NCBI GenBank assembly: GCA_965206705.1
Contig: CBDBKJ010000005.1
Span: forward strand, 642,979-706,978
Reading direction: 5' to 3'
DNA: 64,000 nucleotides
Origin: Vicinamibacterales bacterium
GTDB taxonomy: Bacteria; Acidobacteriota; Vicinamibacteria; Vicinamibacterales; UBA8438
Part shown: positions 1-64,000 of the stretch, one piece after another
How positions within the stretch are numbered: the first letter of the stretch is position 1
How the letters are laid out: every line of letters starts with the position of its first letter
Position numbers and translations under genes: made by a program
Notes under the pieces: model-generated
Seen by the model: only the letters and a program-made list of their open reading frames with translations
Database searches by the model: none
What the model was told of the DNA's origin: nothing

Positions 1-1
1 G

Positions 2-726
2 ATCGTGGGACTGTCCCGGTTCAATCTCCTGACCCATGATCGCGGCGGCAGTGTCGGCTTCGCCTTTCTCGGCAACTATCTGGCGCGTGAGGAGAAGGCA
101 TACGAGATCACCTATCACTTCATATCCAACGGCGGGCTCTTTCTTCCCCTGGCCAACCTGAGCCAGGGCCAGTACGACATTCAGCATCCGGTCCGAGGCG
201 CCGAGCTGATCCGGGAGCAGCAGGCCCGGCCCCGGGTGACGGAAGGCACGCCGCAGCAGGTCGCCTACGCCGACATCCAGGCCTTCAACGACGGGATCGG
301 CGCACGTCTCTACGTCGGAAAGTACCTGCTGGAGAGGACCGCGAACGAGTACCGCTGGCTGGACAACCTCCGCGAGAGCCCGATCCCGACGGCGCTCATC
401 TGGGGGCTTCTGGACACGGTGAACCCGCCCGCATCGGCAATCACATCTGGTACAACTACCTCGACAAGAGGGCGGTGGAAAGCAGCTACTGGCTGCTGCC
501 GACCGCCAATCACTACCTGCAACGGGACGAGCCTGGAGAGATGGCGGGGATCGTCCGCACCTGTCTGGAGGTGGGGATCCCGGCGCCGGAGGACGAGAAC
601 GCGTTCATGCGGACCCTGGCTCGGAACAGGACCGCGACCTCACCCGTCTACATGGGCCGCTCCATCGTCGAGAGCGTCTACTTTCCGGGGGCCGTCGCGT
701 ACTCGCCGGACGGGTACAGTTTCTGA
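2..726 (+). pseudogene. alpha/beta-fold hydrolase (haloacetate dehalogenase/epoxide hydrolase-like), 5'-partial at window edge, apparent frameshift near 428-432
   Basis: Frame 2 reads ...LLTHDRGGSVGF (nucleophile-elbow-like HDRGG) through ...ALIWGLLDTVNP, then loses sense. Frame 1 continues RIGNHIWYNYLDKRAVESSYWLLPTANHYLQRDEPGEMAGIV (ORF 475..726). Total length is not a multiple of 3. Confidence 0.6.
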
Positions 727-756
727 GGGTGAAGTCCGTTTACAGCACCGACACAA

Positions 757-2316
757 CTAACGGTCCGTCTCGCTGCCCAACGGTGTGCGGCCGGAGAGTA
801 TCTCGTAGAAGTCGTCGCGGGCGCCGGGGTCGGACGTGAACCGCGAGACGATGGGAATGACCGCGAGCGGCACGAAGAAAGTGAGATACGAGGGGTCGAG
901 GCCTTCGCCGTCGACGGTGAGGGCGTGCGCCAGGGTGCGGGTCACGAGCCCGGCCGACTCGGGGGCGGTGACCCCGGCGGCGAGGGCGATCTTGATCGCC
1001 GCGAACCAGATCAGCCCGCCCCCGTATCCGACCGCCATGCCCCACCAGGCTCCCTGCTCGGTGGTCCGGGGCCAGTAGATGAGATAGCCGAGGGCCACCG
1101 CCGGCGGGACCACCATGGCGAAGCCGAACAGCAGCAGGTCGAGGATCGAGATCGTCGTCTGGGTGGCCACGAACCAGGCGGCCAGCGCCGCCGCGAAGGC
1201 ATAGAGGGTCGTGGTGACGCGGTACGCCTTGAGCTGCTGCTCAGACGTCTGGCGGCGGGTGGACGGCAGCCAGTCGCGCACCACCATCGTGGCGCTCGAC
1301 AAGAGGATCGGGCCGCCGGAGGAGATGACCGCGGCCAGCACCGCGGCCAGCGCCACCCCGCCGACCAAGGGGTTGATCTCGGAAGCCAGGGTTGTGAGGT
1401 TGCGGTAGCCGCTCAGCCCGGTATCGAGACCGTAGCGGGCGGTGGTGAGGATGCCGATCAGACCCCCGAGCACCGACATCGCGGCCGCAATCAGCCCCCC
1501 GATCAGAAACGCCGGCGCGATCTGCCGCTCGGTGCGGGCCGCCGTCGAGTAGTTCGTGTACACCGAGGCGGCCGGCGTGTGCACCGCCGCCGCGAAGAAC
1601 ATCCCGATGACCGGGAGCCACCCGGCTCCGGCGACTCCCCACCAGGCTGACTCGTCCTCGGATGCCGCGGCCAGGTGGTCGCCGATGGCCGCGGTGACCT
1701 CGGGCCAGCCGCCGAGCTGGTCGATGCCCATCAGGCCCACCCAGAGAAGGCCGACCAGCACCACGGAGCAGTGGATGAGATTCGTCACCGCGGTGCCCCA
1801 CAACCCGCCCAGGGAGACGTAGGTGGAGAAGATGACGGCCGCCACCATGACCCCGCCGAACATCGACAGGGGGGTCAGCGTGCTCAGGATGACCCCGATG
1901 ACGTACGCCTCGATGAGGTTGACGACGGCGTACTCCGTCTGCACGCACAGGCTCGTGAGCCATTGGCACCGCCGCTTCACGAAGCGGATCGTGAACAGCT
2001 CGCCGACCGTCTGGAGCCGGAAGCGCCGGTAGTAGACGCCGAAGAAGAGCCCGACGATGGCCAGGGCGAGAAAGGTGTTGATGCCGTACCACCACAGGTT
2101 CCAGACGCCGCCGCTGATGACGTCGCCGGCCACGCCGTAGGTGCCGGCGCCCCCGATGCGGGTGCCGGCGACGCCGAACGCGACCATGGCGGTGGACATG
2201 CCGCCGCCGGCCACCGCCCAGCCCGCCGAGCTGCGAGCGCGGCGGGCCATGAGGCTCCCGACGGTGGTGGCCGCCACGAGGTACACGACGATGGTCGCGG
2301 GCGCGATCACGTCCAT
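757..2316 (-). CDS. sodium:solute symporter (SSS) family transporter
   Basis: 519-aa polytopic hydrophobic protein. The N-terminal pattern (...GGGMSTAMVAFGVAG...WWYGINTFLALAIVGLFFGVYYRR...) is typical of the SSS family. Co-directional with the upstream selenoprotein gene. Confidence 0.8.
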   Translation of the reverse strand: MDVIAPATIVVYLVAATTVGSLMARRARSSAGWAVAGGGMSTAMVAFGVAGTRIGGAGTYGVAGDVISGGVWNLWWYGINTFLALAIVGLFFGVYYRRFRLQTVGELFTIRFVKRRCQWLTSLCVQTEYAVVNLIEAYVIGVILSTLTPLSMFGGVMVAAVIFSTYVSLGGLWGTAVTNLIHCSVVLVGLLWVGLMGIDQLGGWPEVTAAIGDHLAAASEDESAWWGVAGAGWLPVIGMFFAAAVHTPAASVYTNYSTAARTERQIAPAFLIGGLIAAAMSVLGGLIGILTTARYGLDTGLSGYRNLTTLASEINPLVGGVALAAVLAAVISSGGPILLSSATMVVRDWLPSTRRQTSEQQLKAYRVTTTLYAFAAALAAWFVATQTTISILDLLLFGFAMVVPPAVALGYLIYWPRTTEQGAWWGMAVGYGGGLIWFAAIKIALAAGVTAPESAGLVTRTLAHALTVDGEGLDPSYLTFFVPLAVIPIVSRFTSDPGARDDFYEILSGRTPLGSETDR

Positions 2317-2365
2317 GCGCGGACTCCTCCCGCCCGGCTCTGCCGGGGCGCGGCGCCGTCCGTCG

Positions 2366-2917
2366 TCATGGGCGGGCGGTCAGCGCGGCGAGGATGGCGT
2401 CTATCGCATCCCGCGCCTTTGCCCGCATCTCATCGTCGGTGGCGTCCTGAATCGGATGCGGCACGAACACCGAGCCGCTCGCGATCGCGGGCATGCCAAG
2501 GGCCTCCGCCTGCATCCGGGCGGCGCGGACGAACTCGCTCGACGCCACCATGACGGCGGGGATTCCGCGGGTCTCGTAGTCGACCATGTCGTGCACACTG
2601 CACGACGTGCAGGACCCTCAATCGGCGAGGGCCTGGATGACGGCCCGGCACCGCGCGCCCACCTCCTCCCGCAGGTCGTCCGGGGCCGGCTTGGTATAGG
2701 TCGGCTTGCGCAGGCGGATGACCTCGAGCGACGGCAGCCGCTCGCCGACGAGCCGCTCCACCTCGTCGCAGAAGACATCGCCCCGCGCCTTCGCGATGTC
2801 GATGATGCCCAGGGCGCCCTCGAGGCGGGCGGGCCGGGCCGCGGGCTGCCGCCCCATGGGGGCGCGTTCGTCGGTCGGGTCCAGAATGATCGGGGATTCG
2901 TCGCGCATGTGGTTCAT
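2366..2917 (-). CDS. UGSC-family selenoprotein; in-frame TGA (Sec) at 2618..2620; motif U-G-S-C-T-S-C
   Basis: ORFs 2618..2917 and 2366..2596 are in the same frame (2917-2596=321) and separated only by one TGA. Read-through gives ...AVIQALAD-U-GSCTSCSVHDMVDYETRGIPAVMV..., 183 aa. A UGSC family (seleno)protein is recalled from NCBI naming. The alternative start at 2908 has a better-spaced GAGGA. Confidence 0.7.
2591..2612 (-). promoter_or_regulatory. candidate bacterial SECIS hairpin(s) immediately 3' of the UGA
   Basis: mRNA sense is UGAGGGUC-CUGCAC-GUC-GUGCAG-UG-UGCAC. There are two overlapping perfect hairpins: CUGCAC/GUGCAG (loop GUC) and GUGCA/UGCAC (loop GUG). They start 8 nt after the UGA, with G-containing apical loops. 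Confidence 0.4.
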
Positions 2918-3016
2918 CCTCTGTGGCGGGGTGTTCCGGCTCGAGGGATGCTGCCGTCCACCACCGAGGGCCCATCTTAGCGCGGAAAGCCACGCACCGT
3001 TCTCCGGCGTCGGCGC

Positions 3017-4660
3017 CTATCCCGCGATCTCCCGCGTCACCGCCGTCGAGCCGGCGGCGCCGCTGGCCCAGCCGCCCAACACCGCCGAGAACTTGCCGGC
3101 GGTGCCCCCGGCCACGACGATCAGGATGTCGTCGTCGCGGCGGAACTTCGGCAGACGGGTATCGAGGGCCTCCGCCGTCGGCCGGCCGTCCGCGCCGAGG
3201 TACTCCGGCGGCAGGGCGCCGAGGGCCATGCCCTTCTGGCACTGCTCGTCCGGCAACAGCTCCCGCAGGGGCCTCGCCGTCACCTCCTGAATGCGGGTCC
3301 GGAGGTCCGCCTTGGTGTAGTTCTCCCGCGCGAATGTCCGTGCGTGCTCGGGACTGACCACCAGCAGCACCTCGCCCATGCGGTGCAGCTTGGGGTGCGC
3401 CATGGTCTCCAGGCACCACCCCATGCTGGCCCCCAGCGACCGCGCGGTCCGCGACAGTTGATCCCGGATCGCCCGCGGCGCCTCGCCGGCGAAGACGGTG
3501 ACGGTGCTCGTCTCCGCCGGAAACCCGCGCTCGACGTGCAACGGCTCCCACCCGCTGACTTCTTCGTGCTCGGCGATGCAGCAGGTGAACTTGCCCGGCT
3601 GCCCGAGGGTCGACATGTCGACCTCGCCGGGGCGCCCGCCGCCGACGTTGCGCACGAGAAGCTGCAGCGCCCGGCCGATGGTGGCGTTGGCCCGGAACCC
3701 CTGTCCGAAGACGTTGCCGCCGCAGTTGAGGCCGATGCGCTGGCGGATCGGCCCGTTGACGACGATGACGGGCGTCGCGAAGTAGGTCGTGGCCAGCACG
3801 CCGTGCAGATTGAACGTATCGGTGCACGCGGCCTCGGCGGCCGCGATGACCACCGGCAGATACTCCGGGCGGCAGCCGGCCATGACCGCGTTGATCGCGA
3901 CCTTCTCCACCGTGGCCGGGGCGAGGTTCGGGGGCACGTGGGCGACGACGTCGGACGCCGCCCGGGAGGTGCCTTCGAGCATCCGCAGCACCCGATCCTC
4001 GGTCGGGGGGACGACCGGGAGCCCGTCGCCGAGCCCCTGCGACGCCATGAACTCGAACGGATCGTCGTCGACGGGGATGCGCACCCGCCGGGCCCCCAGC
4101 GTGGCCGCGCCGCGCCGCACCGCGAGGCGGCGGGCCACGTCGGGGTCATGGATCTTCGAGCCGCACCCCGGACGATGCTCGGGCAGACCGTCCTCGTCCC
4201 GGACGATCTCGGGCGCGGCGACCCCGCACGCACCCGCCGCGTCCCGAATCAGGGCGATCAGGTCCTGCTTCACGAACCCCTCGAAGCTGCGCCGGACCCG
4301 GCGGGCCTCGCCGGCCAGGACCAGGGCCGGCACTGCATCGAACCCGTAGTCGGCCGACACCGTGAGGTCGGCGTCGAGGGCCACGTCGAAGCTCAGGCCG
4401 TGCCGGTCCACGAACCCGGCAGTGTCGGCGGCGGCGTCCTGGGAGACTCCCGCGAGCCGCAGGCCGTGCGGGCCGAGGGCCTGGTGAAGCCGCTCGATCA
4501 GCGGCGCCGTCAGGTCGCACGTCGCGCAATCGTGCTTGAAGAAGAAAATCAGGGTGGCCCCGGGGGCGTCGCCGTCGCCGTCGAACGCGAGGGTGGCGCC
4601 TTGCCCGTCGGCCAGCGAGAAGGCCGGCGCCTCGGCGCCGGGGGCGGGCAGGTCGGACAT
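3017..4660 (-). CDS. fusion protein: N-terminal thioredoxin-fold redoxin (AhpC/TSA-like, CATC) + ~390-aa uncharacterised C-terminal domain
   Basis: ATG at 4660 (MSDLPAPGAEAPAFSLADG...). ATLIFFFKHDCATCDLTAPLIERL is a redoxin CxxC region. The C-terminal part (GLGDGLPVVPPTEDRV...NLHGVLATTYFATPVIVVNGP...) matches no family I can name. Confidence 0.75.
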   Translation of the reverse strand: MSDLPAPGAEAPAFSLADGQGATLAFDGDGDAPGATLIFFFKHDCATCDLTAPLIERLHQALGPHGLRLAGVSQDAAADTAGFVDRHGLSFDVALDADLTVSADYGFDAVPALVLAGEARRVRRSFEGFVKQDLIALIRDAAGACGVAAPEIVRDEDGLPEHRPGCGSKIHDPDVARRLAVRRGAATLGARRVRIPVDDDPFEFMASQGLGDGLPVVPPTEDRVLRMLEGTSRAASDVVAHVPPNLAPATVEKVAINAVMAGCRPEYLPVVIAAAEAACTDTFNLHGVLATTYFATPVIVVNGPIRQRIGLNCGGNVFGQGFRANATIGRALQLLVRNVGGGRPGEVDMSTLGQPGKFTCCIAEHEEVSGWEPLHVERGFPAETSTVTVFAGEAPRAIRDQLSRTARSLGASMGWCLETMAHPKLHRMGEVLLVVSPEHARTFARENYTKADLRTRIQEVTARPLRELLPDEQCQKGMALGALPPEYLGADGRPTAEALDTRLPKFRRDDDILIVVAGGTAGKFSAVLGGWASGAAGSTAVTREIAG

Positions 4661-4815
4661 GGCGAGAAGTTTACCTTGATGCGGCGGTTCCCGGTTCCGC
4701 GCGTGCCGAGCGCACCGGTTCCGCCGCCGGCTGGGGTACCATGTTCGCCATGGGCAAACGAGTCGCATTCGTCTTGGGGCTCGCGATCGATCCTGCTCCG
4801 CAGGCGAAAGGAATC

Positions 4816-5211
4816 ATGAGCCGAAACGTCTTGCTGTCGTTGATGCTGGCCGCCGCGGCCGGTTCGCTGGGTGGGTGCGACTCGCTCGGTTCTCTCAATC
4901 CCTTTTCGCCCGACGATGAGGACTTGCATCCGGTATTCGCAGAACTGGTTCCGGACCAGACCTGGACGGTCGATACCGCCGTCCACCTCTCGCTGCCGGC
5001 CGCTGGCGAGGGGAACCCGCCGCTGACCTACGGGCTCTCGCCGGAGCTCCCCGCCGGACTCACGTTCGACGCCGCCGCGCGGACCGTCACCGGTACGCCG
5101 ACCGCCGTCCTGTCTATGACCACCTACATCTATACCGTCACCGACGACGACGACGATACCGCGTCGATGCAGTTCCAGGTCACCGTCGTCGCGGCATCCG
5201 GTTCCGGATAG
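4816..5211 (+). CDS. small lipoprotein with putative Ig-like (cadherin/dystroglycan-type) domain
   Basis: MSRNVLLSLMLAAAAGSLGGC has a lipobox (LGGC) after a GAAAGG RBS. LTYGLSPELPAGLTFDAAARTVTGTPT is the classic putative-Ig-domain repeat signature. Confidence 0.65.
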   Translation: MSRNVLLSLMLAAAAGSLGGCDSLGSLNPFSPDDEDLHPVFAELVPDQTWTVDTAVHLSLPAAGEGNPPLTYGLSPELPAGLTFDAAARTVTGTPTAVLSMTTYIYTVTDDDDDTASMQFQVTVVAASGSG

Positions 5212-5388
5212 ACCAGTTCATCGAACCGTTCCGCAACGTCCGGTGCGAACGTCCATGGCCGTTCGACCGTGGGCTTCAGTACCAGAGCGGCAACCGGGTT
5301 GAGATGGTTCGCGGGCGACGCGATATCACAATGGGAGACTTCATCGTCGTTCGTCCTCACAAGTCAACGGGGACGGAGCCCGTCCGGG

Positions 5389-7566
5389 TCATGACGACGC
5401 ATTTCTGTTGACCTTGCGAAAGGTGAGCGAAATGCGGCGCTTTCGTTTCGTGCGTTTCTCACCCGGCCCGCCGGGTTCGCTCTTTCTCTTCGGCAATTCA
5501 TGCGTCCATTCACGACGAGCCTCGCCGCTCATGACTGCCACACTACGTCGCTCGAGCGGTTGTTCGACCTTCTTCTTCGCTCGCCGTTTGCGGAAAACCA
5601 TCACCCAGGACTCCAGCAGGCTGATGGTCGCGATGCTGTCGGCGAAGCTGATGCTATCCACATGGGCGCTGATGCCCTGATCCTCAATGTACTCGTTGAC
5701 GATAACCTGATCGGGACGCTGTGGCACGAGTCCTTCCGAAACAAGGCGCCGCGCCAGTGCGTCCGCCCAGTCCGGAAGCGGGCCAAGCCGCATGGATGGG
5801 TCGACGTGACGGGCCTTGTAGTCGTACCGCCACCCGTAGTGCTGAACACGCCGAGACAGTTCGGTTTTCCATTCCTGCTGGCCGATGCACGTGACCAGCA
5901 TTTCCTCGTCGTCAGCACTCAGGAAATCCCGCACATACACCAAACCGGGCACGGTCAGCCGTTCGGGTTGCGTGCTGGGGACCGGCAGGAGAGGCGGATT
6001 CGGTAGCGGCCCGGCCTCCGTGGCGACGAGGCGCCGGAACCGGCCGACATCGAGCCCCTTCTCCACTTCCTGGTTCGGCGGCAAACGCAGCCGCACTTCC
6101 CCCTGAACCTCGATCCGCGCTTCCGGAGTGTCGAGTGTACGCACCGCGCCGGGGCCAACATAGGGAATCTGCACGTCCCTCAGGACAACCTCCCCAAAAA
6201 CGCACGGCCAGTTGCGTTTCGTCGCGAGTTTCAGGGCTTCCCTGCGAACCTGCGCGTTCCTGATATCGATCCCGAACCACCGGCCGCGTGCATGCTCGGG
6301 TTTGGCGAAGAAGTCCCTGCCGCCCCAGGACAGGATGATGTTGCCGCCGGCTCGCCGCCATTGCGGCATTTTGGCCAGGGCGGTCGGCCAGCGAATGCCT
6401 CGTGATCCGGCGGCAGTCAGGCGCAAGGCGTGAATGGAAAGCAGTTCACGTTGCAGCGCTTCTCCCCGAAACTGCACATCGAGCCCGCGATACCCATGAA
6501 GAAGACCGCACAGGGTCGCGGCGGACCACCCGATTCCCGGCGGGATCTGCGGCAGGTCCTTGAACCACGTCTTGAACCTCGCCGGCGCGGGACGGGCCAG
6601 CACCAGTTGAATCGCTATTCCGACGGGACAGTGCCGCCAGTTCTGGAGCTGAACGACCGACTCGGCGCGCAAGATCCTGGTCGTTGCGTCCAGCCACGCC
6701 GTCGTCTCGCGGCCGTCCTCTGGCCTGCCCTGCAGCGCCTCCTCATGAATACGGGTCGCCAGTTCCCGGGCATCGACACGAGCGCCGGCCGTCTGGCCAC
6801 GAAAGACCTCCACGGCGGCCAGCCAGAGACGATCGTGCCGGCTGGCCGGAACGGCGTCATCCAGCCGTCCCCCCCAGGGTGGCAGGCACCACCACGAGGC
6901 ATCCACCTTGGCCGCCATGGCGGCCAAGGCCGATCGTTGAGGGTCCAGGCTCGCCGCAAGCGTGTCCAGCCAGAGATCAATCCGCGGGACGCCCCACACG
7001 GCCATGCTCATGGCGCCGTGGATGGCATCCAGTTCGTCCGGAATGCCGATGCCCGTCGTCGCTATTGAAGGGTAGCTCTTCAGGTCGACGCGGTCCCCCG
7101 GGTCGGCCTCGACTTTGACCAGCTCTTCGGGCAGTGCGAGATTGGAGGCGCGTCTCGCCATGCCTGCAAGCCGAACACGCTCTTCTGCGGTCGATACCGA
7201 GATCTCCGAAATGGCGAACACCGGCAGGGCGCCGGGCCAATAGAGGGCGTGGTCGGTTGGTTGGACTCCGCCCAGGCGGCAAAGCCGCCAGCGTTCGTTC
7301 CGCAGAACGTGAATATCGAGGTCGGGCAGCTTTGCCGGATCGAGTCGTGCGTGAACAGGTATCGAATGCACTGCGTCGGACGGGTGTTCGTCACGCGCGT
7401 ACGCTCCGACTCCGATTGGCTGCCCCCACGACGACCGGGGTCGCAGCCAGCCGTCCTGAAGCGCATCGAACAGACGTCGATTGTCGGTGGCCAGTCCGAG
7501 CCACCGGGAGTCCGGTTCGCGGCTTTCAGAAAAGTCCATCGGCATCTGGGATTCGTGGATTGTCAT
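5389..7566 (-). CDS. 725-aa protein: ~535-aa N-terminal region of unknown function + C-terminal AlkB-type 2OG/Fe(II) dioxygenase domain (approx. 5392..5958)
   Basis: C-terminus: ...RVQHYGWRYDY...VIVNEYIEDQGISAHVDS (HxD)...REWTHEL (distal His)...RRISLTFRKV (RxSxTFR 2OG-binding). The start overlaps the upstream gene's stop (7563/7566). Confidence 0.8.
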   Translation of the reverse strand: MTIHESQMPMDFSESREPDSRWLGLATDNRRLFDALQDGWLRPRSSWGQPIGVGAYARDEHPSDAVHSIPVHARLDPAKLPDLDIHVLRNERWRLCRLGGVQPTDHALYWPGALPVFAISEISVSTAEERVRLAGMARRASNLALPEELVKVEADPGDRVDLKSYPSIATTGIGIPDELDAIHGAMSMAVWGVPRIDLWLDTLAASLDPQRSALAAMAAKVDASWWCLPPWGGRLDDAVPASRHDRLWLAAVEVFRGQTAGARVDARELATRIHEEALQGRPEDGRETTAWLDATTRILRAESVVQLQNWRHCPVGIAIQLVLARPAPARFKTWFKDLPQIPPGIGWSAATLCGLLHGYRGLDVQFRGEALQRELLSIHALRLTAAGSRGIRWPTALAKMPQWRRAGGNIILSWGGRDFFAKPEHARGRWFGIDIRNAQVRREALKLATKRNWPCVFGEVVLRDVQIPYVGPGAVRTLDTPEARIEVQGEVRLRLPPNQEVEKGLDVGRFRRLVATEAGPLPNPPLLPVPSTQPERLTVPGLVYVRDFLSADDEEMLVTCIGQQEWKTELSRRVQHYGWRYDYKARHVDPSMRLGPLPDWADALARRLVSEGLVPQRPDQVIVNEYIEDQGISAHVDSISFADSIATISLLESWVMVFRKRRAKKKVEQPLERRSVAVMSGEARREWTHELPKRKSEPGGPGEKRTKRKRRISLTFRKVNRNASS

Positions 7567-8678
7567 GACCGCTCCAGAATATCCGGACTCGGCAACGCGT
7601 CCACCGCTGCTTGCGTGAGGGAATCGGGTCCGTACACCAGAAACAGGCTGTCACGAGCGCGGGTGCACATCATGTACATCGCGCGTAGATCCGCTGCATT
7701 CTTGCACGGCAAGAAACGATCCAGTTCCAAGAGGAAAACCGTATCGAATTCCTGGCCCTTTATGGATGCCTTGTTCAGCAAGGTCACGCCCGGTGAGAGC
7801 AGGTCTATTCTCCCTTCGTTTTGCAGATCGCTTCTGTATATATCAACGCGCTTGCCCTCCAGTTTGCGGACGAGCAAGGCGTGCAAGGCATCGCCGGTGC
7901 CGTTTTGATCGACGACGATGCCAACGCTGCCGCCACGCACGACGCACCAGTTCGACACCAGCTTGGCTGTGGATTCAAGGCTCGCCGATCGGTAGAGTCG
8001 GGGACGCTCGCCAGAGGTTGGGCGGAGCACCGTGGCGGCGGGCAGACCGCCCCCATGGAAGTGCTCGGCCATCCTCGCCACTTCCGGCGCATTCCTATGG
8101 TTTTTCGTCAGAATAAGCGGGTCATTCAGGCCGCTTGCGGTCTTGATGTCTGCGAGCGACGTGCATTGATCTGCGATCGCTTGATCTTCGTCCGCAAAGA
8201 CGGACATTGTTCCTGATACACGCGAAGCGTATCTGAAAAAGCCATAAGGAAGGTCTTGCCCCTCATCCACGACAAGGTGAAACCGTTCAGGGCCATGGTC
8301 AGGCGTCAGGCGTGCGAGCATCACGTCCCAATCATGAACATACTCCTGAAGCTGCGGTGGTGAGACGCCAGTTCGCTGTTTGAAGTCATGCCAGATAAAG
8401 GTATGCATCGTACTAGCTTCCGGAACGATGCGCATTTCGCGATCCGTTGCGGACTCCTTCATCTGTTCCAGCAAGCGCCGCAGCATACGATTGTAGGTGA
8501 CGAGTTTGACGGCCAGCCCCGACCCCGCCTCCACCAGCATCCGGGCCCGGTGCAGGGCAAGGACGGTCTTGCCAGAACCCGGAGGCCCCACAACGAACAG
8601 CGACCGGTCAAGGGGGTATTCCAGTACGTTGAGCTGGTCCTGCGCATTGGCGATTTCGTTCCAGGTGGGAAGCTGCAT
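7563..8678 (-). CDS. SF1 UvrD-like helicase/ATPase (short, ~371 aa)
   Basis: Walker A VVGPPGSGKT, Walker B HLVVDEGQDLP, ADEDQAI, KNHRNAPEV, IKGQEFDTVFLLE and MCTRARDSL. Start chosen at MQLPTWNEI (8678); the upstream extension to 8834 runs through a repeat and looks non-coding. Confidence 0.8.
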   Translation of the reverse strand: MQLPTWNEIANAQDQLNVLEYPLDRSLFVVGPPGSGKTVLALHRARMLVEAGSGLAVKLVTYNRMLRRLLEQMKESATDREMRIVPEASTMHTFIWHDFKQRTGVSPPQLQEYVHDWDVMLARLTPDHGPERFHLVVDEGQDLPYGFFRYASRVSGTMSVFADEDQAIADQCTSLADIKTASGLNDPLILTKNHRNAPEVARMAEHFHGGGLPAATVLRPTSGERPRLYRSASLESTAKLVSNWCVVRGGSVGIVVDQNGTGDALHALLVRKLEGKRVDIYRSDLQNEGRIDLLSPGVTLLNKASIKGQEFDTVFLLELDRFLPCKNAADLRAMYMMCTRARDSLFLVYGPDSLTQAAVDALPSPDILERS

Positions 8679-8729
8679 GTCGGTTTTCTCAAAGTTGAAG
8701 GGTGTCTTGCGCAGCGCGGTGAAACAGTG

Positions 8730-8779
8730 CGTATCTAAGCGGGGCGGTCGTACATGGTTCCAGTGCTTCTCTCCGCCTC
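8730..8779. repeat. direct repeat copy 1 (50 nt)
   Basis: CGTATCTAAGCGGGGCGGTCGTACATGGTTCCAGTGCTTCTCTCCGCCTC. Identical to 8956..9004 except for one extra G in the G-run. Confidence 0.85.
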
Positions 8780-8866
8780 CGAAGGACCGGAGCGCAGCGG
8801 AGGACGCGCGATTGTTCCGCCCGCAGCAAGCCACCGCACGCCCGCCCCGGAAGCGGAATCCGCGGG

Positions 8867-9742
8867 TCAGTTCCGAGCTGCCTTTTCGCCGTCAGCCGCG
8901 CCTCGTGGACCCGCCGAATCGGCTCCGATTCCACCCACACCTGTTTTAGGAGAGCCGTATCTAAGCGGGCGGTCGTACATGGTTCCAGTGCTTCTCTCCG
9001 CCTCGATTGTTCCGTTGTCGTCCGCGATCATCCAGAATCCTGCAGCGTGCAGCGAGCTCCTGAAGCCGGGGAAAGCGAGGTTGGCGGCCGGCCTGACAGA
9101 ATTCGTATAGAGGACGGTAACAGGTCCTCGGCCAAGTTTGTTGAGCAGTTTTTCCAAGTCCTCAATGAGCGTGACCGCGTTCAGCGTCGGACTTGCGAGC
9201 AGGTAGGAAACAATGACGAACACTGGACGCCACTTCGGCGCCGGGCGCCAAGACACGGAGGAGATCGCGGACGACCAGTGGCGAGCGATCCGGAGCGCCC
9301 TATTGTGGTGTTCCGCCGCGCTTGCGAGTCGTTCGCCGAGCTCGCGCATCGCCTTGGATCGATCCACCCCGATGTAGTCGAATCTCGGGGCGGCGCCGAG
9401 AGCGCTGGCGAACGCAAGTCCGCCGGTAAACGGCCCGCAGCCCAAATCAACAACGATTGGTGCTTCCGGCAACGGTCCGGTAAACAGCATTTGAAACGCC
9501 TCGATGAGCTCCTGAAGGTGTCCAAATTGAAAAAAGTGAGTGTACATCAGGACGCGGTCGTCAGGCGACAAGTCCTGCCAACCCGTATCGAAATCGGCCT
9601 GTCCCCACCCGGCGATCTGGTGCGTTGCAGTGTTGCCATCGTAGCCAAGTATCGTGCCAGGCTGGGAACGAGGATCCATGTTTACGCGCTGCGTGATTTC
9701 AATGTCACGCAGCTTTTGCAGCCATTGGGGAAGTTGAGACAT
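8867..9742 (-). CDS. class I SAM-dependent methyltransferase-like protein (C-terminus altered by a 226-bp duplication/insertion)
   Basis: Motif I-like IVVDLGCGPFTGGLAF followed by YIGVDRS. There is no other recognisable family signature. The last ~45 codons run through repeat copy 2 and a G+C-rich insert. Confidence 0.55.
   Translation of the reverse strand: MSQLPQWLQKLRDIEITQRVNMDPRSQPGTILGYDGNTATHQIAGWGQADFDTGWQDLSPDDRVLMYTHFFQFGHLQELIEAFQMLFTGPLPEAPIVVDLGCGPFTGGLAFASALGAAPRFDYIGVDRSKAMRELGERLASAAEHHNRALRIARHWSSAISSVSWRPAPKWRPVFVIVSYLLASPTLNAVTLIEDLEKLLNKLGRGPVTVLYTNSVRPAANLAFPGFRSSLHAAGFWMIADDNGTIEAERSTGTMYDRPLRYGSPKTGVGGIGADSAGPRGAADGEKAARN
8956..9004. repeat. direct repeat copy 2 (49 nt)
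   Basis: CGTATCTAAGCGGGCGGTCGTACATGGTTCCAGTGCTTCTCTCCGCCTC. Lies inside the 3' end of the MTase-like ORF (encodes EAERSTGTMYDRPLRY). Confidence 0.85.
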
Positions 9743-9836
9743 CAGGGCGTTGTTTCCTCGGTCACCGGGAGATGCGTCAGGACAGCGTCAGCGTACTAGA
9801 TCGGGGCAGCTGCCGGAGTCACGGAGCACCTCCTGA

Positions 9837-9856
9837 AACCTCGGTCGACCGAGGTT
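9837..9856 (-). terminator. 20-bp perfect palindrome, likely terminator of the upstream core operon and boundary of the islet
   Basis: AACCTCGGTCGACCGAGGTT lies 17 nt downstream of the nucleoside hydrolase stop. In mRNA sense it is followed by UUUC. Confidence 0.5.
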
Positions 9857-9872
9857 CTCGCGGGCCGGTTGA

Positions 9873-10865
9873 TCACGGCAGGGGACTCGTCAGTAGGTCG
9901 GAGTACAGGTCGTAGAAGGCGCCGACGTCCAGATCGAGCATCACCTCGAGGGGGCGGGCGCGGGGGTCGTCCGGCGCCGTCACCGAGGTGGCGCCGCAGG
10001 CGGGGCCGAACGCCGTCTCGACCGCGATGGGCAGCGACTCGGACACCGTGACCACCGAGGGGTCGACGAGCCAGGCCGCGGTGATGCAGTCCCACACGTA
10101 GTAGGTGGCGGCGGGGTCGCGGGCGTAGCGCGGACCCATGTGGTGCTGCATGAGCCGGGTGAGCGGCGTGCCGGCGGCGACGATGCGGTCGAACAGGGCC
10201 TTGCGCACCGGGGCGTGGTTCGTGATGTCGAGGCCGAACATCACGAGGGAGGGCACGCCGGCCTGGAGGACCTCGGACGCCGCGTCCGGATCGAACCAGA
10301 TGTTGAACTCGGCCGCCGGTGTCACGTTCCCCGGCACCCGCGCGGCCCCGCCCATGAAGACGACGCGCTTGACGCGCGGCGCCAGATCGGGGCGCGCGCG
10401 GAACACCTGCGCGAGGTTGGTCATGGGGCCGACGGCCACGAGGGTGACCTCGTCGGGCCGGCGCTCGATGGTGTCGATGATGAACGACGCCGCGTCGGTG
10501 GGCCGGGGACGGACGGCCGCGAAACGTCCGCCGTGCGGCGGGCGCACCTCGGGTTCCGCGTCGAAGGCGCCCTTGAACGTGACTGGCCCCCACTGCGACT
10601 CCTGGCGCGCCGCCCGCTCCGGGGTGTTGACGAGGGGGGCGCGGGCGCCGAGATGGAGCGGGACGTCGGCCGCCCCCACGAGCTCCAGCAGATGCAGCAT
10701 GTGCTCGGCTCCCTGCGGGACCGTGTGGTTGCCGGCGACCACCGTGACGCCGAGCACGTCGACCCGGTCGGGCCGGCGAAGGAGCATGGCGAGGGCCGCG
10801 GCGTCGTCGTTGAAGACGGCCGAGTCGGTGTCGAAGATGATGGGCTCGGGCTCAGAAACGGACAT
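9873..10865 (-). CDS. nucleoside hydrolase (inosine/uridine-preferring family)
   Basis: N-terminal IIFDTDSAVFNDDAAALAMLL (DxDxxxDD Ca-binding motif) and 330 aa, typical for the IU_nuc_hydro family. Overlaps the TonB receptor stop by 14 nt. Confidence 0.8.
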   Translation of the reverse strand: MSVSEPEPIIFDTDSAVFNDDAAALAMLLRRPDRVDVLGVTVVAGNHTVPQGAEHMLHLLELVGAADVPLHLGARAPLVNTPERAARQESQWGPVTFKGAFDAEPEVRPPHGGRFAAVRPRPTDAASFIIDTIERRPDEVTLVAVGPMTNLAQVFRARPDLAPRVKRVVFMGGAARVPGNVTPAAEFNIWFDPDAASEVLQAGVPSLVMFGLDITNHAPVRKALFDRIVAAGTPLTRLMQHHMGPRYARDPAATYYVWDCITAAWLVDPSVVTVSESLPIAVETAFGPACGATSVTAPDDPRARPLEVMLDLDVGAFYDLYSDLLTSPLP

Positions 10866-13800
10866 TGATGCCTACCTGCGCGCGGCGGGTGTCGCCGAGC
10901 CCGCTGCGGATGGTTCCGTCGAAGTTGAAGAGCAGCGATCCCTGGGCGGTGTCGAGGATGTTGTCGGCGTTCAGGACGTTGAACATCTCGAACACCGGCT
11001 CGACGGTCGCGCCGTCCACCAGCCCGAAGCGCCGGGCGAGCCGGAGGTCCCACGTGACGAACTCGTTCTCCCGGCGCAGCGTGTTGCGCCGGAGAATCGA
11101 TCCGTCGGCGCAGATCCGGTCGGACGGCAGCGCGGCGCGGGCCCCCGGGTCGGCGCAGCGGGCTGAGACCGGCGACGCCGAGAGGTACTGGAACGCGTGG
11201 TCGAAGCGGACGTCGCCCGGCAGGGTGATCAGGACGTAGCCGTTCGCCCCGTGGCGCCGGTCGCGGTCGGACCAGCCGTACTCGGGCGCGAGGTCGGCCG
11301 CGCTCGCGTAACGGAACGTGAACGGGTCGCGTTCGTTGTCGTCGTCGGAACGGTCGAACGCGAGCGTGTAGTTCGTCTCGAAGGTGAGCCGGCCGCCGAA
11401 CGCGTTCCGCCCCCGCAGGCCGACCGTCAGGCCGTGATAGCGCGAGCGGGCGCTGCTCTCCGTGACGGTCAGAGAGCCCAGTCCGCCGCCCCAGGGGTGC
11501 GTCCCGATGCCGAAGGGCGCGCCGAGGACGGGGTCGTTGCGGTTGACGAAGCGGAAGAGGTTGTCGGTCCGGGCGTGAACGAATGTGGCGTTCGCCACGA
11601 GTCCGCGCCCGAGGTCCCGATCGACGGCGGCGCTGAACGACCAGGTGCGCGGCAGCTCCAGGTTGCGGTCGGCCACCTGGACGTCCGGCAGGAACGGCTG
11701 GGCCGCCGAGCCGTCGATCTGCCGGTCGAGAGGCGGCACCGGCCCGAGCGCGGGCGAGGCGGCGCTGCTGCGGAAGATGATCTGCTGGAAGGCGCCGTTG
11801 GTCGTGCGGTGTCCCGCGAAGACCAGCATCGGGATGCGCGCGACGTACGACCCGGCGTTGGCCCGCACCACCGTCCGGCCGTTGCCCCCGGCGTCCCACG
11901 CCAGCCCCAGGCGGGGCTGGAAGTTGTCGAGGTCGTCGGGAATCCGGCCGTCGGATGAGAAGCGGGGATCGTCGAGATAGGGCGCGAAGAAGGTGTCCTC
12001 GGGCTCGACGAAGACGTCGGGGTGCCACGAGCCTTCCCAGCGGAGGCCGAGGTCGAGGGTCAGCCGGTCATGCGGGGTCCACGTGTCCTGCAGAAAGAGT
12101 CCCAGCTCGTGGGTGCGGAGCTGCTGCCGCCCGAGCTGATCGGGGGGCACCCCGGGCACCGTCGCCGCCTGCAGGTAGAGCAGCACCGGTCCGGTGATCT
12201 GCGCGCCGGCCGGACAGAGGCCCACGTCGCTGCTCGACCCGTCCGAGCAGGTGACATAGCGGTGGCCCCGGGTCACGAAGTCGATGAAGCCGCCGACCGA
12301 GTCGAAGAGGTAGCGGCTGTTCGCGAACCCGATGAACTGCTGAGCGGCGTTGGTCCGGTTGTATTCCACGCCGGCCTTGACGAGGTGCCGGCCCAGCAGG
12401 ACCGAGGCGTTGTCGAGCACCTGCAGGCGGGTGTCGTACGACGGGTCGATCGGCAGAAAGAAGGGGAGCCCGATGCGGAACCCGTCCGCGAAATCCATGC
12501 CGACGTCGGGAAACGGCCGTCCCCCGAGCCGGTCGAACTGCGGGGGGCCGGGCGCCGCCGCCCCCGGCATCAGCGGTCCGTCGTACCAGCGGGGCCGGTG
12601 CTCGCGCGCCCACTGCAGGCGGAACTCGTTCGAAAGCGTGTTGCCGAGCAGCGAGCGGAGGCCGGTGTTGAACGCGTGCGAACTGTCCCGCTCGATCCCG
12701 TTGGCCGAGCGCCCCCACGCGTCGACGTCGAAGGTGCCGTTCACCTGCTCCGCCCAGGTGTGGTTGTACTTGCCGGAGAGCTGGTGGCGGGCGTCGAAGG
12801 TGACGTCCAGCTTGGCGAGGAACGATCGGGCGTCGTCGGTGCGCCGGATCGGTCCGAACTCGTCGTCGAACAGGCCCGGCCATCGGGATTGGAGGAAGGT
12901 CTCCAGCGTTCCGAGCGCCTCGGGGTTCGCGACGCGCCGGTCGGTCTGCCGGGTCTCGGCCGCCGCCTGCTGGTCGTAGGCCAGGAAGTAGAACGCCCGG
13001 TCGGGCACCAGGGGCCCGCCGAGGGTCGCGCCGAACTGATTGCGCCCGAAATCGGGCTCGCCGCCGCCGCGCTCGGGCGAGTACGCGGCGGAGATCTCGT
13101 CCCACTGCCCGTAGTAGTGGGCGGACCCGGTCGGATCGTTCGTGCCCGACTTGGTGATCACGTTGACGAAGCCGCCGGCCGAGCGGCCGAACTCTGCCGT
13201 CGCGCCCTGGTTCACCACCACGATCTCCTCGATCGCGTCCTGGTTGAAGGTGAACGCGGGCCGCTGGCCGCCCCGTTGCTCGCCGAAGAACGGATTGTTG
13301 AAGTCGGCGCCGTCCACGATGATGTTGTTGAAGATGCCGCGCTGGCCGGCGATGTTGAGCACGTCGCCGTCCGGGCCCTGCGAGACCGACGCCCCCGGGG
13401 TGAGCAGCGCCAGGTCGAGGTAGTTGCGGCCGTTGCTGGGAAGCCGGTCGACCACCTCCTCGGCCACCCGTTGGGAACTCGTGACGTCGGCCGTCGACAC
13501 CAGCCGCGCGCCGTCCGCCGCCACCGTGACCGTCTCGGCCGCCACCACCCGCAGATCGATCGCGAGGTCGATCGTCTCGCCGACCCGCAGCGTCGCGCCT
13601 TCGATGCGCTCGACGCCGTACCCGCCGTCGGCCGTCACCGTGAGGTCGTAGGTGCCCGGCGGCAGAAGCGCCCGCACGAACGTGCCGGCCGGCGTCGTCT
13701 CGACGATGGTCTGCAGGTCGGTCTCGAGGTGCAGGATGACGAGGACGGCGCCCGGCATCGGCTGGCCGAGCGGATCGCGGACCATGCCCCGGACGACGCC

Positions 13801-13968
13801 GGTCGTCGCGCCCGCCTGGGCCGCCGCGTCCGGCGCTCCCGCCGCGTGCAGGACCACCACCGCGGCGGCGCCGATCAGCCGGCGCCGCGCGGCCCGGAAG
13901 CGAAAGGGACGCCGCACGGCGGTGGGATCGGGTGACGTGCCCGCGGCGTTTCCGGGTCGTGTCCTCAT
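10852..13968 (-). CDS. TonB-dependent receptor with N-terminal carboxypeptidase-regulatory-like domain
   Basis: Start MRTRPGN... with a signal peptide. GVVRGMVRDPLGQPMPGAVLVILHLETD...GTYDLTV is a CarboxypepD_reg fold, followed by a plug and barrel. The C-terminus ends ...AQVGINVRF (terminal aromatic). Confidence 0.85.
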   Translation of the reverse strand: MRTRPGNAAGTSPDPTAVRRPFRFRAARRRLIGAAAVVVLHAAGAPDAAAQAGATTGVVRGMVRDPLGQPMPGAVLVILHLETDLQTIVETTPAGTFVRALLPPGTYDLTVTADGGYGVERIEGATLRVGETIDLAIDLRVVAAETVTVAADGARLVSTADVTSSQRVAEEVVDRLPSNGRNYLDLALLTPGASVSQGPDGDVLNIAGQRGIFNNIIVDGADFNNPFFGEQRGGQRPAFTFNQDAIEEIVVVNQGATAEFGRSAGGFVNVITKSGTNDPTGSAHYYGQWDEISAAYSPERGGGEPDFGRNQFGATLGGPLVPDRAFYFLAYDQQAAAETRQTDRRVANPEALGTLETFLQSRWPGLFDDEFGPIRRTDDARSFLAKLDVTFDARHQLSGKYNHTWAEQVNGTFDVDAWGRSANGIERDSSHAFNTGLRSLLGNTLSNEFRLQWAREHRPRWYDGPLMPGAAAPGPPQFDRLGGRPFPDVGMDFADGFRIGLPFFLPIDPSYDTRLQVLDNASVLLGRHLVKAGVEYNRTNAAQQFIGFANSRYLFDSVGGFIDFVTRGHRYVTCSDGSSSDVGLCPAGAQITGPVLLYLQAATVPGVPPDQLGRQQLRTHELGLFLQDTWTPHDRLTLDLGLRWEGSWHPDVFVEPEDTFFAPYLDDPRFSSDGRIPDDLDNFQPRLGLAWDAGGNGRTVVRANAGSYVARIPMLVFAGHRTTNGAFQQIIFRSSAASPALGPVPPLDRQIDGSAAQPFLPDVQVADRNLELPRTWSFSAAVDRDLGRGLVANATFVHARTDNLFRFVNRNDPVLGAPFGIGTHPWGGGLGSLTVTESSARSRYHGLTVGLRGRNAFGGRLTFETNYTLAFDRSDDDNERDPFTFRYASAADLAPEYGWSDRDRRHGANGYVLITLPGDVRFDHAFQYLSASPVSARCADPGARAALPSDRICADGSILRRNTLRRENEFVTWDLRLARRFGLVDGATVEPVFEMFNVLNADNILDTAQGSLLFNFDGTIRSGLGDTRRAQVGINVRF

Positions 13969-14057
13969 CGGATATCGACGAGGCGTGCCGAATCGAGGGT
14001 GAAACACCCGCGTTCCCCGGGAACACGTCGTCGGCGTCGGCTCCGGCATGCCATGCG

Positions 14058-16100
14058 CTACTCCGGCAGGGCCAGTGCGATCAGCTCGGGGACCGGCGTG
14101 CCGCCGACGGTCAGGGCGATGTACTGGCGCCCGTCGAGGAGATAGGTCATCGGGGTGCCGATCGCCCCGCGCGGGATGTCCACCGACGCCAACGCCTCGC
14201 CGGTCGCCTTGTCGACCGCGAGCAGGCGCGGACCGCCGGTCGAGCCGCCGGTGGTCAAAGCGTAGATGAGCAGGTTCGGGGTCACCAGCGGCCCGCTGCG
14301 GCTGCCGTCGCCGCCGAGGGGCGGCAGGTCGAGGTCGCGCAGCATCGGGTGGTTCCGCATGCGGTCGCCGTCGCCCAGCGGCTTCATCCACGCGTGGTCA
14401 CCGGTGTTCAGATCGATCGCGGTCATTCTGGAATACGGCGGCTTGAACAGCGGCAGGCCCTGGGGCATCGTCGGCGACCGGGTGCCGGCCCCGCGCGCCT
14501 CGATGATGTTCAGGGTGGCGCCCTCGCCAGGCTCGGGGTCGCGGTAGTTGCGCACGCTGAAGGCGTTGACCGAGGGCACGTAGAGCATTCCCGTCTCGGG
14601 GTCGACCCCGGCTCCCGACCAGTTGGCGCCGCCCCCCGCGCTGGGGCGCTGAATCGTCCCGCTGAGGCTCTGCGGCGTGAACAGCGGCCCGAGCCGGAAC
14701 CCGTCGACCGCATCGATCGCCATCTGGCGGATCTCCTGCGTGAAGTCGGCCAGATCGTCGACGGTGGCGCCCTGATACTCGAACGGCGCCGGCCGGGTGG
14801 GGAACGGCTGGGTGGGCCAGACCAGCTCGCCGGGGATGTCCGTGTCGGTGGGTACCGGGCGCTCCTCGATCGGCCAGACCGGCTCGCCGGTGACCCGGTC
14901 GAAGACGTACAGGAATCCCTGCTTGCTGACTTGCGCCAACGCCTTGACGGGACGGCCGTCCACCTCGATGTCGACGAGATTCGGGGCGGCGGGGAAGTCG
15001 TAGTCCCACAGCCCGTGATGCACCGCCTGGAAGTGCCACTCGCGCTGGCCGGTCTCGATGTCCAGCGCCACCACGCTCTCGGCGAACAGGTTCTCGCCCG
15101 GCCGGTGGCCGCCGTAGTAGTCGGGGGCCGGCGTGTTGGTCGGCAGATACACGAGGCCGAGCTCGGGATCCGCGCTCATCATCGACCACACCCCGACCTT
15201 GCCGGTGACCCGCCACGAGTCGCCGCCCCAGGTGTCGTTGCCGAACTCGTCGCCCTGGGGAATCGTGTGGAAGGTCCACTTGGTGCGGCCGGAGTGCACG
15301 TCGAATCCCCGCATCCACCCCGGCGGGGCTTCCCGCGTGATGTTGTACGACGAGATGGACGACGGGGTGATGATGGTGTCGCCGACCACCAGCGGCGGCG
15401 ACTGCACCGAATAGAGCAGGGCGTTCAACCAGTCCCGGTCTTCGCGGGCCGCGCGGGGGAGGTCGCGGGTGAGGTCGACGCGGCCATTCTCGCCGAAGTC
15501 AGCGCACGGACGCCCGGTCGCAGCCTCCACGCAGAGCAGGAAGCCGTTGCTCGTGCCCCAGAAGATGCGTTCCGCCGACCCGTCGGTCCAGTAGGCGACG
15601 CCGCGCTGGTTCCAGCGCGCGGTCATGGTGGTCGTGCCGGCCTCGTAGGTCTTCGGGTTGTAGACCCAGAGGGTCTCCCCGGTGGCCGCATCGACGGCGG
15701 CGCCCTGCGATGTCGGCATGTTGATGAACATCCGGCCGCCGACCATCAGCGGCGTCGCCTTGAGGTTGTTCGTATAGGGCGACTGGCGGTCGCGCCAGAG
15801 GTCGGGGTCCGCCTGGTCCAGGGCCTCGAAGACGACGTCCGATTGGGCCCGCCACTCGCCTCCGTCCGGGGTCGTCATGCTGACCCAGGCGTCGGCCGAC
15901 TGCCAGCGCCAAGCGATCTCCAGATCGCCGAAGTTGGCAGCGTCGATCTGGTCGAGCGGCGAGTATTTGGTGCTGCCGAGGTCGCCGCCGTAGGTGGGCC
16001 ACTCGCCGTTGGCAGGCGCCCCCTGTTGCGCGGCCGCCATCGGCGCAACCAGGATCGCCGCGCCCAGCATCCAGCAGATCGGGTGAACCCATCGCATCAT
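14058..16100 (-). CDS. PQQ-dependent dehydrogenase (quinoprotein, 8-bladed propeller type)
   Basis: MMRWVHPICWMLGAAILVAPMAAAQQ signal peptide, then GEWPTYGGDLGSTKYSPLDQI, the canonical quinoprotein N-terminus. About 680 aa. Confidence 0.85.
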   Translation of the reverse strand: MMRWVHPICWMLGAAILVAPMAAAQQGAPANGEWPTYGGDLGSTKYSPLDQIDAANFGDLEIAWRWQSADAWVSMTTPDGGEWRAQSDVVFEALDQADPDLWRDRQSPYTNNLKATPLMVGGRMFINMPTSQGAAVDAATGETLWVYNPKTYEAGTTTMTARWNQRGVAYWTDGSAERIFWGTSNGFLLCVEAATGRPCADFGENGRVDLTRDLPRAAREDRDWLNALLYSVQSPPLVVGDTIITPSSISSYNITREAPPGWMRGFDVHSGRTKWTFHTIPQGDEFGNDTWGGDSWRVTGKVGVWSMMSADPELGLVYLPTNTPAPDYYGGHRPGENLFAESVVALDIETGQREWHFQAVHHGLWDYDFPAAPNLVDIEVDGRPVKALAQVSKQGFLYVFDRVTGEPVWPIEERPVPTDTDIPGELVWPTQPFPTRPAPFEYQGATVDDLADFTQEIRQMAIDAVDGFRLGPLFTPQSLSGTIQRPSAGGGANWSGAGVDPETGMLYVPSVNAFSVRNYRDPEPGEGATLNIIEARGAGTRSPTMPQGLPLFKPPYSRMTAIDLNTGDHAWMKPLGDGDRMRNHPMLRDLDLPPLGGDGSRSGPLVTPNLLIYALTTGGSTGGPRLLAVDKATGEALASVDIPRGAIGTPMTYLLDGRQYIALTVGGTPVPELIALALPE

Positions 16101-16220
16101 CGTCGTCGCTCCTCGCAGGTGTCGAGCCCCGTCATCAAGGCGTTCATGATACCGCCACCTGCCGCGAGGCGACGATTTCCGGGGCCAGGGGTCTGCGCCG
16201 CGTAGCGGTGGAGCCTCCTG

Positions 16221-16290
16221 GGAGGGTTGGTTGGGCGGCAATCGGAGCCGCAGCGCGACCCTGCGGTCGCGTTCGGCGACGATTTCCGGG
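16221..16290 (+). repeat. conserved ~70-nt intergenic element, copy 1 (core 16247..16290); partial extra copy of the 3' box at 16168..16183
   Basis: GAGGGTTGGTTGGGCGGCAATCGGAGCCGCAGCGCGACCCTGCGGTCGCGTTCGGCGACGATTTCCGGGC. The core is 43/44 identical to 27999..28042. Contains alternative hairpins CCGCAG/CTGCGG and CGCGACC/GGTCGCG. Confidence 0.8.
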
Positions 16291-16306
16291 CTAGAATGGC
16301 CGTACG

Positions 16307-17050
16307 ATGCCCGAACAGATCCGCGGCCGGAGGCAGCATGCGGCGGCGGGCCTCGCCGCCGTGGCGGCGGTCGGTTGCGCCTTCGGCGCCGCCGTGGTCG
16401 AGGGGCGCATGGGCACGGCGCAACGCGAGCGGCGGCCGCCGCCCGAGACCTGGCATTGGGTGCTCCCCGCGCAGCACGGCGGGGTCGAGGTCGCCGAGCT
16501 GCATCCCGGCGACTGCTACGTGATTCGGCAGGCGGACGGCATCGTGTACTTCAGCGAGCCCCCGCCGGAGGTCCTCGAGCTCCAGGCCCGGCTTGGCGAC
16601 CCCGTCGCCCATCTCGTCGAGGAGGTCGGCGAGCATCCCGAGTGCCGGCGGGAAGAGTGCGTCGCCATGTCCCGCCTGACGGCGGCGATCACGGCGCGGC
16701 TCGTCGAGGCCGGCGATCGGCGGGCGGTCCGGCGGGCGAACCATCGGCCGTCGCCGCTCGACGACATGCGGGGCGGCGCGTACTCGGACGTGGGCTCCGG
16801 GAACCGCGGCCGCTATCGCCAGACCCGGGAGCAGCGCATGGCGTACCTGCACCTGCGCACCGCCGCCCGGGACAACTGCTATGCCGCGCAGGTGCCGCGG
16901 ACGTTGACGATCCACGTCCGGGACCGGCAGCATCGCGACGACCGGACCGGGTTCTACAGCGGATATCTGTATCTGGAACATCACCACGCGCCGATTCCGG
17001 GGCGGGTGGCAACGAACGAGCTCGTTTTCGTGGAGGCGAATGACCGATGA
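16307..17050 (+). CDS. hypothetical protein (N-terminal hydrophobic segment)
   Basis: 247-aa ORF with normal amino-acid composition. 4-nt ATGA overlap with the downstream MBL hydrolase gene. No recognisable motif. Confidence 0.5.
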   Translation: MPEQIRGRRQHAAAGLAAVAAVGCAFGAAVVEGRMGTAQRERRPPPETWHWVLPAQHGGVEVAELHPGDCYVIRQADGIVYFSEPPPEVLELQARLGDPVAHLVEEVGEHPECRREECVAMSRLTAAITARLVEAGDRRAVRRANHRPSPLDDMRGGAYSDVGSGNRGRYRQTREQRMAYLHLRTAARDNCYAAQVPRTLTIHVRDRQHRDDRTGFYSGYLYLEHHHAPIPGRVATNELVFVEANDR

Positions 17051-18108
17051 GACGATTCCTGATGACCCTTTCCATCGGCGCCCTGGCCGTGTTCGCGGCC
17101 CAGTGGCAGACCCGCGGCGCCGTCCTGCAGAGCCCGGACGGCAGTCCGAGTCACCGGTTCGAGGAGCTGGCTGACGGGGTCTGGTTCGCGATCGGCACCG
17201 GGTCGATGACGGTCATGAGCAACTCGCTGGTCATCATCAACGACGACCACGTGATGCTGGTCGACACGTCGGTGACCCCGGCCGCGGCGCGCGGGCTCGT
17301 CGAGGGCGTCGCCACCCTGACCGACAAGCCGATCGAGTACGTCTTCAACAGCCACTACCACTTCGACCACGCGCACGGCAACCAGATCTTCGGTGACGAC
17401 GTGGAGATCATCGGCCACGACTTCGTGCGCACGATGCTGTCGTCCGACGTGCTCAGCCAGCGCACCAACCGTTCGTTCACCGCGGTGATTCCCAATCAGA
17501 TCGAGCAGCGGAAGGCGCAGATCGCCGCCGCCGACGAGTCCGAGCGGGCCGGGCTCGAAACCCAGCTCCGCATTCAGGAGGCGCACTGGGAGGCGCTGCA
17601 GGAGACGGTGCCGACCCCGCCCAACCTGACCTACAGCGACACCATGACGCTGGTCAAGGGAGGGCGCGAAGTGCAGCTCCACTTCCCCGGGCGCGGCCAC
17701 ACCGGCGGCGACACCCTCGTGTTTCTCCCCGAGGAGCGCATCGTGTTCACCGGCGACTTCTTCGTCGGGCGCCCCGGGGGCCATGGCCTGCCGTACATGG
17801 GGGACGGCTACGTCGAGGAGTGGCCGGCGTCGCTCGACCGGCTGAAGGCGCTCGAGTTCGACGTGATGGTGCCCGGCCACGGCATGCCGTTCACCGAGCG
17901 TGAGCAGATCGACCACCTGCAGGCCTATCTCCGCGATCTGAACCGTCAGGTGAACGCGCTGTACGCCGAGGGCGTCTCTGCCCAGAGCGCGGCTCGGCGC
18001 GTGGACCTCGGCGCCCACGCCCAGCACTACGGCGCGGGGGCGGCGCGGGTCGATCCGCGCGCCGTGGTCCGCATGTACGAGCGGCTGCAGATCAAGATGC
18101 CGCGGTAG
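17047..18108 (+). CDS. MBL-fold metallo-hydrolase (secreted)
   Basis: Signal peptide MRRFLMTLSIGALAVFAAQ. Metal motif FNSHYHFDHAHGN (HxHxDH) and a later GRGHTGGD. Confidence 0.85.
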   Translation: MRRFLMTLSIGALAVFAAQWQTRGAVLQSPDGSPSHRFEELADGVWFAIGTGSMTVMSNSLVIINDDHVMLVDTSVTPAAARGLVEGVATLTDKPIEYVFNSHYHFDHAHGNQIFGDDVEIIGHDFVRTMLSSDVLSQRTNRSFTAVIPNQIEQRKAQIAAADESERAGLETQLRIQEAHWEALQETVPTPPNLTYSDTMTLVKGGREVQLHFPGRGHTGGDTLVFLPEERIVFTGDFFVGRPGGHGLPYMGDGYVEEWPASLDRLKALEFDVMVPGHGMPFTEREQIDHLQAYLRDLNRQVNALYAEGVSAQSAARRVDLGAHAQHYGAGAARVDPRAVVRMYERLQIKMPR

Positions 18109-18119
18109 GACGGAACGCG

Positions 18120-18156
18120 GGCGGGCCGACGGCGCTGGTCGCCGGTCCGGCCCGCC
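18120..18156. terminator. G+C-rich imperfect hairpin between convergent genes (bidirectional terminator candidate)
   Basis: GGCGGGCCG...CGGCCCGCC outer arms with further inner pairing. Lies between the stops at 18108 (+) and 18175 (-). Confidence 0.45.
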
Positions 18157-18174
18157 GGCACGCGGCGGCCTGCG

Positions 18175-19656
18175 TCAGCGGGCCGCATCCATCGCCTGCG
18201 TGAACGCCGACTGAAGCGCGGACTGCGCTTCGGTCAGGCGTGCGCGCGTGTCCCGCAGCCAGCCCCGACTCGCGTCCGCCTGCTCGCGCCCTGCCTGGAG
18301 CATGCGCGTCACCTCCGCCGCCTGGGGGCCGCCGAGGCCGCGTCGGCTCGCGACCATCTGCTCGGGGTCGAGCGCGGCCTGGATGAGCGCCACGTCGACC
18401 GGCAGCGGCTCGCTGTAGGCTTCCTCGTACAGGTGGAGCAGCTCGTCCGCGGTCAGGTCCTTGGGCCGCTTGCCGCCGGCGCGGCCATACTCCGTGATCT
18501 CCGACGCGTAGTGGTGACCGACCCGGAAGGGGACGTCGGCGTGGCGCAGCAGCGTATCGGCGACCTCGGTCATCGTGGCGTAGTCGGCGTCGACCTCCGC
18601 GAGCGACCGGGCGGGGTCGACGACCAACCCGTTCACGACGTCCGCGTAGAGGCGGTACATCTCCCCGGCCTTGGCGGTGGTTTCCAGAAGCTGGTCGGTG
18701 CTGCGATAGTCGGCCATGCCGGTCGAGGTGTTGTGCGCGTTGAGGAACACCGTCTGCGCGTCGCCGATCACGGTGCTCGCGAGCCGGCGGAGCGTGGCGA
18801 GAATGACGGGGTTCCGCTTCTGCGGCATGATGCTGCTGACCCCGGTGAGGGACCGGTCGAGGAGCAGCCAGGGCGCGGGGTCGTGATACTGGACGTGCAC
18901 GTCCTCCATGAGCTGACCGATGGACAGGGCGGAGATCGCGAGGGTCGACGCGACCTCCGTCTTCGAATCGACCGACGAGACGTGGTTGGCGTCGTAGGCG
19001 TTCTCGACCACGCCGTCGAACCCGAGCAGCTCGGCGAGGCGCTCGCGATCGAGAGGGAACCCGGAGGTGGCGAGGGCGGCGGCGCCGAGGGGGCTGCGGT
19101 TCACCCGCGCGAAGGTCTCCTCCAGGCGCTCGGCGTCGCGGTCGAGGGCGGCGGCGAAGGCCAGCAGATAGTGGGCCAGCGAAGTCGGCTGCGCCTGCAC
19201 TCCGTGGGTGTAGGCGGGAATGATGGTCCCGGTGTGTCGCCCCGCCAGGGTGAGCAACGCGTCGCGCGGCGCGAGCAGGGCGTCGTAGGCGTCGAGCAGG
19301 GCCTCGCGAATGGCGAGGCGGCGGAACGTCGAGCCGATGTCCTGACGGCTCCGGCCGGTGTGCAGCCGCGACGCGTCCCGGCCCGCGACCTCGACGAGCC
19401 GCGCCTCGAAGTCGAGGTAGTCGGACGAGCGCGGGGCGCCCGGCTCGGCCTGCTCGGCGACGACCGCCGCGACGCCGCCGGCGATCGCCGACGCCATCGC
19501 CTCGGGAACCAGGCCGACCTCGCTCAGCATGACGATGGACGCCTTGTTGATCTCGCCGAGATGGTGAAAGTCGTCATGCGCGGGTTGCGCGAACGCGGGG
19601 GCGGCGCCGAGCGAGAAGCCGAGCACCACCACCGCCGAGAGCTGACCACGTGACAT
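18175..19656 (-). CDS. argininosuccinate lyase/fumarase-superfamily lyase with N-terminal signal peptide
   Basis: LHTGRSRQDIGST and the superfamily signature GVSSIMPQKRNPV. The N-terminus MSRGQLSAVVVLGFSLGAAPAFAQP looks like a Sec signal. Confidence 0.8.
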   Translation of the reverse strand: MSRGQLSAVVVLGFSLGAAPAFAQPAHDDFHHLGEINKASIVMLSEVGLVPEAMASAIAGGVAAVVAEQAEPGAPRSSDYLDFEARLVEVAGRDASRLHTGRSRQDIGSTFRRLAIREALLDAYDALLAPRDALLTLAGRHTGTIIPAYTHGVQAQPTSLAHYLLAFAAALDRDAERLEETFARVNRSPLGAAALATSGFPLDRERLAELLGFDGVVENAYDANHVSSVDSKTEVASTLAISALSIGQLMEDVHVQYHDPAPWLLLDRSLTGVSSIMPQKRNPVILATLRRLASTVIGDAQTVFLNAHNTSTGMADYRSTDQLLETTAKAGEMYRLYADVVNGLVVDPARSLAEVDADYATMTEVADTLLRHADVPFRVGHHYASEITEYGRAGGKRPKDLTADELLHLYEEAYSEPLPVDVALIQAALDPEQMVASRRGLGGPQAAEVTRMLQAGREQADASRGWLRDTRARLTEAQSALQSAFTQAMDAAR

Positions 19657-19707
19657 CGCGTTCCTCCTGAATCGGGGCTTCTGAGTTCTCTACCGCTGCA
19701 ACAGAAT

Positions 19708-19739
19708 TCATCGATTTCACGAAAATTGATGAATTCTGA
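19708..19739. repeat. 32-nt palindrome-bearing repeat, copy A (downstream of Fic gene)
   Basis: TCATCGATTTCACGAAAATTGATGAATTCTGA. 8-bp arms AATTCATC/GATGAATT (19705..19712 and 19728..19735). Immediately followed by the 16-nt palindrome TGATGAGTTCTCATCA. Confidence 0.8.
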
Positions 19740-19998
19740 TGAGTTCTCATCAATCCGGTGCGCCGCAGTCGAGTCGGACCGCTCGACGGGTCCCCAACCA
19801 GCCCTCGTCGAGGCGGTCCACACGAACCGGGTCGCGCTGCGCGGCGTGGCGCGGGGGGCTTACCGCGGTCGCCGATATCGCGTCCCGCGCCAGTCCCGCA
19901 GGAAACTCCATGTCGCGACGTCGTCGAGGCTGGTATACCACAACCATCCCGCAGCCGGCCGAACCTGAGAATCGGAACAGAAGCGGTGCGGTGACCTC

Positions 19999-21360
19999 TC
20001 ATTCGGCCGGGGCGAGCGATTCGAGTCGGGCCTCGAGGTCGCGCGGGGCGTGGAAGACGTAGGTCCGCCCGCCGATCCGCCGCCGGTCGAGGAGCCCGAG
20101 CTCCGCGAGCCGGAAAAGATCGGCGCGGGCGGTAGCGTACGCGACATCGTGACTCGTCCGGTGGGACCGGGTCGTGTACTCGCCGTCCGGGTGACGGACA
20201 GCGTGGGCGAGCAGCGCGAGCTGGCGGTGGTTGAGGTCGGTTGAATGCTTGAGTCTGCGTTCGACCCGCTGCACCTGCTCGATCTTGGTTTCGAAGTACG
20301 TGTCGAGCTCGTCGATTGCGCGGCGAATCACGTCGACCTGATGCACGATGAAGTAGGTCAGGTCGTTCTCGTCGGTTTCGGTGTGGAGGAGCGCCCGGGC
20401 GTACTGCGCCGGAGCGGCCTTGAGAAATCGGCTGATCGAGACGAATTCGAACAGCCAATAGTCGTGGTGCAGCATCGCCCAGTAGAACAGCGCCCGGGCC
20501 GTGCGTCCGTTGCCGTCCTCGAACGGATGGTCGAAGGCGAGCCAGAAGTGCAACACGATGGCGCGGACGACGGGGTGCATGAACGCCCCGTCGTCGGCGT
20601 CCCGATTCGCGAACTGCACCATCTCGTTCAAGCGGCCGGGCAGTTGCTCTGCCGGCGGTGGATGGTAGAGCACCCGTTCCTGGGCATCACAGACCTCGAC
20701 CCGCTCGTCCTCGGGCCGTTGCAGACGCCCGGCCGCGGCCGGATCGCGAAGGGTGTCTTCCGTCAGTGTGACGTGCAGATCCCGCACCGCGTCCTCGGTC
20801 AGCGGCGAGTCCTTCATCGTGCGGACCGCCCGCATGGCGCGGTAGTTGTTCAGGATCATCCGTTCGCTGCGGTCCCTGGGGCGCCGTCCCGCGCGGAGCA
20901 TCCGCATCGCGGCGGCCCGCGTCGTGGAGGCGCCTTCGAGCTGGCTCGACGTGATGGCTTCCTGGATCAGCGAGTTGACGATGAACCGATCCCGGGTCTG
21001 CCGATTGGCCACGGTGTCGGACATTCCAATCCGGCCGCCGGCCCGGCTGTCGATTAGGTGCAGCGCCTCCTGGACGCGGTCGGGCAGCATGAAGTGGAAC
21101 GGCCGTCCGCGCGCGTCACGCAGTGGGATCTGGCGGAACAGGCCGCTTCGGGACAGCTTGATGCCGGTCCACCATTCCTCGCAGCTCAGGTCCCCGGGCG
21201 GATCGAGCCGTCGCAGCGTGTCCCAGTGAAGATAGCGGCCGTCCACCGTCGGGTGGAAGGAGTGGCGCATCAGCGCCGGCAGGCGATCGCTATGTCTCGC
21301 GATCAGCTCATGGAGGGGCAACTGGGAACGTGGTCGCTTCACGGTCACATCCTTCGTCAA
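19999..21360 (-). CDS. Fic family protein (class II, AMPylase-type active site)
   Basis: Canonical HPFEDGNGRTARAL (HxFx[DE]GNGRxxR) and an N-terminal inhibitory-helix motif SSQLEG ([ST]xxxE[GN]). C-terminal winged-helix-like tail. Confidence 0.9.
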   Translation of the reverse strand: MTKDVTVKRPRSQLPLHELIARHSDRLPALMRHSFHPTVDGRYLHWDTLRRLDPPGDLSCEEWWTGIKLSRSGLFRQIPLRDARGRPFHFMLPDRVQEALHLIDSRAGGRIGMSDTVANRQTRDRFIVNSLIQEAITSSQLEGASTTRAAAMRMLRAGRRPRDRSERMILNNYRAMRAVRTMKDSPLTEDAVRDLHVTLTEDTLRDPAAAGRLQRPEDERVEVCDAQERVLYHPPPAEQLPGRLNEMVQFANRDADDGAFMHPVVRAIVLHFWLAFDHPFEDGNGRTARALFYWAMLHHDYWLFEFVSISRFLKAAPAQYARALLHTETDENDLTYFIVHQVDVIRRAIDELDTYFETKIEQVQRVERRLKHSTDLNHRQLALLAHAVRHPDGEYTTRSHRTSHDVAYATARADLFRLAELGLLDRRRIGGRTYVFHAPRDLEARLESLAPAE

Positions 21361-21372
21361 GCGCAGGTTTAT

Positions 21373-21404
21373 TCATCAGTTTTTAAAAAATTGATGAATG
21401 GTGA
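21373..21404. repeat. 32-nt palindrome-bearing repeat, copy C (upstream of Fic gene)
   Basis: TCATCAGTTTTTAAAAAATTGATGAATGGTGA with perfect 8-bp arms ATTCATCA/TGATGAAT. Confidence 0.7.
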
Positions 21405-21421
21405 TGGGACTGTATCACATA

Positions 21422-21453
21422 TCATCAATTCCATGAAAATTGATGAACTCTGA
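21422..21453. repeat. 32-nt palindrome-bearing repeat, copy B (upstream of Fic gene)
   Basis: TCATCAATTCCATGAAAATTGATGAACTCTGA. 28/32 identical to copy A, in the same orientation. Confidence 0.8.
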
Positions 21454-21897
21454 GGCGCTCTGCGAACGGCGTGGGTGTGACGATCTGCATGAAGGGGTCC
21501 GCCGTGCGATCACGCGCGATTCCTCGGCGGGTGCGAGTCCCGTCTGGCAACTGTTGTTCCAGCCGGAAGCAGTCGGAGCGGACGAAGTGCCTGGGCGGTC
21601 TGCTCGACAGGTTTGGCGGTGAGACGCCCCTCCGCCAGCTCCCTCACAGTTCGGCCGATCGGACCTCGGCACGCGTAGCGGAAGAACGGTGCGCAAGAAA
21701 GCGAATTTTTCGCTTGACAACATTTTCGACCGCAGATCCTTCGCGGTCTGGGTGCGAGATGCAAGCGCGCTCTGGCTGCTGCATTGGCCCCCTGTGGCTC
21801 GGCGCCGGCCAGGAAGATCCAAACCGACCCACGCGCCCCGAATCGACGCGCACGGGCGCTCTTAAGCCATTTAGAAACAGGGGTTTACAATGGGTTT

Positions 21898-23547
21898 ATG
21901 AACGTTGCCCCAAACCAACAAGAGACGCGTCTCACAGCCCTCGCCCCGACATCCGCAGCCGTTGGCGCGACCACGCCGCGCGGAGCGCAGTCGCCAATGT
22001 CGCAGGCGGCGGTCCCGACGTGCATCGAGGATCAACGCGCGTCGGTTCTCGAGCGCCGCGACGACGCCCAACGTATTGGCGACGGCATCGCCGAGCTGTC
22101 GGCCCGCATCCAGGCCGCCACCTACGAGCTCCTCGGAATGATTCGCGCCTTCGACGAGCGCGAGGGGTGGGCCGGGTTCGTGTCCTGCGCTCACTGGCTG
22201 AACTGGCGCACCGGACTCGCCCTGGGCGCGGCCCGCGAGAAGGTGCGGGTGGCGCGCGCGCTGGCAGACCTGCCGTTGCTGAGCGAGGCGATGCACCGGG
22301 GTCGGATCTCCTACTCGAAGGTACGCGCTCTGACCCGGGTGGCGACGCCCGCGAACGAGCGCCGTCTCCTCGACTTCGCGCTGTCCGGCACGGCGGCCCA
22401 CGTCGAACGGCTGGCGCGGGCTTGGCGCCGAGCGGACCGGCTGGCCGAGGGGGCCGACGAACAGCGGCGGCAGGAGCGCCGGAACCTGACCACCTGGGTC
22501 GACGACGACGGGATGGTCGTCATTCGGGGCCGGCTGTCGCCCGAGGTGGGCGCCGTTGTGCGGCGGGCGCTGGAGGCGGCGGCCGACCGGTTGCGCGCGG
22601 AGGTGTCGCTGGAAGAAGCGGCGGAGAACAGCGTCGGCCAGCGGCAGGCGGATGCGCTGGGGGTAGTGGCCGAGAGCGCGTTGGCCGCCGACCTCGACCG
22701 AGGGACGGCCGGCGATCGCTACCAGGTCGTGCTGCACGTTGAGGTGGAGACGCTCCAAGCCGAGGCCGGGGACGGCGAGCCGGACGTTTCCGCGGAGACG
22801 CGGCCCGGCGCACTGCCGACGGCGAGTCCGGGTCCAGCGGGGGTGGTGATCGTCGGTTCGGACGTTTCCGCGGAGACGTCATCGCGCGTCGCCGGCGTCC
22901 GCGCGTGTGCAGATACGAGCGGTTGCCCGGCCCCGGCTGTCCCTTCTGATCGTGTTCCCGGCCAAGCCGCGCTCGAAGACGCCGACGGGCTCCGGGTGTC
23001 CGTCGAAACCGCCAAACGGATGGCGTGCGACGCGGCGGTGGTGGTGATGCGGCATGGCGTTGACGGCTCCGTCCTCGACGTCGGCCGCAAGACACGCACC
23101 ATCCCGCCGGCGCTCCGGCGCGCGCTGCAGGCGCGCGACCGCCAGTGCCGGTTCCCCGGCTGTCACGCCCGACGGTGCGATGTCCACCACGTCCGGCCCT
23201 GGGCCGACGGGGGTCCGACCCGGCTCGACAACCTCGTGCTCCTCTGCCGCCGGCACCACCGGGCGGTCCACGAGGAGGGCTTCCAGGTTGGAATGGGTCC
23301 GGCGGGCGATACCGAGTTCCGCTGGCCCGATGGCCGACCGTTCCCCCACGTACCGGTGGCGCCTGCCTGGTCCGGCCGGCCGCTGGCGCCAACAGATGAG
23401 CGTCTGGCCGACGCCGAGATCGCGATCGGCCCCGACACGGCGACGCCGGACTGGTATGGAGAGCGTCTCGATCTCGGCTACGCGATTGACGTCATGTGGA
23501 TGCCGCGCAGCGGCTCCGGTGCAAATGCAGGCGGCGCGCAGTCATAG
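21898..23547 (+). CDS. DUF222-type HNH endonuclease
   Basis: N-terminal DUF222-like region (ATYELLGMIRAFDEREGW...ISYSKVRALTRVA). C-terminal HNH: CRFPGCHARRCDVHHVRPWADGGPTRLDNLVLLCRRHHRAVHE. Confidence 0.85.
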   Translation: MNVAPNQQETRLTALAPTSAAVGATTPRGAQSPMSQAAVPTCIEDQRASVLERRDDAQRIGDGIAELSARIQAATYELLGMIRAFDEREGWAGFVSCAHWLNWRTGLALGAAREKVRVARALADLPLLSEAMHRGRISYSKVRALTRVATPANERRLLDFALSGTAAHVERLARAWRRADRLAEGADEQRRQERRNLTTWVDDDGMVVIRGRLSPEVGAVVRRALEAAADRLRAEVSLEEAAENSVGQRQADALGVVAESALAADLDRGTAGDRYQVVLHVEVETLQAEAGDGEPDVSAETRPGALPTASPGPAGVVIVGSDVSAETSSRVAGVRACADTSGCPAPAVPSDRVPGQAALEDADGLRVSVETAKRMACDAAVVVMRHGVDGSVLDVGRKTRTIPPALRRALQARDRQCRFPGCHARRCDVHHVRPWADGGPTRLDNLVLLCRRHHRAVHEEGFQVGMGPAGDTEFRWPDGRPFPHVPVAPAWSGRPLAPTDERLADAEIAIGPDTATPDWYGERLDLGYAIDVMWMPRSGSGANAGGAQS

Positions 23548-23966
23548 AGACTGACACTGCGCGCTCCGTCGCTCGCGCAGTGACCAATAGGACTCGCGCG
23601 CTTGCACCTCTCCTCAAGAGATCGCAGATCCTGACGTGCACCCCCTGAGTCGAAGTGCACGCCGGATCCGTTCCGCCGGCAATCGAAGCGCGCCGTCCCC
23701 ACTTGCGATCACCGCCACATGCCGCCCGACAACCGGTACGGCGCGGACCATCGCCGCGTTCTATCGAGAAGGTGTGTTCGGCCGGACGCCGACCAGGTCC
23801 GGCCATCGCTCCCGTGCCCTTGCCTGCGCCGCGACATACGCTGTCTCGAAGTCGTCCATTGCTCCTCCCGGGCGCCCCAGTGTGGTTACGGGGAATCTGT
23901 CGGTATGGCGCGCCCCGGCGAACCAGTAGTACTGCCCGTTGTCCGCAACGATGCGAGGTATAACCG

Positions 23967-25372
23967 AATGTTGTGGATCGGGGCGTGAGGCAGGTGGCAT
24001 ATCCTTCCACGTGAACAGAAGAAACACCCTGGCTGGCGGGCCGGGGGGAAGGAGACACCACCCATGTTGAAGGTACTCGACCAGAGCCCGGAAGACAATG
24101 CCGAGACGACTGAAGGCGCCGTGCCCACCCTCGATGAGGTCGCCCGGGAGGGGGCTCGGCGCATGCTGAGGGCTGCCTTGGAGGCAGAGGTCGCGCAGTA
24201 CATCGAGTCGCATGCGGAGGCGCGTGACGAAACCGGCCGGGCGCTGGTCGTCCGCAATGGCCGGGGGCAATCCCGCTCGGTGACCTGCGGGGCGGGGACG
24301 ATGCAGGTCCGGGCACCGCGGGTGAACGACCGGCGGGTTGACGACGACGGCGAGCGCCAGCGGTTCAGCAGTCGCATCCTGCCGCCGTACATGCGGCGGT
24401 CGCCGCAGGTGGCCGAGGTGCTTCCGCTGGTGTATCTGCGGGGGTTGTCGACGGGCGACTTTCGCGAGGCGCTCCCGGTGCTGCTCGGCGAGGACGCAGC
24501 GGGCCTGAGTCCGACGAACATCGCGCGGCTGACGTCGGCCTGGGACGAGGATTACCAGGCGTTCCGGCGCCGCGACCTGTCGGCGTGCGACTACATCTAC
24601 GTGTGGGTCGACGGGATCCACTTCAACATCCGTTTGGAAGAGGACCGTTTGTGCACGCTGGTGATCATCGGGGTGCGGTCGGACGGGACCAAGGAACTGG
24701 TGGCGCTCGAGGACGGCTATCGGGAGAGCACCGAGAGCTGGGCGAGCATGCTGCGGGACCTCCGGCGGCGCGGGCTGTGGGCGCCGGTGGTGGCGGTCGG
24801 CGACGGCGCGCTCGGCTTCTGGTCGGCGGTACGCGACGTCTGGCCGGAGACGAACGTGCAACGGTGCTGGTGCCACAAGATGGCCAATTGTGCTCGACAA
24901 GCTGCCCAAGCGTCTGCGGCCGCGGGCCAAGCGGGCGTTGCGGGAGATCATGTACGCCCCGACCAAGGCCGACGCCGAGACGGCCATCGAGGCCTTCGTT
25001 GCCGAGTTCGAGGCGAAGTATCCCAAGGCGACTGCCTGCCTGGTGACGGACCAGGCGGACTTGCTGACGTTCTTTGCGTATCCGGCGGAGCACTGGCAGC
25101 ATCTGCGGACGACGAACGTGATCGAATCGCCGTTCGCGACGGTCCGACTGCGGCAGCGTGTGACCAGAGGGGCTGGCTCGCGCACCAAGGGACTGCTGAT
25201 GGCGTTCAAACTGCTTGAGATGGCGCAGCGGCGGTGGCGGCGGCTGAACGGGGCGCACCTGCTACCCCTGGTTCGGGCAGGAGTGCGGTTCGTCAATGGC
25301 GTGCTGGACGAGCGCGGCGAGACAGAGAAGAAGGAGGCCGCCTGATCACGTCAAGAGCCGATCCACAACATT
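23967..25372 (+). mobile_element. IS256-family insertion sequence (~1.4 kb) with perfect 15-bp terminal inverted repeats
   Basis: AATGTTGTGGATCGG at 23967..23981 and its exact reverse complement at 25358..25372, flanking a Mutator/IS256-type transposase. No clear target-site duplication seen. Confidence 0.85.
24064..25345 (+). pseudogene. IS256-family transposase, frameshifted at ~24889
   Basis: ORF 24064.. reads ...YIYVWVDGIHFNIR...VQRCWCHKMAN and then shifts. ORF 24890..25345 continues (V)LDKLPKRLRPRAKRAL...EHWQHLRTTNVIESPF. One extra T in AATTG. Length is 3n+1. Confidence 0.85.
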
Positions 25373-25422
25373 TGACAATATCTCCAGGGTCACCGGAAAG
25401 GCGTCTCCATATTTGACCGTCG

Positions 25423-25716
25423 TTAGATGCCGTAGAAGCTCACGGCGTAGCGCCACGGCCGCGCTGTCCCGATCAGCCGACAGGCGTACTCCAGGGTAAA
25501 CAGCGCCACCGTCAGGGACTCGATCCACCTGAGTCCCGCCACCACCACCGCCGGCAACCCCCGGATCGTTCCGATAGAGAACGCCGCCAGCGAGAACAGT
25601 ATCACCGCAGACATCGTCAACTCGAACGCCTGCGTCTGCACCAGGCGCTGCAACCGCAGGCGCGGTCCCATGGGCGTCGGCGCCGGTGGGTAGTCCGACG
25701 GGAGCGGATGCATCAC
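25423..25716 (-). pseudogene. N-terminal fragment (97 aa) of an ion-transport (voltage-gated-type) channel protein
   Basis: FELTMSAVILFSLAAFSIGT and IESLTVALFTLEYACRLIGTARPWRYAVSFYGI resemble the S1-S2 segments. The ORF stops about 50 nt from the IS256 end. ATGA overlap with the NHL gene's stop. Confidence 0.55.
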
Positions 25717-26768
25717 TCCAGCAGTCGGATGCGGTGGGCTTCGCTGTCGCCGACGTAGAGCCCGCGGCCGGGCTCGTAGAAGATGCCGTGGGGCCTCGCC
25801 ATGCGGCAGCGCAGCGGATCGTCTTCCGGACCGTCTCCGCGCGCGCCGTCGCCGAGCACGGTGGAGATCAGGCCGGTGGCGGTGTCGACCATGCGGATGA
25901 CGTGGTTCTCGGTGTCGGCGATGTACAGCCGGCCCTCGGCGAACGCGAGCCCCTTGGGGCCGGCCAGCGTCGCGACGGGGGCGGGGCCGCTGTCGCCGGT
26001 GTAGCCCTGCTCGCCGGTGCCGGCCACGTGGTGGATGGTCTCGGCCGCCAGATCGATCCGGTAGATGGCGTTGCCTTCCCGCAGGGCCAGGTACAGGTTG
26101 CCGTCGGGGTCGCTGGCCATGGCGCGGGGGCCGTTGAGCGGCGTGCCGGCCAGCGGGGCCCCGTCGGGCGTCGGCTCGCGGTCGCCGGTGCCGGCCCAGG
26201 TCTCGATGTGGCCGGTGGCGGGGTCGACGCGGCGGATGCGGTGGTTCCCGATATCGCAGATCAGGAGCCGGCCGTCGGGGTCGAAGGCGATGCTGTGCGG
26301 GCGCCTGAGCATCGCCTCGACGGCCGGTCCGCCATCGCCGGAGAAGCCCGCTTCGCCGGTGCCGGCGACGGTGGAGATGACCCCCGTGACCGCGTCGACC
26401 CGGCGCACCACGTGGCTGTCGCGCTCGACGATGTAGAGATGACCCGCGCCGTCGAACTGGATCTCGTGCGGCATGTTCAGAGCGGCTTCGGTGGCGGGGC
26501 CGCCGTCGCCGGCGTAGCCCCGCTCGCCGTTTCCGGCGATGGTGGTCGTGGCCCCGGTCTCGCGGTCCAGCCGCCGGATGCGCTGGTTGTCCAGGTCGCA
26601 GAAGTACAGCGCGCCGTCGGGACCGACGACGACGCCGTAGGGATTGGCGACCTGCGCGTCGGAGAGACCCGCTGCGCCGTTGCCGATGACGGTGGTGACG
26701 GTGGCCGCCTCCGGGTGGGCGAGGCCGACGAGCAGCAGCGCCGATGCCAGACCGATCTTGCGTGTCAT
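25713..26768 (-). CDS. NHL-repeat beta-propeller protein (secreted)
   Basis: Start MTRKIGLASALLLVGLAHPEA. Six repeats of the type GNG..GY.GDGGPA..A.L..P..I.FD..G.LYI.D..NH.IRR.D. Confidence 0.85.
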   Translation of the reverse strand: MTRKIGLASALLLVGLAHPEAATVTTVIGNGAAGLSDAQVANPYGVVVGPDGALYFCDLDNQRIRRLDRETGATTTIAGNGERGYAGDGGPATEAALNMPHEIQFDGAGHLYIVERDSHVVRRVDAVTGVISTVAGTGEAGFSGDGGPAVEAMLRRPHSIAFDPDGRLLICDIGNHRIRRVDPATGHIETWAGTGDREPTPDGAPLAGTPLNGPRAMASDPDGNLYLALREGNAIYRIDLAAETIHHVAGTGEQGYTGDSGPAPVATLAGPKGLAFAEGRLYIADTENHVIRMVDTATGLISTVLGDGARGDGPEDDPLRCRMARPHGIFYEPGRGLYVGDSEAHRIRLLE

Positions 26769-26832
26769 GGTGTCTCCGTTCCTGGCGGCCCGCACCCGAG
26801 GGCCGCTCACGTGTCGTCTCGTTGGTCGGTTG

Positions 26833-27642
26833 TCAGAAGCGCGCCCGTATGTCCCGGGCGCGGGCTTCCGCCGCGGCCGCCTCGTCCGCCCGGCCGGCGG
26901 CGCGCAGCAGGGTCGCGTACTCGTCGAGCGCGGTGAGCACGCGGTCCTGATCGCGATCCGGCTCCGGCGCGTCCAGCAGAATCGCCAGCACCTCGACGTA
27001 CAACGGTTCCGCCTCCCGGTACCGCTCCTGCTGCAGTAGGAACCCCGCCAGCATCGTCCGCAACTCCAGCACGTCGTCGTGAAAGGGCCCGTGCGTCCAT
27101 TCGAGCGCCTCGAGCGCGCGGTAGTAGAGCGGCTCGGCCTCCTCGACGCGGCCCAGATCCGTATAGAACACCGCGATGTCGGCCACGAACCGGGCCACGC
27201 GCGGCGAGTCCGGTCCATCGCTCCGCTCGAGCAGCGTCAGCGATTCGAGGTAGGCCGCCTCCGCTACCTCGTCGCGGGCCTGCGAGCGGTACAGGTCGGC
27301 GAGGTTGCCGAGGGTCAGGGCCAGCCGGGGGTCGGTGCCGTCGAACTCCTCGGCGCGCTGCGCGGCCAGCAGAAAGAGCGCCTCCGCCTCTTCGGTGCGG
27401 CCGTCCTGGTAGGCGAACGCCGCCGCGTCCATGTACTGGTCCCAGGACTGCGTCTGGCATCCGGCCAGGGTCGCCAGGGCCGCCGCGACGGCAAGCCACG
27501 AGCCCGCGGCGAGAACTCGAGCGGTGCCGCGACCGAAGGCGTCGGCGGGCGCGAGACGCCCGCGTGGTATGGCGCGGCGAAGGCGCCGGTGGGGGGGCGG
27601 CAACCGCGGACCGAACGCGGTCCGTGGCGCGACCCACTCCAT
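26833..27642 (-). CDS. TPR-repeat lipoprotein (start uncertain)
   Basis: Lipobox LATLAGC, then TPR-like repeats (AEALFLLAAQRAEE..., AEAAYLESLTLLER..., AEPLYYRALEALEW..., AEPLYVEVLAILL...). Only the last 269 codons of the 1114-aa ORF look coding. Confidence 0.7.
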   Translation of the reverse strand: MEWVAPRTAFGPRLPPPHRRLRRAIPRGRLAPADAFGRGTARVLAAGSWLAVAAALATLAGCQTQSWDQYMDAAAFAYQDGRTEEAEALFLLAAQRAEEFDGTDPRLALTLGNLADLYRSQARDEVAEAAYLESLTLLERSDGPDSPRVARFVADIAVFYTDLGRVEEAEPLYYRALEALEWTHGPFHDDVLELRTMLAGFLLQQERYREAEPLYVEVLAILLDAPEPDRDQDRVLTALDEYATLLRAAGRADEAAAAEARARDIRARF

Positions 27643-27971
27643 GCGGGAAGCATCGCCGGTCGAATGCAGGGGGGCTCTGGCCACGGGCTCCTGAACCTGA
27701 GGATCATACCCGGCGCGCCGGGCGCCGATAGGATCTTCGCCGCCGTCAGGACGGCTCCATCGTCCGGGGCGGCGACGGACGGTTGACATTGTGGCATGTC
27801 CATGTCCAAATCGTGGCGGACGAGCCCGCCTCGATGGCGGCGTTCGGCCGACGGGAGCGTCGGCGGTGGCGCCGGCGGCCGGTCGGTTCGGAGTCCAGGC
27901 ATGGACCGCCCGCGGGCGGCGTTGGCGTGACCGCAGCCAGGATTCTGCGCCGTGGAACGGCGCGGACGCTG

Positions 27972-28042
27972 GAGGGTTGGGTGGGCTGGCATCGGCTGCC
28001 GCAGCGCGACCTTGCGGTCGCGTTCGGCGACGATTTCCGGGC
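27972..28042 (+). repeat. conserved ~70-nt intergenic element, copy 2 (core 27999..28042)
   Basis: GAGGGTTGGGTGGGCTGGCATCGGCTGCCGCAGCGCGACCTTGCGGTCGCGTTCGGCGACGATTTCCGGGC. Lies 36 nt upstream of the ATG at 28078. Confidence 0.8.
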
Positions 28043-28077
28043 GAGGTTCGGAGAGAGACAATCAGGGAGTAGAGAAG

Positions 28078-30249
28078 ATGACGAGAAGCAAGATGGCGTT
28101 TCTCGGGACGGTAGCGATCGGCTTGGCTGTCTGCATGCTGGTGTTGCAGCCCGGGCTGGGCGCGCAGCAGATGGCCGTCGCGATCGACGGTGACGACATC
28201 GGCGGGGTCGTGACCGGCCCCGACGGGCCCGAGGCGGGGGTCTGGGTGATCGCCGAGACCATGGACCTGCCGACCCGGTTCAACCGCAGCGTGGTGACCG
28301 ACGACGAGGGCCGCTACGTGGTGCCGGACCTGCCCGAGGCGACCTACGACGTCTGGGCGCGAGGCTACGGGCTCGTCGACTCGCCCAAGCAGCAGGCGTC
28401 GCCGGGGGCCCGCGTCGATCTGACCGCGGTGGTCGCGCCCGACGCGCAGGCGGCGGCGCAGTACTATCCCTCCGGCTACTGGTACTCCCTGCTCGAGGTG
28501 CCGGAGCCCGACGAGTTCCCGGGCACCGGTCCCGGCGGCAACGGCATCTCGCCGAGCGTGCCGAACCAGTCCGCGTGGCTGCGCGGCCTGAAATCGGGCG
28601 GGTGCACCGCGTGTCACGGGCTCGGGACCAAGGCCACGCGCGAGATTCCGCCGCAACTGGGCGAATTCGATTCGTTGGTGGAGGCCTGGGACCGCCGCAT
28701 TCAGTCCGGTCAGGCCGGGGGCAGCATGAGCGGGGCCCTCGACCGGATGGGACGCCGCCGCGCCCTCGAGATGTACGCCGACTGGACCGGCCGCATCATG
28801 GCCGGCGAGGTGCCGCCGGCGCCGCCGCGGCCCCAGGGGGACGAGCGCAACGTCGTCGTCACCCAGTGGGACTGGGCCGATCCCACCGCCTATCTGCACG
28901 ACGAGGCGTCGACCGACAAGCGCAACCCGACGGTGAACGCGAACGGTCCGATCTACGGCGCCCTCGAGGCGAGCGCCGACTACGTGCCGGTGCTCGACCC
29001 GGTGAGCAACTCCATCTCGGAGGTCGTGGTGCCGGTGCGCGACCCGGACACCCCGCTCGCGGCGGGAGCGCCGCTGGCGTCGTCGCCCTACTGGGGGGAC
29101 GAGGCCATCTGGGACAGCCAGTCGAACGTGCACAACCCGATGCTCGACCAGGATGGCCGCGTCTGGCTGACCTCCCGGGTGCGCGGTCCCGAGAACCCGC
29201 CGATGTGCCTGGAGGGGTCCGACCATCCGTCGGCCCGCGCCTTCCCGAACGCCCGCGCCAACCGCCATCTCGCGGTGTACGACCCCGCCACCGACGAGAT
29301 GACCCTCGTCGGCACCTGCTACAGCACCCACCACCTGATCTTCGCCGAGGACGAGGCCAACACCCTCTGGACGAGCGGCGGCGGCCAGGTCATCGGGTGG
29401 CTCGACACCAACCTGTTCCTCGAGACCGGTGACGAGGAGGCGGCGCAGGGCTGGAGCGCGCTGGTGCTCGACACCAACGGCAATGGCGTCCGCGACGAGT
29501 GGGTCGAGCCCGGCGAGCCGGCCGACCCCGCGAAGGATACCCGCATCCGGACCGGCTTCTACGGCGTGGCCTACAACCCCGTCGACGGCAGCATCTGGGG
29601 CTCGTCGCTCGGCATGCCCGGCGCGGTGCTGCGGTTCGACCCCACCGGCGACAACCCGTCGGAGACGGGCCTGACGGAGTTCTACGAGGTCCCGTTCCAG
29701 AACCCCGGGGCCGAGGTCCAGGACGGCTACTCGCCGCGCGGCATGGACATCGACCGCAACGGCGTCGTGTGGACCCCGCTGGCCAGCGGCCACATGGCGA
29801 GCTTCGACCGCAGCAAGTGCACCGGGCCGCTGAACGGGCCGGACGCGACCGGCCAGCACTGCCCCGAGGGGTGGACGCTGTACGAGGAGCCGATGCCGCA
29901 GATGAAGGGCATCGCCGACTCGGGCAGCATCGAGGGCAGCTACTACACCTGGGTCGACCAGTTCGACACCCTGGGCCTGGGCCGCGACGTGCCCATCAAC
30001 ACCGGCAACGCGGCCGAGGGGCTGCTCGCGCTGCGCGACGGCGAGTGGGTCACCCTGCGCGTGCCGTATCCGCTGGGGTTCTACACCAAGTGGATGGACG
30101 GCCGCATCGACGACCCCGACACCGGCTGGAAGGGCAAGGGCATCTGGGCGACCTGGAGCACCCGGGCTCCGTTCCACTCCGAGACCGGCCAGGGCACCCC
30201 GAGCAAGGTGGTCCGCTTCCAGCTCCGTCCCGACCCGCTGGCGAAGTAG
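28078..30249 (+). CDS. secreted protein with carboxypeptidase-regulatory-like domain and a single CxxCH haem-binding motif
   Basis: RBS GGGAGTAGAGAAG before the ATG. Signal/TM segment MTRSKMAFLGTVAIGLAVCMLVL. VVTGPDGPEAGVWVIAET...DDEGRYVVPDLPEATYDVWA is a CarboxypepD_reg fold. Haem motif: LKSGGCTACHGLG. Confidence 0.75.
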   Translation: MTRSKMAFLGTVAIGLAVCMLVLQPGLGAQQMAVAIDGDDIGGVVTGPDGPEAGVWVIAETMDLPTRFNRSVVTDDEGRYVVPDLPEATYDVWARGYGLVDSPKQQASPGARVDLTAVVAPDAQAAAQYYPSGYWYSLLEVPEPDEFPGTGPGGNGISPSVPNQSAWLRGLKSGGCTACHGLGTKATREIPPQLGEFDSLVEAWDRRIQSGQAGGSMSGALDRMGRRRALEMYADWTGRIMAGEVPPAPPRPQGDERNVVVTQWDWADPTAYLHDEASTDKRNPTVNANGPIYGALEASADYVPVLDPVSNSISEVVVPVRDPDTPLAAGAPLASSPYWGDEAIWDSQSNVHNPMLDQDGRVWLTSRVRGPENPPMCLEGSDHPSARAFPNARANRHLAVYDPATDEMTLVGTCYSTHHLIFAEDEANTLWTSGGGQVIGWLDTNLFLETGDEEAAQGWSALVLDTNGNGVRDEWVEPGEPADPAKDTRIRTGFYGVAYNPVDGSIWGSSLGMPGAVLRFDPTGDNPSETGLTEFYEVPFQNPGAEVQDGYSPRGMDIDRNGVVWTPLASGHMASFDRSKCTGPLNGPDATGQHCPEGWTLYEEPMPQMKGIADSGSIEGSYYTWVDQFDTLGLGRDVPINTGNAAEGLLALRDGEWVTLRVPYPLGFYTKWMDGRIDDPDTGWKGKGIWATWSTRAPFHSETGQGTPSKVVRFQLRPDPLAK

Positions 30250-30273
30250 TTCCGCACTTCCGCACTACTATCC

Positions 30274-30305
30274 GGGTGGATGCAGCCGCGCGGCTGCATC
30301 CACCC
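30274..30305 (+). terminator. strong hairpin terminator candidate
   Basis: GGGTGGATGCAGCCGCGCGGCTGCATCCACCC is a 32-nt perfect palindrome, 25 nt after the stop codon. Followed by GCGCCCGCTTTCC. Confidence 0.6.
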
Positions 30306-30576
30306 GCGCCCGCTTTCCGCGCGGCGCCCGCTCGCCCGTCCGTCTCCGCCTGGTTTCGACCACGGCTCCTCAGGATCTCGGCGCACGCCGATCACGCTCT
30401 TCATGCGGTTCAGTTCGCCGCCGAGGCCGGTGTTCTTGGGCGGCCGTAGCGGTGCGCCATCATCCGAGACGATCGTTGCGGGGGCTCCCGGGGGTGCGGG
30501 AGTGGTATTCTTGACCTGGGCAGGGATGGTCCGTACTTCCAGTATTGGTGTTCGTGCACATCACGGAGATTCTTGG

Positions 30577-30792
30577 ATGAAGACCTATGTCGCCGTCGTC
30601 GAACGCGACGCCGACACCGGACTGTTCGTCGGCTGGGTGCCGGGTTTCCCTGGTGCTCACAGTCAAGGCGAAACACTGGACGAACTCCAAGGGAATCTGC
30701 AGGAAGTCATCGAGCTGCTCCTCCAGGACGGTGAAATCTCGATGGAGAGCGAGTTCATCGGGGTCCAACAGGTTCGCGTTGGCTCCCGTTGA
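30577..30792 (+). CDS. hicB: HicB-like antitoxin (UPF0150, short form without DNA-binding domain)
   Basis: MKTYVAVVERDADTGLFVGWVPGFPGAHSQGETLDELQGNLQEVIELLL is the typical HicB N-terminal domain. 71 aa. Confidence 0.7.
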   Translation: MKTYVAVVERDADTGLFVGWVPGFPGAHSQGETLDELQGNLQEVIELLLQDGEISMESEFIGVQQVRVGSR

Positions 30793-30804
30793 CTGCGCTC
30801 GCCA

Positions 30805-31068
30805 CTACTCCCCGTCGGTGCGGCGACCTGCGCGGTGGTTCGCCGGATCGGATCCAAGCAGCTCGCTCACTGACAGCCCGATGTCTCGTGCGATTTGACG
30901 CAGCAGTAGCGGTGAGATGTCCCTGCCCCCGTGAAATGGAACCGTCGTCCCTCTTCCATCGGGGTCTCGAAACTGCTTGTGGGAACCGCTCTGCCGCACT
31001 TCCCGAAAACCAAGCCGCTGGAGCAACGCCACCACCTCGCGAGGCTTGAGGACCGGAGGCTTGACCAT
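30805..31068 (-). CDS. hicA: HicA family mRNA interferase toxin
   Basis: [60 protein letters not shown] is the canonical HicA (YcfA) pattern with the GSH motif. Confidence 0.85.
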
Positions 31069-31074
31069 GGCCGC

Positions 31075-31602
31075 CTACCTCCTGCGCACAGGCTTGGATG
31101 GCGCCATCTGGCTTATCGTCTCTGCCACCTGTTTCGTGGAGGCGACTTGACTCCTCAACTCGGCAGTGGTCTTGCACGTGGCTTTCACAAGCTGTTCAAG
31201 GACGTCCGGCAGCTTACCCAACGCTTGTATGCGATATGAACGCGGAGCGTCATTGAGGCGCCATACTTCGCTCTCCGTGTGCTCGCCCATTGCGCCTGAG
31301 CGGGCGCGGATCGCAATGCCCCACGTACGTGAGACTTTGGCATATCCAATAGAGCGATCCCAGAAGTATCCGGTATCGTGGTCTATTTCTCCCGCGAACT
31401 CAGTCCAGGCCGGCACGCCCAGATTCAGCTTTTGCAGAGCCGCCTCAATGGCAGAGATCGGTTCGGCGAGTTCGTCGGAAACGGCGTTCAGTTCGGCCGC
31501 GGATACGACGAGCTTCTCGAACGCCACCGAGACGCGCTCGCGCAACGGGTCTTTGTGTGAAGATTGGGACGCGGTTTCCGAGACAGACTGCGAGGCAGGC
31601 AT
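31075..31602 (-). CDS. hypothetical 175-aa protein, tightly coupled upstream of hicA
   Basis: ORF with ordinary composition. Its stop is 6 nt before the hicA ATG. AGGAGGG RBS before the ATG at 31602. No recognisable motif. Confidence 0.55.
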   Translation of the reverse strand: MPASQSVSETASQSSHKDPLRERVSVAFEKLVVSAAELNAVSDELAEPISAIEAALQKLNLGVPAWTEFAGEIDHDTGYFWDRSIGYAKVSRTWGIAIRARSGAMGEHTESEVWRLNDAPRSYRIQALGKLPDVLEQLVKATCKTTAELRSQVASTKQVAETISQMAPSKPVRRR

Positions 31603-31815
31603 GTACCCTCCTTTGACCCCGACAGGTCAGGGGCAATGCGACACAAACAGTGTCGTTGTTAATCCACCGCCAGTCAGGCGGCGGGTTGGCAAGATCGGCT
31701 TCCACCGACGCCAGCAGAACTGGCTTCCAACCCTGGCTACAGCGTAGCACACTCGGCTTGGAGTGCGCCACCCAATGTGGCTGCCGATGATGACGTTGCT
31801 GTCGAAACGACCCTA

Positions 31816-32067
31816 TCAACGGTCATCGGTCAGGAGCGCGTCCACCCCGGCGTCCGTCAACCCACGCGCGGCAGCCTCCGCTCCCAAGCGGTCCAGGGTC
31901 TCGGCCACCCGCGCCCAGGCGGTGCCCCGCAGCCGTTCGTACTGTCGCATCGACATCACGACGCCGACGGGCCTGCCTCTCCTGGTTACGCGAACCGGCG
32001 CGCTCTCGGCAGCGTCCAGCAGATGGCCAAATCGATTCCTGGCTTCCCGGGCGGTGATCTCTCTCAT
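31816..32067 (-). CDS. Phd/YefM-family antitoxin
   Basis: MREITAREARNRFGHLLDAAESAPVRVTRRGRPVGVVMSMRQYERL is the classic Phd/YefM N-terminus. 83 aa. Confidence 0.75.
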   Translation of the reverse strand: MREITAREARNRFGHLLDAAESAPVRVTRRGRPVGVVMSMRQYERLRGTAWARVAETLDRLGAEAAARGLTDAGVDALLTDDR

Positions 32068-32156
32068 GCCAGCAGGGATTCCAGCGCGACCTTGATCGGC
32101 AAGTCGCCCTGCCGGCGCACGGCCTGAATCCAGACCGACGAGTCGACGAGGACCAT
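32064..32156 (-). pseudogene. 30-codon N-terminal remnant of a PIN-domain VapC toxin
   Basis: Reverse strand reads ATG GTC CTC GTC GAC TCG TCG GTC TGG ATT... = MVLVDSSVWIQAVRRQGDLPIKVALESLLA*, a typical VapC start. The stop overlaps the Phd-like ATG (ATGA). Lies 5 nt after the VapB-like stop. Confidence 0.5.
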
Positions 32157-32161
32157 GCCGG

Positions 32162-32374
32162 TCAGCGATCATCGGACTCGACCTCGTCCTTGGTCAAGGG
32201 GTAGTCGAACGCGCCCTCGCGCAGCAACCGGCCGAACTCCCGCACGCGTTGCCGTCGGACGTACTCGGTGACCGCGGTGATCGCCGGACTCATCCCCCTC
32301 CCCGCGGTCAGCCGGCGGAGCGCGTTCAGGGTTGCTGCATCGATCTCAACGGTGACGGTGACTCTCATCTTCAT
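32162..32374 (-). CDS. VapB-like (Arc/MetJ-type) antitoxin
   Basis: MKMRVTVTVEIDAATLNALRRLTAGRGMSPAITAVTEYVRRQ resembles the MRTTVDIDDELL...RLTG type of VapB antitoxin. An A/T-rich promoter region lies upstream. Confidence 0.6.
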   Translation of the reverse strand: MKMRVTVTVEIDAATLNALRRLTAGRGMSPAITAVTEYVRRQRVREFGRLLREGAFDYPLTKDEVESDDR

Positions 32375-32569
32375 TCCGATTGTAGGTGACTCTGCATCAT
32401 TGTGGATCGATGATTCGACGATTCGACGACACGAGGGGGTGGACTCACCTGGCACGGATATTTCCACTGATGGCAATGTTCGGCAAAAAATGTAGCCAAA
32501 AAACAGATAAATTGGTATATTTTATTACTGATTTTAGTTCGGGGACCGCGACGTCCCCCGCGAGGGGCA

Positions 32570-33892
32570 ATGGCAGACTCGTTGCGAGACATCCTCCTGG
32601 ACTTTCAGGAGGCGGACCTGGCAACCGGCGTCCCGCGCCGGATGGACGTCACGCCAATACCCGGCAAGGCGACCGTCTGCATCGGGCCGCGGCGCGCCGG
32701 CAAGTCGACCTTCCTGTTCCAGCTCGTGGGGAAGTTGCTCGACCGCGGCGTGTCGCGCGAGAACATCCTCTACCTGAACCTGTTCGACGACCGGCTCCAC
32801 CACCTCCACCGGGACGGGCTCGGCGCCGTGGCGGAGGCGTACTTTTCGCTCTACCCGGAGAAGAAGCACACGGAGACGGTCTACTGCTTCTTCGACGAGA
32901 TCCAGGTCATCCCCGGCTGGGAGCCGTTTGTGGACCGTCTCATGCGGACCGACCGTTGCGAGGTGTACATCACCGGGTCGTCGGCCCGCATGCTGTCCCG
33001 CGAGATTGCGACGCAGATGCGCGGCCGGGCGTTGGCCTGGGAGATCTTCCCGTTCTCGTTCCGCGAGTTCCTCGATTGGAAGGGCATTGACGCCGCCGGT
33101 CCGTTGTCGACGCGGCGCCGCCTGCTCGTGCACAAGGCGTTCGACGAGTACTGGGAGCGGGGCGGGTTTCCGGAGGTCGCGGGCGTGGACCGCGCCCTGC
33201 GCATCCGGATTCACCAGGAGTACTGGAGCGCGATGCTGTTTCGCGACATCGTCGAACGCCATGACGTTTCCCATCCCCGCGCGGTCTCGGACCTGGCCCA
33301 TCGGCTGGTGGACAACACCGCGTCCCTCTACTCCGTCAACCGGCTCACGGGCTATCTGCAGTCGCTCGGGCACCGAGCCCCGAAGGCGGCGGTGTCCAGC
33401 TACCTGGAGTGGTTCGAGGACGCGTTCTTCCTGTTCACGGTGCGCATCTTCGACGCCTCCCTGGCGCGCGCCAACGCGAATCCCAAGAAGATCTACTGCG
33501 TCGATCATGCCCTGGTGACGTCTGTCGGCTCGGGCGTCCTCGTCAACGCCGGTCACCTGCTCGAGAACCTCGTGTTCCTGGCGTTGCGCCGATCCTCCCC
33601 GGACATCTCCTACTACCGTTGCGCGAACGGACGCGAGGTCGACTTCGCCGTACGAATGCCGGACGGCTCGCGCGCCCTCGTCCAGGCCTGCGAGTCGCTG
33701 GCCGACCCCGGGACGCGGAAGCGGGAAGTGAAGGGGCTCCGCACCGCGATGACGGAGTTGCGCCTGCGCACCGGTACCATCGTGACCCGTGACGAGGAGG
33801 AAACGGTGCCGGTCGACGGCGGCGCCATCGAAGTCGTGCCCGCCTGGCGGTTCCTTCTGGACCCCGTGGATGTCGTCTTGCGGGGAGGGTAG
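32570..33892 (+). CDS. AAA+ ATPase with DUF4143-type C-terminal domain
   Basis: Walker A GPRRAGKST, Walker B CFFDEIQ, then ITGSSARML. The architecture is that of the common AAA_14/DUF4143 ATP-binding proteins. Confidence 0.8.
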   Translation: MADSLRDILLDFQEADLATGVPRRMDVTPIPGKATVCIGPRRAGKSTFLFQLVGKLLDRGVSRENILYLNLFDDRLHHLHRDGLGAVAEAYFSLYPEKKHTETVYCFFDEIQVIPGWEPFVDRLMRTDRCEVYITGSSARMLSREIATQMRGRALAWEIFPFSFREFLDWKGIDAAGPLSTRRRLLVHKAFDEYWERGGFPEVAGVDRALRIRIHQEYWSAMLFRDIVERHDVSHPRAVSDLAHRLVDNTASLYSVNRLTGYLQSLGHRAPKAAVSSYLEWFEDAFFLFTVRIFDASLARANANPKKIYCVDHALVTSVGSGVLVNAGHLLENLVFLALRRSSPDISYYRCANGREVDFAVRMPDGSRALVQACESLADPGTRKREVKGLRTAMTELRLRTGTIVTRDEEETVPVDGGAIEVVPAWRFLLDPVDVVLRGG

Positions 33893-34176
33893 CCGGGCGG
33901 CCGGCCGCGGAGCGCGTCGATCTGACACACGGTGCGAACGAACCCGACTCCGCTTCCGACGCGGCTGGGTGTCTTCTCCGGCCGAGCAAGGGATGGTGAA
34001 ATCCACGTCAAGCGCGCGAGTCGTCGACCTCGCGGCAAGGGGTCTGTTCGAGCCCGTCCGTCGGACTCGCAATCGGGATGCCGTGAAATGGGGACGATGG
34101 CGAAATCCGCGTCAAGGGCCAGCGACTGGTAGCCGGACCGGCTTCGCGGCGCGGTGGCGCTCGGCGGTCCCGTCCG

Positions 34177-35019
34177 TCACGCCCCGGCGGAGGGAGGAGC
34201 CGCGCGCCGGCGCAGCCAGTCGACGGTGAGCAGCAGCAGCACCGCGAAGACGACCAGGAACGTGGCGACGGCGAGGATGGCGGGGCTGATCTGCTCGCGG
34301 ATGCCCGCCCACATCTGGCGCGGCAGGGTGCGCTGGTCCTCGCCGGCCATGAAGAGCACCACGACGACCTCGTCGAACGAGGCGGCGAACGCGAAGAGGG
34401 CGCCGGACACGACGCCGGGCGCGATCAGCGGCAGCTGCACGCGGCGGAAGATCACGAGGGGGTCGGCGCCGAGGCTGGCCGCGGCGCGGGTCAGGTTGGT
34501 GTCGAAGGCGGACAGGGCGGCGGTCACGGTGATGACGACGAAGGGGGTGCCGAGGGCGGCGTGGGCGAGGATCAGCCCGACGTGGGTCTGCGACAGGCCG
34601 AGGGTGGAGTAGAAGAAGAACATGCCGGTGGCCGAGATGATGAGCGGCGTGACCATCGGCGAGATCAGCAGTCCCGTCGTGAGGCGGCGGGCGGGCATGG
34701 CGGGGCTCGACAGCCCGAGGGCCGCGAGGGTGCCGAGCACCGTCGCGATCACCGTCGATGCGGCGCCGATGAACAGGCTGTTGGCGAGGGCCCGCCGCCA
34801 GACGTCGTCGGTGAGGATCTGCCGGTACCAACGCAGGGACCAGGCCTCCGGATCGAGGCGCAGCATTCCCTCGGTGAAGGTGAAGTACGGCTGCGCGTTG
34901 AAGCTGAGCGGCACGATCACGAGGATCGGCGCGATCAGGAAGACGAAGATGAGCGCGCAGACGGCCAGGTAGGCCATCCGTCCGATGCGCGAGCCGGGCT
35001 CGGCCGCGGTCATGCTCAT
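34177..35019 (-). CDS. ABC transporter permease (PotC/PotI-like)
   Basis: 280 aa with six hydrophobic segments. EAA-like loop AAASLGADPLVIFRRVQLPLIAPG. Confidence 0.85.
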   Translation of the reverse strand: MSMTAAEPGSRIGRMAYLAVCALIFVFLIAPILVIVPLSFNAQPYFTFTEGMLRLDPEAWSLRWYRQILTDDVWRRALANSLFIGAASTVIATVLGTLAALGLSSPAMPARRLTTGLLISPMVTPLIISATGMFFFYSTLGLSQTHVGLILAHAALGTPFVVITVTAALSAFDTNLTRAAASLGADPLVIFRRVQLPLIAPGVVSGALFAFAASFDEVVVVLFMAGEDQRTLPRQMWAGIREQISPAILAVATFLVVFAVLLLLTVDWLRRRAAPPSAGA

Positions 35020-36200
35020 CCCAGCCTCATGCGCTCGAGGCCGACCACCCGGTCGTAGACCAGATAGAGAGCCGTCACGCAGGCCAGCAGGATCCCGCCG
35101 AGGGCGCCCGCGAGCCCCCAGTTCAGCGACGTCTGCATGTGGTAGGCGATGAAGTTCGAGATGAGCTGGCCACTCTGGCCGCCCACCAGGGCAGGGGTGA
35201 TGTAGTAGCCGATGGCGAGGATGAAGACGAGCAGCGACCCTGCCCCGACCCCGGACAGGGTCTGCGGCCAGTAGACGCGCAGGAACGCATGGGGGAAGCT
35301 GGCCCCCAGCGAGGCGGCGGCGTTCATCTGCTGCGCCGGAATCGCGCGCATGATCGAGTAGACCGGCAGCACCATGAAGGGCAGGAGCACGTGGGTCATC
35401 GCCACCACCGTGCCCGTCATGTTGTAGATGAGGGCGATGCGGCCGTCGTCGCCGACCAGCCCGAGGGCGACGAGCAGGTCGTTGACCACCCCCTGGGTCT
35501 GGAGCAGCACGATCCACGAGGTGGTCCTGACGAGCAGCGACGTCCAGAAGGGCAGGAGGACCAGCCCGAGGAGCAGGCCGGCGCGCCGCGGGGGTGCGTG
35601 CGCGATCAGATACGCGATCGGGTAGCCCAGCAGCAGGCACAGTACGGTGATGCCGAGGCTGACGACGAGAGTGCGCCACAGCAGGGGCACGTAGATGCGG
35701 CGGTCGGACGGCTGGCGGGCGATCGACCCGTCGGGCAGCCGCTGCAGGTCGACGGCGTTCAGGTAGTGCCGGGCGGTGAGGCGCTCGCCGGCGGTGCGGA
35801 TGGCCCGCCAGGTCGCGGGTTCGCCCCAATCGTCGTCGATGTCCAGCATGACCGCGCGCCACGGCCCCCCGGAGAAGTCCTGCAGGCGTCTCGCGCTGCG
35901 CACGACGACGCTCCGCAGACCGCCGCGCACCCGGTTGATGCGGTTCGCCACGCGGCCGATCGTCCGTTCTTCCCGCGCGCGCAGCAGCTCGCGCACGGCC
36001 GCCGCGTACGCCGCTTCGCCGGGATCGGACCGTCCGTCCCAATCGCGCAGCGCCGCGAGGGTGTCGGGCAGCGCGTCGGCGACAACCGGGTCGTAGACGC
36101 TGCGCGCGAGCATCGTCGCCAGCGGCACCACGAACGTGACGCCGATGAAGGCGACGAGGGGCAGCGCGAGCCCGGCCGCGCGCAGGGCGGGTCGGGTCAC
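35016..36200 (-). CDS. ABC transporter permease (PotB/PotH-like, long periplasmic insert)
   Basis: GTG start overlapping the binding-protein stop (GTGA). EAA loop AAASLGASFPHAFLRVYWPQTLSG. ATGA-type overlap with the next permease. Confidence 0.8.
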   Translation of the reverse strand: MTRPALRAAGLALPLVAFIGVTFVVPLATMLARSVYDPVVADALPDTLAALRDWDGRSDPGEAAYAAAVRELLRAREERTIGRVANRINRVRGGLRSVVVRSARRLQDFSGGPWRAVMLDIDDDWGEPATWRAIRTAGERLTARHYLNAVDLQRLPDGSIARQPSDRRIYVPLLWRTLVVSLGITVLCLLLGYPIAYLIAHAPPRRAGLLLGLVLLPFWTSLLVRTTSWIVLLQTQGVVNDLLVALGLVGDDGRIALIYNMTGTVVAMTHVLLPFMVLPVYSIMRAIPAQQMNAAASLGASFPHAFLRVYWPQTLSGVGAGSLLVFILAIGYYITPALVGGQSGQLISNFIAYHMQTSLNWGLAGALGGILLACVTALYLVYDRVVGLERMRLG

Positions 36201-37315
36201 CGCGCCAGCCACGCGCTGAAGCGCTCGTTCATCTCGTCCATGTGGTCGCTCCACCAGGCCCAGTCGCTCTGCAGGGCGCGCCGGGTGTTCGCCGGGTAGG
36301 CGGGCATGTGCGGATTCATCTCGATGCCGGTCTCGGCGTGCGTAGAGACGAGCGGCGCACCGGAACGGCGGGCGGGGCTGTAGGCGATGTAGCGGCTGAC
36401 GGCGCCCATCGACGCCGCGGTCGAGGCGAACCTGACGAGGTCGAGCGCCGCCTCGAGATCCGGGGTTCCCGCGACGATGCCGAGCTGCCCGACGTCCAGG
36501 ACCTGGCCGTCCCAGACGATCACGAACGGCTGGTCCTCCTGGTTCTGCGCGTTGAAGATGCGGCCGTTGTAGGCGGTGCTCATCACCACCTCGCCGTCCG
36601 CGAGCATCTGCGGGGGCTGCGCCCCCGCTTCCCACCACACCACCTGGTCCTTGATCGTGTCGAGCTTGCGGAAGGCGCGGTCGACCCCTTCCGGCGTGTC
36701 GAGCACGGCGTACACCTCGTCGAGCGGCACCCCGTCGGCGATCAGGGCGAACTCGAGGTTCACGAAGGGCACGCGCCGCAGTCCGCGGCGGCCGGGGAAG
36801 CGATCGAGGTCGAAGAAGTCCTCGATCGTGGTCGGTTTCGTGCCGGTCAGGCGCTCGGCGTTGTAGGCGTAGACGGTGGAGAAGAGCGACATGCCCACGC
36901 CGCACTCCAGTAGCGCGTCGGGCAGGAAGTCGTCCTGGGCCGCCGAGCCGTCCGGTCCCGGCGCGAGGAGGGCGGGGTCGATGGGTTCGAGAATGCCTTC
37001 GTCGCAGCCGCTCACCGCATCGGCCGTCTCGAGGTCGATGACGTCCCAGTGCACGTTGCCGGTCTCGACCTGCGCGCGCACCTGGGCCAGCCCGCCGTTG
37101 TAGTCGTCGAGCCGGATCTCGATGCCGGTCTCGGCCGTGAAGGCCTCGAGGTAGCCCTTGGTGATGGCCTGCGCGTACGAGCCGCCCCACGAGATGACCG
37201 TCAGCGACTCGCCGGGCGGCGGCCCGCAGCCGGACGCCGCCGCCGCCACCAGCAGCACGGGCGGCAACGCCGAGAGCCGGACGGCCGCCGCGAAACGTCC
37301 ACCGGTGCGGGTCAT
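36197..37315 (-). CDS. ABC transporter substrate-binding lipoprotein (polyamine/PotD-PotF-like family)
   Basis: Lipobox AAAASGC. LTVISWGGSYAQAITKGYLEAF and the overall 372-aa size fit the extracellular solute-binding family 1. Confidence 0.8.
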   Translation of the reverse strand: MTRTGGRFAAAVRLSALPPVLLVAAAASGCGPPPGESLTVISWGGSYAQAITKGYLEAFTAETGIEIRLDDYNGGLAQVRAQVETGNVHWDVIDLETADAVSGCDEGILEPIDPALLAPGPDGSAAQDDFLPDALLECGVGMSLFSTVYAYNAERLTGTKPTTIEDFFDLDRFPGRRGLRRVPFVNLEFALIADGVPLDEVYAVLDTPEGVDRAFRKLDTIKDQVVWWEAGAQPPQMLADGEVVMSTAYNGRIFNAQNQEDQPFVIVWDGQVLDVGQLGIVAGTPDLEAALDLVRFASTAASMGAVSRYIAYSPARRSGAPLVSTHAETGIEMNPHMPAYPANTRRALQSDWAWWSDHMDEMNERFSAWLAR

Positions 37316-38538
37316 GGCGCAGTCTCCCCGCCGTCGGCGTCCAGGACCCGGCTGTCGATCGGGGTCCAGCCGATGCGGATGCGGTCCCCTTCCAGCACCG
37401 CGCCGTGGCCCACGACGTTCGGGATCTTCACGATGAAGTTCGCCTGGTCGCAGACGGTCACGCGGATGCGGAGGTGGTCGCCGAGGAAGGTCACGTCGTC
37501 GATCGTCGCGTCGAACTCGTTGGTGTACGCCCCCGGCTCGGGGGCGATGGAGACGCGCTCGGGACGGATGGACAACAGAACGGAGTCGCCGGTCCGGCAG
37601 GGGACGACACGCAACGCCCGGACCTGCCGGCCGCTGACGTCCACGTCGCAGATGTCCCCCCGAACGCTGGTCACCCGGCCGGTAAGGCGGTTGTTCTCGC
37701 CGATGAACCGGGCCACGAACGAGCAGTCCGGCTCTTCGTAGAGGGCTTCCGGCGAGGCGATCTGCTCGACGACGCCGGCCCGGAAAACGGCGACCCGATC
37801 CGACATCACCATGGCCTCTTGCTGGTCGTGGGTGACGTACACCATCGTCACCCCGAGGTCGCGGTGGATGCGCCGGATCTCGTACTGGAGCTCCTCGCGG
37901 AGGCGGCGGTCGAGGGCGCCGAGGGGCTCGTCCATCAGGACCAGCTCCGGCTCGAACACGAGGGCGCGCGCGATGGCCACGCGCTGCTGCTGGCCTCCCG
38001 ACAGTTGGCCGGGCCGTCGATGCTCCAGGCCCTCCAGCCGCACGAGTTGCAGGGCGCGGCGCACCCGTTCCCGGCGGTCGTCGGCATCGAGCCCGCGCAC
38101 TTCGAGCGGAAACGCGAGGTTGTCGCCCACCGTCATGTGCGGGAAGAGGGCGTAGTTCTGGAACACCATGCCGATGCCGCGCCGGCGCGGCGGCAGGTGA
38201 TGCACCGACCGGCCGCCGATACGGATGACCCCCGAGGTGGGGGCCTCGAACCCGGCGAGCATCATCAAGCAGGTCGTCTTGCCGGATCCGGAAGGGCCGA
38301 GGAGCGTGAGGAACTCGCCCCTCGCGATCCGCAGGTCGAGGTCGCGCACGACGAGGGTCCGGCCGTCATAGCTCTTGCTGACGCCGTCGAACACGACGTG
38401 CTCGGCGTCGCTCGCGGCCGGCGTGTCCTGCGCGGGCGCCGAGGGGGGCGGCGCGAGCTCGACGTCGGTGTTCGATTCCGGCACCGGCGAATTATACTGT
38501 CGGCGAACCGCAATGCGGAGTCCGCGGGTCGCCGGCAT
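37312..38538 (-). CDS. ABC transporter ATP-binding protein (PotA-like, with C-terminal TOBE-like domain)
   Basis: Walker A GPSGSGKTT, Q-loop MVFQNYALFPH, signature LSGGQQQRVAIARAL, Walker B LVLMDEPLGALD. Confidence 0.9.
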   Translation of the reverse strand: MPATRGLRIAVRRQYNSPVPESNTDVELAPPPSAPAQDTPAASDAEHVVFDGVSKSYDGRTLVVRDLDLRIARGEFLTLLGPSGSGKTTCLMMLAGFEAPTSGVIRIGGRSVHHLPPRRRGIGMVFQNYALFPHMTVGDNLAFPLEVRGLDADDRRERVRRALQLVRLEGLEHRRPGQLSGGQQQRVAIARALVFEPELVLMDEPLGALDRRLREELQYEIRRIHRDLGVTMVYVTHDQQEAMVMSDRVAVFRAGVVEQIASPEALYEEPDCSFVARFIGENNRLTGRVTSVRGDICDVDVSGRQVRALRVVPCRTGDSVLLSIRPERVSIAPEPGAYTNEFDATIDDVTFLGDHLRIRVTVCDQANFIVKIPNVVGHGAVLEGDRIRIGWTPIDSRVLDADGGETAP

Positions 38539-38649
38539 CGCCCGGTCGCCGGCAGCTCGCGGCGTCGGGGCGCGCCCGAGCCCGAGCCCGTTTCCGGGCC
38601 GCGCGGCGGGCGTCGAAGGCATTGGGACACGGGCCGGCGAGGTCGGACG

Positions 38650-39435
38650 GTGATCGCTAATCGAACGGTTTCGGGCTGGTGGCGCTGGGTGCTGGGTGCG
38701 GTGCTGGCGGGGTTGGCGGCGGCGCCGGCGGCCGCGCAGACCGAGTTCCAGTTCCAGTACGGCCGTCTCGTGAATCCCTTCTCGGCGCAGTCGACGCCGA
38801 GCCGCATCTTGACGTTCCAGCAGGCGTCGGGCTGGTCTCTCGGGGACAGCTTCTTCTTCATCGACTACATCGACGACGACCTCGGCGACGGCTTCAACGA
38901 CAAGGACTTCTACGGCGAGTGGTACCCGACGCTGAGCTTCGGCAAGATGTCCGGTCGAACGGTGGGCGGAGGGCCGCTCCGGGACGTCGCCCTCATCGGC
39001 GGCATCAACTTCGGCGGCGACGCCGACTTCTTCAAGTACCTGCCCGGCGTCCGGCTGTCGTGGGCGGTGCCCGGCTTCTTCTTCCTGAACACCGACATCA
39101 CCGCGTTCATCGACGGCAACACCGGCAGCGCCGCCCCGCGGACGAGCAACAGCTGGATGTTCGACGTCAACTGGGGTGCCGGGTTCGACGTCGGCAGCCA
39201 GTCGTTCGGGTTCTTCGGCCATGCCGAGTACATCCACCGCGTCGTCGACGAGTTCGGCAACGAGGTCCGGAGCTGGATCCTCGCCCAGCCCCAGTTCGTC
39301 TGGGACCTCGGCAAGGCCGTGAGCGGCCACGCCAATCAGCTCTTCATGGGCAGCGAATACCAGTACTGGCCGAACAAGCTGGGCACCGACACCGACGAGA
39401 ACCTGCTGCAGTTCCTGATAATCTGGCGGCTCTGA
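38650..39435 (+). CDS. outer-membrane beta-barrel protein, Tsx/OmpK-like (tentative); start uncertain (GTG)
   Basis: Signal peptide ...VLAGLAAAPAAAQ, alternating beta-strand pattern, FYGEWYPTLSF, and a C-terminus ...LLQFLIIWRL. Confidence 0.55.
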   Translation: MIANRTVSGWWRWVLGAVLAGLAAAPAAAQTEFQFQYGRLVNPFSAQSTPSRILTFQQASGWSLGDSFFFIDYIDDDLGDGFNDKDFYGEWYPTLSFGKMSGRTVGGGPLRDVALIGGINFGGDADFFKYLPGVRLSWAVPGFFFLNTDITAFIDGNTGSAAPRTSNSWMFDVNWGAGFDVGSQSFGFFGHAEYIHRVVDEFGNEVRSWILAQPQFVWDLGKAVSGHANQLFMGSEYQYWPNKLGTDTDENLLQFLIIWRL

Positions 39436-39446
39436 CGGAGCACCGC

Positions 39447-40881
39447 ATGGATTTCGGCGCGTACGAGATCGACCCCGCGGTCTACGACGAGATGTTCGGG
39501 GCGGACGGCGCGCCCCGGGAGCACAGCCGCCTGCTGCACGAGACGCTGGGGCGGCTGTCTGTCGGCGAGCTCGGCGAGATTCAGGAGCGGGTCAGCCGGT
39601 CGTTCCTCAACGAGGGCATCACCTTCACGGTCTACAGCGACGAGGCGGCGGACGAGCGCATCATCCCCATCGACTGCATTCCCCGCATTCTGGCGGCCGC
39701 CGAATGGAAACGGCTCGAGGCCGGCCTCGTGCAGCGGGTCCTCGCCCTGAACCACTTTCTCGGCGACGTCTACAGCGACGGCCGTGCCATCCCCGACGGG
39801 GTCATCCCCGAAGATCTGGTGTACGACTGTCCCCAGTACCGCCGCGAGATGCGCGGGGTGAACCCGCCCCACGGGACCTGGGTCACCATCTGCGGTACCG
39901 ACGTCGTACGCACCACCGACGGGTTCATGGTGCTCGAAGACAACCTGCGGGTGCCGTCGGGGGTGTCCTGCATGATCGCCAACCGCAAGGCGGTGAAGGC
40001 GAGCCTGCGGCGCCTCTATCGGCAGTGCCGGGTGCGGGAGGTCGAGCACTACGGGCGCCTGCTGCGCGATACGCTGCGCGAGCTCGCCCCCGCCGACTGC
40101 AGCGAGCCGACCCTGGCCCTGCTGACCCCCGGGGTGGCCAACTCGGCGTTCTACGAGCACATGTTCCTGGCCAACGAGATCGGCGGCGAGCTGGTGGAAG
40201 GACGCGATCTGCTGGTCAGGAACCGGGTCGTCTACATGCGCACGACGGAGGGGCTGCGGCGCGTCGACGTCATCTACCGGCGCGTGGACGACGACTTCCT
40301 CGATCCGCTCGTCTTCCGTCCCGATTCGCTGCTCGGGGTGCCCGGCCTGATGGAGGCCTACCGGCACGGCAACGTGGTGATCGCGAACGCCCCCGGGACC
40401 GGCGTGGCCGACGACAAGAGCGTGTACCCCTATGTGCCGGACCTTATCCGCTACTACCTGAGCGAGGATCCGATCCTGGCCAACGTCCCGACCCGCATCT
40501 GCCGCCGGCCGGCGCACCTCGAATACACGCTCGACAACCTCGAGCGGCTCGTCGTGAAACGGGTCGGCGAGTCCGGCGGCTACGGCATGCTGATCGGTCC
40601 CCATTCCACGCCGGCCGAGCGCGAGGCGTATGCCCGGGAGATGCGGGCCAACCCCGCCGATTTCGTCTCGCAGCCGGTCCTGTCGCTCTCCTGCGCGCCC
40701 TGCTTCGTCGACGGCCGGGCCGAGCCGCGCCGCGTCGACCTGCGCCCGTTCGTGCTCCGGGGGCGGCAGACCCGCCTCGTGCTCGGGCGCGTTCTGCCGC
40801 GTCGCTCTCCGCCGCGGCAGCATCGTCGTGAACTCGAGCCAGGGCGGCGGCGGCAAGGACATCTGGGTCCTGGAAGACTGA
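39447..40881 (+). pseudogene. circularly permuted type-2 ATP-grasp protein, frameshift near 40780-40790
   Basis: MDFGAYEIDPAVYDEMF...NAPGTGVADDKSVYPYVPDLIRYYL...[16 protein letters not shown], then frame 1 continues ...[29 protein letters not shown] (ORF 40630..40881). Length is 3n+1. Confidence 0.8.
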
Positions 40882-41855
40882 ATGCTGGCGCGCAACGCGG
40901 AGGGTCTCTACTGGATGGGCCGCTACGTCGAGCGGACGGGCCACCTCTGCCGCCTGCTGGGCGAGCAGATGGAGACCCTGGTCGACCGGCCGATCCGCGA
41001 GATCAACTTCGGTTGGATCCGCATCTACGCGGCGCTGCGCCGGCCGCCGCCCGGCCCCGCGATCGGATTCGGCGGATTCGACGACGATTTCGCCCTCGCC
41101 GATTCGTTCACGCTCGCCGACGATCTCACCTTCGAGCGATCGAACCCCGATTCGGTGTGGAACTGCTTCTCCGCGGGCCGGGAGAACGCGCGGCAGATGC
41201 GCCACTGCATCACCGGCGAGATGTGGAGCTGCCTGAATCTCGCCTACTTGCGGCTCCGGGAGCGGCAGATCGAGGAGATCTGGAAGACCGCGCCGGAGAT
41301 CTTCTATGCGGCGTGTCGCGGGAGGTCGACACCTTCACGGGCGTGGCCGAGCGGACCATGTATCGGGACGATCGGTGGCGCTTTCTGCAGATCGGCCGGT
41401 GTACCGAGCGCGTACAGCTGCTGGTCTCACTGCTGCTGGCCCACGTCGAAGGAGTCGTGGCGGCCGAGGAGACCTCCGACCACGACTGGATGAGCCTGCT
41501 GCGCATCTGTCACGCGATCGATGCCTACGCGCATCGCTACGGCGTCGCGATCCGGATGGAGCAAGTGTTCGATCTGCTGGTCATCGACCCCAAGCTGTCG
41601 CGATCGCTGTACTGCGCGGCCGATGGGGCGGCCCGCGAGCTGGCTGCGCTCGCGCCGGGACCGGGACCGACCGGCGACGCCGCGCGTCTCGCGGAACGAA
41701 TCACCGAGACCGTTCGTAGCGGGTGGCTGTCGGAAGGGGAGTCGTTGGAGAACCGCCGCGACCGTCTCCGGCAGATAGAAACCCAGTGCCGGGGTTTCCA
41801 CGATCTCGTGATGGCGGCTCATGTCCAGTACGACGCCGGCGATCCGGCACTCTGA
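40882..41855 (+). pseudogene. alpha-E domain protein (DUF403), frameshift near 41308-41313
   Basis: MLARNAEGLYWMGRYVERTGH... up to ...TAPEIFYAA, then another frame continues VSREVDTFTGVAERTMYRDDRWRFLQIGRCTERVQLL... to 41855. Length is 3n+2. TGA-ATG junction with the ATP-grasp gene. Confidence 0.8.
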
Positions 41856-41964
41856 CGGACACGGCTCGCCGGCGACCCGGGCGGGTGAACCCCCGGCGAT
41901 CGAGGCGCTCCCGGATGTTCGGGCCGGCGACCTCCGGGACGTCGGCGCGTTTCGGGCGGGGAGG

Positions 41965-42303
41965 TCAGGAGATGTCCAGCGCCGCCTTGCGCGAGTCGCG
42001 AATCGGTATGATCTGATCGAAGCCGCTGACGCGGAAGACTTCCTCGATGTGGTCCTGCATGTTGCACAGGGCAATGGTGCCTTCGTTTGCGCTGAGTCTC
42101 TTGGCGGCGATGAGGAGCACCCGCATCCCGGAGCTGCTGATGAACGACAGACGGCCGAAGTCGAAGATCAGCCGCCGTTCGTCGTTGCCGATGTGATCCA
42201 TCACGATCGACTCGAACGCCCGCGCGTTCGCGCTGTCGAGTCGTCCGACCGGCAGCAGTACCAGCGCCCCGTCTTCCCGTTCTTCTGCGACTTCAATGTT
42301 CAT
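41965..42303 (-). CDS. STAS-domain anti-sigma-factor antagonist (RsbV/SpoIIAA-like)
   Basis: LIFDFGRLSFISSSGMRVLLIAAKRL with the conserved phosphorylatable Ser context. 112 aa. Confidence 0.85.
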   Translation of the reverse strand: MNIEVAEEREDGALVLLPVGRLDSANARAFESIVMDHIGNDERRLIFDFGRLSFISSSGMRVLLIAAKRLSANEGTIALCNMQDHIEEVFRVSGFDQIIPIRDSRKAALDIS

Positions 42304-42339
42304 CGATGCCCCTCGGCCGGGAGTCCCGCGACCGTCCGG

Positions 42340-42771
42340 TCATGCGGATTCCGACTTGAAATGGTGATGTACCGTCAAACGGTTCTTGCCGTCCGCGAAT
42401 TGGTAGGACACCTCGTGGGCGAAGGATCTGACGAGATGCAGGCCGAGGCCACCCACCTCCCTGTCTTCGAGTGACGACGTGGTATCCACGTCGTCCGCCT
42501 TCATCTCCGTCGGATCGAAGGGCGACCCGTTGTCCTCCATGATCAGGACCACGACGTCCCGTTCGGCCTTCAGATGGACGTCTATCGTGGGATCGGGCAC
42601 TGCGAAGGTGCCGTGCGTCACGGCATTGGTGATCAACTCGTCGAGTGCCAGGTTGATCACGAAGACCGTCGGCAGCGGCAGCTGGTTCGCGTCTCCGAAC
42701 TCTTCGACGGCGGCCGACAGATTACGAACTTCGGTCAGCTTGGCCGGCAGCGAGACGTGAAGGTCAGGCAT
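42340..42771 (-). CDS. anti-sigma regulatory Ser/Thr kinase (RsbW/SpoIIAB-like, HATPase_c_2)
   Basis: LALDELITNAVTHG (N-box), VVLIMEDNGSPFDP (G1) and GGLGLHLVRSF (G2). Confidence 0.8.
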   Translation of the reverse strand: MPDLHVSLPAKLTEVRNLSAAVEEFGDANQLPLPTVFVINLALDELITNAVTHGTFAVPDPTIDVHLKAERDVVVLIMEDNGSPFDPTEMKADDVDTTSSLEDREVGGLGLHLVRSFAHEVSYQFADGKNRLTVHHHFKSESA

Positions 42772-42865
42772 GTTTCCGCACGCGATTCGACGGACCGCAG
42801 TGCGCCACTATAACAACATCCGGTGGAACCAATCCACTTGGCGGGTCACCGCGGTACCGGCGCGT

Positions 42866-45376
42866 TCATCGGCGGCGCAGCACGAGGCAGGTCATGTCGT
42901 CGGCGGCGGCGGCTCCGGTCGAGAAGCTCCCGATCCGGTTCCAGACATGGTCGACTATCTCCGCGGGTGAGCGCCGCGACGCGCCATCGAGCGTTCCCTC
43001 CAGGCGTTCCTTGCCGAACAGGGTGCCGCTGAGGTTCACGGCGTCGGTCAGACCGTCCGTGTACAGAAACAGGGTCTCGTCCGGCTGAAGGGTTTCGCTT
43101 CCGCTCGCGTAGTCGAAATCCTCCATCAGGCCCATCGCCAGGCCTCGGGTCATGGGGAGGGGGCGACGGCTGTCGTCGGGGGCGACGAGATAGGCCGGTT
43201 CGTGTCCGGCGCAGACGTAATCGAACCTGCCGCTCTCCATGTCGAGGATACCGAGGACGCAGGTCACGAACAGTCCCATCGGATTCTGCTGGCAGAGCCG
43301 GCGGTTCGCCTCGTTGGCGATCGTCGAGATTTGGGTGTGCTCGGCGAACGCCGACGTCATTGCCGCCTGGGATGCGGCCATGAACAGGGCGGCGGCGACC
43401 CCCTTGCCGGATACGTCGCCGATCACGAAGAACAGGGTCCCGCTCGACGGTTCCGAGAACTCCACCAGGTCGCCGCCGATCTGCTGCGCCGGGGTCATCC
43501 GCGCCGCTACCGTGAAGGTCTCGAAGTCGGCGTTGCCTTCCCGCACCAGCGCCATTTGCACGACCTTCGCCATCGAGAGATCCTGCTCGATGGCTTGGTG
43601 TGCGAGTTGCAGGTGCTGATTGCTTGTCTGCAACTCGCGGGTCCGCGCCGCCACCATCGTCTCGAGCTGTTCCTCGCGGTTGAAGACCTGGACCGTCATG
43701 TCGGAGAAGACACGGGCCAGACTGCCGAGCTCGTCCGTTCGACGGATCACCTCCTGCATCGCTGCGCTGTCCGGTGGCTTCCCGGTCTCGACCTGCCGTG
43801 CGGCATCGGCGATGACCTCGATTGGATGGGTCAGCCACCGCGTGCCGCCCGCGGCTGCGAAGCCGGTGAGAGCGAGCAGCACGAACGCGATGAGAACGGT
43901 GTTCCGGGTCTCGTTGAGCACCGCGTCGGCGATGTCGTCCAGGTTCACGGCGAGGGCCAGGCCCCCGATGGGAATCCCGCCGGTATTGATGAGGGGGGAC
44001 GCGACCCAGATGCCGCGCTCCTCGGGTGACCAGAGACTGAGGCTCGCGGCGCTGACCACGCGCCCCTGGTCCATGGCCACGTCCATGACCTCGGCGGCGC
44101 GGTTTCCCCCGAACAGCTGCCAGGCGTCCACCGTCTCGCCGGAGCTCTGCTGCTCCGCCCGCGGGGCGGCCGCGGCCAGATCGCGATCGAGGTTGACGAC
44201 CCAGAGCGCTTCGAGGTTCCGCTGGCGGACGAGGACGTCCGCTTCGCGCTGGTACACCGAGTAGAGCAGATTGCCCGACGCGCTCTCGATGGGAATGCCG
44301 ACCTGGACGCGCCGCCCGGCCTCCCCGGTGGCGGCGGTGACGTACTTGTAGAGCGCGCCGTCGGACGGCCGCGCCGCCGTCGGATGCTCCACGACACCCC
44401 GCGATCCCTCGGGCAGGTCGTCGAGGTCCCGGGGGCGCACGAGGGCCGCCTCGGCCCCGCCCGCGGCGGGCGCCAGCAGGCTCGAGTAGAGGGGGGCGTT
44501 GTTCGCGCCGGCGACGCGGATCTCGTCGATGATGGTCGTGGTGGCGATGCGCCTCAGCCGGAACTCGATGTCATCCCGCGTCCATCCGGCGGCCTCGGCG
44601 GCCGCGATGAAGCGCTCCAGCATGGTCGCCTGGGCCGCCATCTGCTGGCCCAGAATGCCCTCGATGATCGCGGAGACGTCGGCTCGCTGGGACGTGTAGG
44701 TGCTCGTCAGGATCTCCTGATCGCCGAAGACGATCGCGTTGCCGACCTGTACGATCCGCTCCTTGTCGACGCCGCCGACGCCGACGTACTTGTAGACCTC
44801 GTTGTCGATCTCCCGCACCTGGGCCGGCTGGGTGATCACGTCACCGTCGTCGACGCCGTCGAGCAGCACGTAGAACTTCGACGCCTGCGGCTGCACCGCC
44901 GGATCCGGATCGAACCCGAACGGCACCAGCGCGCCCCGTTCGTCCCGGACATTGGTGAGATAGGAGAACGCCGTCTCGTCGGTGATCCAGAACTCGTCGA
45001 GCACCGTCTCGCCGATGATGCTGTCCAGGATCCCGATGGTGCGGGGAGGGTCGTACTCGGCCGCCTCCGCCGCCGCCACGAGATGGGCGGCGATGTGGGC
45101 CTGGGCGATCATCTGCCCGTCGAGGGTCGCGTCGAGCGTCCGCGCGACGTTCGCCAGCGATATCTCGCCCATCTCCGCGAAGCTCGCGGAGAGCAGCTCG
45201 GACAGGTTCACCGCCGCCGCTTCGGCTTCGTCGCGCAGCGTGGCGGCGGCGTTGTAGAGGAGGGTGGCCGACGTGGCCACGATCGTCACCGCGAGCAGCA
45301 CCGCGAGGGCGAGAAAGCCCCGTACCGCGAGCCGCATCCGCACGCGAGGATGAGGCTTCGACCGGGGAACGGACAT
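42866..45376 (-). CDS. membrane sensor PP2C/SpoIIE-family phosphatase with large extracytoplasmic domain and HAMP linker (RsbU-like)
   Basis: GAGGA RBS before MSVPRSK. Two TM segments flank a ~430-aa periplasmic region. HAMP-like THPIEVIADAARQVETG. PP2C motifs GGDLVEF, FVIGDVSGKGVAAAL and LYTDGLTDA. Confidence 0.85.
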   Translation of the reverse strand: MSVPRSKPHPRVRMRLAVRGFLALAVLLAVTIVATSATLLYNAAATLRDEAEAAAVNLSELLSASFAEMGEISLANVARTLDATLDGQMIAQAHIAAHLVAAAEAAEYDPPRTIGILDSIIGETVLDEFWITDETAFSYLTNVRDERGALVPFGFDPDPAVQPQASKFYVLLDGVDDGDVITQPAQVREIDNEVYKYVGVGGVDKERIVQVGNAIVFGDQEILTSTYTSQRADVSAIIEGILGQQMAAQATMLERFIAAAEAAGWTRDDIEFRLRRIATTTIIDEIRVAGANNAPLYSSLLAPAAGGAEAALVRPRDLDDLPEGSRGVVEHPTAARPSDGALYKYVTAATGEAGRRVQVGIPIESASGNLLYSVYQREADVLVRQRNLEALWVVNLDRDLAAAAPRAEQQSSGETVDAWQLFGGNRAAEVMDVAMDQGRVVSAASLSLWSPEERGIWVASPLINTGGIPIGGLALAVNLDDIADAVLNETRNTVLIAFVLLALTGFAAAGGTRWLTHPIEVIADAARQVETGKPPDSAAMQEVIRRTDELGSLARVFSDMTVQVFNREEQLETMVAARTRELQTSNQHLQLAHQAIEQDLSMAKVVQMALVREGNADFETFTVAARMTPAQQIGGDLVEFSEPSSGTLFFVIGDVSGKGVAAALFMAASQAAMTSAFAEHTQISTIANEANRRLCQQNPMGLFVTCVLGILDMESGRFDYVCAGHEPAYLVAPDDSRRPLPMTRGLAMGLMEDFDYASGSETLQPDETLFLYTDGLTDAVNLSGTLFGKERLEGTLDGASRRSPAEIVDHVWNRIGSFSTGAAAADDMTCLVLRRR

Positions 45377-45659
45377 TGTATCCTCGACGGTCCGAATCGT
45401 CGCGACTCCCATGGCGCACCCTCGCCGCAAGGACAGCGATCAATATGAAGTTGCCAACTGCACCCGGGCGCGGCACAGTTTCTGCGGCTTGGCGCGCTTG
45501 GCACAAGGCAAGGTAGTTTCCGTCAGTGCCAAGTGTTCCAACCGCCGGGCGATGATATCACCGTCCGGCGGTTGCGCTCACTCGGCAGACCAAGCCGCCA
45601 CCGCCGCGCACACGGCGGGCCGGGGCGCCTGCCGCCCGGCGAGAAACGACGCTGCGCGA

Positions 45660-47795
45660 TCAGTTCAGGCCGCGCCGCACGAGGAGCGGACCGATGTCCG
45701 GGTCCGCGCCCCGGAACGCGCGGAACAGGTCCAGAGCCTCGACGCTGCCGCCCCTCGAGAGGAGGGTGCGACGGAAGTGATCTCCGTTCTCGCGCCGCAG
45801 GCCGCCGTTCTCCTTGAACCACTCGACGGAGTCGGCGTCGAGCACCTCGCTCCAGATGTAGGAGTAGTAGCCGGCCGAGTAGCCGCTGCTCCAGATGTGC
45901 GAGAAGTAGGTGCTGCGATAGCGCGGGGGCACCGTTGCGAGCGCCACCCCCGCCGCCTCGAGGGCCGCGGCCTCGAACGCCTCGACGCCGGCGGCGTCGG
46001 GGACCTCGTCGGCCGTCAACTGGTGCCACGCCTGATCGAGGAGCGACGCGGCGAGGTACTCGGTGGTGGCGAATCCCTGGTTGAACTGCTGCGTCGCCAG
46101 CACCTTGTCGAGGAGATCCGCCGGCATCGGCTCGCCGGTCTCGTGATGGACGGCGTAGTTCCGGAGAACCTCGGGCCAGGTGGACCACATCTCGTTGACC
46201 TGCGACGGGTACTCCACGAAGTCGCGAGGCACCGAAGTGCCCGCGAAGTAGGGGTACCGGACGTCCGAGAAGAAGCCGTGCAGGGCGTGGCCGAACTCGT
46301 GGAACATCGTCGTCACTTCATCGAAGGTCAACAGCGTCGGCTCCCCGTCCGGCGGCTTCGGCACGTTCAGGTGGTTGGCGACCACCGGCGCCGTCTCGAG
46401 CAGATGCGACTGCGACACGTACGCGTTCATCCACGCCCCGCCCCGCTTGGACGGCCGGGCGTAGAAGTCGCCGAGAAACAGCCCCAGCGGCGCGCCGCCG
46501 CCGTCGAACACCTCCCACACCCGGACGTCCGGATGGTAGACGGGCAGCTCCGGCCGCGCCTCGAAGGTCAGCCCGTAGAGCTGGTTGGCGGCGAAGAACA
46601 CGCCGTTCTGGAGCACGTTGTCCATCTCGAAGTAAGGGCGCAGCTGCGACGCGTCGAAGGCGTAGCGTTCCGCCCGCACCTTCTCGGTGTAGTACGACCA
46701 GTCCCAGGCCGCCAGCTCCAGGTCGGCGCCTTCCGCCGCCGCCATCGCCTGCAGATCCGCGGCCTCGCGCTCCGCGTTGGCCACGGCCGGGGGGGCGAGG
46801 CTCGCGAGCCGCTCGTTGACCGCGGCGACGGTTCGGGCGGTCTGCCGCTCGAGGATGTAGGCGGCGTGGTTGGGATAGCCGAGCATGGCGGCCCGCTCGG
46901 CCCGCAACCGGGCCATCTCGGTGATGACCCCGCGGTTGTCGTACTCGCCGCCTTGGCTGCCGCGCGCCATCGACGTCTGCATGATGCGCTCGCGGAGGCC
47001 GCGGTCCTCGAGCGCCGCCAGCCCCGGCTGCCCGCTGGTGTTCAGCAGGGGGATGACGTACTGGCCTTCCAGGTCGCGCGCCGCCGCCGCCGCGACGGTC
47101 GCCGCGACCTGACCCTCGGAGAGTCCGGCCAGCTCCTCGCGCGTATCGACCACCACCGCCGAGGCGTTCACCTCGTCGAGCACGTTCTGGGTGAACCGGC
47201 TCGACAGCGCCGCCAGTCGGGCGTTGATCTCCTGCATCCGCTCCTTCTCGGCGTCCGAGAGCCGCGCCCCGGCCCGCACGAAGTCGACGTAGTACTCCTC
47301 GATGAGCCGTTGGGACTCGTCGTCGAGGCCGAGCGACGCCCGCTGCTCGTAGAGCGCCTCGACGCGGCCGAACAGGCCGGCGTCGAGCAGCATGCGGTCG
47401 GTGTGGGCGGCCAGCCGCGGCGCCATCTCGTTGCGAATGGCGTTGATGGCGTCGTTGGTGTCCGCGCTGGCGAGGCTGAAGAAGGTGGACGCGACGCGGT
47501 CCAGCAGCCGGCCCGACCGTTCGAGGGCCACGATCGTGTTCTCGAACGATGGCGGATCGGACGCGCCGGTAATCGCCTCGATCTCCGCGATCTGGTCCGC
47601 CATGCCTCGCTCGAACGCCGGCCGGTAATGCGCGTCGTCGACGCGATCGAACGGCGGAAGCTGATAGGGCAGCGGGCTCTCGGTGAAGAACGGATTGTCG
47701 GCCATCTCTTCCTGCTGTGCTGCGTTCAGGGCGCCGCCGATGCCGATCGCCAGCGCGACGCCGGCCGCCGTCACCCATGCGAACTTCGATGTCAT
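45660..47795 (-). CDS. dcp: M3-family peptidyl-dipeptidase (Dcp-like), secreted
   Basis: GGAGGA RBS. Signal MTSKFAWVTAAGVALAIGIGGA. Zinc motif TTMFHEFGHALHG. PYQLPPFDRV near the N-terminus is typical of Dcp. Confidence 0.9.
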   Translation of the reverse strand: MTSKFAWVTAAGVALAIGIGGALNAAQQEEMADNPFFTESPLPYQLPPFDRVDDAHYRPAFERGMADQIAEIEAITGASDPPSFENTIVALERSGRLLDRVASTFFSLASADTNDAINAIRNEMAPRLAAHTDRMLLDAGLFGRVEALYEQRASLGLDDESQRLIEEYYVDFVRAGARLSDAEKERMQEINARLAALSSRFTQNVLDEVNASAVVVDTREELAGLSEGQVAATVAAAAARDLEGQYVIPLLNTSGQPGLAALEDRGLRERIMQTSMARGSQGGEYDNRGVITEMARLRAERAAMLGYPNHAAYILERQTARTVAAVNERLASLAPPAVANAEREAADLQAMAAAEGADLELAAWDWSYYTEKVRAERYAFDASQLRPYFEMDNVLQNGVFFAANQLYGLTFEARPELPVYHPDVRVWEVFDGGGAPLGLFLGDFYARPSKRGGAWMNAYVSQSHLLETAPVVANHLNVPKPPDGEPTLLTFDEVTTMFHEFGHALHGFFSDVRYPYFAGTSVPRDFVEYPSQVNEMWSTWPEVLRNYAVHHETGEPMPADLLDKVLATQQFNQGFATTEYLAASLLDQAWHQLTADEVPDAAGVEAFEAAALEAAGVALATVPPRYRSTYFSHIWSSGYSAGYYSYIWSEVLDADSVEWFKENGGLRRENGDHFRRTLLSRGGSVEALDLFRAFRGADPDIGPLLVRRGLN

Positions 47796-47912
47796 AGTCG
47801 GATCCTCCGGTAAGAGCTGTGCCGCACTCTTGAACGATACCAGCTTTCGCCGGCCGGGGCCGCCCACCGTGTCACGGCGACCGATTGTCGCACCCGCACC
47901 ATCGCCAGAGGG

Positions 47913-47998
47913 GTCCGCGCGTGCCGGGCGCGCGGCGAGCCGCCTCCTGCTCGGCCTCCCCCGGTGCTTCGGTGAGTCCGCGCGTGCCGGGCGCGCGG
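47913..47998. repeat. two identical 23-nt hairpin-forming repeats (47913..47935 and 47976..47998)
   Basis: GTCCGCGCGTGCCGGGCGCGCGG occurs twice, 63 nt apart. Each has stem CCGCGCG/CGCGCGG and a 7-nt loop. Located in the divergent dcp/epimerase intergenic region. Confidence 0.8.
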
Positions 47999-48054
47999 GC
48001 GCCGGGGTCGGCCACGCTCGCCCGAAGGACGCGTTTGGACGTAGGATTGAGGGC

Positions 48055-48966
48055 ATGCTCCAGGACTCTCCGGAGATCATCGAGCTTCGGGCCGGGGCGG
48101 CGCGTCTCGCGGTGGCTCCGGGGGTCGGCGGGTCCATCACGCGCTACGCCTTCGAGGCGGACGGCCGCGTGATCGAGTGGATGCGTCCGGCGTCGCCCGA
48201 CGCCATCGCCGAGCGGTCCGCCAGCGGGACGTCGAGCTTCCCGCTCGTGCCTTTCTCGAACCGCATCCGCGACGCGCGGTTCCGCTTCCGCGGCCGCGAA
48301 GTCCGGCTTCCGCAGAACTTCCGGCCCGAGCCGCACGCCATCCACGGCCACGGCTGGCGGGCGCCGTGGACCGTCGTCGACCGGGCGGACGCGCGATTGA
48401 CCGTGGAGTACCGCCACCCGGCCGACGCGTGGCCCTGGCCCTACGCGGCGCAGCAGACCTTCGAGCTCACCGACGAACGCCTCCGCGTCCGGTTCGCGGT
48501 CACCAACGAGGCGCCGGACCCGATGCCCGTCGGCTTCGGTCTCCACCCCTACTTCGTCCGGACCCCGCGGGCGTCCGTGCGCGCCGACGTCGGCCCCATG
48601 TGGGAAGCCGACGAGAACGTCATGCCGGTCCGCATCGTGCCCCCGCCCCCGCAGATTCTCCTCAGCGGCGCCGGGCTCAGTCCGGACGCCACCGTTCTCG
48701 ACAACAACTTCACCCGCTTCGGCGGGCGCGCCGTCATCGATTGGCCCGAGTGGAACGCGCGGCTGCACATCGACGCCGACCCCGTCTACGCCTGCCTCGT
48801 CGTTTACACCCCGGCCGGCCGCGACTTCTTCTGCGTCGAGCCCGCCACCAACTGCATCGACGGGTTCAACATGGCCGACCGCGGCCGCACCGACGCAGGC
48901 CTCATCGTCCTCGACCCGGGCGATACCGCGGCCGGCGACGTCACGTTCACGCCCGAGCTGACGTAG
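48055..48966 (+). CDS. aldose 1-epimerase family protein
   Basis: FPLVPFSNRIRDARF, HAIHGHGW, GFGLHPYF and FCVEPATN match the aldose-epimerase (GalM-like) pattern. Confidence 0.8.
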   Translation: MLQDSPEIIELRAGAARLAVAPGVGGSITRYAFEADGRVIEWMRPASPDAIAERSASGTSSFPLVPFSNRIRDARFRFRGREVRLPQNFRPEPHAIHGHGWRAPWTVVDRADARLTVEYRHPADAWPWPYAAQQTFELTDERLRVRFAVTNEAPDPMPVGFGLHPYFVRTPRASVRADVGPMWEADENVMPVRIVPPPPQILLSGAGLSPDATVLDNNFTRFGGRAVIDWPEWNARLHIDADPVYACLVVYTPAGRDFFCVEPATNCIDGFNMADRGRTDAGLIVLDPGDTAAGDVTFTPELT

Positions 48967-48992
48967 CCGGGGCGTGCGCGGACTCGGCAAGC

Positions 48993-50156
48993 TCACGAGG
49001 CCGTCTTCGACCACGCTCCGGCCCACAACCGATCCAGGAAATCGGTCCAGGGCAGCACGCGGATGCCGTCCACGAGGCGGGGCGCCCGCTCCATGGAGAC
49101 GATCACGTAGTCGGCGCACAGGCCCTCCTCGCGCAAGGCCCTGATGCCTTTCATGTCCCGCGCCCCCACTTGCGCCTTCGCCTTGACCTCGACGGCCAGA
49201 CCCCCGAACACGAAGTCGACCTCGAACTGCGATTTCGACCGCCAGTACCGCGGCGTGTCGAGCCGGTGATGATCGCACCAGGCCTTGATTTCCTGGAAGA
49301 TGAAGCTCTCGAACGCGACGCCGTACTCGGACGTTCCCGGCGCGAGCCCCCGCCGTCCCTGGAGATGGCGGGCAAGCCCCACGTCGAACAGGTAGTACTT
49401 GGACGTGGAGATCGCCTTGCGCTTCCGCGTGTCGGTGAACGCCGGCACCTCGTGGGCGATCAGGGTGTCCTTCAGTATCTGGTAGTACTCCCGAACCGTC
49501 GACGCCGGCACCTGCGCGTCGTTGGCCAGGTTGGCGAAGTTGATCATGTCGCCGTGGGCCAGCGCCGCGACTTCGAGGAAGCGGCTGAACGCGCCGATGT
49601 TCCTGACTATGGCCTCGGCCGCGACCTCCTCCCGGAGATAGTCGCCGGCGTAGCCGGCGAGGTCCTCGGCCGGCGACTCGGAAAAGTAGATCGACGGCAG
49701 CAGGCCATGTTCGAGCGCGCGATCCAGATCGAACCCATCACCGAGCTCGATACGGAGGAACGGGTGCAGCACGCGGGACCGCGCCCGGCCCCCCAGCAGG
49801 TTCACGCCCTTGCGCCGTAGGCGCCGCGCGCTCGAGCCGGTCAGCAGGAACCGGATTCCGCGCTCCTCGATCAGCAGGTGCACCTCGTTGAGCAGCTCCG
49901 GCAGCCGCTGGATCTCGTCGATCACCACGATGGCGGGCCCGCCCCGGTCGGCCAGCGACTCGCGGATGAGCGCCGGATTCCGGGAGAGGCGCAGGAACAG
50001 CGTCTGGTCCAGCAGGTTCCAGACCGGACAGTCCGCGAACTGCTGGCGGATCAACGTCGACTTGCCGGTCTGCCGCGGACCGAAGAGGAAGCACGACTTC
50101 CGCTCCACCACGGCCCGCAGGTCCAGGCGGCGGGGGATGATCGGAGGCTTCTTCAT
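48993..50156 (-). CDS. AAA+ ATPase with DUF4143-type C-terminal domain (second copy)
   Basis: Walker A GPRQTGKST, Walker B VVIDEIQ, then LTGSSARRL. Same architecture as 32570..33892. Confidence 0.8.
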   Translation of the reverse strand: MKKPPIIPRRLDLRAVVERKSCFLFGPRQTGKSTLIRQQFADCPVWNLLDQTLFLRLSRNPALIRESLADRGGPAIVVIDEIQRLPELLNEVHLLIEERGIRFLLTGSSARRLRRKGVNLLGGRARSRVLHPFLRIELGDGFDLDRALEHGLLPSIYFSESPAEDLAGYAGDYLREEVAAEAIVRNIGAFSRFLEVAALAHGDMINFANLANDAQVPASTVREYYQILKDTLIAHEVPAFTDTRKRKAISTSKYYLFDVGLARHLQGRRGLAPGTSEYGVAFESFIFQEIKAWCDHHRLDTPRYWRSKSQFEVDFVFGGLAVEVKAKAQVGARDMKGIRALREEGLCADYVIVSMERAPRLVDGIRVLPWTDFLDRLWAGAWSKTAS

Positions 50157-50289
50157 GTCATGACATTCAGCAACAGTACCGCTGTTCATCATGACAACGA
50201 ACGACACATCCGGTCAATGGCTTCGCGTGCGCATGGTGGTGAAGGTGTTGACGTGGGGCGGGCCGTGCGGGTCTTCGGCGTACCGGAAT

Positions 50290-50847
50290 TCAGGACGAAA
50301 AGACGCTTTCCAAATCCAGGGTGAACCCGGGAAGCAGGGGCGAGCGCAACGTCTGTTCCCGGCGGAAGGTCTGGGTAACTACCAGCGCGCGGTCGTGCAG
50401 ACGGTGAATCCGCACCGTTTCGGCCGAAGGATCGACCATCCAGTACTCCGCCACGCCGTGTTTCGCGTAGAGAGCGCGCTTGTAACCCCGGTCCCGCTCC
50501 GCGGTGGCCGGTGAGAGGATCTCGATCACGAGGTCGGGGGCGCCCCGCACGTTTTCACCGCTGCTCAGCAGATATGCGCGGTCGGTGGAGACGAACAGCA
50601 GGTCCGGCTGCACGACGTCGGTGTCGGAGAGCACCACGTCGCACGGGGCGAAGAAGAGCGTCCCCAGCGAGTTCTCCCGAACGAATCGAGCCAGCCGCTC
50701 GCCCAACCGGACCTGAACCGTCTGGTGCTTCAGATTCGGCGCCGGGACCATGACCAGATCGCCATCGATCAACTCGTAGCGCTTGTCCGGCGGCGCCGTC
50801 CGGTAATCCTCATAGGTGAACTTGAAGACGGGCTGCGCGGTGGGCAC
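50290..50847 (-). CDS. Uma2-family (DUF820) restriction-endonuclease-like protein (GTG start inferred)
   Basis: YELIDGDLVMVPAPNLKHQ...QPDLLFVS...PDLVIEILSPATAERDRGYKRALYAKHGVAEYWMVDP, the canonical Uma2 PD-(D/E)xK pattern. Confidence 0.8.
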   Translation of the reverse strand: MPTAQPVFKFTYEDYRTAPPDKRYELIDGDLVMVPAPNLKHQTVQVRLGERLARFVRENSLGTLFFAPCDVVLSDTDVVQPDLLFVSTDRAYLLSSGENVRGAPDLVIEILSPATAERDRGYKRALYAKHGVAEYWMVDPSAETVRIHRLHDRALVVTQTFRREQTLRSPLLPGFTLDLESVFSS

Positions 50848-51119
50848 CTTCTTCGTCCCCCTGTCGTTTCGCCGCCTGCGGCTGCGACGATTATACGTTC
50901 TCCCGGCAGTCGCGGTGGGAGCGGCGTGCGGAGGCGCCGCCGCGTTCGTGCGATACTGGGCGCACGGCGGACGCCTGCGCGTCATCTCTTGGCGGCCCGC
51001 GCGTCGCGACCCGGAGACGCGCCGAAGGAGCCCTCCCCTCCGCCACGACCGCGCCGCCGCCGGGGGGGGCGGCTCGTGGCATTCGGGCGCGTGCGTCTGG
51101 AACGGCAGGATGGAGTGCA

Positions 51120-51695
51120 ATGGCGGTTGCAGTGCAGCGCTCACGCATAACGGCCGACGAGTTGTTCGAGCGGCAGGACGACGGGTACCGGTATGAGCTC
51201 GTCGAAGGATCACTCGTTCGCATGACGCCGTCGGGAGCGCGGCACGGGGTGGTGACGGCCTGCCTCGGTCAGGTGCTCAACGAGTACGTCCTCGCGCACG
51301 GCGCCGGTATCTGCTGCGGCGCCGAGACGGGCTTCATCCTGCGGCGCGCACCGGACGTCGTTCGTGCGCCCGACGCCTCGTTCGTCGCCGCGTCGCGCAT
51401 TCCGAAGACCGGCATCCCCGCCGCCTACTGGCCGTTCGCGCCGGATCTCGCCGTCGAAGTCGTCTCGCCCTCGGACCGCGCGTCCGACGTGCACGCGAAG
51501 GTCGACGACTACTTCGCGGCCGGAACCCGCCTGGTCTGGATCGTCGACCCCGCGGAGCGGGTCGTCCGCGTCCATCGGTCCTTGCGCGACGTTCAGGCGG
51601 TCGCCGAGGACGGCGACCTGACCGGCGGGAACGTGCTGCCGGGGTTCCGCTGCCCGGTACGGCGGCTGTTCCCCTGGGACCGTCCGCCGCGATGA
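51120..51695 (+). CDS. Uma2-family (DUF820) restriction-endonuclease-like protein
   Basis: YELVEGSLVRMTPSGARHG...APDASFV...PDLAVEVVSPSDRASDVHAKVDDYFAAGTRLVWIVDP. Confidence 0.85.
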   Translation: MAVAVQRSRITADELFERQDDGYRYELVEGSLVRMTPSGARHGVVTACLGQVLNEYVLAHGAGICCGAETGFILRRAPDVVRAPDASFVAASRIPKTGIPAAYWPFAPDLAVEVVSPSDRASDVHAKVDDYFAAGTRLVWIVDPAERVVRVHRSLRDVQAVAEDGDLTGGNVLPGFRCPVRRLFPWDRPPR

Positions 51696-52013
51696 TCTGT
51701 CTCCTCCCCCTCTCGATTCTCCGGAACCGTGAATTTCGTCGCGGACAGCTTGTTTCTCACCTGCCCGCTTCTGTCGCTGTGGCAGGTAGGCGCGCGCTAA
51801 GCCGACGCCATCGTACCGTCAAGTGCGATGAGTTGGGGGCGATCTGCTCGGTGATTGAGGTTGAGGGTGTGGGTTGTTGCGCCGTCCCTGGTGCCTGGAC
51901 GGCAGAACTCTGTCGTCGGACTGCCCCGGACAGCCGTCGTCGAAGTCGGGATGATGCAGGTCGTCGCAGCCCCGTTGCCGGGAAGCGTCGCCATAGAGTC
52001 GCCCGCGGTGGCC

Positions 52014-53852
52014 TCAGCCGCTCGTGCGGGCCATGGACTTGCTCCGCACGAATCGCGGCATGCGCGAGTCGTCGCCGTCGATCAGGGCCCTGATGTCATC
52101 GAGGTCTTCCTTGAACTTGTTTGCCGGTACTTCGGCATAGCGCCAGCAACTGAACGCCGAACCGCGTACGGCCTCTCGTGCGCGCGCCTCGAACTCGGCC
52201 GCCGCTGGCGTGTCGCCGGTCGCCCAGGAGGCTACTGCCATGCATTGCAGGTAGTTTGGATCCGATTCCATTTCGGATTCCGATTGATCGAGCTCGACGA
52301 CTCGAACGAACGGATCCCGGACGATCTTGTCGGTGGCCCCCCACGCCGCCATGCCGTAGTTGAACGCATCGCCTATGTCCATATCTTCGACACTGCGATC
52401 CTCATGGCGAAGCAACTTCGCCGCCTCGCTGCACGCTCCGGTCGCGATGAACCGCATCGCCAACGATCCTCGCGCGTTCGCACGACTCTCCTCCGGCACG
52501 GCCGCGTCCCCAACGATCTGCTTCAGGATGGACATGGAAACCGCGATTTCTTCCGGCCGTTCATCGAGTCTATTTGCAAGGGAAAGACGTTCACGAACGT
52601 CGATCGACATCACTGCCGGTGAAGCCGCAGCATCCTCGGACTTGTCGAGCCCGGTCAGTGATACGGCTTTCCAGATCAGCGGAGGCGGTACACTGTCGGT
52701 TTGCAGCACACGCAACGCATCTTCGCTCGCGCCGCTCGGATCATTGTTACGAGAACGAACCCGAGCCCGCTCCAGATATACTTCCGGTTCGTCGTATCCC
52801 AACTCGATCGCTCGATCGAACAACGATGCGTCTCGCGTTGCCCGGCGGTCGCCTTCCCGGAATCTTCCCAGTACGAACAGCACCTCCCCATCCTCGGAGT
52901 GCGCCCGTTCGATTCGCCGCAGCTGTTTCTCCAAGTCACTTGGTGATTCGTATGCCATTCTCCGGCGTTGCCACAGTCTGGCCGTCCGCGTGATGTAGTC
53001 CAGTGCTCCATCCCGGTCGTCCAGATTACGTCCGACGATCTCGTCAACGACGGCGCAGTACTCCTGCGCGAGCCGACTCTTTGGACGATCCTTGGTGAAT
53101 ACTACTTGGTTCAATAGCGAGAGGCTGTCGTACCGGTGCACGATCAGCGGATCGCGCGACAAGGCCAGTTGGCTCCGGAATGCCTGGATCTTGTCTTCGA
53201 GAATCCTGTACTCGTCGTCCAGGTCCGGAACATTGGACATGATGAAATGGAGATCGATGATCTTGCTGCGCGGTTCGCGGGTCTCCGCCCGGATGTCGTG
53301 CACCACCTTGGTCAGCCCGCGCAGATTCTGTTCGTTCGGAAAGAACAGGATTGCCACCGCGTCAGGCAATTGCCGTGTGCAGATGCCGCCGGTGTCCGTA
53401 TGACCGGTCCGTGAATCGATGAGCACGTAGTCGGGATTGATGACCTCCTGCCACTGAGCCTTGAGATCCTCGAAAAACAGATAGCCGTCGCGTTTGTCGT
53501 AGAGCTCGGCCCAGTCGATCTGACTGAAATGAGCGGCGTACGTGGCCTGCTGGGCGCCCGACGGCATGATCCACAGCTCGCCGCCGCGGTCGCCGATCTC
53601 GGGCAACCGGGCCATGAATTGGCGGGCGTCGGGAGCGCGATTGGAGTCCAGGTACTCGTGGACGAAATCGATGATTCCGGGGACCTCATCCCGGGGGCGG
53701 AGGATGTCGAACGTGTCGAGTCCGGGCGCCTCGAGATCGAAATCAACCGCCAACACGCGACGCCCTCGCTTGGCCAGTTCGACGGCGGCGTTGGCCAGCG
53801 CCATGCTCCGGCCCACCCCGCCCTTGAACGAGTAGAACGTCGTAATGTACAT
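52014..53852 (-). CDS. KGGVGR-variant ParA/MinD-like P-loop NTPase fused to ~330-aa helical-repeat (TPR-like) C-terminal domain
   Basis: Deviant Walker A FYSFKGGVGRSMALANAA, VLAVDFDLEAPGL and YVLIDSRTGHTD (Walker B-like). The C-terminal half is helical with no recognisable catalytic motif. Confidence 0.8.
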   Translation of the reverse strand: MYITTFYSFKGGVGRSMALANAAVELAKRGRRVLAVDFDLEAPGLDTFDILRPRDEVPGIIDFVHEYLDSNRAPDARQFMARLPEIGDRGGELWIMPSGAQQATYAAHFSQIDWAELYDKRDGYLFFEDLKAQWQEVINPDYVLIDSRTGHTDTGGICTRQLPDAVAILFFPNEQNLRGLTKVVHDIRAETREPRSKIIDLHFIMSNVPDLDDEYRILEDKIQAFRSQLALSRDPLIVHRYDSLSLLNQVVFTKDRPKSRLAQEYCAVVDEIVGRNLDDRDGALDYITRTARLWQRRRMAYESPSDLEKQLRRIERAHSEDGEVLFVLGRFREGDRRATRDASLFDRAIELGYDEPEVYLERARVRSRNNDPSGASEDALRVLQTDSVPPPLIWKAVSLTGLDKSEDAAASPAVMSIDVRERLSLANRLDERPEEIAVSMSILKQIVGDAAVPEESRANARGSLAMRFIATGACSEAAKLLRHEDRSVEDMDIGDAFNYGMAAWGATDKIVRDPFVRVVELDQSESEMESDPNYLQCMAVASWATGDTPAAAEFEARAREAVRGSAFSCWRYAEVPANKFKEDLDDIRALIDGDDSRMPRFVRSKSMARTSG

Positions 53853-53870
53853 GCTCCGAACCCCGCAGGG

Positions 53871-54422
53871 CTACGCGACGAGCCGGAAGCGTGCCTGCTG
53901 CTGTCGGTGCTTGTCAGACACTTCGATGACGCGGAAACGTCCGGCGTTTGCGTCCGAGCGCGGAAAGGCTTGGGGTTCCAACCCGAGGCGTGCCAGCATG
54001 CGCAGGTTGTTGCTTGCCGCCACGAGGCGGAGGTAGCGGTCGTTCGCGGCGCTCTGAATCAGAATCCCGTTCTCCCAGCGGTTCAGCGTCGCTTCGCCGA
54101 GACCGGTGACCTTCGAGAAGGCGGCGCGGGACATTCCGTGCATCCCTCGGATTCCGCGAATCTCGTTCGGCGACAGCACCCCGAGGTGGGCGCAGACCGC
54201 TTCGTGCTTGAGGGTCTCGGCTTCATCGTCGAGGAATTCGAGGCCGCATGACGGACAGACGTGAACCGGAAGCTCCACGGTCAGTTCGGCGGCGTCGGGG
54301 CCAAGCCCGTACGTGAACGTGTGGTTGCGCCGAGTCCTGCCGACAGGAGAGTCACAGTCGAAACACGTGAGCTCTTCCGGCGCGTCATCAGCGATAGGCG
54401 TGGTCATCGAATGGGGGGTCAT
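53871..54422 (-). CDS. MqsA-like antitoxin: N-terminal zinc ribbon + C-terminal XRE-type HTH
   Basis: CFDCDS...CPSCG four-Cys ribbon. HTH: IRGIRGMHGMSRAAFSKVTGLGEATLNRWENG. 18 nt upstream of the ATPase gene. Confidence 0.75.
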   Translation of the reverse strand: MTPHSMTTPIADDAPEELTCFDCDSPVGRTRRNHTFTYGLGPDAAELTVELPVHVCPSCGLEFLDDEAETLKHEAVCAHLGVLSPNEIRGIRGMHGMSRAAFSKVTGLGEATLNRWENGILIQSAANDRYLRLVAASNNLRMLARLGLEPQAFPRSDANAGRFRVIEVSDKHRQQQARFRLVA

Positions 54423-54434
54423 GGCTCTGCCTGG

Positions 54435-54780
54435 CTACTCGTGAGTCGAGTAGTGGAAGCTCCCGAATATCCGACCTGCATGCAGTTGCAGCTTCACGTA
54501 GAGCCGGGGAACCGCCGGTTCGAGTTCGAATCTTCATGACGTAACCGGGTTTGCCTCGGGGGTTGTCGAGCGTGACGACCTTGACGTCATGACCGTCCTC
54601 GAGTCTGGACGCGATCAGCTCCCAAGCAGCTGAGTTGGTGAACGGTAGGTCAACGGTCGAATTGCGCACTTCGTGCGGCCGCCATTCGGTCGGGCGCTCC
54701 GCACTGAACTTCGTGTCTCTGGACCGAGGCCGCCTTGCCAGCACGACAAGCTGGTGTCGCGTCGAATCGTCGATGCTCAC
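54435..54780 (-). pseudogene. putative toxin (MqsR-like by position and C-terminal motif), frameshift near 54504-54509 (G4 run)
   Basis: ORF 54388..54780 reads ...KPGYVMKIRTRTGGSP and then shifts. The adjacent frame gives LYVKLQLHAGRIFGSFHYSTHE*, ending 12 nt before the MqsA-like ATG. Compare the E. coli MqsR C-terminus ...VYLKITVIHDVLIVSFKEK (from memory). Length is 3n+1. Confidence 0.45.
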
Positions 54781-54824
54781 CAGGATGTCCGCAGTTGGTG
54801 GACGACCGTACAGTCACCGGTATC

Positions 54825-54877
54825 AATCATATGAGTTGTCGCAGGAAAACGCAAGCCGTTTGGCGTGTCATATGATT
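54825..54877. promoter_or_regulatory. twin palindromic operator candidates upstream of the toxin-antitoxin-ATPase operon
   Basis: AATCATATGA (54825..54834) and TCATATGATT (54868..54877). Each contains the self-complementary TCATATGA. Centres are 43 bp apart, 45-97 nt upstream of the start at 54780. Confidence 0.45.
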
Positions 54878-55129
54878 TGGATCGGCAAGGTCTGCGACCA
54901 AGCAGTGGAAAGAGCGGTCGGTCGGGAGGTGGGCCGGGCATCCACCGTGGCTGGCAGCGAGTACGGTGTTCCAGCGTGCTCGGACGCGGGGCGAGCAGTC
55001 GAGCCGGCCCTTTGGCGAACGTGACCGCGTCGTCCGGACGGTCCGACGGGTAGTCCTCGCGCCAAGCAGTCGCTTCGCCCGCCACGCATACGATGGGATG
55101 CGCGAATCCATACCGAGGCCCGTGCGGAA

Positions 55130-56026
55130 TCACTCCGCCGTCAGCTCGTCGTACACGCCCTGAATCCGCACCGGCGCGAGCGGCCAGTCGAGGTCGGTGG
55201 TGTCGACGCGGGAGGCGATGTCGTCCCGGGTCGCCCCGGCGGCGATCTCGGCGCGCACGCGGTCGAGGACGGTCTCGAGCTTCGCGCGGAAGGCTCGGAT
55301 GTCGTCCTTGCCCAGGATCTCCCCGTGGCCTGGAATCACCGTGTCGAAGTCGAGGGCGAGGAGGCCGGTCAGGGTGGCCGGCCATTCGGCGGCGCTGCCG
55401 CCGTTGCCGTAGTCCCAGAACGGGGACAGGGTGGTGCCGTCGAGGCGCTGGCCGTAGATGAACAGATCGCCGGTGTGGACGGTGCGCAGGTCGGGGAAGT
55501 AGATGACCGCGTCGCCGTTGGTATGGCCGCGCCCGAAGTGATGGGCCTGCGCCTCGGCGCCGCCGAGGAAGACCGCGGTCTCGTCGGCGAACGCCACCCG
55601 GGGCGCGCCGGCCTGGTCGTTGCGGACGAAGTTGGCGCGGGCGTTCCGGTGGGCGATGACCTCGGCCGACCGCATGAAGTCGGCGTTGCTGCCGGCGTGG
55701 TCGCCGTGGTGGTGGGTGTTCAGCACGTACTTGATGGGCTGGTCGGTGACGCTGGCGACCTGGGCGGTGATGAAGTCGTAGCTGTAGGGGAACTTGTTGT
55801 CGACGATGATGACGCCGTCGCCGGTCACCCGGACCGCCACGTTGCCGCCGGACTGCCCGCCGTCGAAGCCCGGAATGACGTAGAGGCCGTCCGTCACCTC
55901 GCGGATCTGCAGCCGGGCCTCCTGCTCGGGGGTGAACGTCGGGCGCTGCTGCCCGGCCGTGAAGACGAGTCCGGTGCCGAGAGTCAGAATCGCCGCCGAC
56001 AGGCCGAGTCGTTGCCATGCGCGCAT
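55130..56026 (-). CDS. MBL-fold metallo-hydrolase (secreted), paralogous to 17047..18108
   Basis: Signal MRAWQRLGLSAAILTLGTG. Metal motif LNTHHHGDHAGSN and a later GRGHTNGD. Confidence 0.85.
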   Translation of the reverse strand: MRAWQRLGLSAAILTLGTGLVFTAGQQRPTFTPEQEARLQIREVTDGLYVIPGFDGGQSGGNVAVRVTGDGVIIVDNKFPYSYDFITAQVASVTDQPIKYVLNTHHHGDHAGSNADFMRSAEVIAHRNARANFVRNDQAGAPRVAFADETAVFLGGAEAQAHHFGRGHTNGDAVIYFPDLRTVHTGDLFIYGQRLDGTTLSPFWDYGNGGSAAEWPATLTGLLALDFDTVIPGHGEILGKDDIRAFRAKLETVLDRVRAEIAAGATRDDIASRVDTTDLDWPLAPVRIQGVYDELTAE

Positions 56027-56384
56027 TGGGGTGCCTCACTCGGGGAAGCGGACCGCGCCGCCGGGGGCGCCCGACGGTGGGGTAGGGATCCGCAGAATGT
56101 GATGGACCCGCCGGCCGGGCGTCCACGGCCCGCCGGCGGGACGGCCCGACTGCACTGGGCCTTGATCGATATCGACTTGCCAGGTTCAACGAGTCACGGC
56201 CGGTGGAACTCATCTGCCGGCGCCCTGGGCCACGGCAGGCAACTTCCGCCAGCGTCTGCGGGTCGGCCACGCTCCGCGCGCCGGTTGACGCCTTGCCGCC
56301 GCGGATCTCCTGCGCGTCGGCCGATGCAGTGCTATCCGGCGGTGTCTCGCCGCCGGCGCGGCGGTTCCGCGCCGCCGGGCTGGT

Positions 56385-57440
56385 TCACTCCACGATGACG
56401 ACGCCCCACGGACGGTCGCCGACGGCCACCGTCGCGACGACCTCCAGGGTCTCGGTGTCGACGACCGAGACGTCGTTCCCGGGGCCGTTCGCCGTGTAGA
56501 GATAGCGTCCGTCGGGGGTGAGGTCGATGCCCCAGGGCCGTTCCCCGACCTCGACCGACCCGATCGGCTCGTTGGTCGCGGTGTCGATGACCGCCACGGT
56601 GCCCCCGCGGCCGGTCGAGACGTAGAGCCGCGACCCGTCGGGCGAGACCTTGGCGTCCATCGGCCGCACCAGCTCGCCGGTCAGCTCGATCGTCGCGATG
56701 ACCGAGTGGTCGGCGGTGTCGACGACCGACACCGTGCCCCCGTTCTCGGCCGTGACGTAGGCCCGGGTGCTGTCGGGCGAGAACGCGGACGAGCGCGGCC
56801 GGGCCCCGACGTCGAACACCGCGGCGATCTCCAGCGCCTCGGTGTCGATGACCGAGACCTGGCTGTCGTTCTCCGACGTGATGTACACCCACCGGCCGTC
56901 GGGGCTGCGGGTCACGCCCTCGGGCTCGCCCCCGACCGGGACCTGAGCGAGGATCTCGCCGCTCGCGATGTCTACGATGCTCGCGAGCGCCGCGTCCTCG
57001 TTGGCCACGAAGACCCGGGTGCCGTCGGCGCTCACCGCGACCTGCTCCGGGTCGGTGCCCGCGTTCAGCACCGTCACCACGCGTCCCTCGGCGATGTCCA
57101 CGATGCCGATGCCGTCGGCCGACCGGTCGGGCGGCGGCAGCGTAGACTCGTCGACCCCCGGCGGGGCCGGCGGCGATCCGCTGAGGGCGACGAACAGGCG
57201 CTCGCCGGCGGGATCGACCTTGATGCCCCGCGGGCGCTGCCCGAGGGGGATGGTCGCCATCACCTCGTGCGTGCCGCCCGCGATTACCGTCACATCGCCC
57301 GAGGTCTCGTTGGTGACGAACGCCCGGTAGGGCGGAGGAGCCGCTTCCTCCGCCGGCGGGTCCGCGGCGGGCTCGCCACCGCCGCAGGCGTACAGGAGCA
57401 GCAGGGGGACCGCGAGCGCACGAGTGTCCAGGTATCTCAT
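56385..57440 (-). CDS. YVTN-family beta-propeller repeat lipoprotein
   Basis: Lipobox LLYACGG. Repeated ...P.G...SPDG.R.YV.N..S..VSVIDT... units of about 40 residues. Confidence 0.85.
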   Translation of the reverse strand: MRYLDTRALAVPLLLLYACGGGEPAADPPAEEAAPPPYRAFVTNETSGDVTVIAGGTHEVMATIPLGQRPRGIKVDPAGERLFVALSGSPPAPPGVDESTLPPPDRSADGIGIVDIAEGRVVTVLNAGTDPEQVAVSADGTRVFVANEDAALASIVDIASGEILAQVPVGGEPEGVTRSPDGRWVYITSENDSQVSVIDTEALEIAAVFDVGARPRSSAFSPDSTRAYVTAENGGTVSVVDTADHSVIATIELTGELVRPMDAKVSPDGSRLYVSTGRGGTVAVIDTATNEPIGSVEVGERPWGIDLTPDGRYLYTANGPGNDVSVVDTETLEVVATVAVGDRPWGVVIVE

Positions 57441-57451
57441 GACGGGGCTCC

Positions 57452-59464
57452 TCACGATGATGCGGACGGGGCGCGATCGTCCGTTGGGATGTCCACGCGG
57501 GCCGGTGCCGGGCCGGCCGTCACCGCCTCGTTGGCGACCTCCATGACGATGCGGCTGTAGGCGCCGGGGTCGGGCAGCGTGCCGCCTTCGGCGAGAATCG
57601 CCTGTCCGTGCAGCAGATGGGCGTAGGTCTTCAGCTTGAGCGACTGGACGTTCTCGGCGTGGATAGCCGCGAGCCGTGCGATGAACGGATGGTCGGGGTT
57701 GATCTCGAGGATCCGTTTCGTCCGGGGCGGGTCCTGTCCGAGCTGCCGCATCATCTGCTCGAGCTGCGGACTCAGGTCGTCCTTGTCGCCGACGAGGCAC
57801 GCCGGACTGTCGGTGAGCCGTCCCGAGACCCGCACCTCCTTGACGTCGTCCTGCAGGTGCGTGCGCAGCGTCTGGAGCAGGCCGTCGAGCTGGGGCGGTT
57901 CCGCCGCCGGCTTGTCCTCGTCCTTCGCCTCCTCGGTCCCGAGGTCGATCTCGCCCTTGCTCACCGAGACGAACGTCTTGTCCCGGTAGGTCAGGTCGCG
58001 CTCCAGCCAGAACTCGTCGACGGCGTCGGCGAAGAACAGCACCTCGATGCCCTTGCGGGCGAACGATTCGAGGTGCGGCGAGTGGCGTACCGCGTCGAGC
58101 GAGCTGCCGCCCAAATAATAGATGTGCTGCTGGTCGTCCGGCATCCGCTCGACGTAGTCGGCGAGCGAGGTCGGCTCGTCGCCATGGGTGGTCGCGCACA
58201 GCATCAGGTCGAGCAGCCGCTCGCGGTGCTCGCCGTCCGCCGCGAGCCCCTCCTTGATGACCGCGCCGAACTCGCGCCAGAACGTGCGCATCGACTCCGG
58301 CTTGTCCTTGCGCAGCTTGGCGATGGCCTCGAGCGTCTTCTTGATCGCGAAGTTGCGGATCGACTTGACCTGCCGGTCGTGCTGGAGGATCTCGCGCGAC
58401 ACGTTCAGCGAGAGGTCCTCGCAGTCGATGACCCCCTTGAGAAAGCGCAGCCACTCGGGCAGCAGCACCTTCCAGTCGTCCATGATGTGGACCCGCTTCA
58501 CGTAGAGCTGCACGCCCTTGGTGATCCGTTCCCGGTGATACAGATCGAACGGGGCGGTGGGCGGGATGAACAGCAGGATGCGGGCGTTGAACGCGCCTTC
58601 CATCGCGGCCGGGATGGTGGCCAGCGGGTCGTGCCAATCGTGGGAGAGGTGACGATAGAACTCGTTGTACTCGTCGTCGGTGACGTCGTTGCGCGATCGG
58701 GTCCAGATTGCCTTCATCGAGTTGAAGGTCTCGTCCTCGACCACCGTCTGCGGCAGGACGCCCTTCACCGGCTGCCCGGTGTTGTCGAGGACCGGCTCCT
58801 GCCGTTCCACCTTCATCCGGATCGGGTGCGCCACGAAGTCGGAGTGCTTCTTCACGATCTCGCGCAGCACGAAGGGGTCGGCGTAGTCCCGCCGCCCGTC
58901 CTCTTCGTCGGCCGGCTTCAGGTGCAGCACCACGGTGGTGCCGGCCTGCGGCCGCGCCGCGTCGTCGAGGGTGTAGGTGCCGTCGCCCGTCGATTCCCAG
59001 CGGGTGGCGGTGTCGGCGCTGGCGCGGCGGGTGGTCAGGGTGACCCGATCCGCGACCATGAACGTCGAGTAGAAGCCGACGCCGAACTGTCCGATCAGGT
59101 CGGCGGTGGCGGTTCCCTCGTCGCCGGCCCCCTGCTTCGCCTTCAGCGCAGTGAGGAACTCCCGGCTGCCGGAGCGCGCGATGGTGCCGATGTCCCGCAC
59201 CACCTCGTCACGCGCCATCCCGATGCCGTTGTCGGAGACGGTGAGGGTGCGCGCCTTCGGGTCGGCCTCGAGCCGGATTTCCAGGTCGCCCTCCGGCAGG
59301 AGGCCCGGGTCCGACAGCCCCTCGATACGCAGCCTGTCCAGGGCGTCGGAGCTGTTCGAGACGAGCTCGCGAAGGAAGATGTCCTTCTGGGAATAGAGCG
59401 AATGAACCATCAGGTTCAAGAGCTCCTGGACCTCGGCGGTAAATGTGTGCTGCTCGGTGCTCAT
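57452..59464 (-). CDS. htpG: molecular chaperone HtpG (Hsp90)
   Basis: MSTEQHTFTAEVQELLNLMVHSLYSQKDIFLRELVSNSSDALDRLR plus GQFGVGFYS, the canonical HtpG N-terminal ATPase motifs. 670 aa. Confidence 0.95.
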   Translation of the reverse strand: MSTEQHTFTAEVQELLNLMVHSLYSQKDIFLRELVSNSSDALDRLRIEGLSDPGLLPEGDLEIRLEADPKARTLTVSDNGIGMARDEVVRDIGTIARSGSREFLTALKAKQGAGDEGTATADLIGQFGVGFYSTFMVADRVTLTTRRASADTATRWESTGDGTYTLDDAARPQAGTTVVLHLKPADEEDGRRDYADPFVLREIVKKHSDFVAHPIRMKVERQEPVLDNTGQPVKGVLPQTVVEDETFNSMKAIWTRSRNDVTDDEYNEFYRHLSHDWHDPLATIPAAMEGAFNARILLFIPPTAPFDLYHRERITKGVQLYVKRVHIMDDWKVLLPEWLRFLKGVIDCEDLSLNVSREILQHDRQVKSIRNFAIKKTLEAIAKLRKDKPESMRTFWREFGAVIKEGLAADGEHRERLLDLMLCATTHGDEPTSLADYVERMPDDQQHIYYLGGSSLDAVRHSPHLESFARKGIEVLFFADAVDEFWLERDLTYRDKTFVSVSKGEIDLGTEEAKDEDKPAAEPPQLDGLLQTLRTHLQDDVKEVRVSGRLTDSPACLVGDKDDLSPQLEQMMRQLGQDPPRTKRILEINPDHPFIARLAAIHAENVQSLKLKTYAHLLHGQAILAEGGTLPDPGAYSRIVMEVANEAVTAGPAPARVDIPTDDRAPSASS

Positions 59465-59890
59465 CGTTGTCGTGTCTGCGGTCGTGTCCGTGATTGGTGT
59501 CCAGGGGGCCGAGGTCGCCGGGCGACGCGCACCCGGTCGTGCGTGCCGCCACCGGTTGGGGCGGGCTTCGCGCCTGTTCCCGGCCCGAGAATCGCCGCCT
59601 CGCGGCTTCGCCGTCCCGTTGGTGGTGGGCTCCTGCATCACCGGGCGGACGGTACGCGTCCCGCCTCCGGCACCCCCTGCCGGCTACACGCTTTTCGACC
59701 CAGGTCCGTCGAGGCTCAGTTGCCTGGGGTCGAGCGGGACACCTTGGACTGTAGCAGGTTTTGGTCCATTGTCGTCGTGTTCGCCACCCGGGCGCCGGAA
59801 GCTCCCCGCCCGACCAACCCTCCGGGAATCGGCGCCGCTCTGCGGCCCGGACTCCCCGGTCGGGACACGGGGGGCGGGGATCGGCTCCTC

Positions 59891-61381
59891 CTACGGCTGG
59901 GGCGTATTGGCGGCCAGTGCCTGACGCTCCCAGGGGGCGAGGTCCAACGGCCGGCGGGTGCCCGCGGCGGGGTCGGCCCCGAGCCCTTCCAGCAGCGTCA
60001 CGAGATGCGGATGCCGGTTGAACGTGTTGGGATAGAACACGCCCTGGGCGATGGACAGCGCGGTCCAGCCGGTCGTGTTCACGGTATCGAGGTCGGCCCC
60101 CTTGCCGTGCAGGAACCGCACGATGCCGTCGGCGCCCCGATGGATGGCGCCGTGCAGCGCGGTATCGCCGTTGCCGTCCACCGCGTTGACGTCGTTTCCG
60201 AGCTCCCAGGCCAGCTCGACCGCGGCCAGCGCTTCGTCGTTGGTTCCGGGGTTCTCCCCGATCTTCCAGATGCCGACGCCCGCCGCCGCCATCATCGCGG
60301 TCGCGCCGTTCCCGGTCGTCAGGTTCGGGTCGGCGCCGAGATTCGCGAGAAGCCGCATCATGGGCACGTCGGCGGCCTTCGCGGCCAGCAGGAACGGCGT
60401 CGCGCCGACCCGGTCGAGCATGTTGCGGTTGCCGTCCCGCGGCTCCCGGTCCTGGGGCAGGTTCGGGTCGGCGCCGTGGGCGATCAGGATGCGCGCCATG
60501 TCGAGCCCGTCGAGCCGGCCCAGGGGCACGGGAAACGGCGGGTTGCGCCCGAGGTTCGGCCGGCGCGTCCACACCACCTGATGCAGCGCCGTCCAGCCCT
60601 GCCCGCGCGCGTCGGGGTCGGCCCCGGCCGCGAGCAGCCGCGCCGCGATCTCGTACTGCGCGTTGTAGACGGCCATGCCGAGGGCGCTGGTGCCGTCGGG
60701 CAGCGTGTCGTCGGGGTCGGCCCCCGCCGCCAGCAGCACGTCGAGGGCCCTCAGGCTGCCTTCCCGGGCCGCGAACAGCAGCGGCGTGAATCGGCCCTCG
60801 GACCTCGCAAGCACGTCGGCCCCGGCCGCGATCAGCGCCTCGGCCGCCCCCGGGTTGTCCTGCGACGCGGTCCACATCAGCGCCGTCTGGCCCCGCCAGC
60901 CTTCCACCGCGTCGACCTCGGCGCCATGGTCGAGCAGGACCGCGATGGCGGATACGACGCCGGTCCGCGCGACCGTCATCAACGGGGTCTCGCCCTCGCC
61001 CGACACACGGCCGGGGTTGGCGCCGGCCTCGAGCAGCAGCTGCAGCATCCCGGGACTGCCGTTGGTGGCGGCGAGGGCGAGCGGCGCGACGCCGTAGCGG
61101 GTCGTGGCGTCCGCCGCGGCACCGGCCTCCAGCAGCAGCGCCGCCAGATCGAGGTCGTCGTCGTGCGCCGCCCAGTGCAGCGCGGTCGTGCCGTCCGGCT
61201 CGGAGGCGTCGACGTCGACGCCCCGATCAAGCAGGGTCCGAACCCCGGCCGCGTCGCCGGTCCTGACCGCCTCGATCAAGGGGACCCGCGGCGGCTGCGC
61301 GGTGGCCGCCGCGGCGGCCACCGCAAGGATGCCCGCGGCCAGCCAGCGCGCCGAACGGTATGCCGGTTCCATGTGCGTCAT
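59891..61381 (-). CDS. secreted ankyrin-repeat protein (~10 repeats)
   Basis: Signal ARWLAAGILAVAAAAATAQP. Repeated G.TALHWAA...LLLEAGADP/V units throughout the 496 aa. Confidence 0.85.
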   Translation of the reverse strand: MTHMEPAYRSARWLAAGILAVAAAAATAQPPRVPLIEAVRTGDAAGVRTLLDRGVDVDASEPDGTTALHWAAHDDDLDLAALLLEAGAAADATTRYGVAPLALAATNGSPGMLQLLLEAGANPGRVSGEGETPLMTVARTGVVSAIAVLLDHGAEVDAVEGWRGQTALMWTASQDNPGAAEALIAAGADVLARSEGRFTPLLFAAREGSLRALDVLLAAGADPDDTLPDGTSALGMAVYNAQYEIAARLLAAGADPDARGQGWTALHQVVWTRRPNLGRNPPFPVPLGRLDGLDMARILIAHGADPNLPQDREPRDGNRNMLDRVGATPFLLAAKAADVPMMRLLANLGADPNLTTGNGATAMMAAAGVGIWKIGENPGTNDEALAAVELAWELGNDVNAVDGNGDTALHGAIHRGADGIVRFLHGKGADLDTVNTTGWTALSIAQGVFYPNTFNRHPHLVTLLEGLGADPAAGTRRPLDLAPWERQALAANTPQP

Positions 61382-61404
61382 CCCTCCCGTGTGTCCGCGC
61401 TCGT

Positions 61405-62760
61405 CTACACGGTCAACGGTTCGAGGGCGAGGCGCCCCGTGCTGTCGCCGAGCTCCTCGGGCTGGACGACCCCCGCCTTGTCCAGCATGGCCAGCAGCAG
61501 GTTGGTCATCGGGGTGTCGCTCGGGTAGCGCACGTGCCGTCCTCCCTTCAACTGCCCGGCCCCGCCCCCGGCGAGAATCAGCGGCAGGTCGATATGCGAG
61601 TGCTGGTCGCCGTCGCTGATGCCGCCGCCGTACAGGATGAGGGAGTGGTCGAGCAGCGACCCGTCGCCGTCCGGGGTCGACTGCAGCTGCTGCAGGAACC
61701 CGGACAGGAGATCCACGTGATACGTGTTGATCTTGGCGTACTGCTCGAGCTTGGCCGGGTCGAGCTGGTGGTGCGACACCGAGTGGTGCGCGTCCGGCAC
61801 CCCGACCTCGGGATAGCTCTGGGCGGACTGCTCGCGGCCGATCAGATACGTGAACACGCGGGTGACGTCCGCCTGGAACGCCAGCGCCTGGAGGTCGAAC
61901 ATGAGGCGGGCGTGCTCGGTGAACGACTCGGGAATGCCCACCGGACGGGCGAGGCGCTCGGGCAGATCGCCTTCGTCGGCCTGCGCCTCGACGCGCTGAA
62001 TCCGGCGCTCGATCTCGCGGACCGCGTCGAGATACTGGCTGACCCGGCGCCGGTCTCCGGCGCCGAGGCGGCGCTCGAGCCGCGCCATGTCCTCGCGCAC
62101 CGCGTCGAGAATGCTGCGGTCTTCCCGCAGGCGCGCGAGGCGCTGCGCGGTGGTGCCGCCCTCGCCGAACAGGCGTTCGAACACGACGCGCGGGTTGTGC
62201 TCCATCGGCAGCGGGGTGGTCGGGGTGCGCCACGCGATGGTGTTGGTGTAGACGCAGCTGTAGCCGTTGTCGCAGTTGCCGACCACGTAGCTGTTCTCGA
62301 GCGAGATCTCCAGGGACGGCAGCGGGGTGTCCTGACCCAGCCTCGCCGCGGCGATCTGGTCGGCGGTGGTCCCGGCGCGGACGTCGGCCCCTTCCGTGCG
62401 CTTGGGATGCACGCCGTTGAGCCAGACGCCGCTGGCCCGCGAATGCTCGCCGTTGCCGTCGCCCCAAGCCTCGGCCTGCCGGTGCGCGAGGCCGGTGGGG
62501 ATGACCACCTGGTCCTTGACGGGCGCCAGCGGACTCAGAATCGGCGACAGCTCCAGGGGACCGTCGGCGGCCGGGGTCCACTGCGACATGTTGGCCCCGT
62601 TCGGGATGTAGATGAAGCCCAGCCGCTTCGTCGGGCGCGCGGCGGTGCGGGCGAGCGCGGTGGCCGCGGGTACCATGGCGTCGAGCAGCGGCAACGCGAG
62701 CGCGGCGCCGGCGCCTCGAAGAAACGTGCGGCGGGGCAGTGACATCTTCGTGATGGTCAT
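61405..62760 (-). CDS. DUF1552 domain protein with Tat-type signal
   Basis: MSLPRRTFLRGAGAALALPLL (twin-arginine). FIYIPNGANMSQW and ...HSHIDLPLILAGG are typical of DUF1552. ATGA overlap with the upstream gene. Confidence 0.85.
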   Translation of the reverse strand: MTITKMSLPRRTFLRGAGAALALPLLDAMVPAATALARTAARPTKRLGFIYIPNGANMSQWTPAADGPLELSPILSPLAPVKDQVVIPTGLAHRQAEAWGDGNGEHSRASGVWLNGVHPKRTEGADVRAGTTADQIAAARLGQDTPLPSLEISLENSYVVGNCDNGYSCVYTNTIAWRTPTTPLPMEHNPRVVFERLFGEGGTTAQRLARLREDRSILDAVREDMARLERRLGAGDRRRVSQYLDAVREIERRIQRVEAQADEGDLPERLARPVGIPESFTEHARLMFDLQALAFQADVTRVFTYLIGREQSAQSYPEVGVPDAHHSVSHHQLDPAKLEQYAKINTYHVDLLSGFLQQLQSTPDGDGSLLDHSLILYGGGISDGDQHSHIDLPLILAGGGAGQLKGGRHVRYPSDTPMTNLLLAMLDKAGVVQPEELGDSTGRLALEPLTV

Positions 62761-64000
62761 GACTGCGTGCTCCTCATCCGAAACGGGGGGCTCTTGACGA
62801 CACCCAGGATGAGGGTCGTCAGGCGGTAGTCGTCGGCGGCCGCCGCGCGGGTGATGGCGCGAACGGCCGGCGCGTCGTAGTACACCACGCCGCGGCCGAT
62901 GGCATAGGTCAGCAGCTTCTCGGTGACGGTGGTGACGAAGCGGTCGGGGTGGGCCAGCAGCGCCGCCTTGAGACCGGCGGGCCCCTCGAAGACGGTGCCG
63001 TCCGGCAGCACGCCGGTCAGGTCCATCGGGATCCTGGTCTGGTTCGGGGTGCGCCTGCGGCCGATGGCGTCGAAGGGCTCGAGGGCGAGGCCCAGCGGGT
63101 CCATCACCCGGTGACAGCTGGCGCACACCGGGTTGGCCCGATGCTGCTCCATCGCCTCGCGCATGGTGAGGGTGCGGCCGGTGGTGGTGGCCTCGAGCGC
63201 CGGCACGTCCGCCGGCGGGGGCGGGGGCGGCGTGCCGAGGATGTTCTCGAGCACCCACTTGCCCCTGACGACCGGCGACGTGCGATTGGCGTGCGATGTC
63301 ACGGTCAGGATGCTGCCGTGGCCGAGCAGCCCGCCCCGCCCGGGGTCGTCGAGGACCACGCGCCGGAAATGGCTGCCGCGCACGTTGGGGATGCCGTAGT
63401 GCAGGGCCAGAGGTTCGTTGAGGAACGTGTAGTCGGCCGAGAGCAGCTCGACGACGCTGCGGTCTTCGCGAAGGACTGCATCGAACAGCAGCTCCGTCTC
63501 GCGCCGGAACCCCTGCCGCAGGTCCTCCCCGAAGTCGGGAAAGAGGTCTTCGTCGGGCTGCACCGCGGCGGCGTTGCGCAGGCTGAGCCATTGCCCCGCG
63601 AAGTTGGTGACGAGCGCCTCCGCCCGCGGGTCGTCCAGCATGCGCCGCGTCTGCGCCTCGAGCACCGCCGGGTCGCGGAGGTCGCCGCGGAGGGCGGCGT
63701 CGAGGAGCTCGTCGTCGGGGATGCTGCTCCACAGGAAGAACGACAGGCGCGAGGCCAGCTCCAGATCGCCGAGCGCGTACGCGGTGCCCGGCGGGAGATC
63801 CGCCGGATCCTCGACGATGCGGAACAGGAACTCGGGGCTGACGAGCAGCCGCCGCAGGGCGAGCTCGATGCCGCCGTCGAACCCGCCGGTCGCCGCCCCC
63901 CGCTCGTAGAAGGCGAGCAGCCGGCCGACGTCCTCGCCGGTGACGGGACGGCGGAACGCGCGCCGGCCGAGGGTGGTCAGGATGTCGGCGGCGCACGAGG
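62757..64000 (-). CDS. DUF1592/DUF1588/DUF1585-family protein, 5'-partial (runs off the window)
   Basis: The frame is open to the window edge. FLWSSIPDDELL, NFAGQWL.LRN, SHANRTSPVVRGKWVLENILG, HRANPVCASCHRVMDPLG and the DUF1585-like tail. Usual partner of DUF1552. Confidence 0.8.
   Translation of the reverse strand, partial: SCAADILTTLGRRAFRRPVTGEDVGRLLAFYERGAATGGFDGGIELALRRLLVSPEFLFRIVEDPADLPPGTAYALGDLELASRLSFFLWSSIPDDELLDAALRGDLRDPAVLEAQTRRMLDDPRAEALVTNFAGQWLSLRNAAAVQPDEDLFPDFGEDLRQGFRRETELLFDAVLREDRSVVELLSADYTFLNEPLALHYGIPNVRGSHFRRVVLDDPGRGGLLGHGSILTVTSHANRTSPVVRGKWVLENILGTPPPPPPADVPALEATTTGRTLTMREAMEQHRANPVCASCHRVMDPLGLALEPFDAIGRRRTPNQTRIPMDLTGVLPDGTVFEGPAGLKAALLAHPDRFVTTVTEKLLTYAIGRGVVYYDAPAVRAITRAAAADDYRLTTLILGVVKSPPFRMRSTQS

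Follow-up and report, generated by a model that had tools for sequence, protein, structure and literature searches.

The locus described here raises the question of what a selenoprotein of the UGSC family, known as a major aquatic selenoprotein whose function is not assigned (Zhang & Gladyshev 2007/2008, PMC1976440, PMC2398784), does in the company of a thioredoxin-like fusion protein and a membrane transporter. In the window, by which we mean the whole stretch of 64,000 nucleotides that was analyzed, three co-directional genes on the minus strand are separated by short gaps of 99 nt and 49 nt. They encode a 547-amino-acid redoxin fusion (3017 to 4660, stop codon included), the UGSC selenoprotein (2366 to 2917), and a 519-amino-acid transporter of the sodium:solute symporter (SSS) family (757 to 2316). 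A preceding sequence-only reading had recognized this arrangement and named its members as a CATC redoxin fused to a domain of about 390 amino acids, a UxxCxxC selenoprotein, and an SSS-family transporter; all of these assignments were borne out, with a length of 382 amino acids for the domain, here called X. It had also likened the locus to the glycine and proline reductase systems, a comparison that held only in part.

The UGSC protein is a full member of its family, scoring 150.3 bits with NF041046 (curated cut-off, 125) and 150 bits with PF24696 (E = 9e-44; cut-off, 25). Translation from the ATG at 2917 yields 183 amino acids, but the ATG at 2908, with GAGGA 8 nt upstream, is the likelier start. 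When the single in-frame TGA at 2618 to 2620 (minus strand) is read through, the translation contains ALAD-U-GSCTSCSVHD, which places selenocysteine U100 in the motif D-U-G-S-C-T-S-C-S-V-H-D. This TGA is a true Sec codon, because tRNA-Sec, SelA, SelB, and SelD were all found in the genome, the position is TGA in 73 of 74 homologous loci, and the codon is followed by a conserved hairpin with frozen synonymous sites. The SECIS-type hairpin, GUCGUGCA-GUG-UGCACGAC, lies 11 to 13 nt after the UGA (2588 to 2606, minus strand; conserved core, 2590 to 2604), and its consensus CGUGCA-GUN-UGCAYG is kept in all 38 sequences tested. In the same region, all 67 cases of Ser+7 use AGT, which accounts for only 7% of serine codons in the rest of these genes, and all 74 cases of Cys+6 use TGC.

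For the redoxin-X fusion, the start at 4660 is preferred over that of a longer open reading frame from 4768, since it fits the more than 8000 homologs at 75 to 95% identity, most of which are 545 to 551 amino acids long. Residues 8 to 131 (4268 to 4639, minus strand) form a thioredoxin-fold domain of the TlpA/ResA/AhpC-TSA-like kind, which exceeds the gathering scores of PF00578 (E = 3e-12) and PF08534 (E = 2e-8) and has ResA and a putative thioredoxin as its closest solved relatives. It carries the CATC active site at residues 45 to 48 (4517 to 4528), and C-x-T-C is kept in 97 to 99% of 69 fused homologs. No signal peptide or hydrophobic segment was found at the N-terminus, MSDLPAPGAEAPAFSLADGQG, and a protein with neither signal peptide nor membrane anchor is therefore cytoplasmic. 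The domain shares its fold and C-x-x-C center with TlpA/ResA/DsbE oxidoreductases but differs from them in being cytoplasmic, fused to X, and below the family cut-offs (32 bits with NF002854; cut-off, 170). Between redoxin and X lies Cys166 (P-G-C-G-S-K; codon at 4163 to 4165), present in 99% of the 69 fused homologs.

Domain X (residues 166 to 547; 3020 to 4165, minus strand) represents an unnamed family. It matched nothing in Pfam or NCBIfam and had neither a sequence match nor a significant fold match in the PDB, and no recognizable catalytic fold or cofactor motif emerged from these comparisons. Structure prediction, which the sequence-only reading had suggested for this part of the protein, gave an AF2 model with a pLDDT of 90.4 and a pTM of 0.89. 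In the protein library, the family forms 5279 clusters at an identity threshold of 50%, and it displays the motifs DGLPVVPPT, NAVMAGC, G-x-R-A-N-A-T-I-G-R-A, C-I-A-E, and V-A-G-G. Its universally conserved residues, Asp47, Asn160, Arg165, and Glu199 (X numbering), are polar and include no cysteines. In exported fusions, other residues take the place of Cys98 and Cys196 of X, and a thiol relay through X is therefore not universal.

The conserved unit is the pair of X and UGSC, and it extends across many phyla. Of 301 genomes of the phylum, 29 encode UGSC, and these are exactly the ones that encode X (Fisher p = 5e-41); 26 of their 35 canonical UGSC genes have an X gene no farther than 1.2 kb away. 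In a set of 80 loci that spans about 15 phyla, 74 have UGSC as the gene immediately after X; the set covers Acidobacteriota, Chloroflexota, Binatia, Gamma-, Alpha-, and Betaproteobacteria, Actinomycetota, Myxococcota, Spirochaetes, Rokubacteria, and others. Usually the two genes form a bicistronic unit, and in about 70 of the 80 loci X carries the C-x-T-C redoxin as a fusion. Moreover, X and UGSC are themselves found as natural fusions in either order, namely UGSC-X in genome G112, in a family of 560- to 630-amino-acid proteins, and in the global library (P0170 and P0265), and X-UGSC in the same library (P0137, P0181, P0211, and P0256). This arrangement is far beyond chance. Tight and broad linkage, rather than a lack of conserved linkage, is what we found, and the proposed link between UGSC and the redoxin fusion therefore stands, with neighborhood, phyletic pattern, and gene fusion all in agreement. 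A second, paralogous pair without redoxin is present in this genome, and diverged paralogs of X number up to 12 per genome. In six loci selB, in some of them with selA, is located directly upstream of the pair, and acyl-CoA enzymes recur nearby (raw counts in 80 loci: CoA-transferase III, 16; acyl-CoA dehydrogenase, 13; enoyl-CoA hydratase, 9). In the UGSC literature searched, we found no description of an obligate partner, a redoxin fusion, or GrdB homology; fusion of UGSC to a conserved domain, "Unknown_1," was already noted in 2008 (PMC2398784), and this domain may or may not be X.

Sequence comparisons identify UGSC as remotely homologous to the Sec-containing segment of selenoprotein B from the glycine and proline reductases. 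GrdF, GrdB, or GrdH models were matched by 20 of 28 UGSC proteins (best E = 3.7e-6), and BLASTP aligned U100, C103, and C106 of UGSC with U352, C355, and C358 of a GrdB-like protein, along with the E-x-x-G-I-P segment. The shared signature of GrdB, GrdF, GrdH, PrdB, and UGSC is U-G-[ST]-C-x-x-C followed by E-x-x-G-I-P, which reads UGSCTSC here and UGTCNRC in the GrdB-like protein. The similarity is short, about 60 to 90 residues; hhalign of UGSC and GrdB returned E = 5e-5 at a probability of only 67%, and with the selenoprotein B families TIGR01917, TIGR01918, and PF07355 (architectures of about 430 or 240 amino acids) the protein encoded here scored 13 to 16 bits (cut-offs, 65 to 800), confined to model positions 331 to 421 of 431. 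Like GrdB and PrdB, UGSC has a larger second subunit encoded beside it, depends on a nearly irreplaceable Sec, and is proposed to need a dithiol-type reductant. It differs from them in its length of only about 175 amino acids, which covers the last 90 or so positions of the 431-position model, in having X and no pyruvoyl proprotein as partner, and in that no GrdA, GrdC, GrdD, or PrdC gene was seen near X-UGSC. The defining reaction of those reductases is the reductive splitting of a C-N bond in an amino acid or betaine, with a dithiol as electron donor.

X occupies the position of PrdA/GrdE (PF09338), that of the larger subunit beside the Sec subunit and presumed substrate binder, but many Sec-containing fusions have Ala in place of its sole candidate processing cysteine (A-G-C). 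A pyruvoyl subunit of the PrdA/GrdE type was ruled out as the identity of X, there being no sequence relation, and X is also unrelated to the N-terminal part of GrdB. Canonical GrdB/PrdB and GrdE/PrdA are absent from this genome, and PF09338 had no match in it in a search run without a positive control. Because X has no recognizable catalytic fold and is unrelated to PrdA/GrdE, its chemistry may differ from that of Grd/Prd. What survives of the earlier analogy with these reductases is the Sec/Cys homology of UGSC and GrdB; the pyruvoyl partner and the GrdA/C/D logic do not. The hosts differ as well, UGSC occurring mostly in lineages regarded as aerobic heterotrophs and Grd/Prd in amino-acid fermenters.

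We propose that the locus encodes a two-subunit Sec-dependent reductase with its own fused thioredoxin-type re-reductant, a reading that we consider evenly balanced between right and wrong. X would be the substrate-binding or catalytic subunit, on which UGSC would dock, bringing a U-x-x-C selenol/thiol pair at a helix N-terminus in a flavodoxin-like fold. AF2 modeled a natural X/UGSC fusion as a single compact body (pTM, 0.90) with a flavodoxin-like alpha/beta/alpha UGSC domain, whereas a "likely Trx-like fold" was proposed for the family in the literature (PMC1976440, PMC2398784). The selenolate would attack the bound substrate and cleave a carbon-heteroatom bond, as in the PrdB/GrdB selenoproteins; in PrdB, Sec attacks the alpha-carbon of the substrate, and the U151C variant is inactive (PMC11229817). 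A neighboring cysteine would resolve the adduct to a selenenyl-sulfide, which the C-x-T-C redoxin fused to X would re-reduce, possibly via the invariant linker Cys166, by drawing on cellular thioredoxin-type reducing power.

The same components might instead constitute a selenol antioxidant or a peroxide- or disulfide-reducing system, in which UGSC would act as a Sec-peroxiredoxin/GPx-like protein recycled by the redoxin and X as a scaffold or sensor. The hosts of X-UGSC come largely from lineages regarded as aerobic heterotrophs, which would suit such a role. AhpC/TSA is the best Pfam match of the N-terminal domain, and a thiol oxidoreductase function is assumed for most prokaryotic selenoproteins with U-x-x-C (PMC2398784, PMC13188914). 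However, the redoxin center is a TlpA/ResA-like C-x-T-C and not a peroxidatic T-x-x-C, the UGSC fold is flavodoxin-like rather than Trx-like with resemblance to GrdB/PrdB, and the neighbors are metabolic genes. A partner of about 380 amino acids with invariant Asp, Asn, Arg, and Glu and up to 12 paralogs per genome looks more like substrate diversification, and we regard an antioxidant function as improbable. Still less probable is a metal or metalloid module (Se, S, Hg, As, or an Fe-S or Zn site), with U-G-S-C-T-x-C-S-x-H-D and Cys166, Cys263, and Cys361 serving binding or transfer and the redoxin keeping the ligands reduced. It would account for the eight conserved Cys/Sec residues plus His109 and Asp110 of the cytoplasmic type and for a U-x-x-C-x-x-C spacing that resembles cluster or metal binding, and LMW-phosphatase/ArsC-like folds were listed by Foldseek for the UGSC domain beside flavodoxin-like ones. 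Yet exported fusions keep U-x-x-C while losing the second Cys, the His, and the Asp of UGSC and both X cysteines, metal-resistance or transport genes do not recur nearby, and the same U-G-T-C-x-x-C motif is found in GrdB, which belongs to a reductase family regarded as non-metallo.

The third gene is of narrower distribution. Its product matched PF00474 over positions 3 to 406 of 406 (E = 5e-23, 82 bits; gathering, 22.8), has about 10 or more predicted transmembrane segments, and is preceded by a ribosome-binding site, GGAGGAG, 7 nt upstream. It scored 112 bits with TIGR00813, below the cut-off. This whole-length SSF family membership is shared with PutP, PanF, and ActP, but the protein falls under every equivalog cut-off (PanF, 41 bits versus 328; PutP, 37 versus 515; ActP also far below), so that its substrate is not assignable. 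SSS adjoins UGSC in 3 of 29 genomes of the phylum and in close marine relatives, where a FadJ-like enzyme accompanies it; within 8 kb of the pair it was found in none of 80 loci of other lineages, and only 13 of the 80 have a polytopic membrane gene of whatever kind at a distance of up to 2.5 kb. The link to SSS and FadJ is lineage-limited, a transporter link outside this lineage is not beyond chance, and as a general feature of the system the transporter finds no support.

There is accordingly a considerable, if minority, chance that X-UGSC alone is the unit and that SSS is a mere lineage-acquired neighbor serving unrelated uptake or the FadJ-like pathway alone, in which case the logic of import plus reduction would fail. 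Apart from the counts given above and the usually bicistronic pair, this is favored by a genome in which the SSS orthologue lies 710 kb from the pair (G236), by a locus with an 81% identical X but no SSS (L004), and by a genome in which the FadJ-like gene directly follows UGSC without SSS (G044). On the other hand, wherever SSS is present it immediately follows UGSC in the same orientation, at a distance of about 35 to 150 nt; this order holds even for relatives whose X is only about 81% identical, in soil as well as in Tara Oceans contigs, and the 49-nt gap here contains no terminator-like site. Under the reductase reading, the downstream SSS of this Vicinamibacterales lineage, putatively co-transcribed, probably imports the substrate or its precursor, which is likely to belong to the small organic acids. 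What it imports would, in sister genomes, be passed on to the FadJ-like hydroxyacyl-CoA dehydrogenase/hydratase encoded by the next gene in the operon; FadJ is absent from this window.

Pairing with X gives UGSC a testable working context, to which a transporter belongs only in this lineage. Tentatively, and with somewhat more doubt than belief, we suggest that X and UGSC form an undescribed class of Sec-dependent reductase, with an offshoot of GrdB/PrdB as the Sec subunit and a substrate subunit that has a fold without solved relative and no pyruvoyl group. If true, this class would be widespread in soil, freshwater, and sea among lineages usually considered aerobic, would have given rise to many paralogs, some of them exported, that cleave different small organic substrates, and would be the main reason for keeping the Sec machinery in several lineages.

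Upstream, synteny with relatives (G110, G258, L004, L104, and L110) identifies an inosine-uridine nucleoside hydrolase gene (9885 to 10841, minus strand; PF01156, E = 2e-69) as the ancestral neighbor of the operon in this lineage, from which it is parted here by an insertion.

All three co-directional minus-strand genes proposed in the sequence-only reading were recovered in place by ORF analysis, translation and family searches, and the gaps between them, estimated there at about 100 and 50 nt, measured 99 and 49 nt. The redoxin-X gene (3017-4660, minus strand) encodes a 547-aa protein that lacks a signal peptide and joins a thioredoxin-fold domain (residues 8-131; PF00578, E=3e-12; also PF08534) to a C-terminal domain, here called X. 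The thioredoxin-fold domain has a CATC motif as its centre and, among solved structures, is closest to ResA and a putative thioredoxin. That X resists assignment was borne out, as residues 166-547 gave zero Pfam or NCBIfam matches. The start at 4660, preceded by an 80-nt divergent spacer, agrees with homologues of 545-551 aa, whereas a longer ORF from 4768 does not. The UGSC gene (2366-2917, minus strand) encodes 183 aa through a single TGA readthrough at 2618-2620 (ALAD-U-GSCTSCSVHD) and passes the curated family cut-off (NF041046, 150 bits versus 125; PF24696 also matched). ATG 2908 is likelier to be its start than ATG 2917, because GAGGA lies 8 nt before it. The third gene (757-2316, minus strand) encodes a divergent sodium:solute symporter (SSS; PF00474) scoring below all substrate-specific models. 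A promoter and terminator scan gave no informative signal.

The TGA at 2618-2620 is a selenocysteine codon. The source genome encodes tRNA-Sec, SelA, SelB and SelD, and TGA occupies the Sec position in 73 of 74 homologous loci spread over many phyla. The odd locus, on a Blastococcus sp. MAG contig (L051:750-1607), carries TAG there in an otherwise intact UGSC gene, which could be explained by faulty assembly, by pseudogenisation or in some other way. A hairpin, CGUGCA-GUN-UGCAYG, lies 13 nt 3' of the UGA in 38/38 sequences examined and lengthens to 8 bp in the window copy. No compensatory changes were found in it among the compared sequences; synonymous sites are frozen instead. Ser at +7 is AGT in 67/67 cases, although in the rest of these genes no Ser codon is used less (7%); TGC encodes the Cys at +6 in 74/74, whereas the Cys codons at +3 split 47:27, and codon +5 is NCG in 73/74 loci.

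X is the obligate partner of UGSC. Among 301 genomes drawn evenly from the phylum, UGSC was present in 29, with TGA in every case, and X was found in the same 29 genomes plus two marginal matches (Fisher p=5e-41); 26 of the 35 canonical UGSC genes in this sample have an X gene no more than 1.2 kb away. Beyond the phylum, a pattern search with one genome per species matched at least 600 stretches, the best 80 of which derive from Vicinamibacteria, Dehalococcoidia, Anaerolineae, Binatia, Pseudomonadales, Alpha- and Betaproteobacteria, Acidimicrobiales, Myxococcota, Spirochaetes, Rokubacteria, Methylomirabilia and others. X is followed by UGSC on the same strand, at a spacing of roughly 0-200 nt, in 74 of these best 80 loci, and at least one type of exception arises because mobile elements have inserted behind X. 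The neighbourhood conservation check proposed earlier came out in favour of the X partner (74 of the best 80 loci) and against the transporter outside this lineage. A conserved third gene was found on neither side of the pair among the best 80 loci: in 29 of the 74 no co-directional ORF lies within 300 nt downstream, the remaining loci all differ, and the commonest upstream neighbours are SelB, in 6 loci, and an alpha/beta hydrolase, in 5. In the protein library, the X family comprises 5279 clusters at 50% identity (E<=0.001).

The two proteins also occur fused. In a library of 1.8 billion proteins, both X-to-UGSC and UGSC-to-X fusions came to light through gene predictions that stop at the Sec codon, and one genome of the phylum sample (G112) encodes a cytoplasmic UGSC-X fusion of 552 aa. 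In one family of the phylum, each genome has 2-12 genes for 560-630-aa proteins that are UGSC-like in their N-terminal half and X in their C-terminal half, most bearing a signal peptide or Tat-lipobox. These exported paralogues (L084-L102, from G290, G220, G300 and G063) mostly contain G-H-U-S-S-C or G-D-U-G-S-C, and in several copies Ser, Leu or Asn replaces Sec or Cys, suggesting that such copies are non-redox paralogues. Five library proteins of 709-741 aa (P0141, P0159, P0183, P0208 and P0245) contain two X-like stretches and no Pfam domain, and are possibly tandem X-X architectures. The source genome itself encodes a second pair, 470 kb from the first (G000:C5:171906-173656, minus strand; L003 7877-9702), in which a stand-alone 367-aa X without redoxin, 43% identical to the first X, precedes a second Sec-containing UGSC, 31% identical to the first. 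It adjoins two PQQ-dependent dehydrogenase genes, a layout repeated in G110 and G258.

Profile and alignment evidence places the origin of UGSC in the selenoprotein B line of the Stickland reductases. Twenty of 28 diverse UGSC proteins gave weak but consistent matches to GrdF, GrdB, GrdH and "various selenoprotein B" models, always on the last ~90 model positions (best E=3.7e-6). GrdB-like and PrdB-like genes for comparison were drawn from genomes also carrying the X-UGSC pair; the GrdB-like protein has U-G-T-C-N-R-C, and its U, both Cys and an E-x-x-G-I-P block align with UGSC by BLASTP, while profile-profile comparison gave E=5e-5 and a probability of 67%. The proposed analogy to glycine, betaine and proline reductases (Grd/Prd) stands for UGSC through its homology to GrdB and fails for the partner, X being unrelated to the pyruvoyl subunits PrdA and GrdE. 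Kinship of X with PrdA/GrdE, or with the N-terminal region of GrdB/PrdB, is rejected: 35 members searched gave no Pfam or NCBIfam match even at E<=1, and comparing X by hhalign with GrdB/PrdB-like proteins returned a probability of 0.2%. A search of the source genome, run without a positive control, found no canonical Grd/Prd genes. Loci L123-L131, from genomes that also carry X-UGSC, encode many PrdB-like selenoproteins that are short (270-320 aa), number up to five per genome, contain U-P-V-C-H-Q or U-P-D-C-C and score below the selenoprotein B cut-off.

Structure prediction of X alone, another check suggested earlier, gave a confident model (pLDDT 90.4, pTM 0.89) with no significant fold neighbour in the PDB. 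Foldseek against the PDB returned nothing below E=0.02 (TM 0.19 for the best match), the top matches being Toblerone-fold cyclic amide hydrolases, chorismatase and class I fumarase at TM 0.19-0.29, and a profile search of PDB sequences was empty. The natural G112 fusion was predicted by AlphaFold as a confident single body (pLDDT 89.7, pTM 0.90), with the UGSC part appearing as a flavodoxin-like alpha/beta/alpha fold and Sec at a strand end and helix start. The thioredoxin fold guessed in the literature for UGSC is not supported by this model.

UGSC was first reported in 2007-2008, is one of the major GOS selenoproteins (PMC1976440, PMC2398784), and is still listed without function in a 2026 review (PMC13188914). 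Among tractable organisms, Hyphomonas neptunium reportedly encodes it (PMC1976440). The 2008 paper mentions a fusion of UGSC to an "Unknown_1" domain, which may be X (PMC2398784). In the UGSC literature searched we found no mention of an obligate partner, of a redoxin fused to it, of homology to GrdB, of a non-thioredoxin fold or of X lacking a solved relative. An obligate, so far unnamed X partner (~5300 clusters, without a solved relative), a usual thioredoxin-type domain and descent from selenoprotein B together turn UGSC from an orphan into a defined, expressible candidate for a two- or three-module enzyme. Our finding would amount to the logic of a Grd/Prd-type Sec reductase with a different partner, and suggests that the use of Grd/Prd-like selenium chemistry extends far beyond anaerobic amino-acid fermenters.

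In D-proline reductase, Sec of PrdB attacks the PrdA-bound substrate, and U151C is inactive (PMC11229817). On this model, to which we give about an even chance, X would bind the substrate by its conserved Asp, Asn, Arg and Glu, the UGSC selenolate would cleave a carbon-heteroatom bond, the Cys three residues after Sec would form a selenenyl-sulfide, and the fused C-x-T-C redoxin, perhaps through Cys166, would return UGSC to its reduced state. These steps are inferred; what the data demonstrate is the gene structure, the linkage, the fusions and the homology. D47, P50, P54, T55, N160, G164, R165, E199, W206 and a G-G near the C terminus (X numbering) are universal in X. A C-x-T-C redoxin lies N-terminal to X in about 70 of the best 80 loci, and the 69 fused proteins share invariant C45, C48, linker C166 (in P-G-C-G) and, within X, C263 and C361. 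An antioxidant system built on this redoxin and selenoprotein seems improbable to us, and a metal or metalloid site marginally more so. The exported fusions retain U-x-x-C and lack the second Cys, His and Asp of the UGSC motif; in them C263 is replaced by Ala and C361 is variable. The loss of these two residues (Cys98 and Cys196 of X) in Sec-containing exported proteins weakens the case for a Cys relay or Fe-S site in X as a universal feature.

In this lineage, the SSS symporter would likely import the substrate of the proposed X-UGSC reductase, or a precursor; that it is functionally unrelated to the pair is, independently of the other readings, a serious possibility that we place somewhat below even. 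An orthologous SSS gene follows UGSC in only 3 of the 29 phylum genomes, all from this genus and one sister genus, and in close relatives on Tara Oceans and ENA contigs. A general transporter linkage is rejected: an SSS homologue lies within 8 kb in 0 of the best 80 outside loci, and any gene with at least six TM segments within 2.5 kb of the pair in 13 of the best 80.

Substrates should be sought in organic acid and acyl-CoA metabolism. Recurrent neighbours, as raw counts in the best 80 loci, are CoA-transferase III (16), acyl-CoA dehydrogenase (13), SDR (10), alpha/beta hydrolase (10), enoyl-CoA hydratase (9), SelB (8) and SelA (7). The Tara Oceans and ENA relatives have a nucleoside hydrolase gene followed by redoxin-X, UGSC, SSS and a FadJ-like enoyl-CoA hydratase/3-hydroxyacyl-CoA dehydrogenase; the window has lost the FadJ-like gene. 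In a sister genus, both X-UGSC pairs are split inside a 21-kb cluster (G044:C1:1228590-1249674; L116, L117), with a FadJ-like gene directly after UGSC, and another relative (L112, L113) has HicB, HEPN/AbiV and transposase genes at the expected UGSC position.

Relative to a same-genus genome, the window has ~4.3 kb extra between the operon and the nucleoside hydrolase (9885-10841). The block at 4741-9742, absent from that genome (where the gap is 920 nt), has the appearance of an inserted island. Its products are a He_PIG lipoprotein (4741-5211, plus strand), a protein of 725 aa whose C-terminal domain is a 2OG-Fe(II) oxygenase (5389-7566), a UvrD/AAA-like protein (7563-8834) and a protein of 291 aa without family (8867-9742). 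On the other side, an ORF at 2-760 (plus strand), convergent on the transporter gene and without synteny in G110 or G258, appears hydrolase-like by eye, although Pfam matches neither fragment. Its frame apparently changes near 430-475 at the C-rich run GAACCCGCCCGC, protein-like sequence resuming in another frame, and it is either a pseudogene with a frameshift or an error in the sequence.

In five loci from Alphaproteobacteria, Acidobacteriota and Acidimicrobiaceae (L018, L019, L021, L053 and L075), selB is the immediate upstream neighbour of redoxin-X/UGSC in the same orientation, with selA just upstream of selB in L053, which suggests that in these organisms UGSC is a main client of their Sec machinery.

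Follow-up and report, generated by a model that had tools for sequence, protein, structure and literature searches.

Positions 2366..2917 on the minus strand of the window (the whole 64-kb stretch of DNA analysed here) very probably hold one gene, encoding a UGSC-family selenoprotein of about 180 residues in a soil-type member of the Vicinamibacterales (Acidobacteriota). The two minus-strand ORFs into which this region is divided, 2618..2917 (99 aa) and 2366..2596 (76 aa), lie in a common frame with one TGA (2618-2620) between them, as the initial annotation had stated. Reading through the TGA reproduces exactly the 183-residue product proposed there, ...IQALAD-U-GSCTSC-SVHDMVDYETRGIPAVMV..., in which the peptide around the selenocysteine (Sec) is ...IQALAD-U-GSCTSCSVHD.... 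Counted from the ATG at 2917 to the stop at 2366-2368, the reading comprises 183 codons, with the in-frame UGA as codon 100 and the motif as U100-G-S-C103-T-S-C106, where Sec is the first motif residue and the two Cys codons occupy 2609-2611 and 2600-2602. The ATG at 2908, giving 180 aa, is more likely to be the actual start because an AGAGGA sits 8 nt upstream of it; the N-termini of homologues were also used in inferring the start codon. At the window's G+C content of about 70% spurious long ORFs are common, so the TGAs were screened for third-position G+C on both sides, and the one at 2618-2620 is the only TGA in the 64 kb with strong two-sided coding periodicity (GC3 0.95 upstream and 0.92 downstream).

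Membership of the UGSC family, which the initial annotation had named as a family defined by NCBI, is borne out by profile searches. With U written as C, the read-through product scores 150.4 bits against NF041046, the NCBIfam model for ‘UGSC family (seleno)protein’, whose curated cut-off is 125, and 150.1 bits against Pfam's UGSC model PF24696 (cut-off 25), the latter match covering residues 11-180 of 183 and so spanning the TGA; all 12 aligned relatives match too. The literature treats the UGSC-containing protein as an established selenoprotein family to which no function is assigned (PMC1976440, PMC2398784, PMC13188914); it was first seen in metagenomes and in Hyphomonas neptunium (PMC1976440) and is still counted as uncharacterised by a 2026 review (PMC13188914). 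The gene is, in other words, not novel: publications on the family date back to 2007-2008, and NCBI provides a curated model for it. Compared with the family as described by Zhang and Gladyshev (e.g., ABI76733.1 of H. neptunium), there is no essential difference: the length of about 180 aa, the U-G-S-C column and the SECIS element are the same, and Sec-forms are far commoner than Cys-forms in the literature and likewise here. What is particular to the present case is the Vicinamibacterales host, a partner with an N-terminal redoxin domain and an SSF symporter downstream.

Comparison with relatives speaks for the TGA as a sense codon. A scan with one genome taken per species yielded over 568 relatives, the best of them in metagenome-assembled genomes of Vicinamibacterales with up to 93% amino acid identity, and this places the window in that lineage. 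In every one of the 85 genes recovered from the relatives' loci, which come from at least six bacterial phyla (the set includes Acidobacteriota, Myxococcota, Chloroflexota, Actinomycetota, Gamma- and Alphaproteobacteria and Binatia), the Sec codon is TGA, and in all of them the frame continues after it as G-S-C-T-[ST]-C-S-[VL]-H-D. The window's ...ALAD-U-GSCTSC... aligns with ADCGSCTSC of the Cys-forms, so that the alignment of homologues which the initial annotation had called for shows Sec (TGA) throughout the related genes and Cys in the true Cys-forms. Between the window gene and 13 relatives, dN/dS is 0.09-0.26 after the TGA (72 codons) as against 0.09-0.34 before it (85 codons). Together these comparisons show that the part after the TGA is translated, and they exclude both a pseudogene and a pair of genes. 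A protein search returned full-length Cys-forms together with many entries of 105-129 aa that end exactly at ...QALAD, among them the closest database proteins (P0006-P0011), which agrees with the earlier expectation that standard gene callers would truncate such a gene.

If the TGA were a real stop, the locus would be either a pseudogene (its Cys codon lost by nonsense mutation or through a sequencing error) or a source of two separate proteins of 99 and 76 aa. Gene callers make this assumption, the truncated entries would imply it, and a GTG start is indeed available at 2596, but we regard it as the least probable reading of all. A TGA at the same codon in so many genes across phyla cannot be independent error, the G-S-C-T-S-C-S encoded by the seven codons that separate the TGA from the first possible start is invariant, a single HMM covers both halves, the downstream half is under purifying selection and the Cys-form homologues are single ORFs.

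The second line of evidence comes from the RNA immediately downstream of the UGA. Numbering the U of UGA as 1, in the mRNA UGA GGG UCC UGC ACG UCG UGC AGU GUG CAC GAC, a hairpin at 2588..2606 (minus strand) starts 11 nt past the UGA. Its family consensus across phyla is a 6-bp stem, C17-A22/U26-G31, closed by a loop G23-U24-N25 (CGUGCA-GUN-UGCACG); in the window this core stem occupies 2590-2604 and the loop, G23-U24-G25, lies at 2596-2598. Here the additional pairs G15-C33 and U16-A32 lengthen the stem to GUCGUGCA-GUG-UGCACGAC, with a folding energy of -12.4 kcal/mol. The 15-nt core of the hairpin is found once in the window, against 0.08 occurrences expected.

More telling than the fold itself is the absence of synonymous variation in the codons that form it. 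Among the 85 genes there is none at four successive codons, xCG, TGC (85 of 85), AGT (85 of 85) and GTG (68 of 68), and AGT is invariant although six codons are possible for serine; at neighbouring, ordinary conserved residues of the same genes the codon entropy is 0.9-2.1 bits. Three of the four Cys-form genes, on the other hand, alter the frozen codons (e.g., AGT to TCG or ACG, and TCG to TCC), which means that the freeze belongs to the UGA-forms, as would be the case for an RNA signal. The fourth Cys-form, with TGT, retains the intact hairpin, and this suggests a recent conversion. The stem is invariant across the family and hence shows no compensatory changes, and the conserved peptide by itself accounts for some of the complementarity between the hairpin's arms. 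Folding energies are not unusual when compared with those of shuffled sequences (z = -0.5 to -2.5), the sequence being GC-rich, so the significance of the hairpin derives from the comparative data and not from thermodynamics. A search of Rfam that allowed E values up to 10 gave no family matching it.

The initial annotation had pointed to two hairpins 3′ of the UGA, CUGCAC-GUC-GUGCAG and GUGCA-GUG-UGCAC, and had described bacterial SECIS elements as hairpins close behind the UGA with G in the apical loop. Both hairpins can form, and the second, of which the window's longer stem is an extension, is the conserved SECIS, located at the canonical distance and frozen at its synonymous sites. Pair counts cannot separate the two. 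CUGYAC-NNN-GUGCAG (5-6 bp) also fits all sequences, and the choice of GUGCA-GUG-UGCAC rests on the frozen U24, G27 and C30, on folding energy (the alternative reaches -7.5 kcal/mol) and on geometry. The alternative would leave those three frozen bases unexplained and would bury G23.

In E. coli, the upper stem-loop of the SECIS comprises nt 15-31, begins 11 nt from the UGA and carries G23/U24 in its loop (PMC8659212). The hairpin described here resembles this fdhF-type element in lying within the coding region, in its 11-nt start, in its extent (nt 15-31/33) and in the apical G23/U24. It differs in that the bulged U17, which contacts SelB, is absent and C17 is paired instead, in that the loop is of 3 nt, or of 5 nt should the closing A-U pair open, and in that the family as a whole conserves no lower stem.

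Taken with the conserved TGA and the selection on the downstream codons, the frozen hairpin supports the earlier claim of a genuine Sec protein. The UGA at 2618-2620 is very probably decoded as Sec, with CGUGCA-GUG-UGCACG acting as a bacterial SECIS that brings SelB-GTP-Sec-tRNASec to the ribosome, where insertion of Sec then replaces termination. As the hairpin is made of the codons for the conserved C-T-S-C-S-V-H, the peptide and the RNA signal are constrained together.

The genes needed for such decoding are not in the neighbourhood of the window gene. ARAGORN finds no tRNA gene in the 64-kb window, tblastn with queries from related loci finds no homologue of SelA, SelB or SelD in it, and neither tRNA-Sec nor selA, selB or selD is present in the 18 Vicinamibacterales loci examined with ARAGORN, Rfam and tblastn. 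Nor did a literature search yield a paper tying Vicinamibacterales to selenocysteine. The Sec trait of this Vicinamibacterales genome rests, then, on comparative inference, for which other lineages provide the material. A tRNA-SeC gene adjoins the UGSC operon in two Caulobacterales loci (L060 and L070) and in one of Acidimicrobiaceae (L083), and homologues of SelA, SelB and SelD exceed the curated cut-offs of their models in L070, L083 and L039; the operon thus forms part of sel clusters in both Caulobacterales and Acidimicrobiia, and the relatives with sel genes beside it share the identical hairpin. A scan with a tRNA-Sec pattern built from L060 and L083 gave only Acidimicrobiia and Caulobacterales among the matches listed, and in 10 of 120 tRNA-Sec neighbourhoods of about 8 kb each, again among the matches listed, there is a TGA-type UGSC gene.

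These data bear on a reading in which the UGA is read through as something other than Sec, either by a near-cognate tRNA for Trp, Cys or Arg or by lineage-specific reassignment. The lack of Sec machinery in the window would fit it, as would three database homologues (P0002-P0004) in which the Sec column is occupied by R, G or W. Reassignment, however, is contradicted by there being only one in-frame TGA with coding signal in 64 kb, and any non-Sec decoding would have to account for a hairpin that is placed like a SelB-binding SECIS, has the same loop bases and is frozen in the TGA-forms only, as well as for sel genes and tRNA-Sec adjoining the same operon, with the same hairpin, in other lineages. 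As for the non-Cys variants, the one that was checked, P0003 (GGA), was rejected as evidence against Sec, since the neighbouring genes on its contig are frameshifted. We therefore consider non-Sec read-through very unlikely, and insertion of Sec at this codon the preferred reading.

Directly upstream of the UGSC gene, on the same strand, lies a gene whose longest ORF (3017..4768, 583 aa) encodes what we call redoxin-X; its start is probably the ATG at 4660, which would give 547 aa as in the homologues (more than 8000, of 545-551 aa). Residues 43-170 of the 583-aa ORF (4259-4642) form a redoxin domain of the ResA/TlpA/AhpC type with a CATC motif (C81/C84, 4517-4528), and residues 191-583 (3020-4198) an unclassified domain of about 390 aa, here called X. 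The redoxin domain matches PF00578 and PF08534 and, in profile searches, ResA structures at E 1e-10, and it is like the ResA/TlpA thiol-disulfide oxidoreductases in its thioredoxin-like domain and CxxC motif. Redoxin-X differs from these in having no apparent signal peptide or membrane anchor, in scoring below the NCBIfam equivalog cut-offs and in being fused to the 390-aa X.

Domain X itself belongs to a large group of sequences (5287 clusters at 50% identity) with no credible match in Pfam or NCBIfam, even with E values up to 10 allowed, and in sequence and profile searches of the PDB the matches are confined to the redoxin part. AF2 models X with middling confidence (pLDDT 62), and the best Foldseek match has an E value of 0.23. 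In X, C12 and C109 never vary, C125 and C207 hardly vary, and many polar residues are invariant. The possibility that X is a selenoprotein as well was rejected, as 67 X genes contain no in-frame stop.

The association of X with the UGSC gene is close. Among the 74 cases with enough sequence, 66 have X directly upstream on the same strand, 45 of these 66 with the redoxin domain; in about 17 loci the stop of X and the start of UGSC overlap (ATGA/GTGA), and X is upstream in all four Cys-form loci. The two are also found as natural fusions. Several representatives of about 460 aa consist of X followed by the first half of UGSC and break off at the Sec codon, with ...[AV]xxD as their last residues, and in one of them a second UGSC fragment is called 21 nt further on. 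In another, the DNA reads GGA GAT TGA GGG GGC TGC TCC TCG TGC AGT GTG CAC GAC, and by its sequence this locus encodes a selenoprotein in which X and UGSC are fused, and its SECIS is the same. The GOS paper mentions a ‘UGSC/Unknown_1 fusion’, to which these fusions probably correspond. At the level of gene order and gene fusion, these comparisons show that UGSC has a dedicated partner protein, X.

On the other side of the UGSC gene, 49 nt downstream and on the same strand, is a gene for a sodium:solute symporter of the SSF family (757..2316; TIGR00813, PF00474). No terminator-like site is seen between the redoxin-X, UGSC and symporter genes, their order is kept in the Vicinamibacterales loci, and judging from this arrangement the symporter is probably co-transcribed with UGSC. 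Other neighbours of the locus encode a nucleoside hydrolase and a PQQ dehydrogenase. In two of the four Cys-form loci, TRAP and TonB transporters are found in place of the SSF symporter.

The fold of the UGSC protein was modelled with AF2 on the Cys-form P0001, which is 57% identical to the window protein. The model (pLDDT 91) is a five-stranded alpha/beta/alpha sandwich with the U/C-x-x-C-x-x-C motif at the start of the third helix, and Foldseek relates it to flavodoxin, lumazine synthase and the CheB receiver (CheY-like) folds, with no thioredoxins returned. The predicted fold of UGSC is hence flavodoxin-like and not thioredoxin-like, in which the model disagrees with the ‘likely Trx-like fold’ suggested in a 2008 paper. 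A search of the PDB with the UGSC profile gave no matches.

As to more distant relatives, the initial annotation had drawn attention to the UxxCxxC motif of GrdB-type proteins, and the profile searches lend this link weak and repeated support, all of it over the Sec region. Five of the 12 UGSC members match GrdF (best E 4e-4) and GrdB (2e-3) weakly, and two of the 12 match each of GrdH and the general selenoprotein-B model. These scores fall far short of the GrdB-type cut-offs (16.4 bits against 602 for TIGR01917, 15.2 against 800 for NF040794 and 13 against 65 for TIGR01918), and PF07355 is not matched by the UGSC proteins in Pfam profile searches. UGSC proteins and the GrdB/GrdF/GrdH/PrdB group (TIGR01917, NF040794, NF040795, TIGR01918) share the U-x-x-C-x-x-C motif, and a weak profile similarity relates residues 84-172 of UGSC to 331-413 of GrdB; both UGSC and GrdB/PrdB are, moreover, paired with a larger partner subunit. 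UGSC, with about 180 aa, lacks the N-terminal part of GrdB (about 330 aa), X is dissimilar to GrdE and PrdA, and no genes resembling grdA, grdC or grdD are nearby. The hosts of UGSC are largely aerobic bacteria of soil and water, not Stickland fermenters. All this is consistent with the Sec region of UGSC being distantly related to the C-terminal part of GrdB/GrdF/GrdH/PrdB.

From these features we propose how UGSC may react, where its electrons would come from and what would supply its substrate. The protein would be small and cytoplasmic, with a flavodoxin-like alpha/beta fold and a U-x-x-C-x-x-C centre at the N-terminus of a helix, where Sec could serve as the nucleophile or redox centre and form a selenenyl-sulfide with a neighbouring Cys. 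UGSC would then be the redox subunit of a two-part enzyme and X its catalytic or substrate-binding part; the fused ResA/TlpA-like CxxC redoxin may re-reduce the UGSC centre, and uptake of the substrate may be the task of the adjacent SSF symporter.

It could also be, as earlier publications had suggested, that UGSC is a stand-alone, thioredoxin-like thiol/selenol oxidoreductase without a partner, next to which X, the redoxin and the symporter are found with no functional relation to it. The eight of 74 UGSC genes that have no X upstream are what one would expect in such a case, yet the adjacency of X in the remaining loci (often with overlapping stop and start, and in the Cys-forms too) and the existence of X-UGSC fusions speak against independence, whilst the flavodoxin-like AF2 model and the failure of Foldseek to return thioredoxins speak against the fold it presumes. 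This makes a stand-alone protein improbable, if less so than either of the other decodings of the UGA considered above.

In its most specific form, the two-component reading holds that UGSC and X make up an undescribed selenoenzyme, widespread in aerobic soil and aquatic bacteria, in which X binds a small-molecule substrate supplied by lineage-specific transporters, the UxxCxxC centre carries out a reductive cleavage of the GrdB/PrdB kind, and the fused ResA-like redoxin takes care of recycling. It is tempting to speculate along these lines, and we put the idea forward tentatively, as one that is less probable than not. The transporters that would enter into it are the SSF symporter here and the TRAP and TonB transporters of Cys-form loci.

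In conclusion, the region at 2366..2917 offers a clean and well-supported case of a selenoprotein gene cut in two by ORF finders, whose nearest database entries all stop short at the Sec codon. Every statement of the initial annotation that could be checked was borne out. The most useful by-product of the analysis is the X partner, and the function of UGSC can now be approached by several handles, namely this near-obligate and sometimes fused partner, a fold other than that of thioredoxin, a Sec region distantly like that of GrdB and the transporters in the neighbourhood. Should the two-component reading be true, the UGSC operon would be a main reason for which Caulobacterales and Acidimicrobiia keep their Sec machinery.

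The upstream neighbour of UGSC genes is nearly always domain X, a region of about 390 amino acids (3020-4198 on the minus strand of the window) for which no relatives were found in Pfam, NCBIfam or the PDB, and which falls into about 5300 clusters when grouped at 50% identity. It lies directly upstream of UGSC in the window, in the related loci L003-L083 and in the Cys-form loci L206-L209, and occasionally the two form one fused gene. Two of its cysteines are invariant, C12 (in PGCGS) and C109 (in AGC), C125 and C207 are nearly so, and the motif DGLPxxPPT is conserved.

The X-UGSC operon of Caulobacterales and Acidimicrobiaceae MAGs lies within the selenocysteine gene cluster (sites at 1196-1290 of L060 and 4234-4328 of L070, both Caulobacterales, and 6526-6621 of L083, Acidimicrobiaceae, together with the genes on either side), in the order selB, tRNA-Sec, X, UGSC, selA or UGSC, tRNA-Sec, selA, selB, selD. 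Among the matches listed, 10 of 120 tRNA-Sec neighbourhoods hold a UGSC gene. In some Vicinamibacterales genomes a second UGSC paralogue lies a few kb away (L013 ~10241, L014 ~12081, L016 ~8050, L017 ~12052); it has the Sec region ..AIGD-U-GSCTSCSLHD.. and is paired with its own X paralogue (~44% identity), which is without the redoxin domain; the window has one UGSC copy only.

There are also full-length database 'homologues' that have a Gly, an Arg or a Trp at the position of Sec (P0002, P0003, P0004). P0003 (L085 4001-4543) has the codon GGA there, and the SECIS after it is otherwise intact; on its long-read contig the adjoining X and CoA-transferase genes are frameshifted. This points to a misassembly or to a copy in decay. 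As a general pattern, such variants are over-represented in protein databases, since genuine Sec forms end up truncated there.

In related contigs the redoxin-X gene is next to the nucleoside-hydrolase/PQQ-dehydrogenase genes; in the window an inserted stretch of lower GC (4741-9742; 0.61-0.66) separates it from them, possibly a defence island or a mobile one. The ORFs of this stretch are one with a He_PIG Ig domain, one of 725 aa with a 2OG-Fe(II) oxygenase domain at its C-terminus, an AAA/UvrD-like one of 423 aa (weak GajB-like matches in PADLOC) and a methyltransferase-like one of 291 aa. Elsewhere, two AAA_14+DUF4143 ATPase genes (32570-33892, plus strand; 48993-50207, minus), a DUF222+HNH endonuclease gene (21784-23547, plus) and a Fic-domain gene (19999-21360, minus) have no relation to the selenoprotein; they lie within or close to lower-GC patches.

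In the Cys-form loci L208 and L209 (1-5004), a TonB-dependent receptor and a TRAP transporter (DctP/Q/M) precede the X-UGSC pair, and in Vicinamibacterales its neighbour is an SSF symporter instead. That differing transporters adjoin the same enzyme pair hints at an imported small molecule as substrate.

Follow-up and report, generated by a model that had tools for sequence, protein, structure and literature searches.

ALKBH8 is a tRNA side-chain hydroxylase whose own methyltransferase and AlkB domains act successively on mcm5U; a carbon side chain is hydroxylated after methylation, and no N-methyl group is erased. Eukaryotic KTI12 also works in this tRNA U34 pathway. ASCC3 exposes single strands for ALKBH3, and in DarTG systems the reversal role is held by DarG or NADAR. 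Here we describe a three-gene cassette in a 64,000-nucleotide stretch of Vicinamibacterales DNA (the window) that matches no described system, as far as the libraries and literature searched reach. PADLOC, Pfam and NCBIfam assigned the trio to no described system, and full-text literature searches found no AlkB-containing anti-phage system, in agreement with the first-pass annotation, which knew of no system of this composition. Our preferred reading, which is tentative, is a role in genetic conflict, most likely in defending the cell against phages or other mobile DNA, in which a methyltransferase (MT) and an AlkB-type dioxygenase would act on the same base.

Gene structure of the cassette

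The cassette consists of three minus-strand ORFs encoding the MT, a helicase and a fusion protein with the dioxygenase at its C terminus (AlkB fusion; Table 1), and forms a low-G+C insert amid housekeeping genes. G+C is 0.617 in the cassette compared with 0.690 in the remaining window, with local dips down to 0.57. An Ig-domain lipoprotein gene ending at 5211 borders one side; on the other, a palindrome beside an IU_nuc_hydro (nucleoside hydrolase) gene marks the insert boundary and lies outside the cassette proper. The three co-directional genes at 5389-9742, the A/T-richer composition, both boundaries and the helicase stop/start overlap at 7563/7566, all noted from the sequence in the first-pass annotation, were borne out, and the motifs it quoted were all found in the translations and sit in invariant columns of the family alignments. 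The active sites of all three enzymes are intact.

Table 1 Features of the cassette and its borders in the window.
Feature	Position	Strand	Basis or detail
AlkB-fusion gene	5389..7566	-	725 aa ORF
ALKBH8-like Fe(II)/2-oxoglutarate dioxygenase, residues ~541-719	5410..5946	-	Pfam PF13532, PDB profile match
Small alpha/beta domain, fold class unassigned, residues ~400-520	6007..6369	-	secondary structure from AF2 model
Trp-rich all-helical domain, residues ~179-390	6397..7032	-	secondary structure from AF2 model; conservation
Predicted alpha/beta domain with DarT-like (ADP-ribosyltransferase) fold, residues ~22-150	7117..7503	-	AF2 and Foldseek
ATGA overlap, helicase stop/AlkB-fusion start	7563..7566	-	sequence reading; translational coupling
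Helicase gene, mechanical GTG ORF	7563..8834	-	ORF listing
Compact UvrD/HelD-like SF1 ATPase/helicase, 371 aa	7563..8678	-	start by alignment with homologues; SF1 motifs
Window-specific rearrangement, MT/helicase junction	8730..9004	.	52-nt direct repeat flanking insert
MT gene	8867..9742	-	291 aa ORF
Class I SAM-dependent methyltransferase, Rsm22/METTL17-like	8867..9742	-	motif I, invariant columns, profiles, AF2 model
Perfect 20-bp palindrome AACCTCGGTCGACCGAGGTT	9837..9856	.	read from sequence; just past nucleoside-hydrolase gene stop

The mechanical GTG start of the helicase (8834, 423 aa) was displaced on alignment of 32 homologues; translation almost certainly begins at ATG 8678, whose MQLPTW aligns with MRLPTW of 31 homologues. 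The SF1 motifs GPPGSGKT, DEGQD, FADEDQ, NHRN, GQEFD and MYMxxxRAR are invariant in the alignment, Pfam AAA_19 is matched above its cut-off (36.6 bits), and the nearest solved structures by profile are HelD (4.9e-25), UvrD (6e-11) and GajB (2.7e-6). Beyond the window, the AlkB-fusion match starts where the helicase match stops at many loci, and in two lineages the genes are fused, as one ORF of 1114 aa (L014, 8825..12169) and a single protein of 1108 aa (P0012).

The junction between MT and helicase is rearranged. Two copies of the direct repeat (8730-8779 and 8956-9004), which differ by one 1-nt indel, flank a unique 176-nt insert (8780-8955, G+C 0.69), which stands where the conserved MT tail should be. 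Homologues match MT residues 3-262 only, ending ...LRYALF.R, the final 29 residues are window-specific, and the displaced native tail (...PLRYALFHRAAQDTLQL, followed by a stop) is still readable immediately upstream of the helicase ATG. With this conserved C-terminal tail lost, the window copy of the cassette may be impaired.

Distribution and co-evolution

The trio was surveyed in the best 80 loci of 543 tblastn-confirmed genomic stretches. Most of these 80 loci keep the same gene order and orientation, 52/80 hold a fully intact trio, and the carriers span at least eight phyla, with taxa including Acidobacteriota, Gamma-, Beta- and Alphaproteobacteria, Myxococcota, Chloroflexota, Planctomycetota and Ca. 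Entotheonella. Among cultured bacteria, Pseudomonas sp. MF4836, Lysobacter enzymogenes 521 and Variovorax sp. E3 carry the trio. The three genes are correlated with one another in their identity to the window (r 0.87-0.94). The trio is co-conserved in other genomes, as the first-pass annotation required of it; comparison of the loci revealed no fourth conserved gene. Cassette G+C is below that of the flanks in 62/66 loci (median difference -5 points), the flanks are diverse (106 neighbouring proteins with 92 different Pfam families), one genome holds two divergent copies (L021 and L043), and decayed copies are frequent. Three loci (L005, L057 and L060) retain an intact AlkB fusion but neither MT nor helicase, so that this protein by itself must be of some benefit or, failing that, costs the cell nothing; this counts against the preferred reading. 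The trio is a real, horizontally transferred cassette held together in hundreds of bacterial species. Its co-conservation across phyla, co-evolution, translational coupling and occasional fusion support a functional unit.

Enzymatic core and its distant relatives

The MT (291 aa in the window versus 274-279 aa in relatives) has an N-terminal helical extension bearing an invariant GQADF motif, and its motif I, VVDLGCGPFTGG, is invariant in the family alignment alongside other columns. Pfam methyltransferase matches are weak for individual members; across the family, Methyltransf_25 is matched by 22/34 members and Rsm22 by 12/34. Profile searches against the PDB returned Tmt1 (4e-5) and METTL17 (1.3e-4), and Foldseek with the AF2 model (pLDDT 83.8) returned generic class I methyltransferases only. 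Part of the window MT matches PADLOC model C3a159 at 3e-10, and by sequence the MT is a distant relative of this model (24-28% identity). Neither an N6/N4 or C5 methyltransferase family match nor a target-recognition domain was found with Pfam, profiles or AF2/Foldseek. Unlike the DNA methylases of BREX, DISARM and restriction-modification systems, whose motifs and target-recognition domain it lacks, the MT is not a DNA-restriction-type methylase; the first-pass annotation had mentioned BREX and DISARM as anti-phage systems with methyltransferases. What remains is methylation of a ring nitrogen, an oxygen or a carboxyl group, which AlkB-type enzymes are suited to process.

The dioxygenase matches Pfam PF13532 at 78.7 bits (cut-off 31.2), and its active site is intact (H635, D637, H689, NEY and RISLTFR), with the HxD...H and RxSxTxR motifs and their catalytic residues invariant in the family. 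The best PDB match is the AlkB domain of human ALKBH8 (E 7.3e-24), followed by a demethylase (1e-11). The equivalog models for E. coli AlkB were not matched (20 bits versus a cut-off of 267); one family member carries the NCBI name AlkB. By sequence, then, the dioxygenase is ALKBH8-like and not E. coli AlkB-like. The first-pass label of an m1A/m3C eraser is accordingly only an assumption, and a methylate-then-hydroxylate pathway is equally possible; the kinship with ALKBH8, which hydroxylates after methylation, is a point in favour of such a pathway and against the preferred reading.

MTs of the C3a159 type, 24-28% identical to the window MT, adjoin AlkBs sharing 39-47% identity with the window AlkB domain in the cyanobacteria Picosynechococcus pAQ5 and pAQ6, Synechocystis PCC 7339 and Calothrix HK-06, and in a further genome such an MT lies between two AlkB genes (AlkB-MT-AlkB). 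An MT family that adjoins the same AlkB type even at this distance is not a stray small-molecule enzyme, and the MT and ALKBH8-like dioxygenase are an old, co-evolving gene pair that forms the enzymatic core of the cassette. Beside the distant pairs lie retron-type reverse transcriptases (PADLOC E ~1e-138), Abi and restriction genes, a WYL-fused KTI12-like kinase and a gene that carries the annotation 'RAMP superfamily CRISPR-associated protein'. These contexts lend indirect support to a conflict or defence role. The genes directly next to the trio itself are a mixed set in which metabolic and housekeeping functions prevail, and very few of them match PADLOC models. A defence-island setting, which the first-pass annotation had suggested checking, was not reliably seen for the trio, and this weighs against the preferred reading.

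These relationships are also consistent with sequential hypermodification as in ALKBH8, which we consider possible if somewhat doubtful. The MT would make a methylated nucleoside (for example, at the tRNA wobble position or in a DNA base), the dioxygenase would hydroxylate it to a stable, hypermodified base, and the helicase would remodel the substrate; the product would either shield host RNA or DNA against nucleases or inactivate foreign nucleic acid. The dioxygenase is far nearer to ALKBH8, whose two domains work in turn, than to any demethylase, the cyanobacterial partner NTPase is a KTI12-like kinase (over the Pfam cut-off), the MT is nearest overall to the RNA-linked Rsm22/METTL17 architecture, and the AlkB-MT-AlkB arrangement is compatible with multi-step oxidation. 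However, the MT is not specifically Trm9-like, and the patchy, low-G+C, often decaying distribution is unlike that of a housekeeping tRNA pathway.

A damage-reversal module, with the helicase exposing single strands for AlkB repair as ASCC3 does for ALKBH3 and the MT in a regulatory or protective role, is unlikely. Its targets would be alkyl or bulkier N-linked lesions from environmental alkylators or competitors' toxins. Helicase-AlkB coupling and fusion, the AlkB fusions that persist alone, mostly ordinary neighbours, the NCBI name AlkB of a family member and the ADP-ribosylglycohydrolase genes that adjoin the trio in two lineages (L012/L005/L080 and L022) are all in its favour, but it has no obvious place for a SAM methyltransferase, which nonetheless co-evolves with AlkB over very long distances; moreover, the dioxygenase falls short of the E. 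coli AlkB models, and relatives of the MT-AlkB pair occur in retron- and CRISPR-adjacent cassettes.

N-terminal region of the AlkB fusion

The N-terminal 535 aa, part of a protein that the first-pass annotation called novel, are not featureless in the AF2 model (pLDDT 72.9, pTM 0.72). The best seven Foldseek matches against the PDB are all DarT (E 0.015-0.18; TM (target) 0.16-0.48, six of seven at 0.38-0.48), suggesting that the first domain may have a DarT-like fold, a resemblance resting on these Foldseek values only and backed by no sequence profile. This domain has no Pfam match in 53 family members and no conserved H-Y-E or R-S-E triad in the family alignment, and it is weakly conserved (R30 82%, H29 72%, E128 70%, N142 85%), with Asn at the H29 position in the window. 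The Trp-rich domain is the best-conserved part of the region, with G184, P194, W199, W225, W231, W248, Q320, R325, W334, G354 and G358 invariant or nearly so; in Foldseek it matches ADP-ribosylglycohydrolases weakly and without significance (E 1.5-4). Together, the two domains form one module (profile positions 15-389). Polyvalent proteins of conjugative elements contain this module as well, joined to NADAR and DUF4326 (P0346) or SLOG/YAcAr domains (P0358), and it also occurs in an operon adjoining AbiEii, contexts that again speak for a conflict role. The small alpha/beta domain directly precedes the dioxygenase, has conserved residues including R427, W430, A444 and F510, and matched no relative of solved structure by profile search.

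It is very improbable that the DarT-like domain is an active ADP-ribosyltransferase on DNA or RNA and that AlkB reverses or processes the adduct oxidatively, in the manner of DarG or NADAR. The structural matches, the fusions to NADAR/DUF4326 and SLOG/YAcAr domains, and the ADP-ribosylglycohydrolase neighbours point that way, but the Foldseek E-values exceed 0.01, no catalytic triad is conserved and only R30, H29 and E128 are partly kept, the Pfam DarT model goes unmatched, and polyvalent proteins string unrelated domains together, making fusion weak evidence. Least probable, and disfavoured, is that MT, helicase and an AlkB-type repair enzyme are ordinary accessory genes that share no mechanism and just travel together: their neighbourhoods are unremarkable, but gene order and orientation persist across phyla, as do coupling, fusion and correlated divergence, and MT-AlkB adjacency is kept at 24-28% MT identity.

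Proposed function

We infer, for the preferred conflict system, that MT and dioxygenase would act on the same base of a nucleic acid in single-stranded form, which may be RNA/tRNA or unwound DNA. The UvrD/HelD-like motor, synthesized at a constant ratio to the dioxygenase protein and probably in complex with it, would strip or unwind the substrate and hand it to the enzymes. The MT would add a methyl group that prevents base pairing or decoding, and the dioxygenase would remove or convert that mark on the cell's own molecules, steered by an N-terminal module made up of a DarT-derived, probably non-catalytic nucleic-acid-binding fold, the Trp-rich domain and the small alpha/beta domain. The dioxygenase depends on O2, Fe(II) and 2-oxoglutarate, so an infection that perturbs the cell would shift the balance between writing and erasing. 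The probable role of the cassette is thus to modify nucleic acids when the cell is in conflict with viruses or mobile DNA.

A conserved, laterally transferred three-gene cassette

The cassette comprises three genes encoding a methyltransferase (MT), an SF1 helicase and an AlkB fusion, in which an N-terminal region of about 540 residues precedes an ALKBH8-like dioxygenase domain. The fusion has hundreds of full-length relatives (48-72% identity). One genome per species was scanned for the pattern, which gave at least 600 matches, 543 of those listed being confirmed by tblastn, and the best 80 of the confirmed stretches were fetched as loci and searched by tblastn, the queries being the three proteins of the window. 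In most of these best 80 loci the genes keep one order and orientation (MT, helicase, AlkB fusion), and all three are full length in 52/80, the remainder being mostly contig ends or visibly decayed copies. Carriers belong to the Acidobacteriota (Vicinamibacterales, Bryobacterales, Terriglobia), Gammaproteobacteria (Pseudomonadales, Lysobacter, Stenotrophomonas, Pseudomonas), Betaproteobacteria (Paraburkholderia, Variovorax, Rugamonas, Duganella), Alphaproteobacteria, Myxococcota (Enhygromyxa), Chloroflexota, Planctomycetota and Ca. Entotheonella. The three genes diverge together, because their identities to the window copy correlate (r 0.87-0.94), and helicase and AlkB fusion form a single ORF in one locus (L014, 8825..12169, 1114 aa) and in a further protein, P0012. 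No fourth conserved gene emerged when the flank ORFs were clustered all against all. Co-inheritance of the trio members is thus observed, and the test that the first-pass annotation had named for its proposal, co-conservation of the three genes, came out in its favour, with gene order kept across phyla. The trio is almost certainly a real functional unit.

The cassette is lower in G+C than its flanks in 62/66 loci (median difference -5 points), and OZ253469.1 (Azotimanducaceae) holds two divergent complete copies whose AlkB fusions are 47% and 42% identical to that of the window (L021 and L043, respectively). Carriage by plasmids or phages was rejected, as no full-length relative was present among 72,556 plasmids or 50,697 phage records and a single one was found among 2.9 million viral contigs. 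The 106 immediate neighbours from about 60 loci span 92 Pfam families and are mostly metabolic or housekeeping genes; a few are transposases, toxin-antitoxin genes or defence proteins, the clear defence cases being a type III MTase, RmrA, a phospholipase effector, PDC candidates and an AbiEii-type AAA_21 protein. From the G+C, the varied flanks and the replicon searches, the cassette emerges as a self-contained chromosomal unit that is transferred laterally and often lost. It does not appear to reside regularly in defence islands.

We note that ADP-ribosylglycohydrolase genes adjoin the system in one Vicinamibacterales lineage (L012 6140-7822, L005 8284-9939 and L080 8612-9931), in L005 directly before an AlkB fusion without MT and helicase, and that a different type of ADP-ribosylglycohydrolase lies beside it in a Marinacidobacterales genome (L022 12299-13777). 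The adjacency may be due to chance or to a link with ADP-ribose chemistry.

Boundaries and integrity of the window copy

All three ORFs were recovered on the minus strand where the first-pass annotation had placed them, and the A/T-rich stretch that it described is borne out by a G+C of 0.617 in the cassette versus 0.690 in the remainder of the window, with local minima of 0.57 and flanks of 0.70-0.75. Both boundaries that it had named were located: an Ig-domain lipoprotein gene ending at 5211 on the left and, on the right, a nucleoside-hydrolase gene with a perfect 20-bp palindrome (9837..9856) after its stop. The claimed overlap of helicase stop and AlkB-fusion start is an ATGA at 7563..7566, and each motif quoted was found, each in an invariant alignment column. 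The palindrome is terminator-like, has no T-run behind it and was not called in an intrinsic-terminator scan. The flanks of the cassette in the window hold housekeeping genes, encoding a symporter, a redoxin-domain protein, the nucleoside hydrolase and a TonB-dependent receptor. No known RNA families were detected in 4500..10500 and no tRNA genes within the window, and no Sigma-70-like promoters were found.

Homologues of the helicase start with MRLPTW, and since the window counterpart, MQLPTW, lies at an ATG at 8678, we take the window helicase to be 371 aa from that codon. At the MT/helicase junction, two direct-repeat copies of 52 nt (38 + 14 nt, differing by a 1-nt indel; 8730-8779 and 8956-9004) enclose a unique insert of 176 nt whose G+C (0.69) is host-like. 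The conserved MT tail ...LRYALFHR..L.L is displaced by it, so that the last 29 MT residues are window-specific and unrelated, and the spacer between MT and helicase grows from about 50 nt to 188 nt; the displaced tail is still readable in another frame immediately before the helicase ATG. Possible sources are illegitimate recombination, an assembly artefact or decay of the window copy. A repeat or mobile-element source was rejected, there being no second copy in the window or related loci.

Features of the cassette, of the AlkB-fusion N terminus and of related loci
Feature	Location	Strand	Length	Composition or context
MT ORF	window 8867..9742	-	291 aa	
Helicase ORF, mechanical GTG start	window 7563..8834	-		
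AlkB fusion ORF	window 5389..7566	-	725 aa	
N-terminal part 1	residues ~22-150			alpha/beta domain
N-terminal part 2	residues ~179-390			helical domain, Trp-rich
N-terminal part 3	residues ~400-520			small alpha/beta domain
P0346	L087 6487-10128		1213 aa	DUF4326 + NADAR + module; YAcAr protein and Toprim primase adjoining
P0358	L127 6557-12448		1963 aa	module + SLOG/YAcAr; element with TraG-type coupling protein and integrases
P0364				module alone; conjugative-element context
P0387	L129 5982-9203 (P0387 with adjoining genes)		400 aa	module alone; overlaps the end of two tandem Pol-beta-type nucleotidyltransferase genes
Picosynechococcus PCC 7002 pAQ6	L089 2882-6549			AAA_33/KTI12-like kinase+WYL+WCX - MT - AlkB
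Picosynechococcus PCC 7002 pAQ5	L090 2867-8549			RT - hypothetical - kinase-WYL - MT - AlkB
Synechocystis PCC 7339 chromosome	L131 2784-8526			same five genes as pAQ5, same order
Calothrix HK-06				MT - AlkB; nothing notable nearby
5.2-Mb genome	L133 6238-8653			AlkB - C3a159-like MT - AlkB; AlkBs 216 aa and 241 aa; nothing notable nearby

Predicted activities of the three enzymes

Membership of the AlkB superfamily was judged by a score above the gathering threshold together with the HxD...H triad and the RxxxxxR 2OG-binding motif. The dioxygenase domain (residues ~541-719) matches PF13532 (2OG-FeII_Oxy_2) at 78.7 bits versus a cut-off of 31.2, and H635, D637, H689, R708, R710 and R717 are invariant in 30 sequences, which makes it a bona fide AlkB-superfamily dioxygenase with an intact iron/2OG site. 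Among solved structures, human ALKBH8 has the AlkB domain nearest to it (E 7.3e-24, aligned to query residues 5-163 of 191); behind it rank an S. pombe homologue, 6mA demethylases, ALKBH6, ALKBH7 and ALKBH5, and the PDB sequence matches at E<=1 do not include E. coli AlkB. Despite this closest solved domain, neither the RRM nor the Trm9-type MT of ALKBH8-type proteins is present. An E. coli-type repair AlkB was rejected, the domain failing the equivalogs NF011930 (20.4 versus 267 bits) and TIGR00568 (18.3 versus 231 bits).

The helicase consists of a minimal SF1A core, and none of its motifs varies in 32 sequences. It scores 36.6 bits versus a cut-off of 25.1 on AAA_19, and its nearest solved structures by profile are HelD (4.9e-25), UvrD (6e-11) and GajB (2.7e-6). 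With Walker A and B and SF1 motifs Ia-VI as the defining features, its sequence places it among the SF1A UvrD/Rep/HelD-like helicases, and unwinding is predicted. Gabija, defined by a GajB-type UvrD helicase with an adjoining GajA OLD-family nuclease, was rejected because the best GajB match is partial (35 bits) and there is no GajA-like gene in the window or related loci.

The MT has a class I SAM fold with an invariant motif I and an N-terminal helical extension bearing an invariant GQADF. Its Pfam matches are to generic Methyltransf_25/23/31/12 and Rsm22 only; the nearest solved relatives by profile are Tmt1 and METTL17/Rsm22, and fold matches are to NTMT1, Bud23, NNMT and METTL17, with no DNA MTase among the top 50 Foldseek matches. 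No DNA-MTase family match, DPPY-type motif or target-recognition domain was found in the MT. Restriction-modification, BREX and DISARM methylases, for which we looked for an N6/N4 (DPPY-type) or C5 match, a target-recognition domain and PglZ, BrxC, DrmA/B or REase partners, were rejected: the matches are to generic MTases and Rsm22, and no partner genes are conserved.

A DarT-like module at the N terminus of the AlkB fusion

No Pfam family was detected in the N-terminal ~540 residues of 53 members (E<=10), and profile searches gave no PDB relative for the whole N-terminal region or for residues 392-530. An AF2 model (pLDDT 72.9, pTM 0.72) divides the region into three parts (Table). The Foldseek comparison that the first-pass annotation had proposed for it put seven DarT entries on top, at E values of 0.015-0.18 only (probability 0.82-1.00; target TM 0.16-0.48, six of the seven at 0.38-0.48). 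The BFVD library of viral folds gave no significant match. ADP-ribosylglycohydrolases rank next, non-significantly (E 1.5-4); at this E value, and with no conserved metal-binding acidic residues, assignment of the helical domain to that family was rejected.

The conserved NAD-binding/catalytic residues of DarT enzymes are H-Y-E in DarT2 and R, D and E in DarT1 (PMC11543638). Neither a His/Tyr/Glu nor an Arg/Ser/Glu set is conserved across 93 family representatives, in which R30 is kept in 82%, H29 in 72% (the window has Asn), E128 in 70% and N142 in 85%. A DarT ADP-ribosyltransferase was rejected, as 53 members gave no DUF4433/DarT match (E<=10) and no H, Y or E is invariant. Because the catalytic sets are not conserved, we read the modelled first domain as DarT-derived or DarT-like but probably no transferase. 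Within the N-terminal region, it is the Trp-rich helical domain that is conserved most strongly.

Of 1.84 billion representatives searched exhaustively by profile, only 278 clusters matched, all in-family or bearing the first two domains. Most are AlkB fusions of ~720-770 aa; in the others, profile positions ~15-389 recur as a module (Table). Two of these others, P0346 and P0358, are giant polyvalent proteins of plasmid- or ICE-like elements. P0387 adjoins an AbiEii gene and a Dam-type methylase, and its locus may be another small conflict operon. NADAR undoes guanine ADP-ribosylation by DarT1 (PMC11543638), and the NADAR fusion in P0346 gives circumstantial support to an ADP-ribose/DarT ancestry of the module. 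A conflict-related role of the module has good support. A relation of the N terminus to C3a124 and the gene beside it, both unknown and lying downstream of AlkB in cyanobacteria, was rejected (hhalign probability 0.1%).

The MT-AlkB pair outside the trio

Searches of plasmids by tblastn returned stand-alone AlkB proteins only, of ~200 aa and 41-47% identical to the window domain, and at every cyanobacterial locus listed, as in the 5.2-Mb genome, such a gene stands beside an MT (Table). Identity to the window counterparts at these loci is 39-47% for the AlkBs and 24-28% for the MTs. The pAQ6 MT is a full-length member of the PADLOC family C3a159 (450.6 bits) and is 26% identical to the window MT (E 2e-15), sharing with it GQADF/GKADF, motif I, YIGxD and SYLxAS. 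Cyanobacterial MTs score 450.6, 224.1, 85.5 and 69.3 bits on the C3a159 model (PDLC01079), covering most or all of it, and membership of the window MT (38.2 bits over 90 residues) was rejected; it is homologous but outside the family. Since the two genes are paired even at this MT identity, MT and this AlkB type form an old conserved gene pair. The recurrence of the same MT family beside this AlkB type disposes of the reading, raised in the first-pass annotation as a possible refutation, that the MT is a small-molecule enzyme from unrelated contexts.

The NTPase partner of the pair varies, being an SF1 helicase, a KTI12-like kinase fused to WYL, or none. Near the pAQ5 genes lie an Abi gene and a restriction endonuclease, and near those of Synechocystis PCC 7339 a transposase and a PIN-domain gene; pAQ6 lacks the RT part and has, close by, a gene with the annotation 'RAMP superfamily CRISPR-associated protein'. 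The RTs match PADLOC retron RT models (E ~1e-138, RT part only), and the cassette of RT, hypothetical protein, kinase-WYL, MT and AlkB looks like an undescribed retron-type system with MT-AlkB among its accessory genes.

Stand-alone ALKBH8-like AlkB genes (~180 aa, 35-50% identity to the window domain) also occur on phage and giant-virus contigs in IMG/VR (L093-L126), where two MT queries detected no MT beside them. The 5.8-kb plasmid pTB4 of Roseobacter denitrificans has one gene of this AlkB type (47%; L088 983-1570) among its eight annotated genes, adjoining a 153-aa hypothetical gene and a BrnT/BrnA toxin-antitoxin pair.

Comparison with described systems

Assignment to any system in PADLOC-DB v2.0.0 was rejected, as the AlkB fusion has no match and the helicase and MT have weak partial matches from different systems (GajB, C3a187, mad8, mad2, C3a159). 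Family-level membership was found only for the AlkB superfamily and the SF1A helicases. The trio helicase shares the SF1A core with Gabija GajB, UvrD and HelD but is short (371 aa), without 1B/2B or HelD arms and without GajA, and its GajB score of 35 bits falls well short of family level, and the dioxygenase shares PF13532 and the Fe/2OG residues with E. coli AlkB, to which the window protein adds a 540-aa N-terminal extension. The C3a159 cyanobacterial cassettes resemble the trio in having a homologous MT beside the same AlkB type, but their AlkB is a stand-alone protein of ~200 aa, kinase-WYL replaces the SF1 helicase, and an RT or RAMP gene is near. A full-text literature search found no published AlkB-containing anti-phage system and no MT-helicase-AlkB system. 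The composition of the cassette is outside described systems.

The first-pass annotation had proposed an undescribed nucleic-acid modification or defence operon, to be abandoned if HMMs assigned it to a described system; PADLOC and Pfam searches made no such assignment. This proposal is supported in part: it holds for a functional unit that matches no described system, but the trio does not appear to be associated with defence islands and an ALKBH8-like pathway competes with it.

Possible mechanisms and significance

The trio encodes three intact enzymes with predicted SAM-, ATP- and Fe/2OG-dependent activities. Motor and dioxygenase are tightly coupled, MT and dioxygenase co-evolve, the cassette is laterally mobile, and its relatives occur in conflict-type contexts. 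On balance the trio probably serves biological conflict. We infer that MT and dioxygenase act on the same base of a single-stranded nucleic acid exposed by the motor. The MT has no amino-MTase or C5-MTase signature, which leaves ring-nitrogen or O-methylation. Ring-nitrogen marks such as m1A and m3C block pairing, form only on single strands and are classical AlkB substrates; ring-nitrogen writing combined with AlkB erasing would therefore give a toxin/antidote logic like that of DarTG. DarTG itself uses writer and eraser enzymes of a single-stranded DNA base modification for defence (PMC11543638). DarT is the sole fold match of the N-terminal domain and NADAR is fused to the module in P0346; unlike DarTG, the trio is without a Pfam DarT, NADAR or macrodomain, does not conserve the ART catalytic residues, and would use methylation rather than ADP-ribosylation as its modification. 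Of the explanations weighed here we rank this writer/eraser defence reading first, though tentatively.

In its fullest form, the MT would place base-pair-blocking methyl marks on single-stranded nucleic acid exposed by the helicase (tRNA, or unwound or replicating DNA), and the ALKBH8-like dioxygenase, steered by the DarT-derived sensor module and dependent on O2, Fe(II) and 2-oxoglutarate, would keep clearing them from the cell's own molecules. Infection would upset the motor, the sensor or the metabolites, methylation would prevail, and replication or translation would halt. The MT-AlkB pair would also be the effector of one class of cyanobacterial retron-type cassettes. Such an oxidative writer-eraser immune module, cyanobacterial role included, is an unlikely reading.

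The cassette logic resembles, by analogy, that of three systems: DarTG (writer and eraser), ALKBH8 (MT and AlkB) and ALKBH3-ASCC3 (AlkB and helicase). Animal ALKBH8 is a single RRM-AlkB-MT housekeeping polypeptide with a Trm9-type MT, acting on the tRNA wobble uridine (mcm5U). Like the trio it combines a SAM methyltransferase with an AlkB-type dioxygenase, which in ALKBH8 both act on one nucleoside. Sequential writing on this pattern is favoured by the closeness of the dioxygenase sequence to ALKBH8, by the Rsm22-like character of the MT and by the KTI12-like partner of the cyanobacterial pair; unlike ALKBH8, the trio consists of separate, mobile and patchily distributed genes, and the helicase and DarT-like module are its own. 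We regard sequential writing as somewhat unlikely.

Pure repair is a poorer prospect. In human ALKBH3-ASCC3, a helicase feeds single strands to an AlkB-type dioxygenase, a partnership that the trio shares in overlapping or fused genes; ALKBH3-ASCC3 differs in that ASCC3 is SF2 Ski2-like, ALKBH3 is demethylase-type and there is no MT, so that homology is at the superfamily level only. Active ADP-ribosylation, for all the DarT-like fold, is very unlikely, as the DarT catalytic set is not conserved. That the three genes have no joint mechanism is scarcely credible. The retron link, the DarT-like module and the pairing of MT with AlkB make the cassette more than a chance gene neighbourhood.

Whatever the function, the MT-AlkB pair is kept while its NTPase partner is swapped, and a DarT-like module is common to the AlkB fusion and polyvalent proteins of conjugative elements. 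The analysis defines a protein family set of several hundred clusters now annotated only as 'AlkB' or 'hypothetical', and cultured carriers (Pseudomonas, Lysobacter, Variovorax, Paraburkholderia, Enhygromyxa) allow direct tests; well defined and widespread, the cassette is a candidate system within reach of experiments. To our knowledge, such MT/AlkB/helicase pairings are known only from eukaryotes and plant viruses. Should the trio prove to be a system of defence or of the toxin-antidote type, an AlkB-type oxidase would for the first time be a core component of one; oxidative (de)methylation would then enter prokaryotic immunity, tied to cellular oxygen, iron and 2-oxoglutarate, and the pairings of MT with AlkB in ALKBH8, of AlkB with helicase in ALKBH3-ASCC3 and of MT, AlkB and helicase in flexivirus replicases would gain a prokaryotic origin and rationale.
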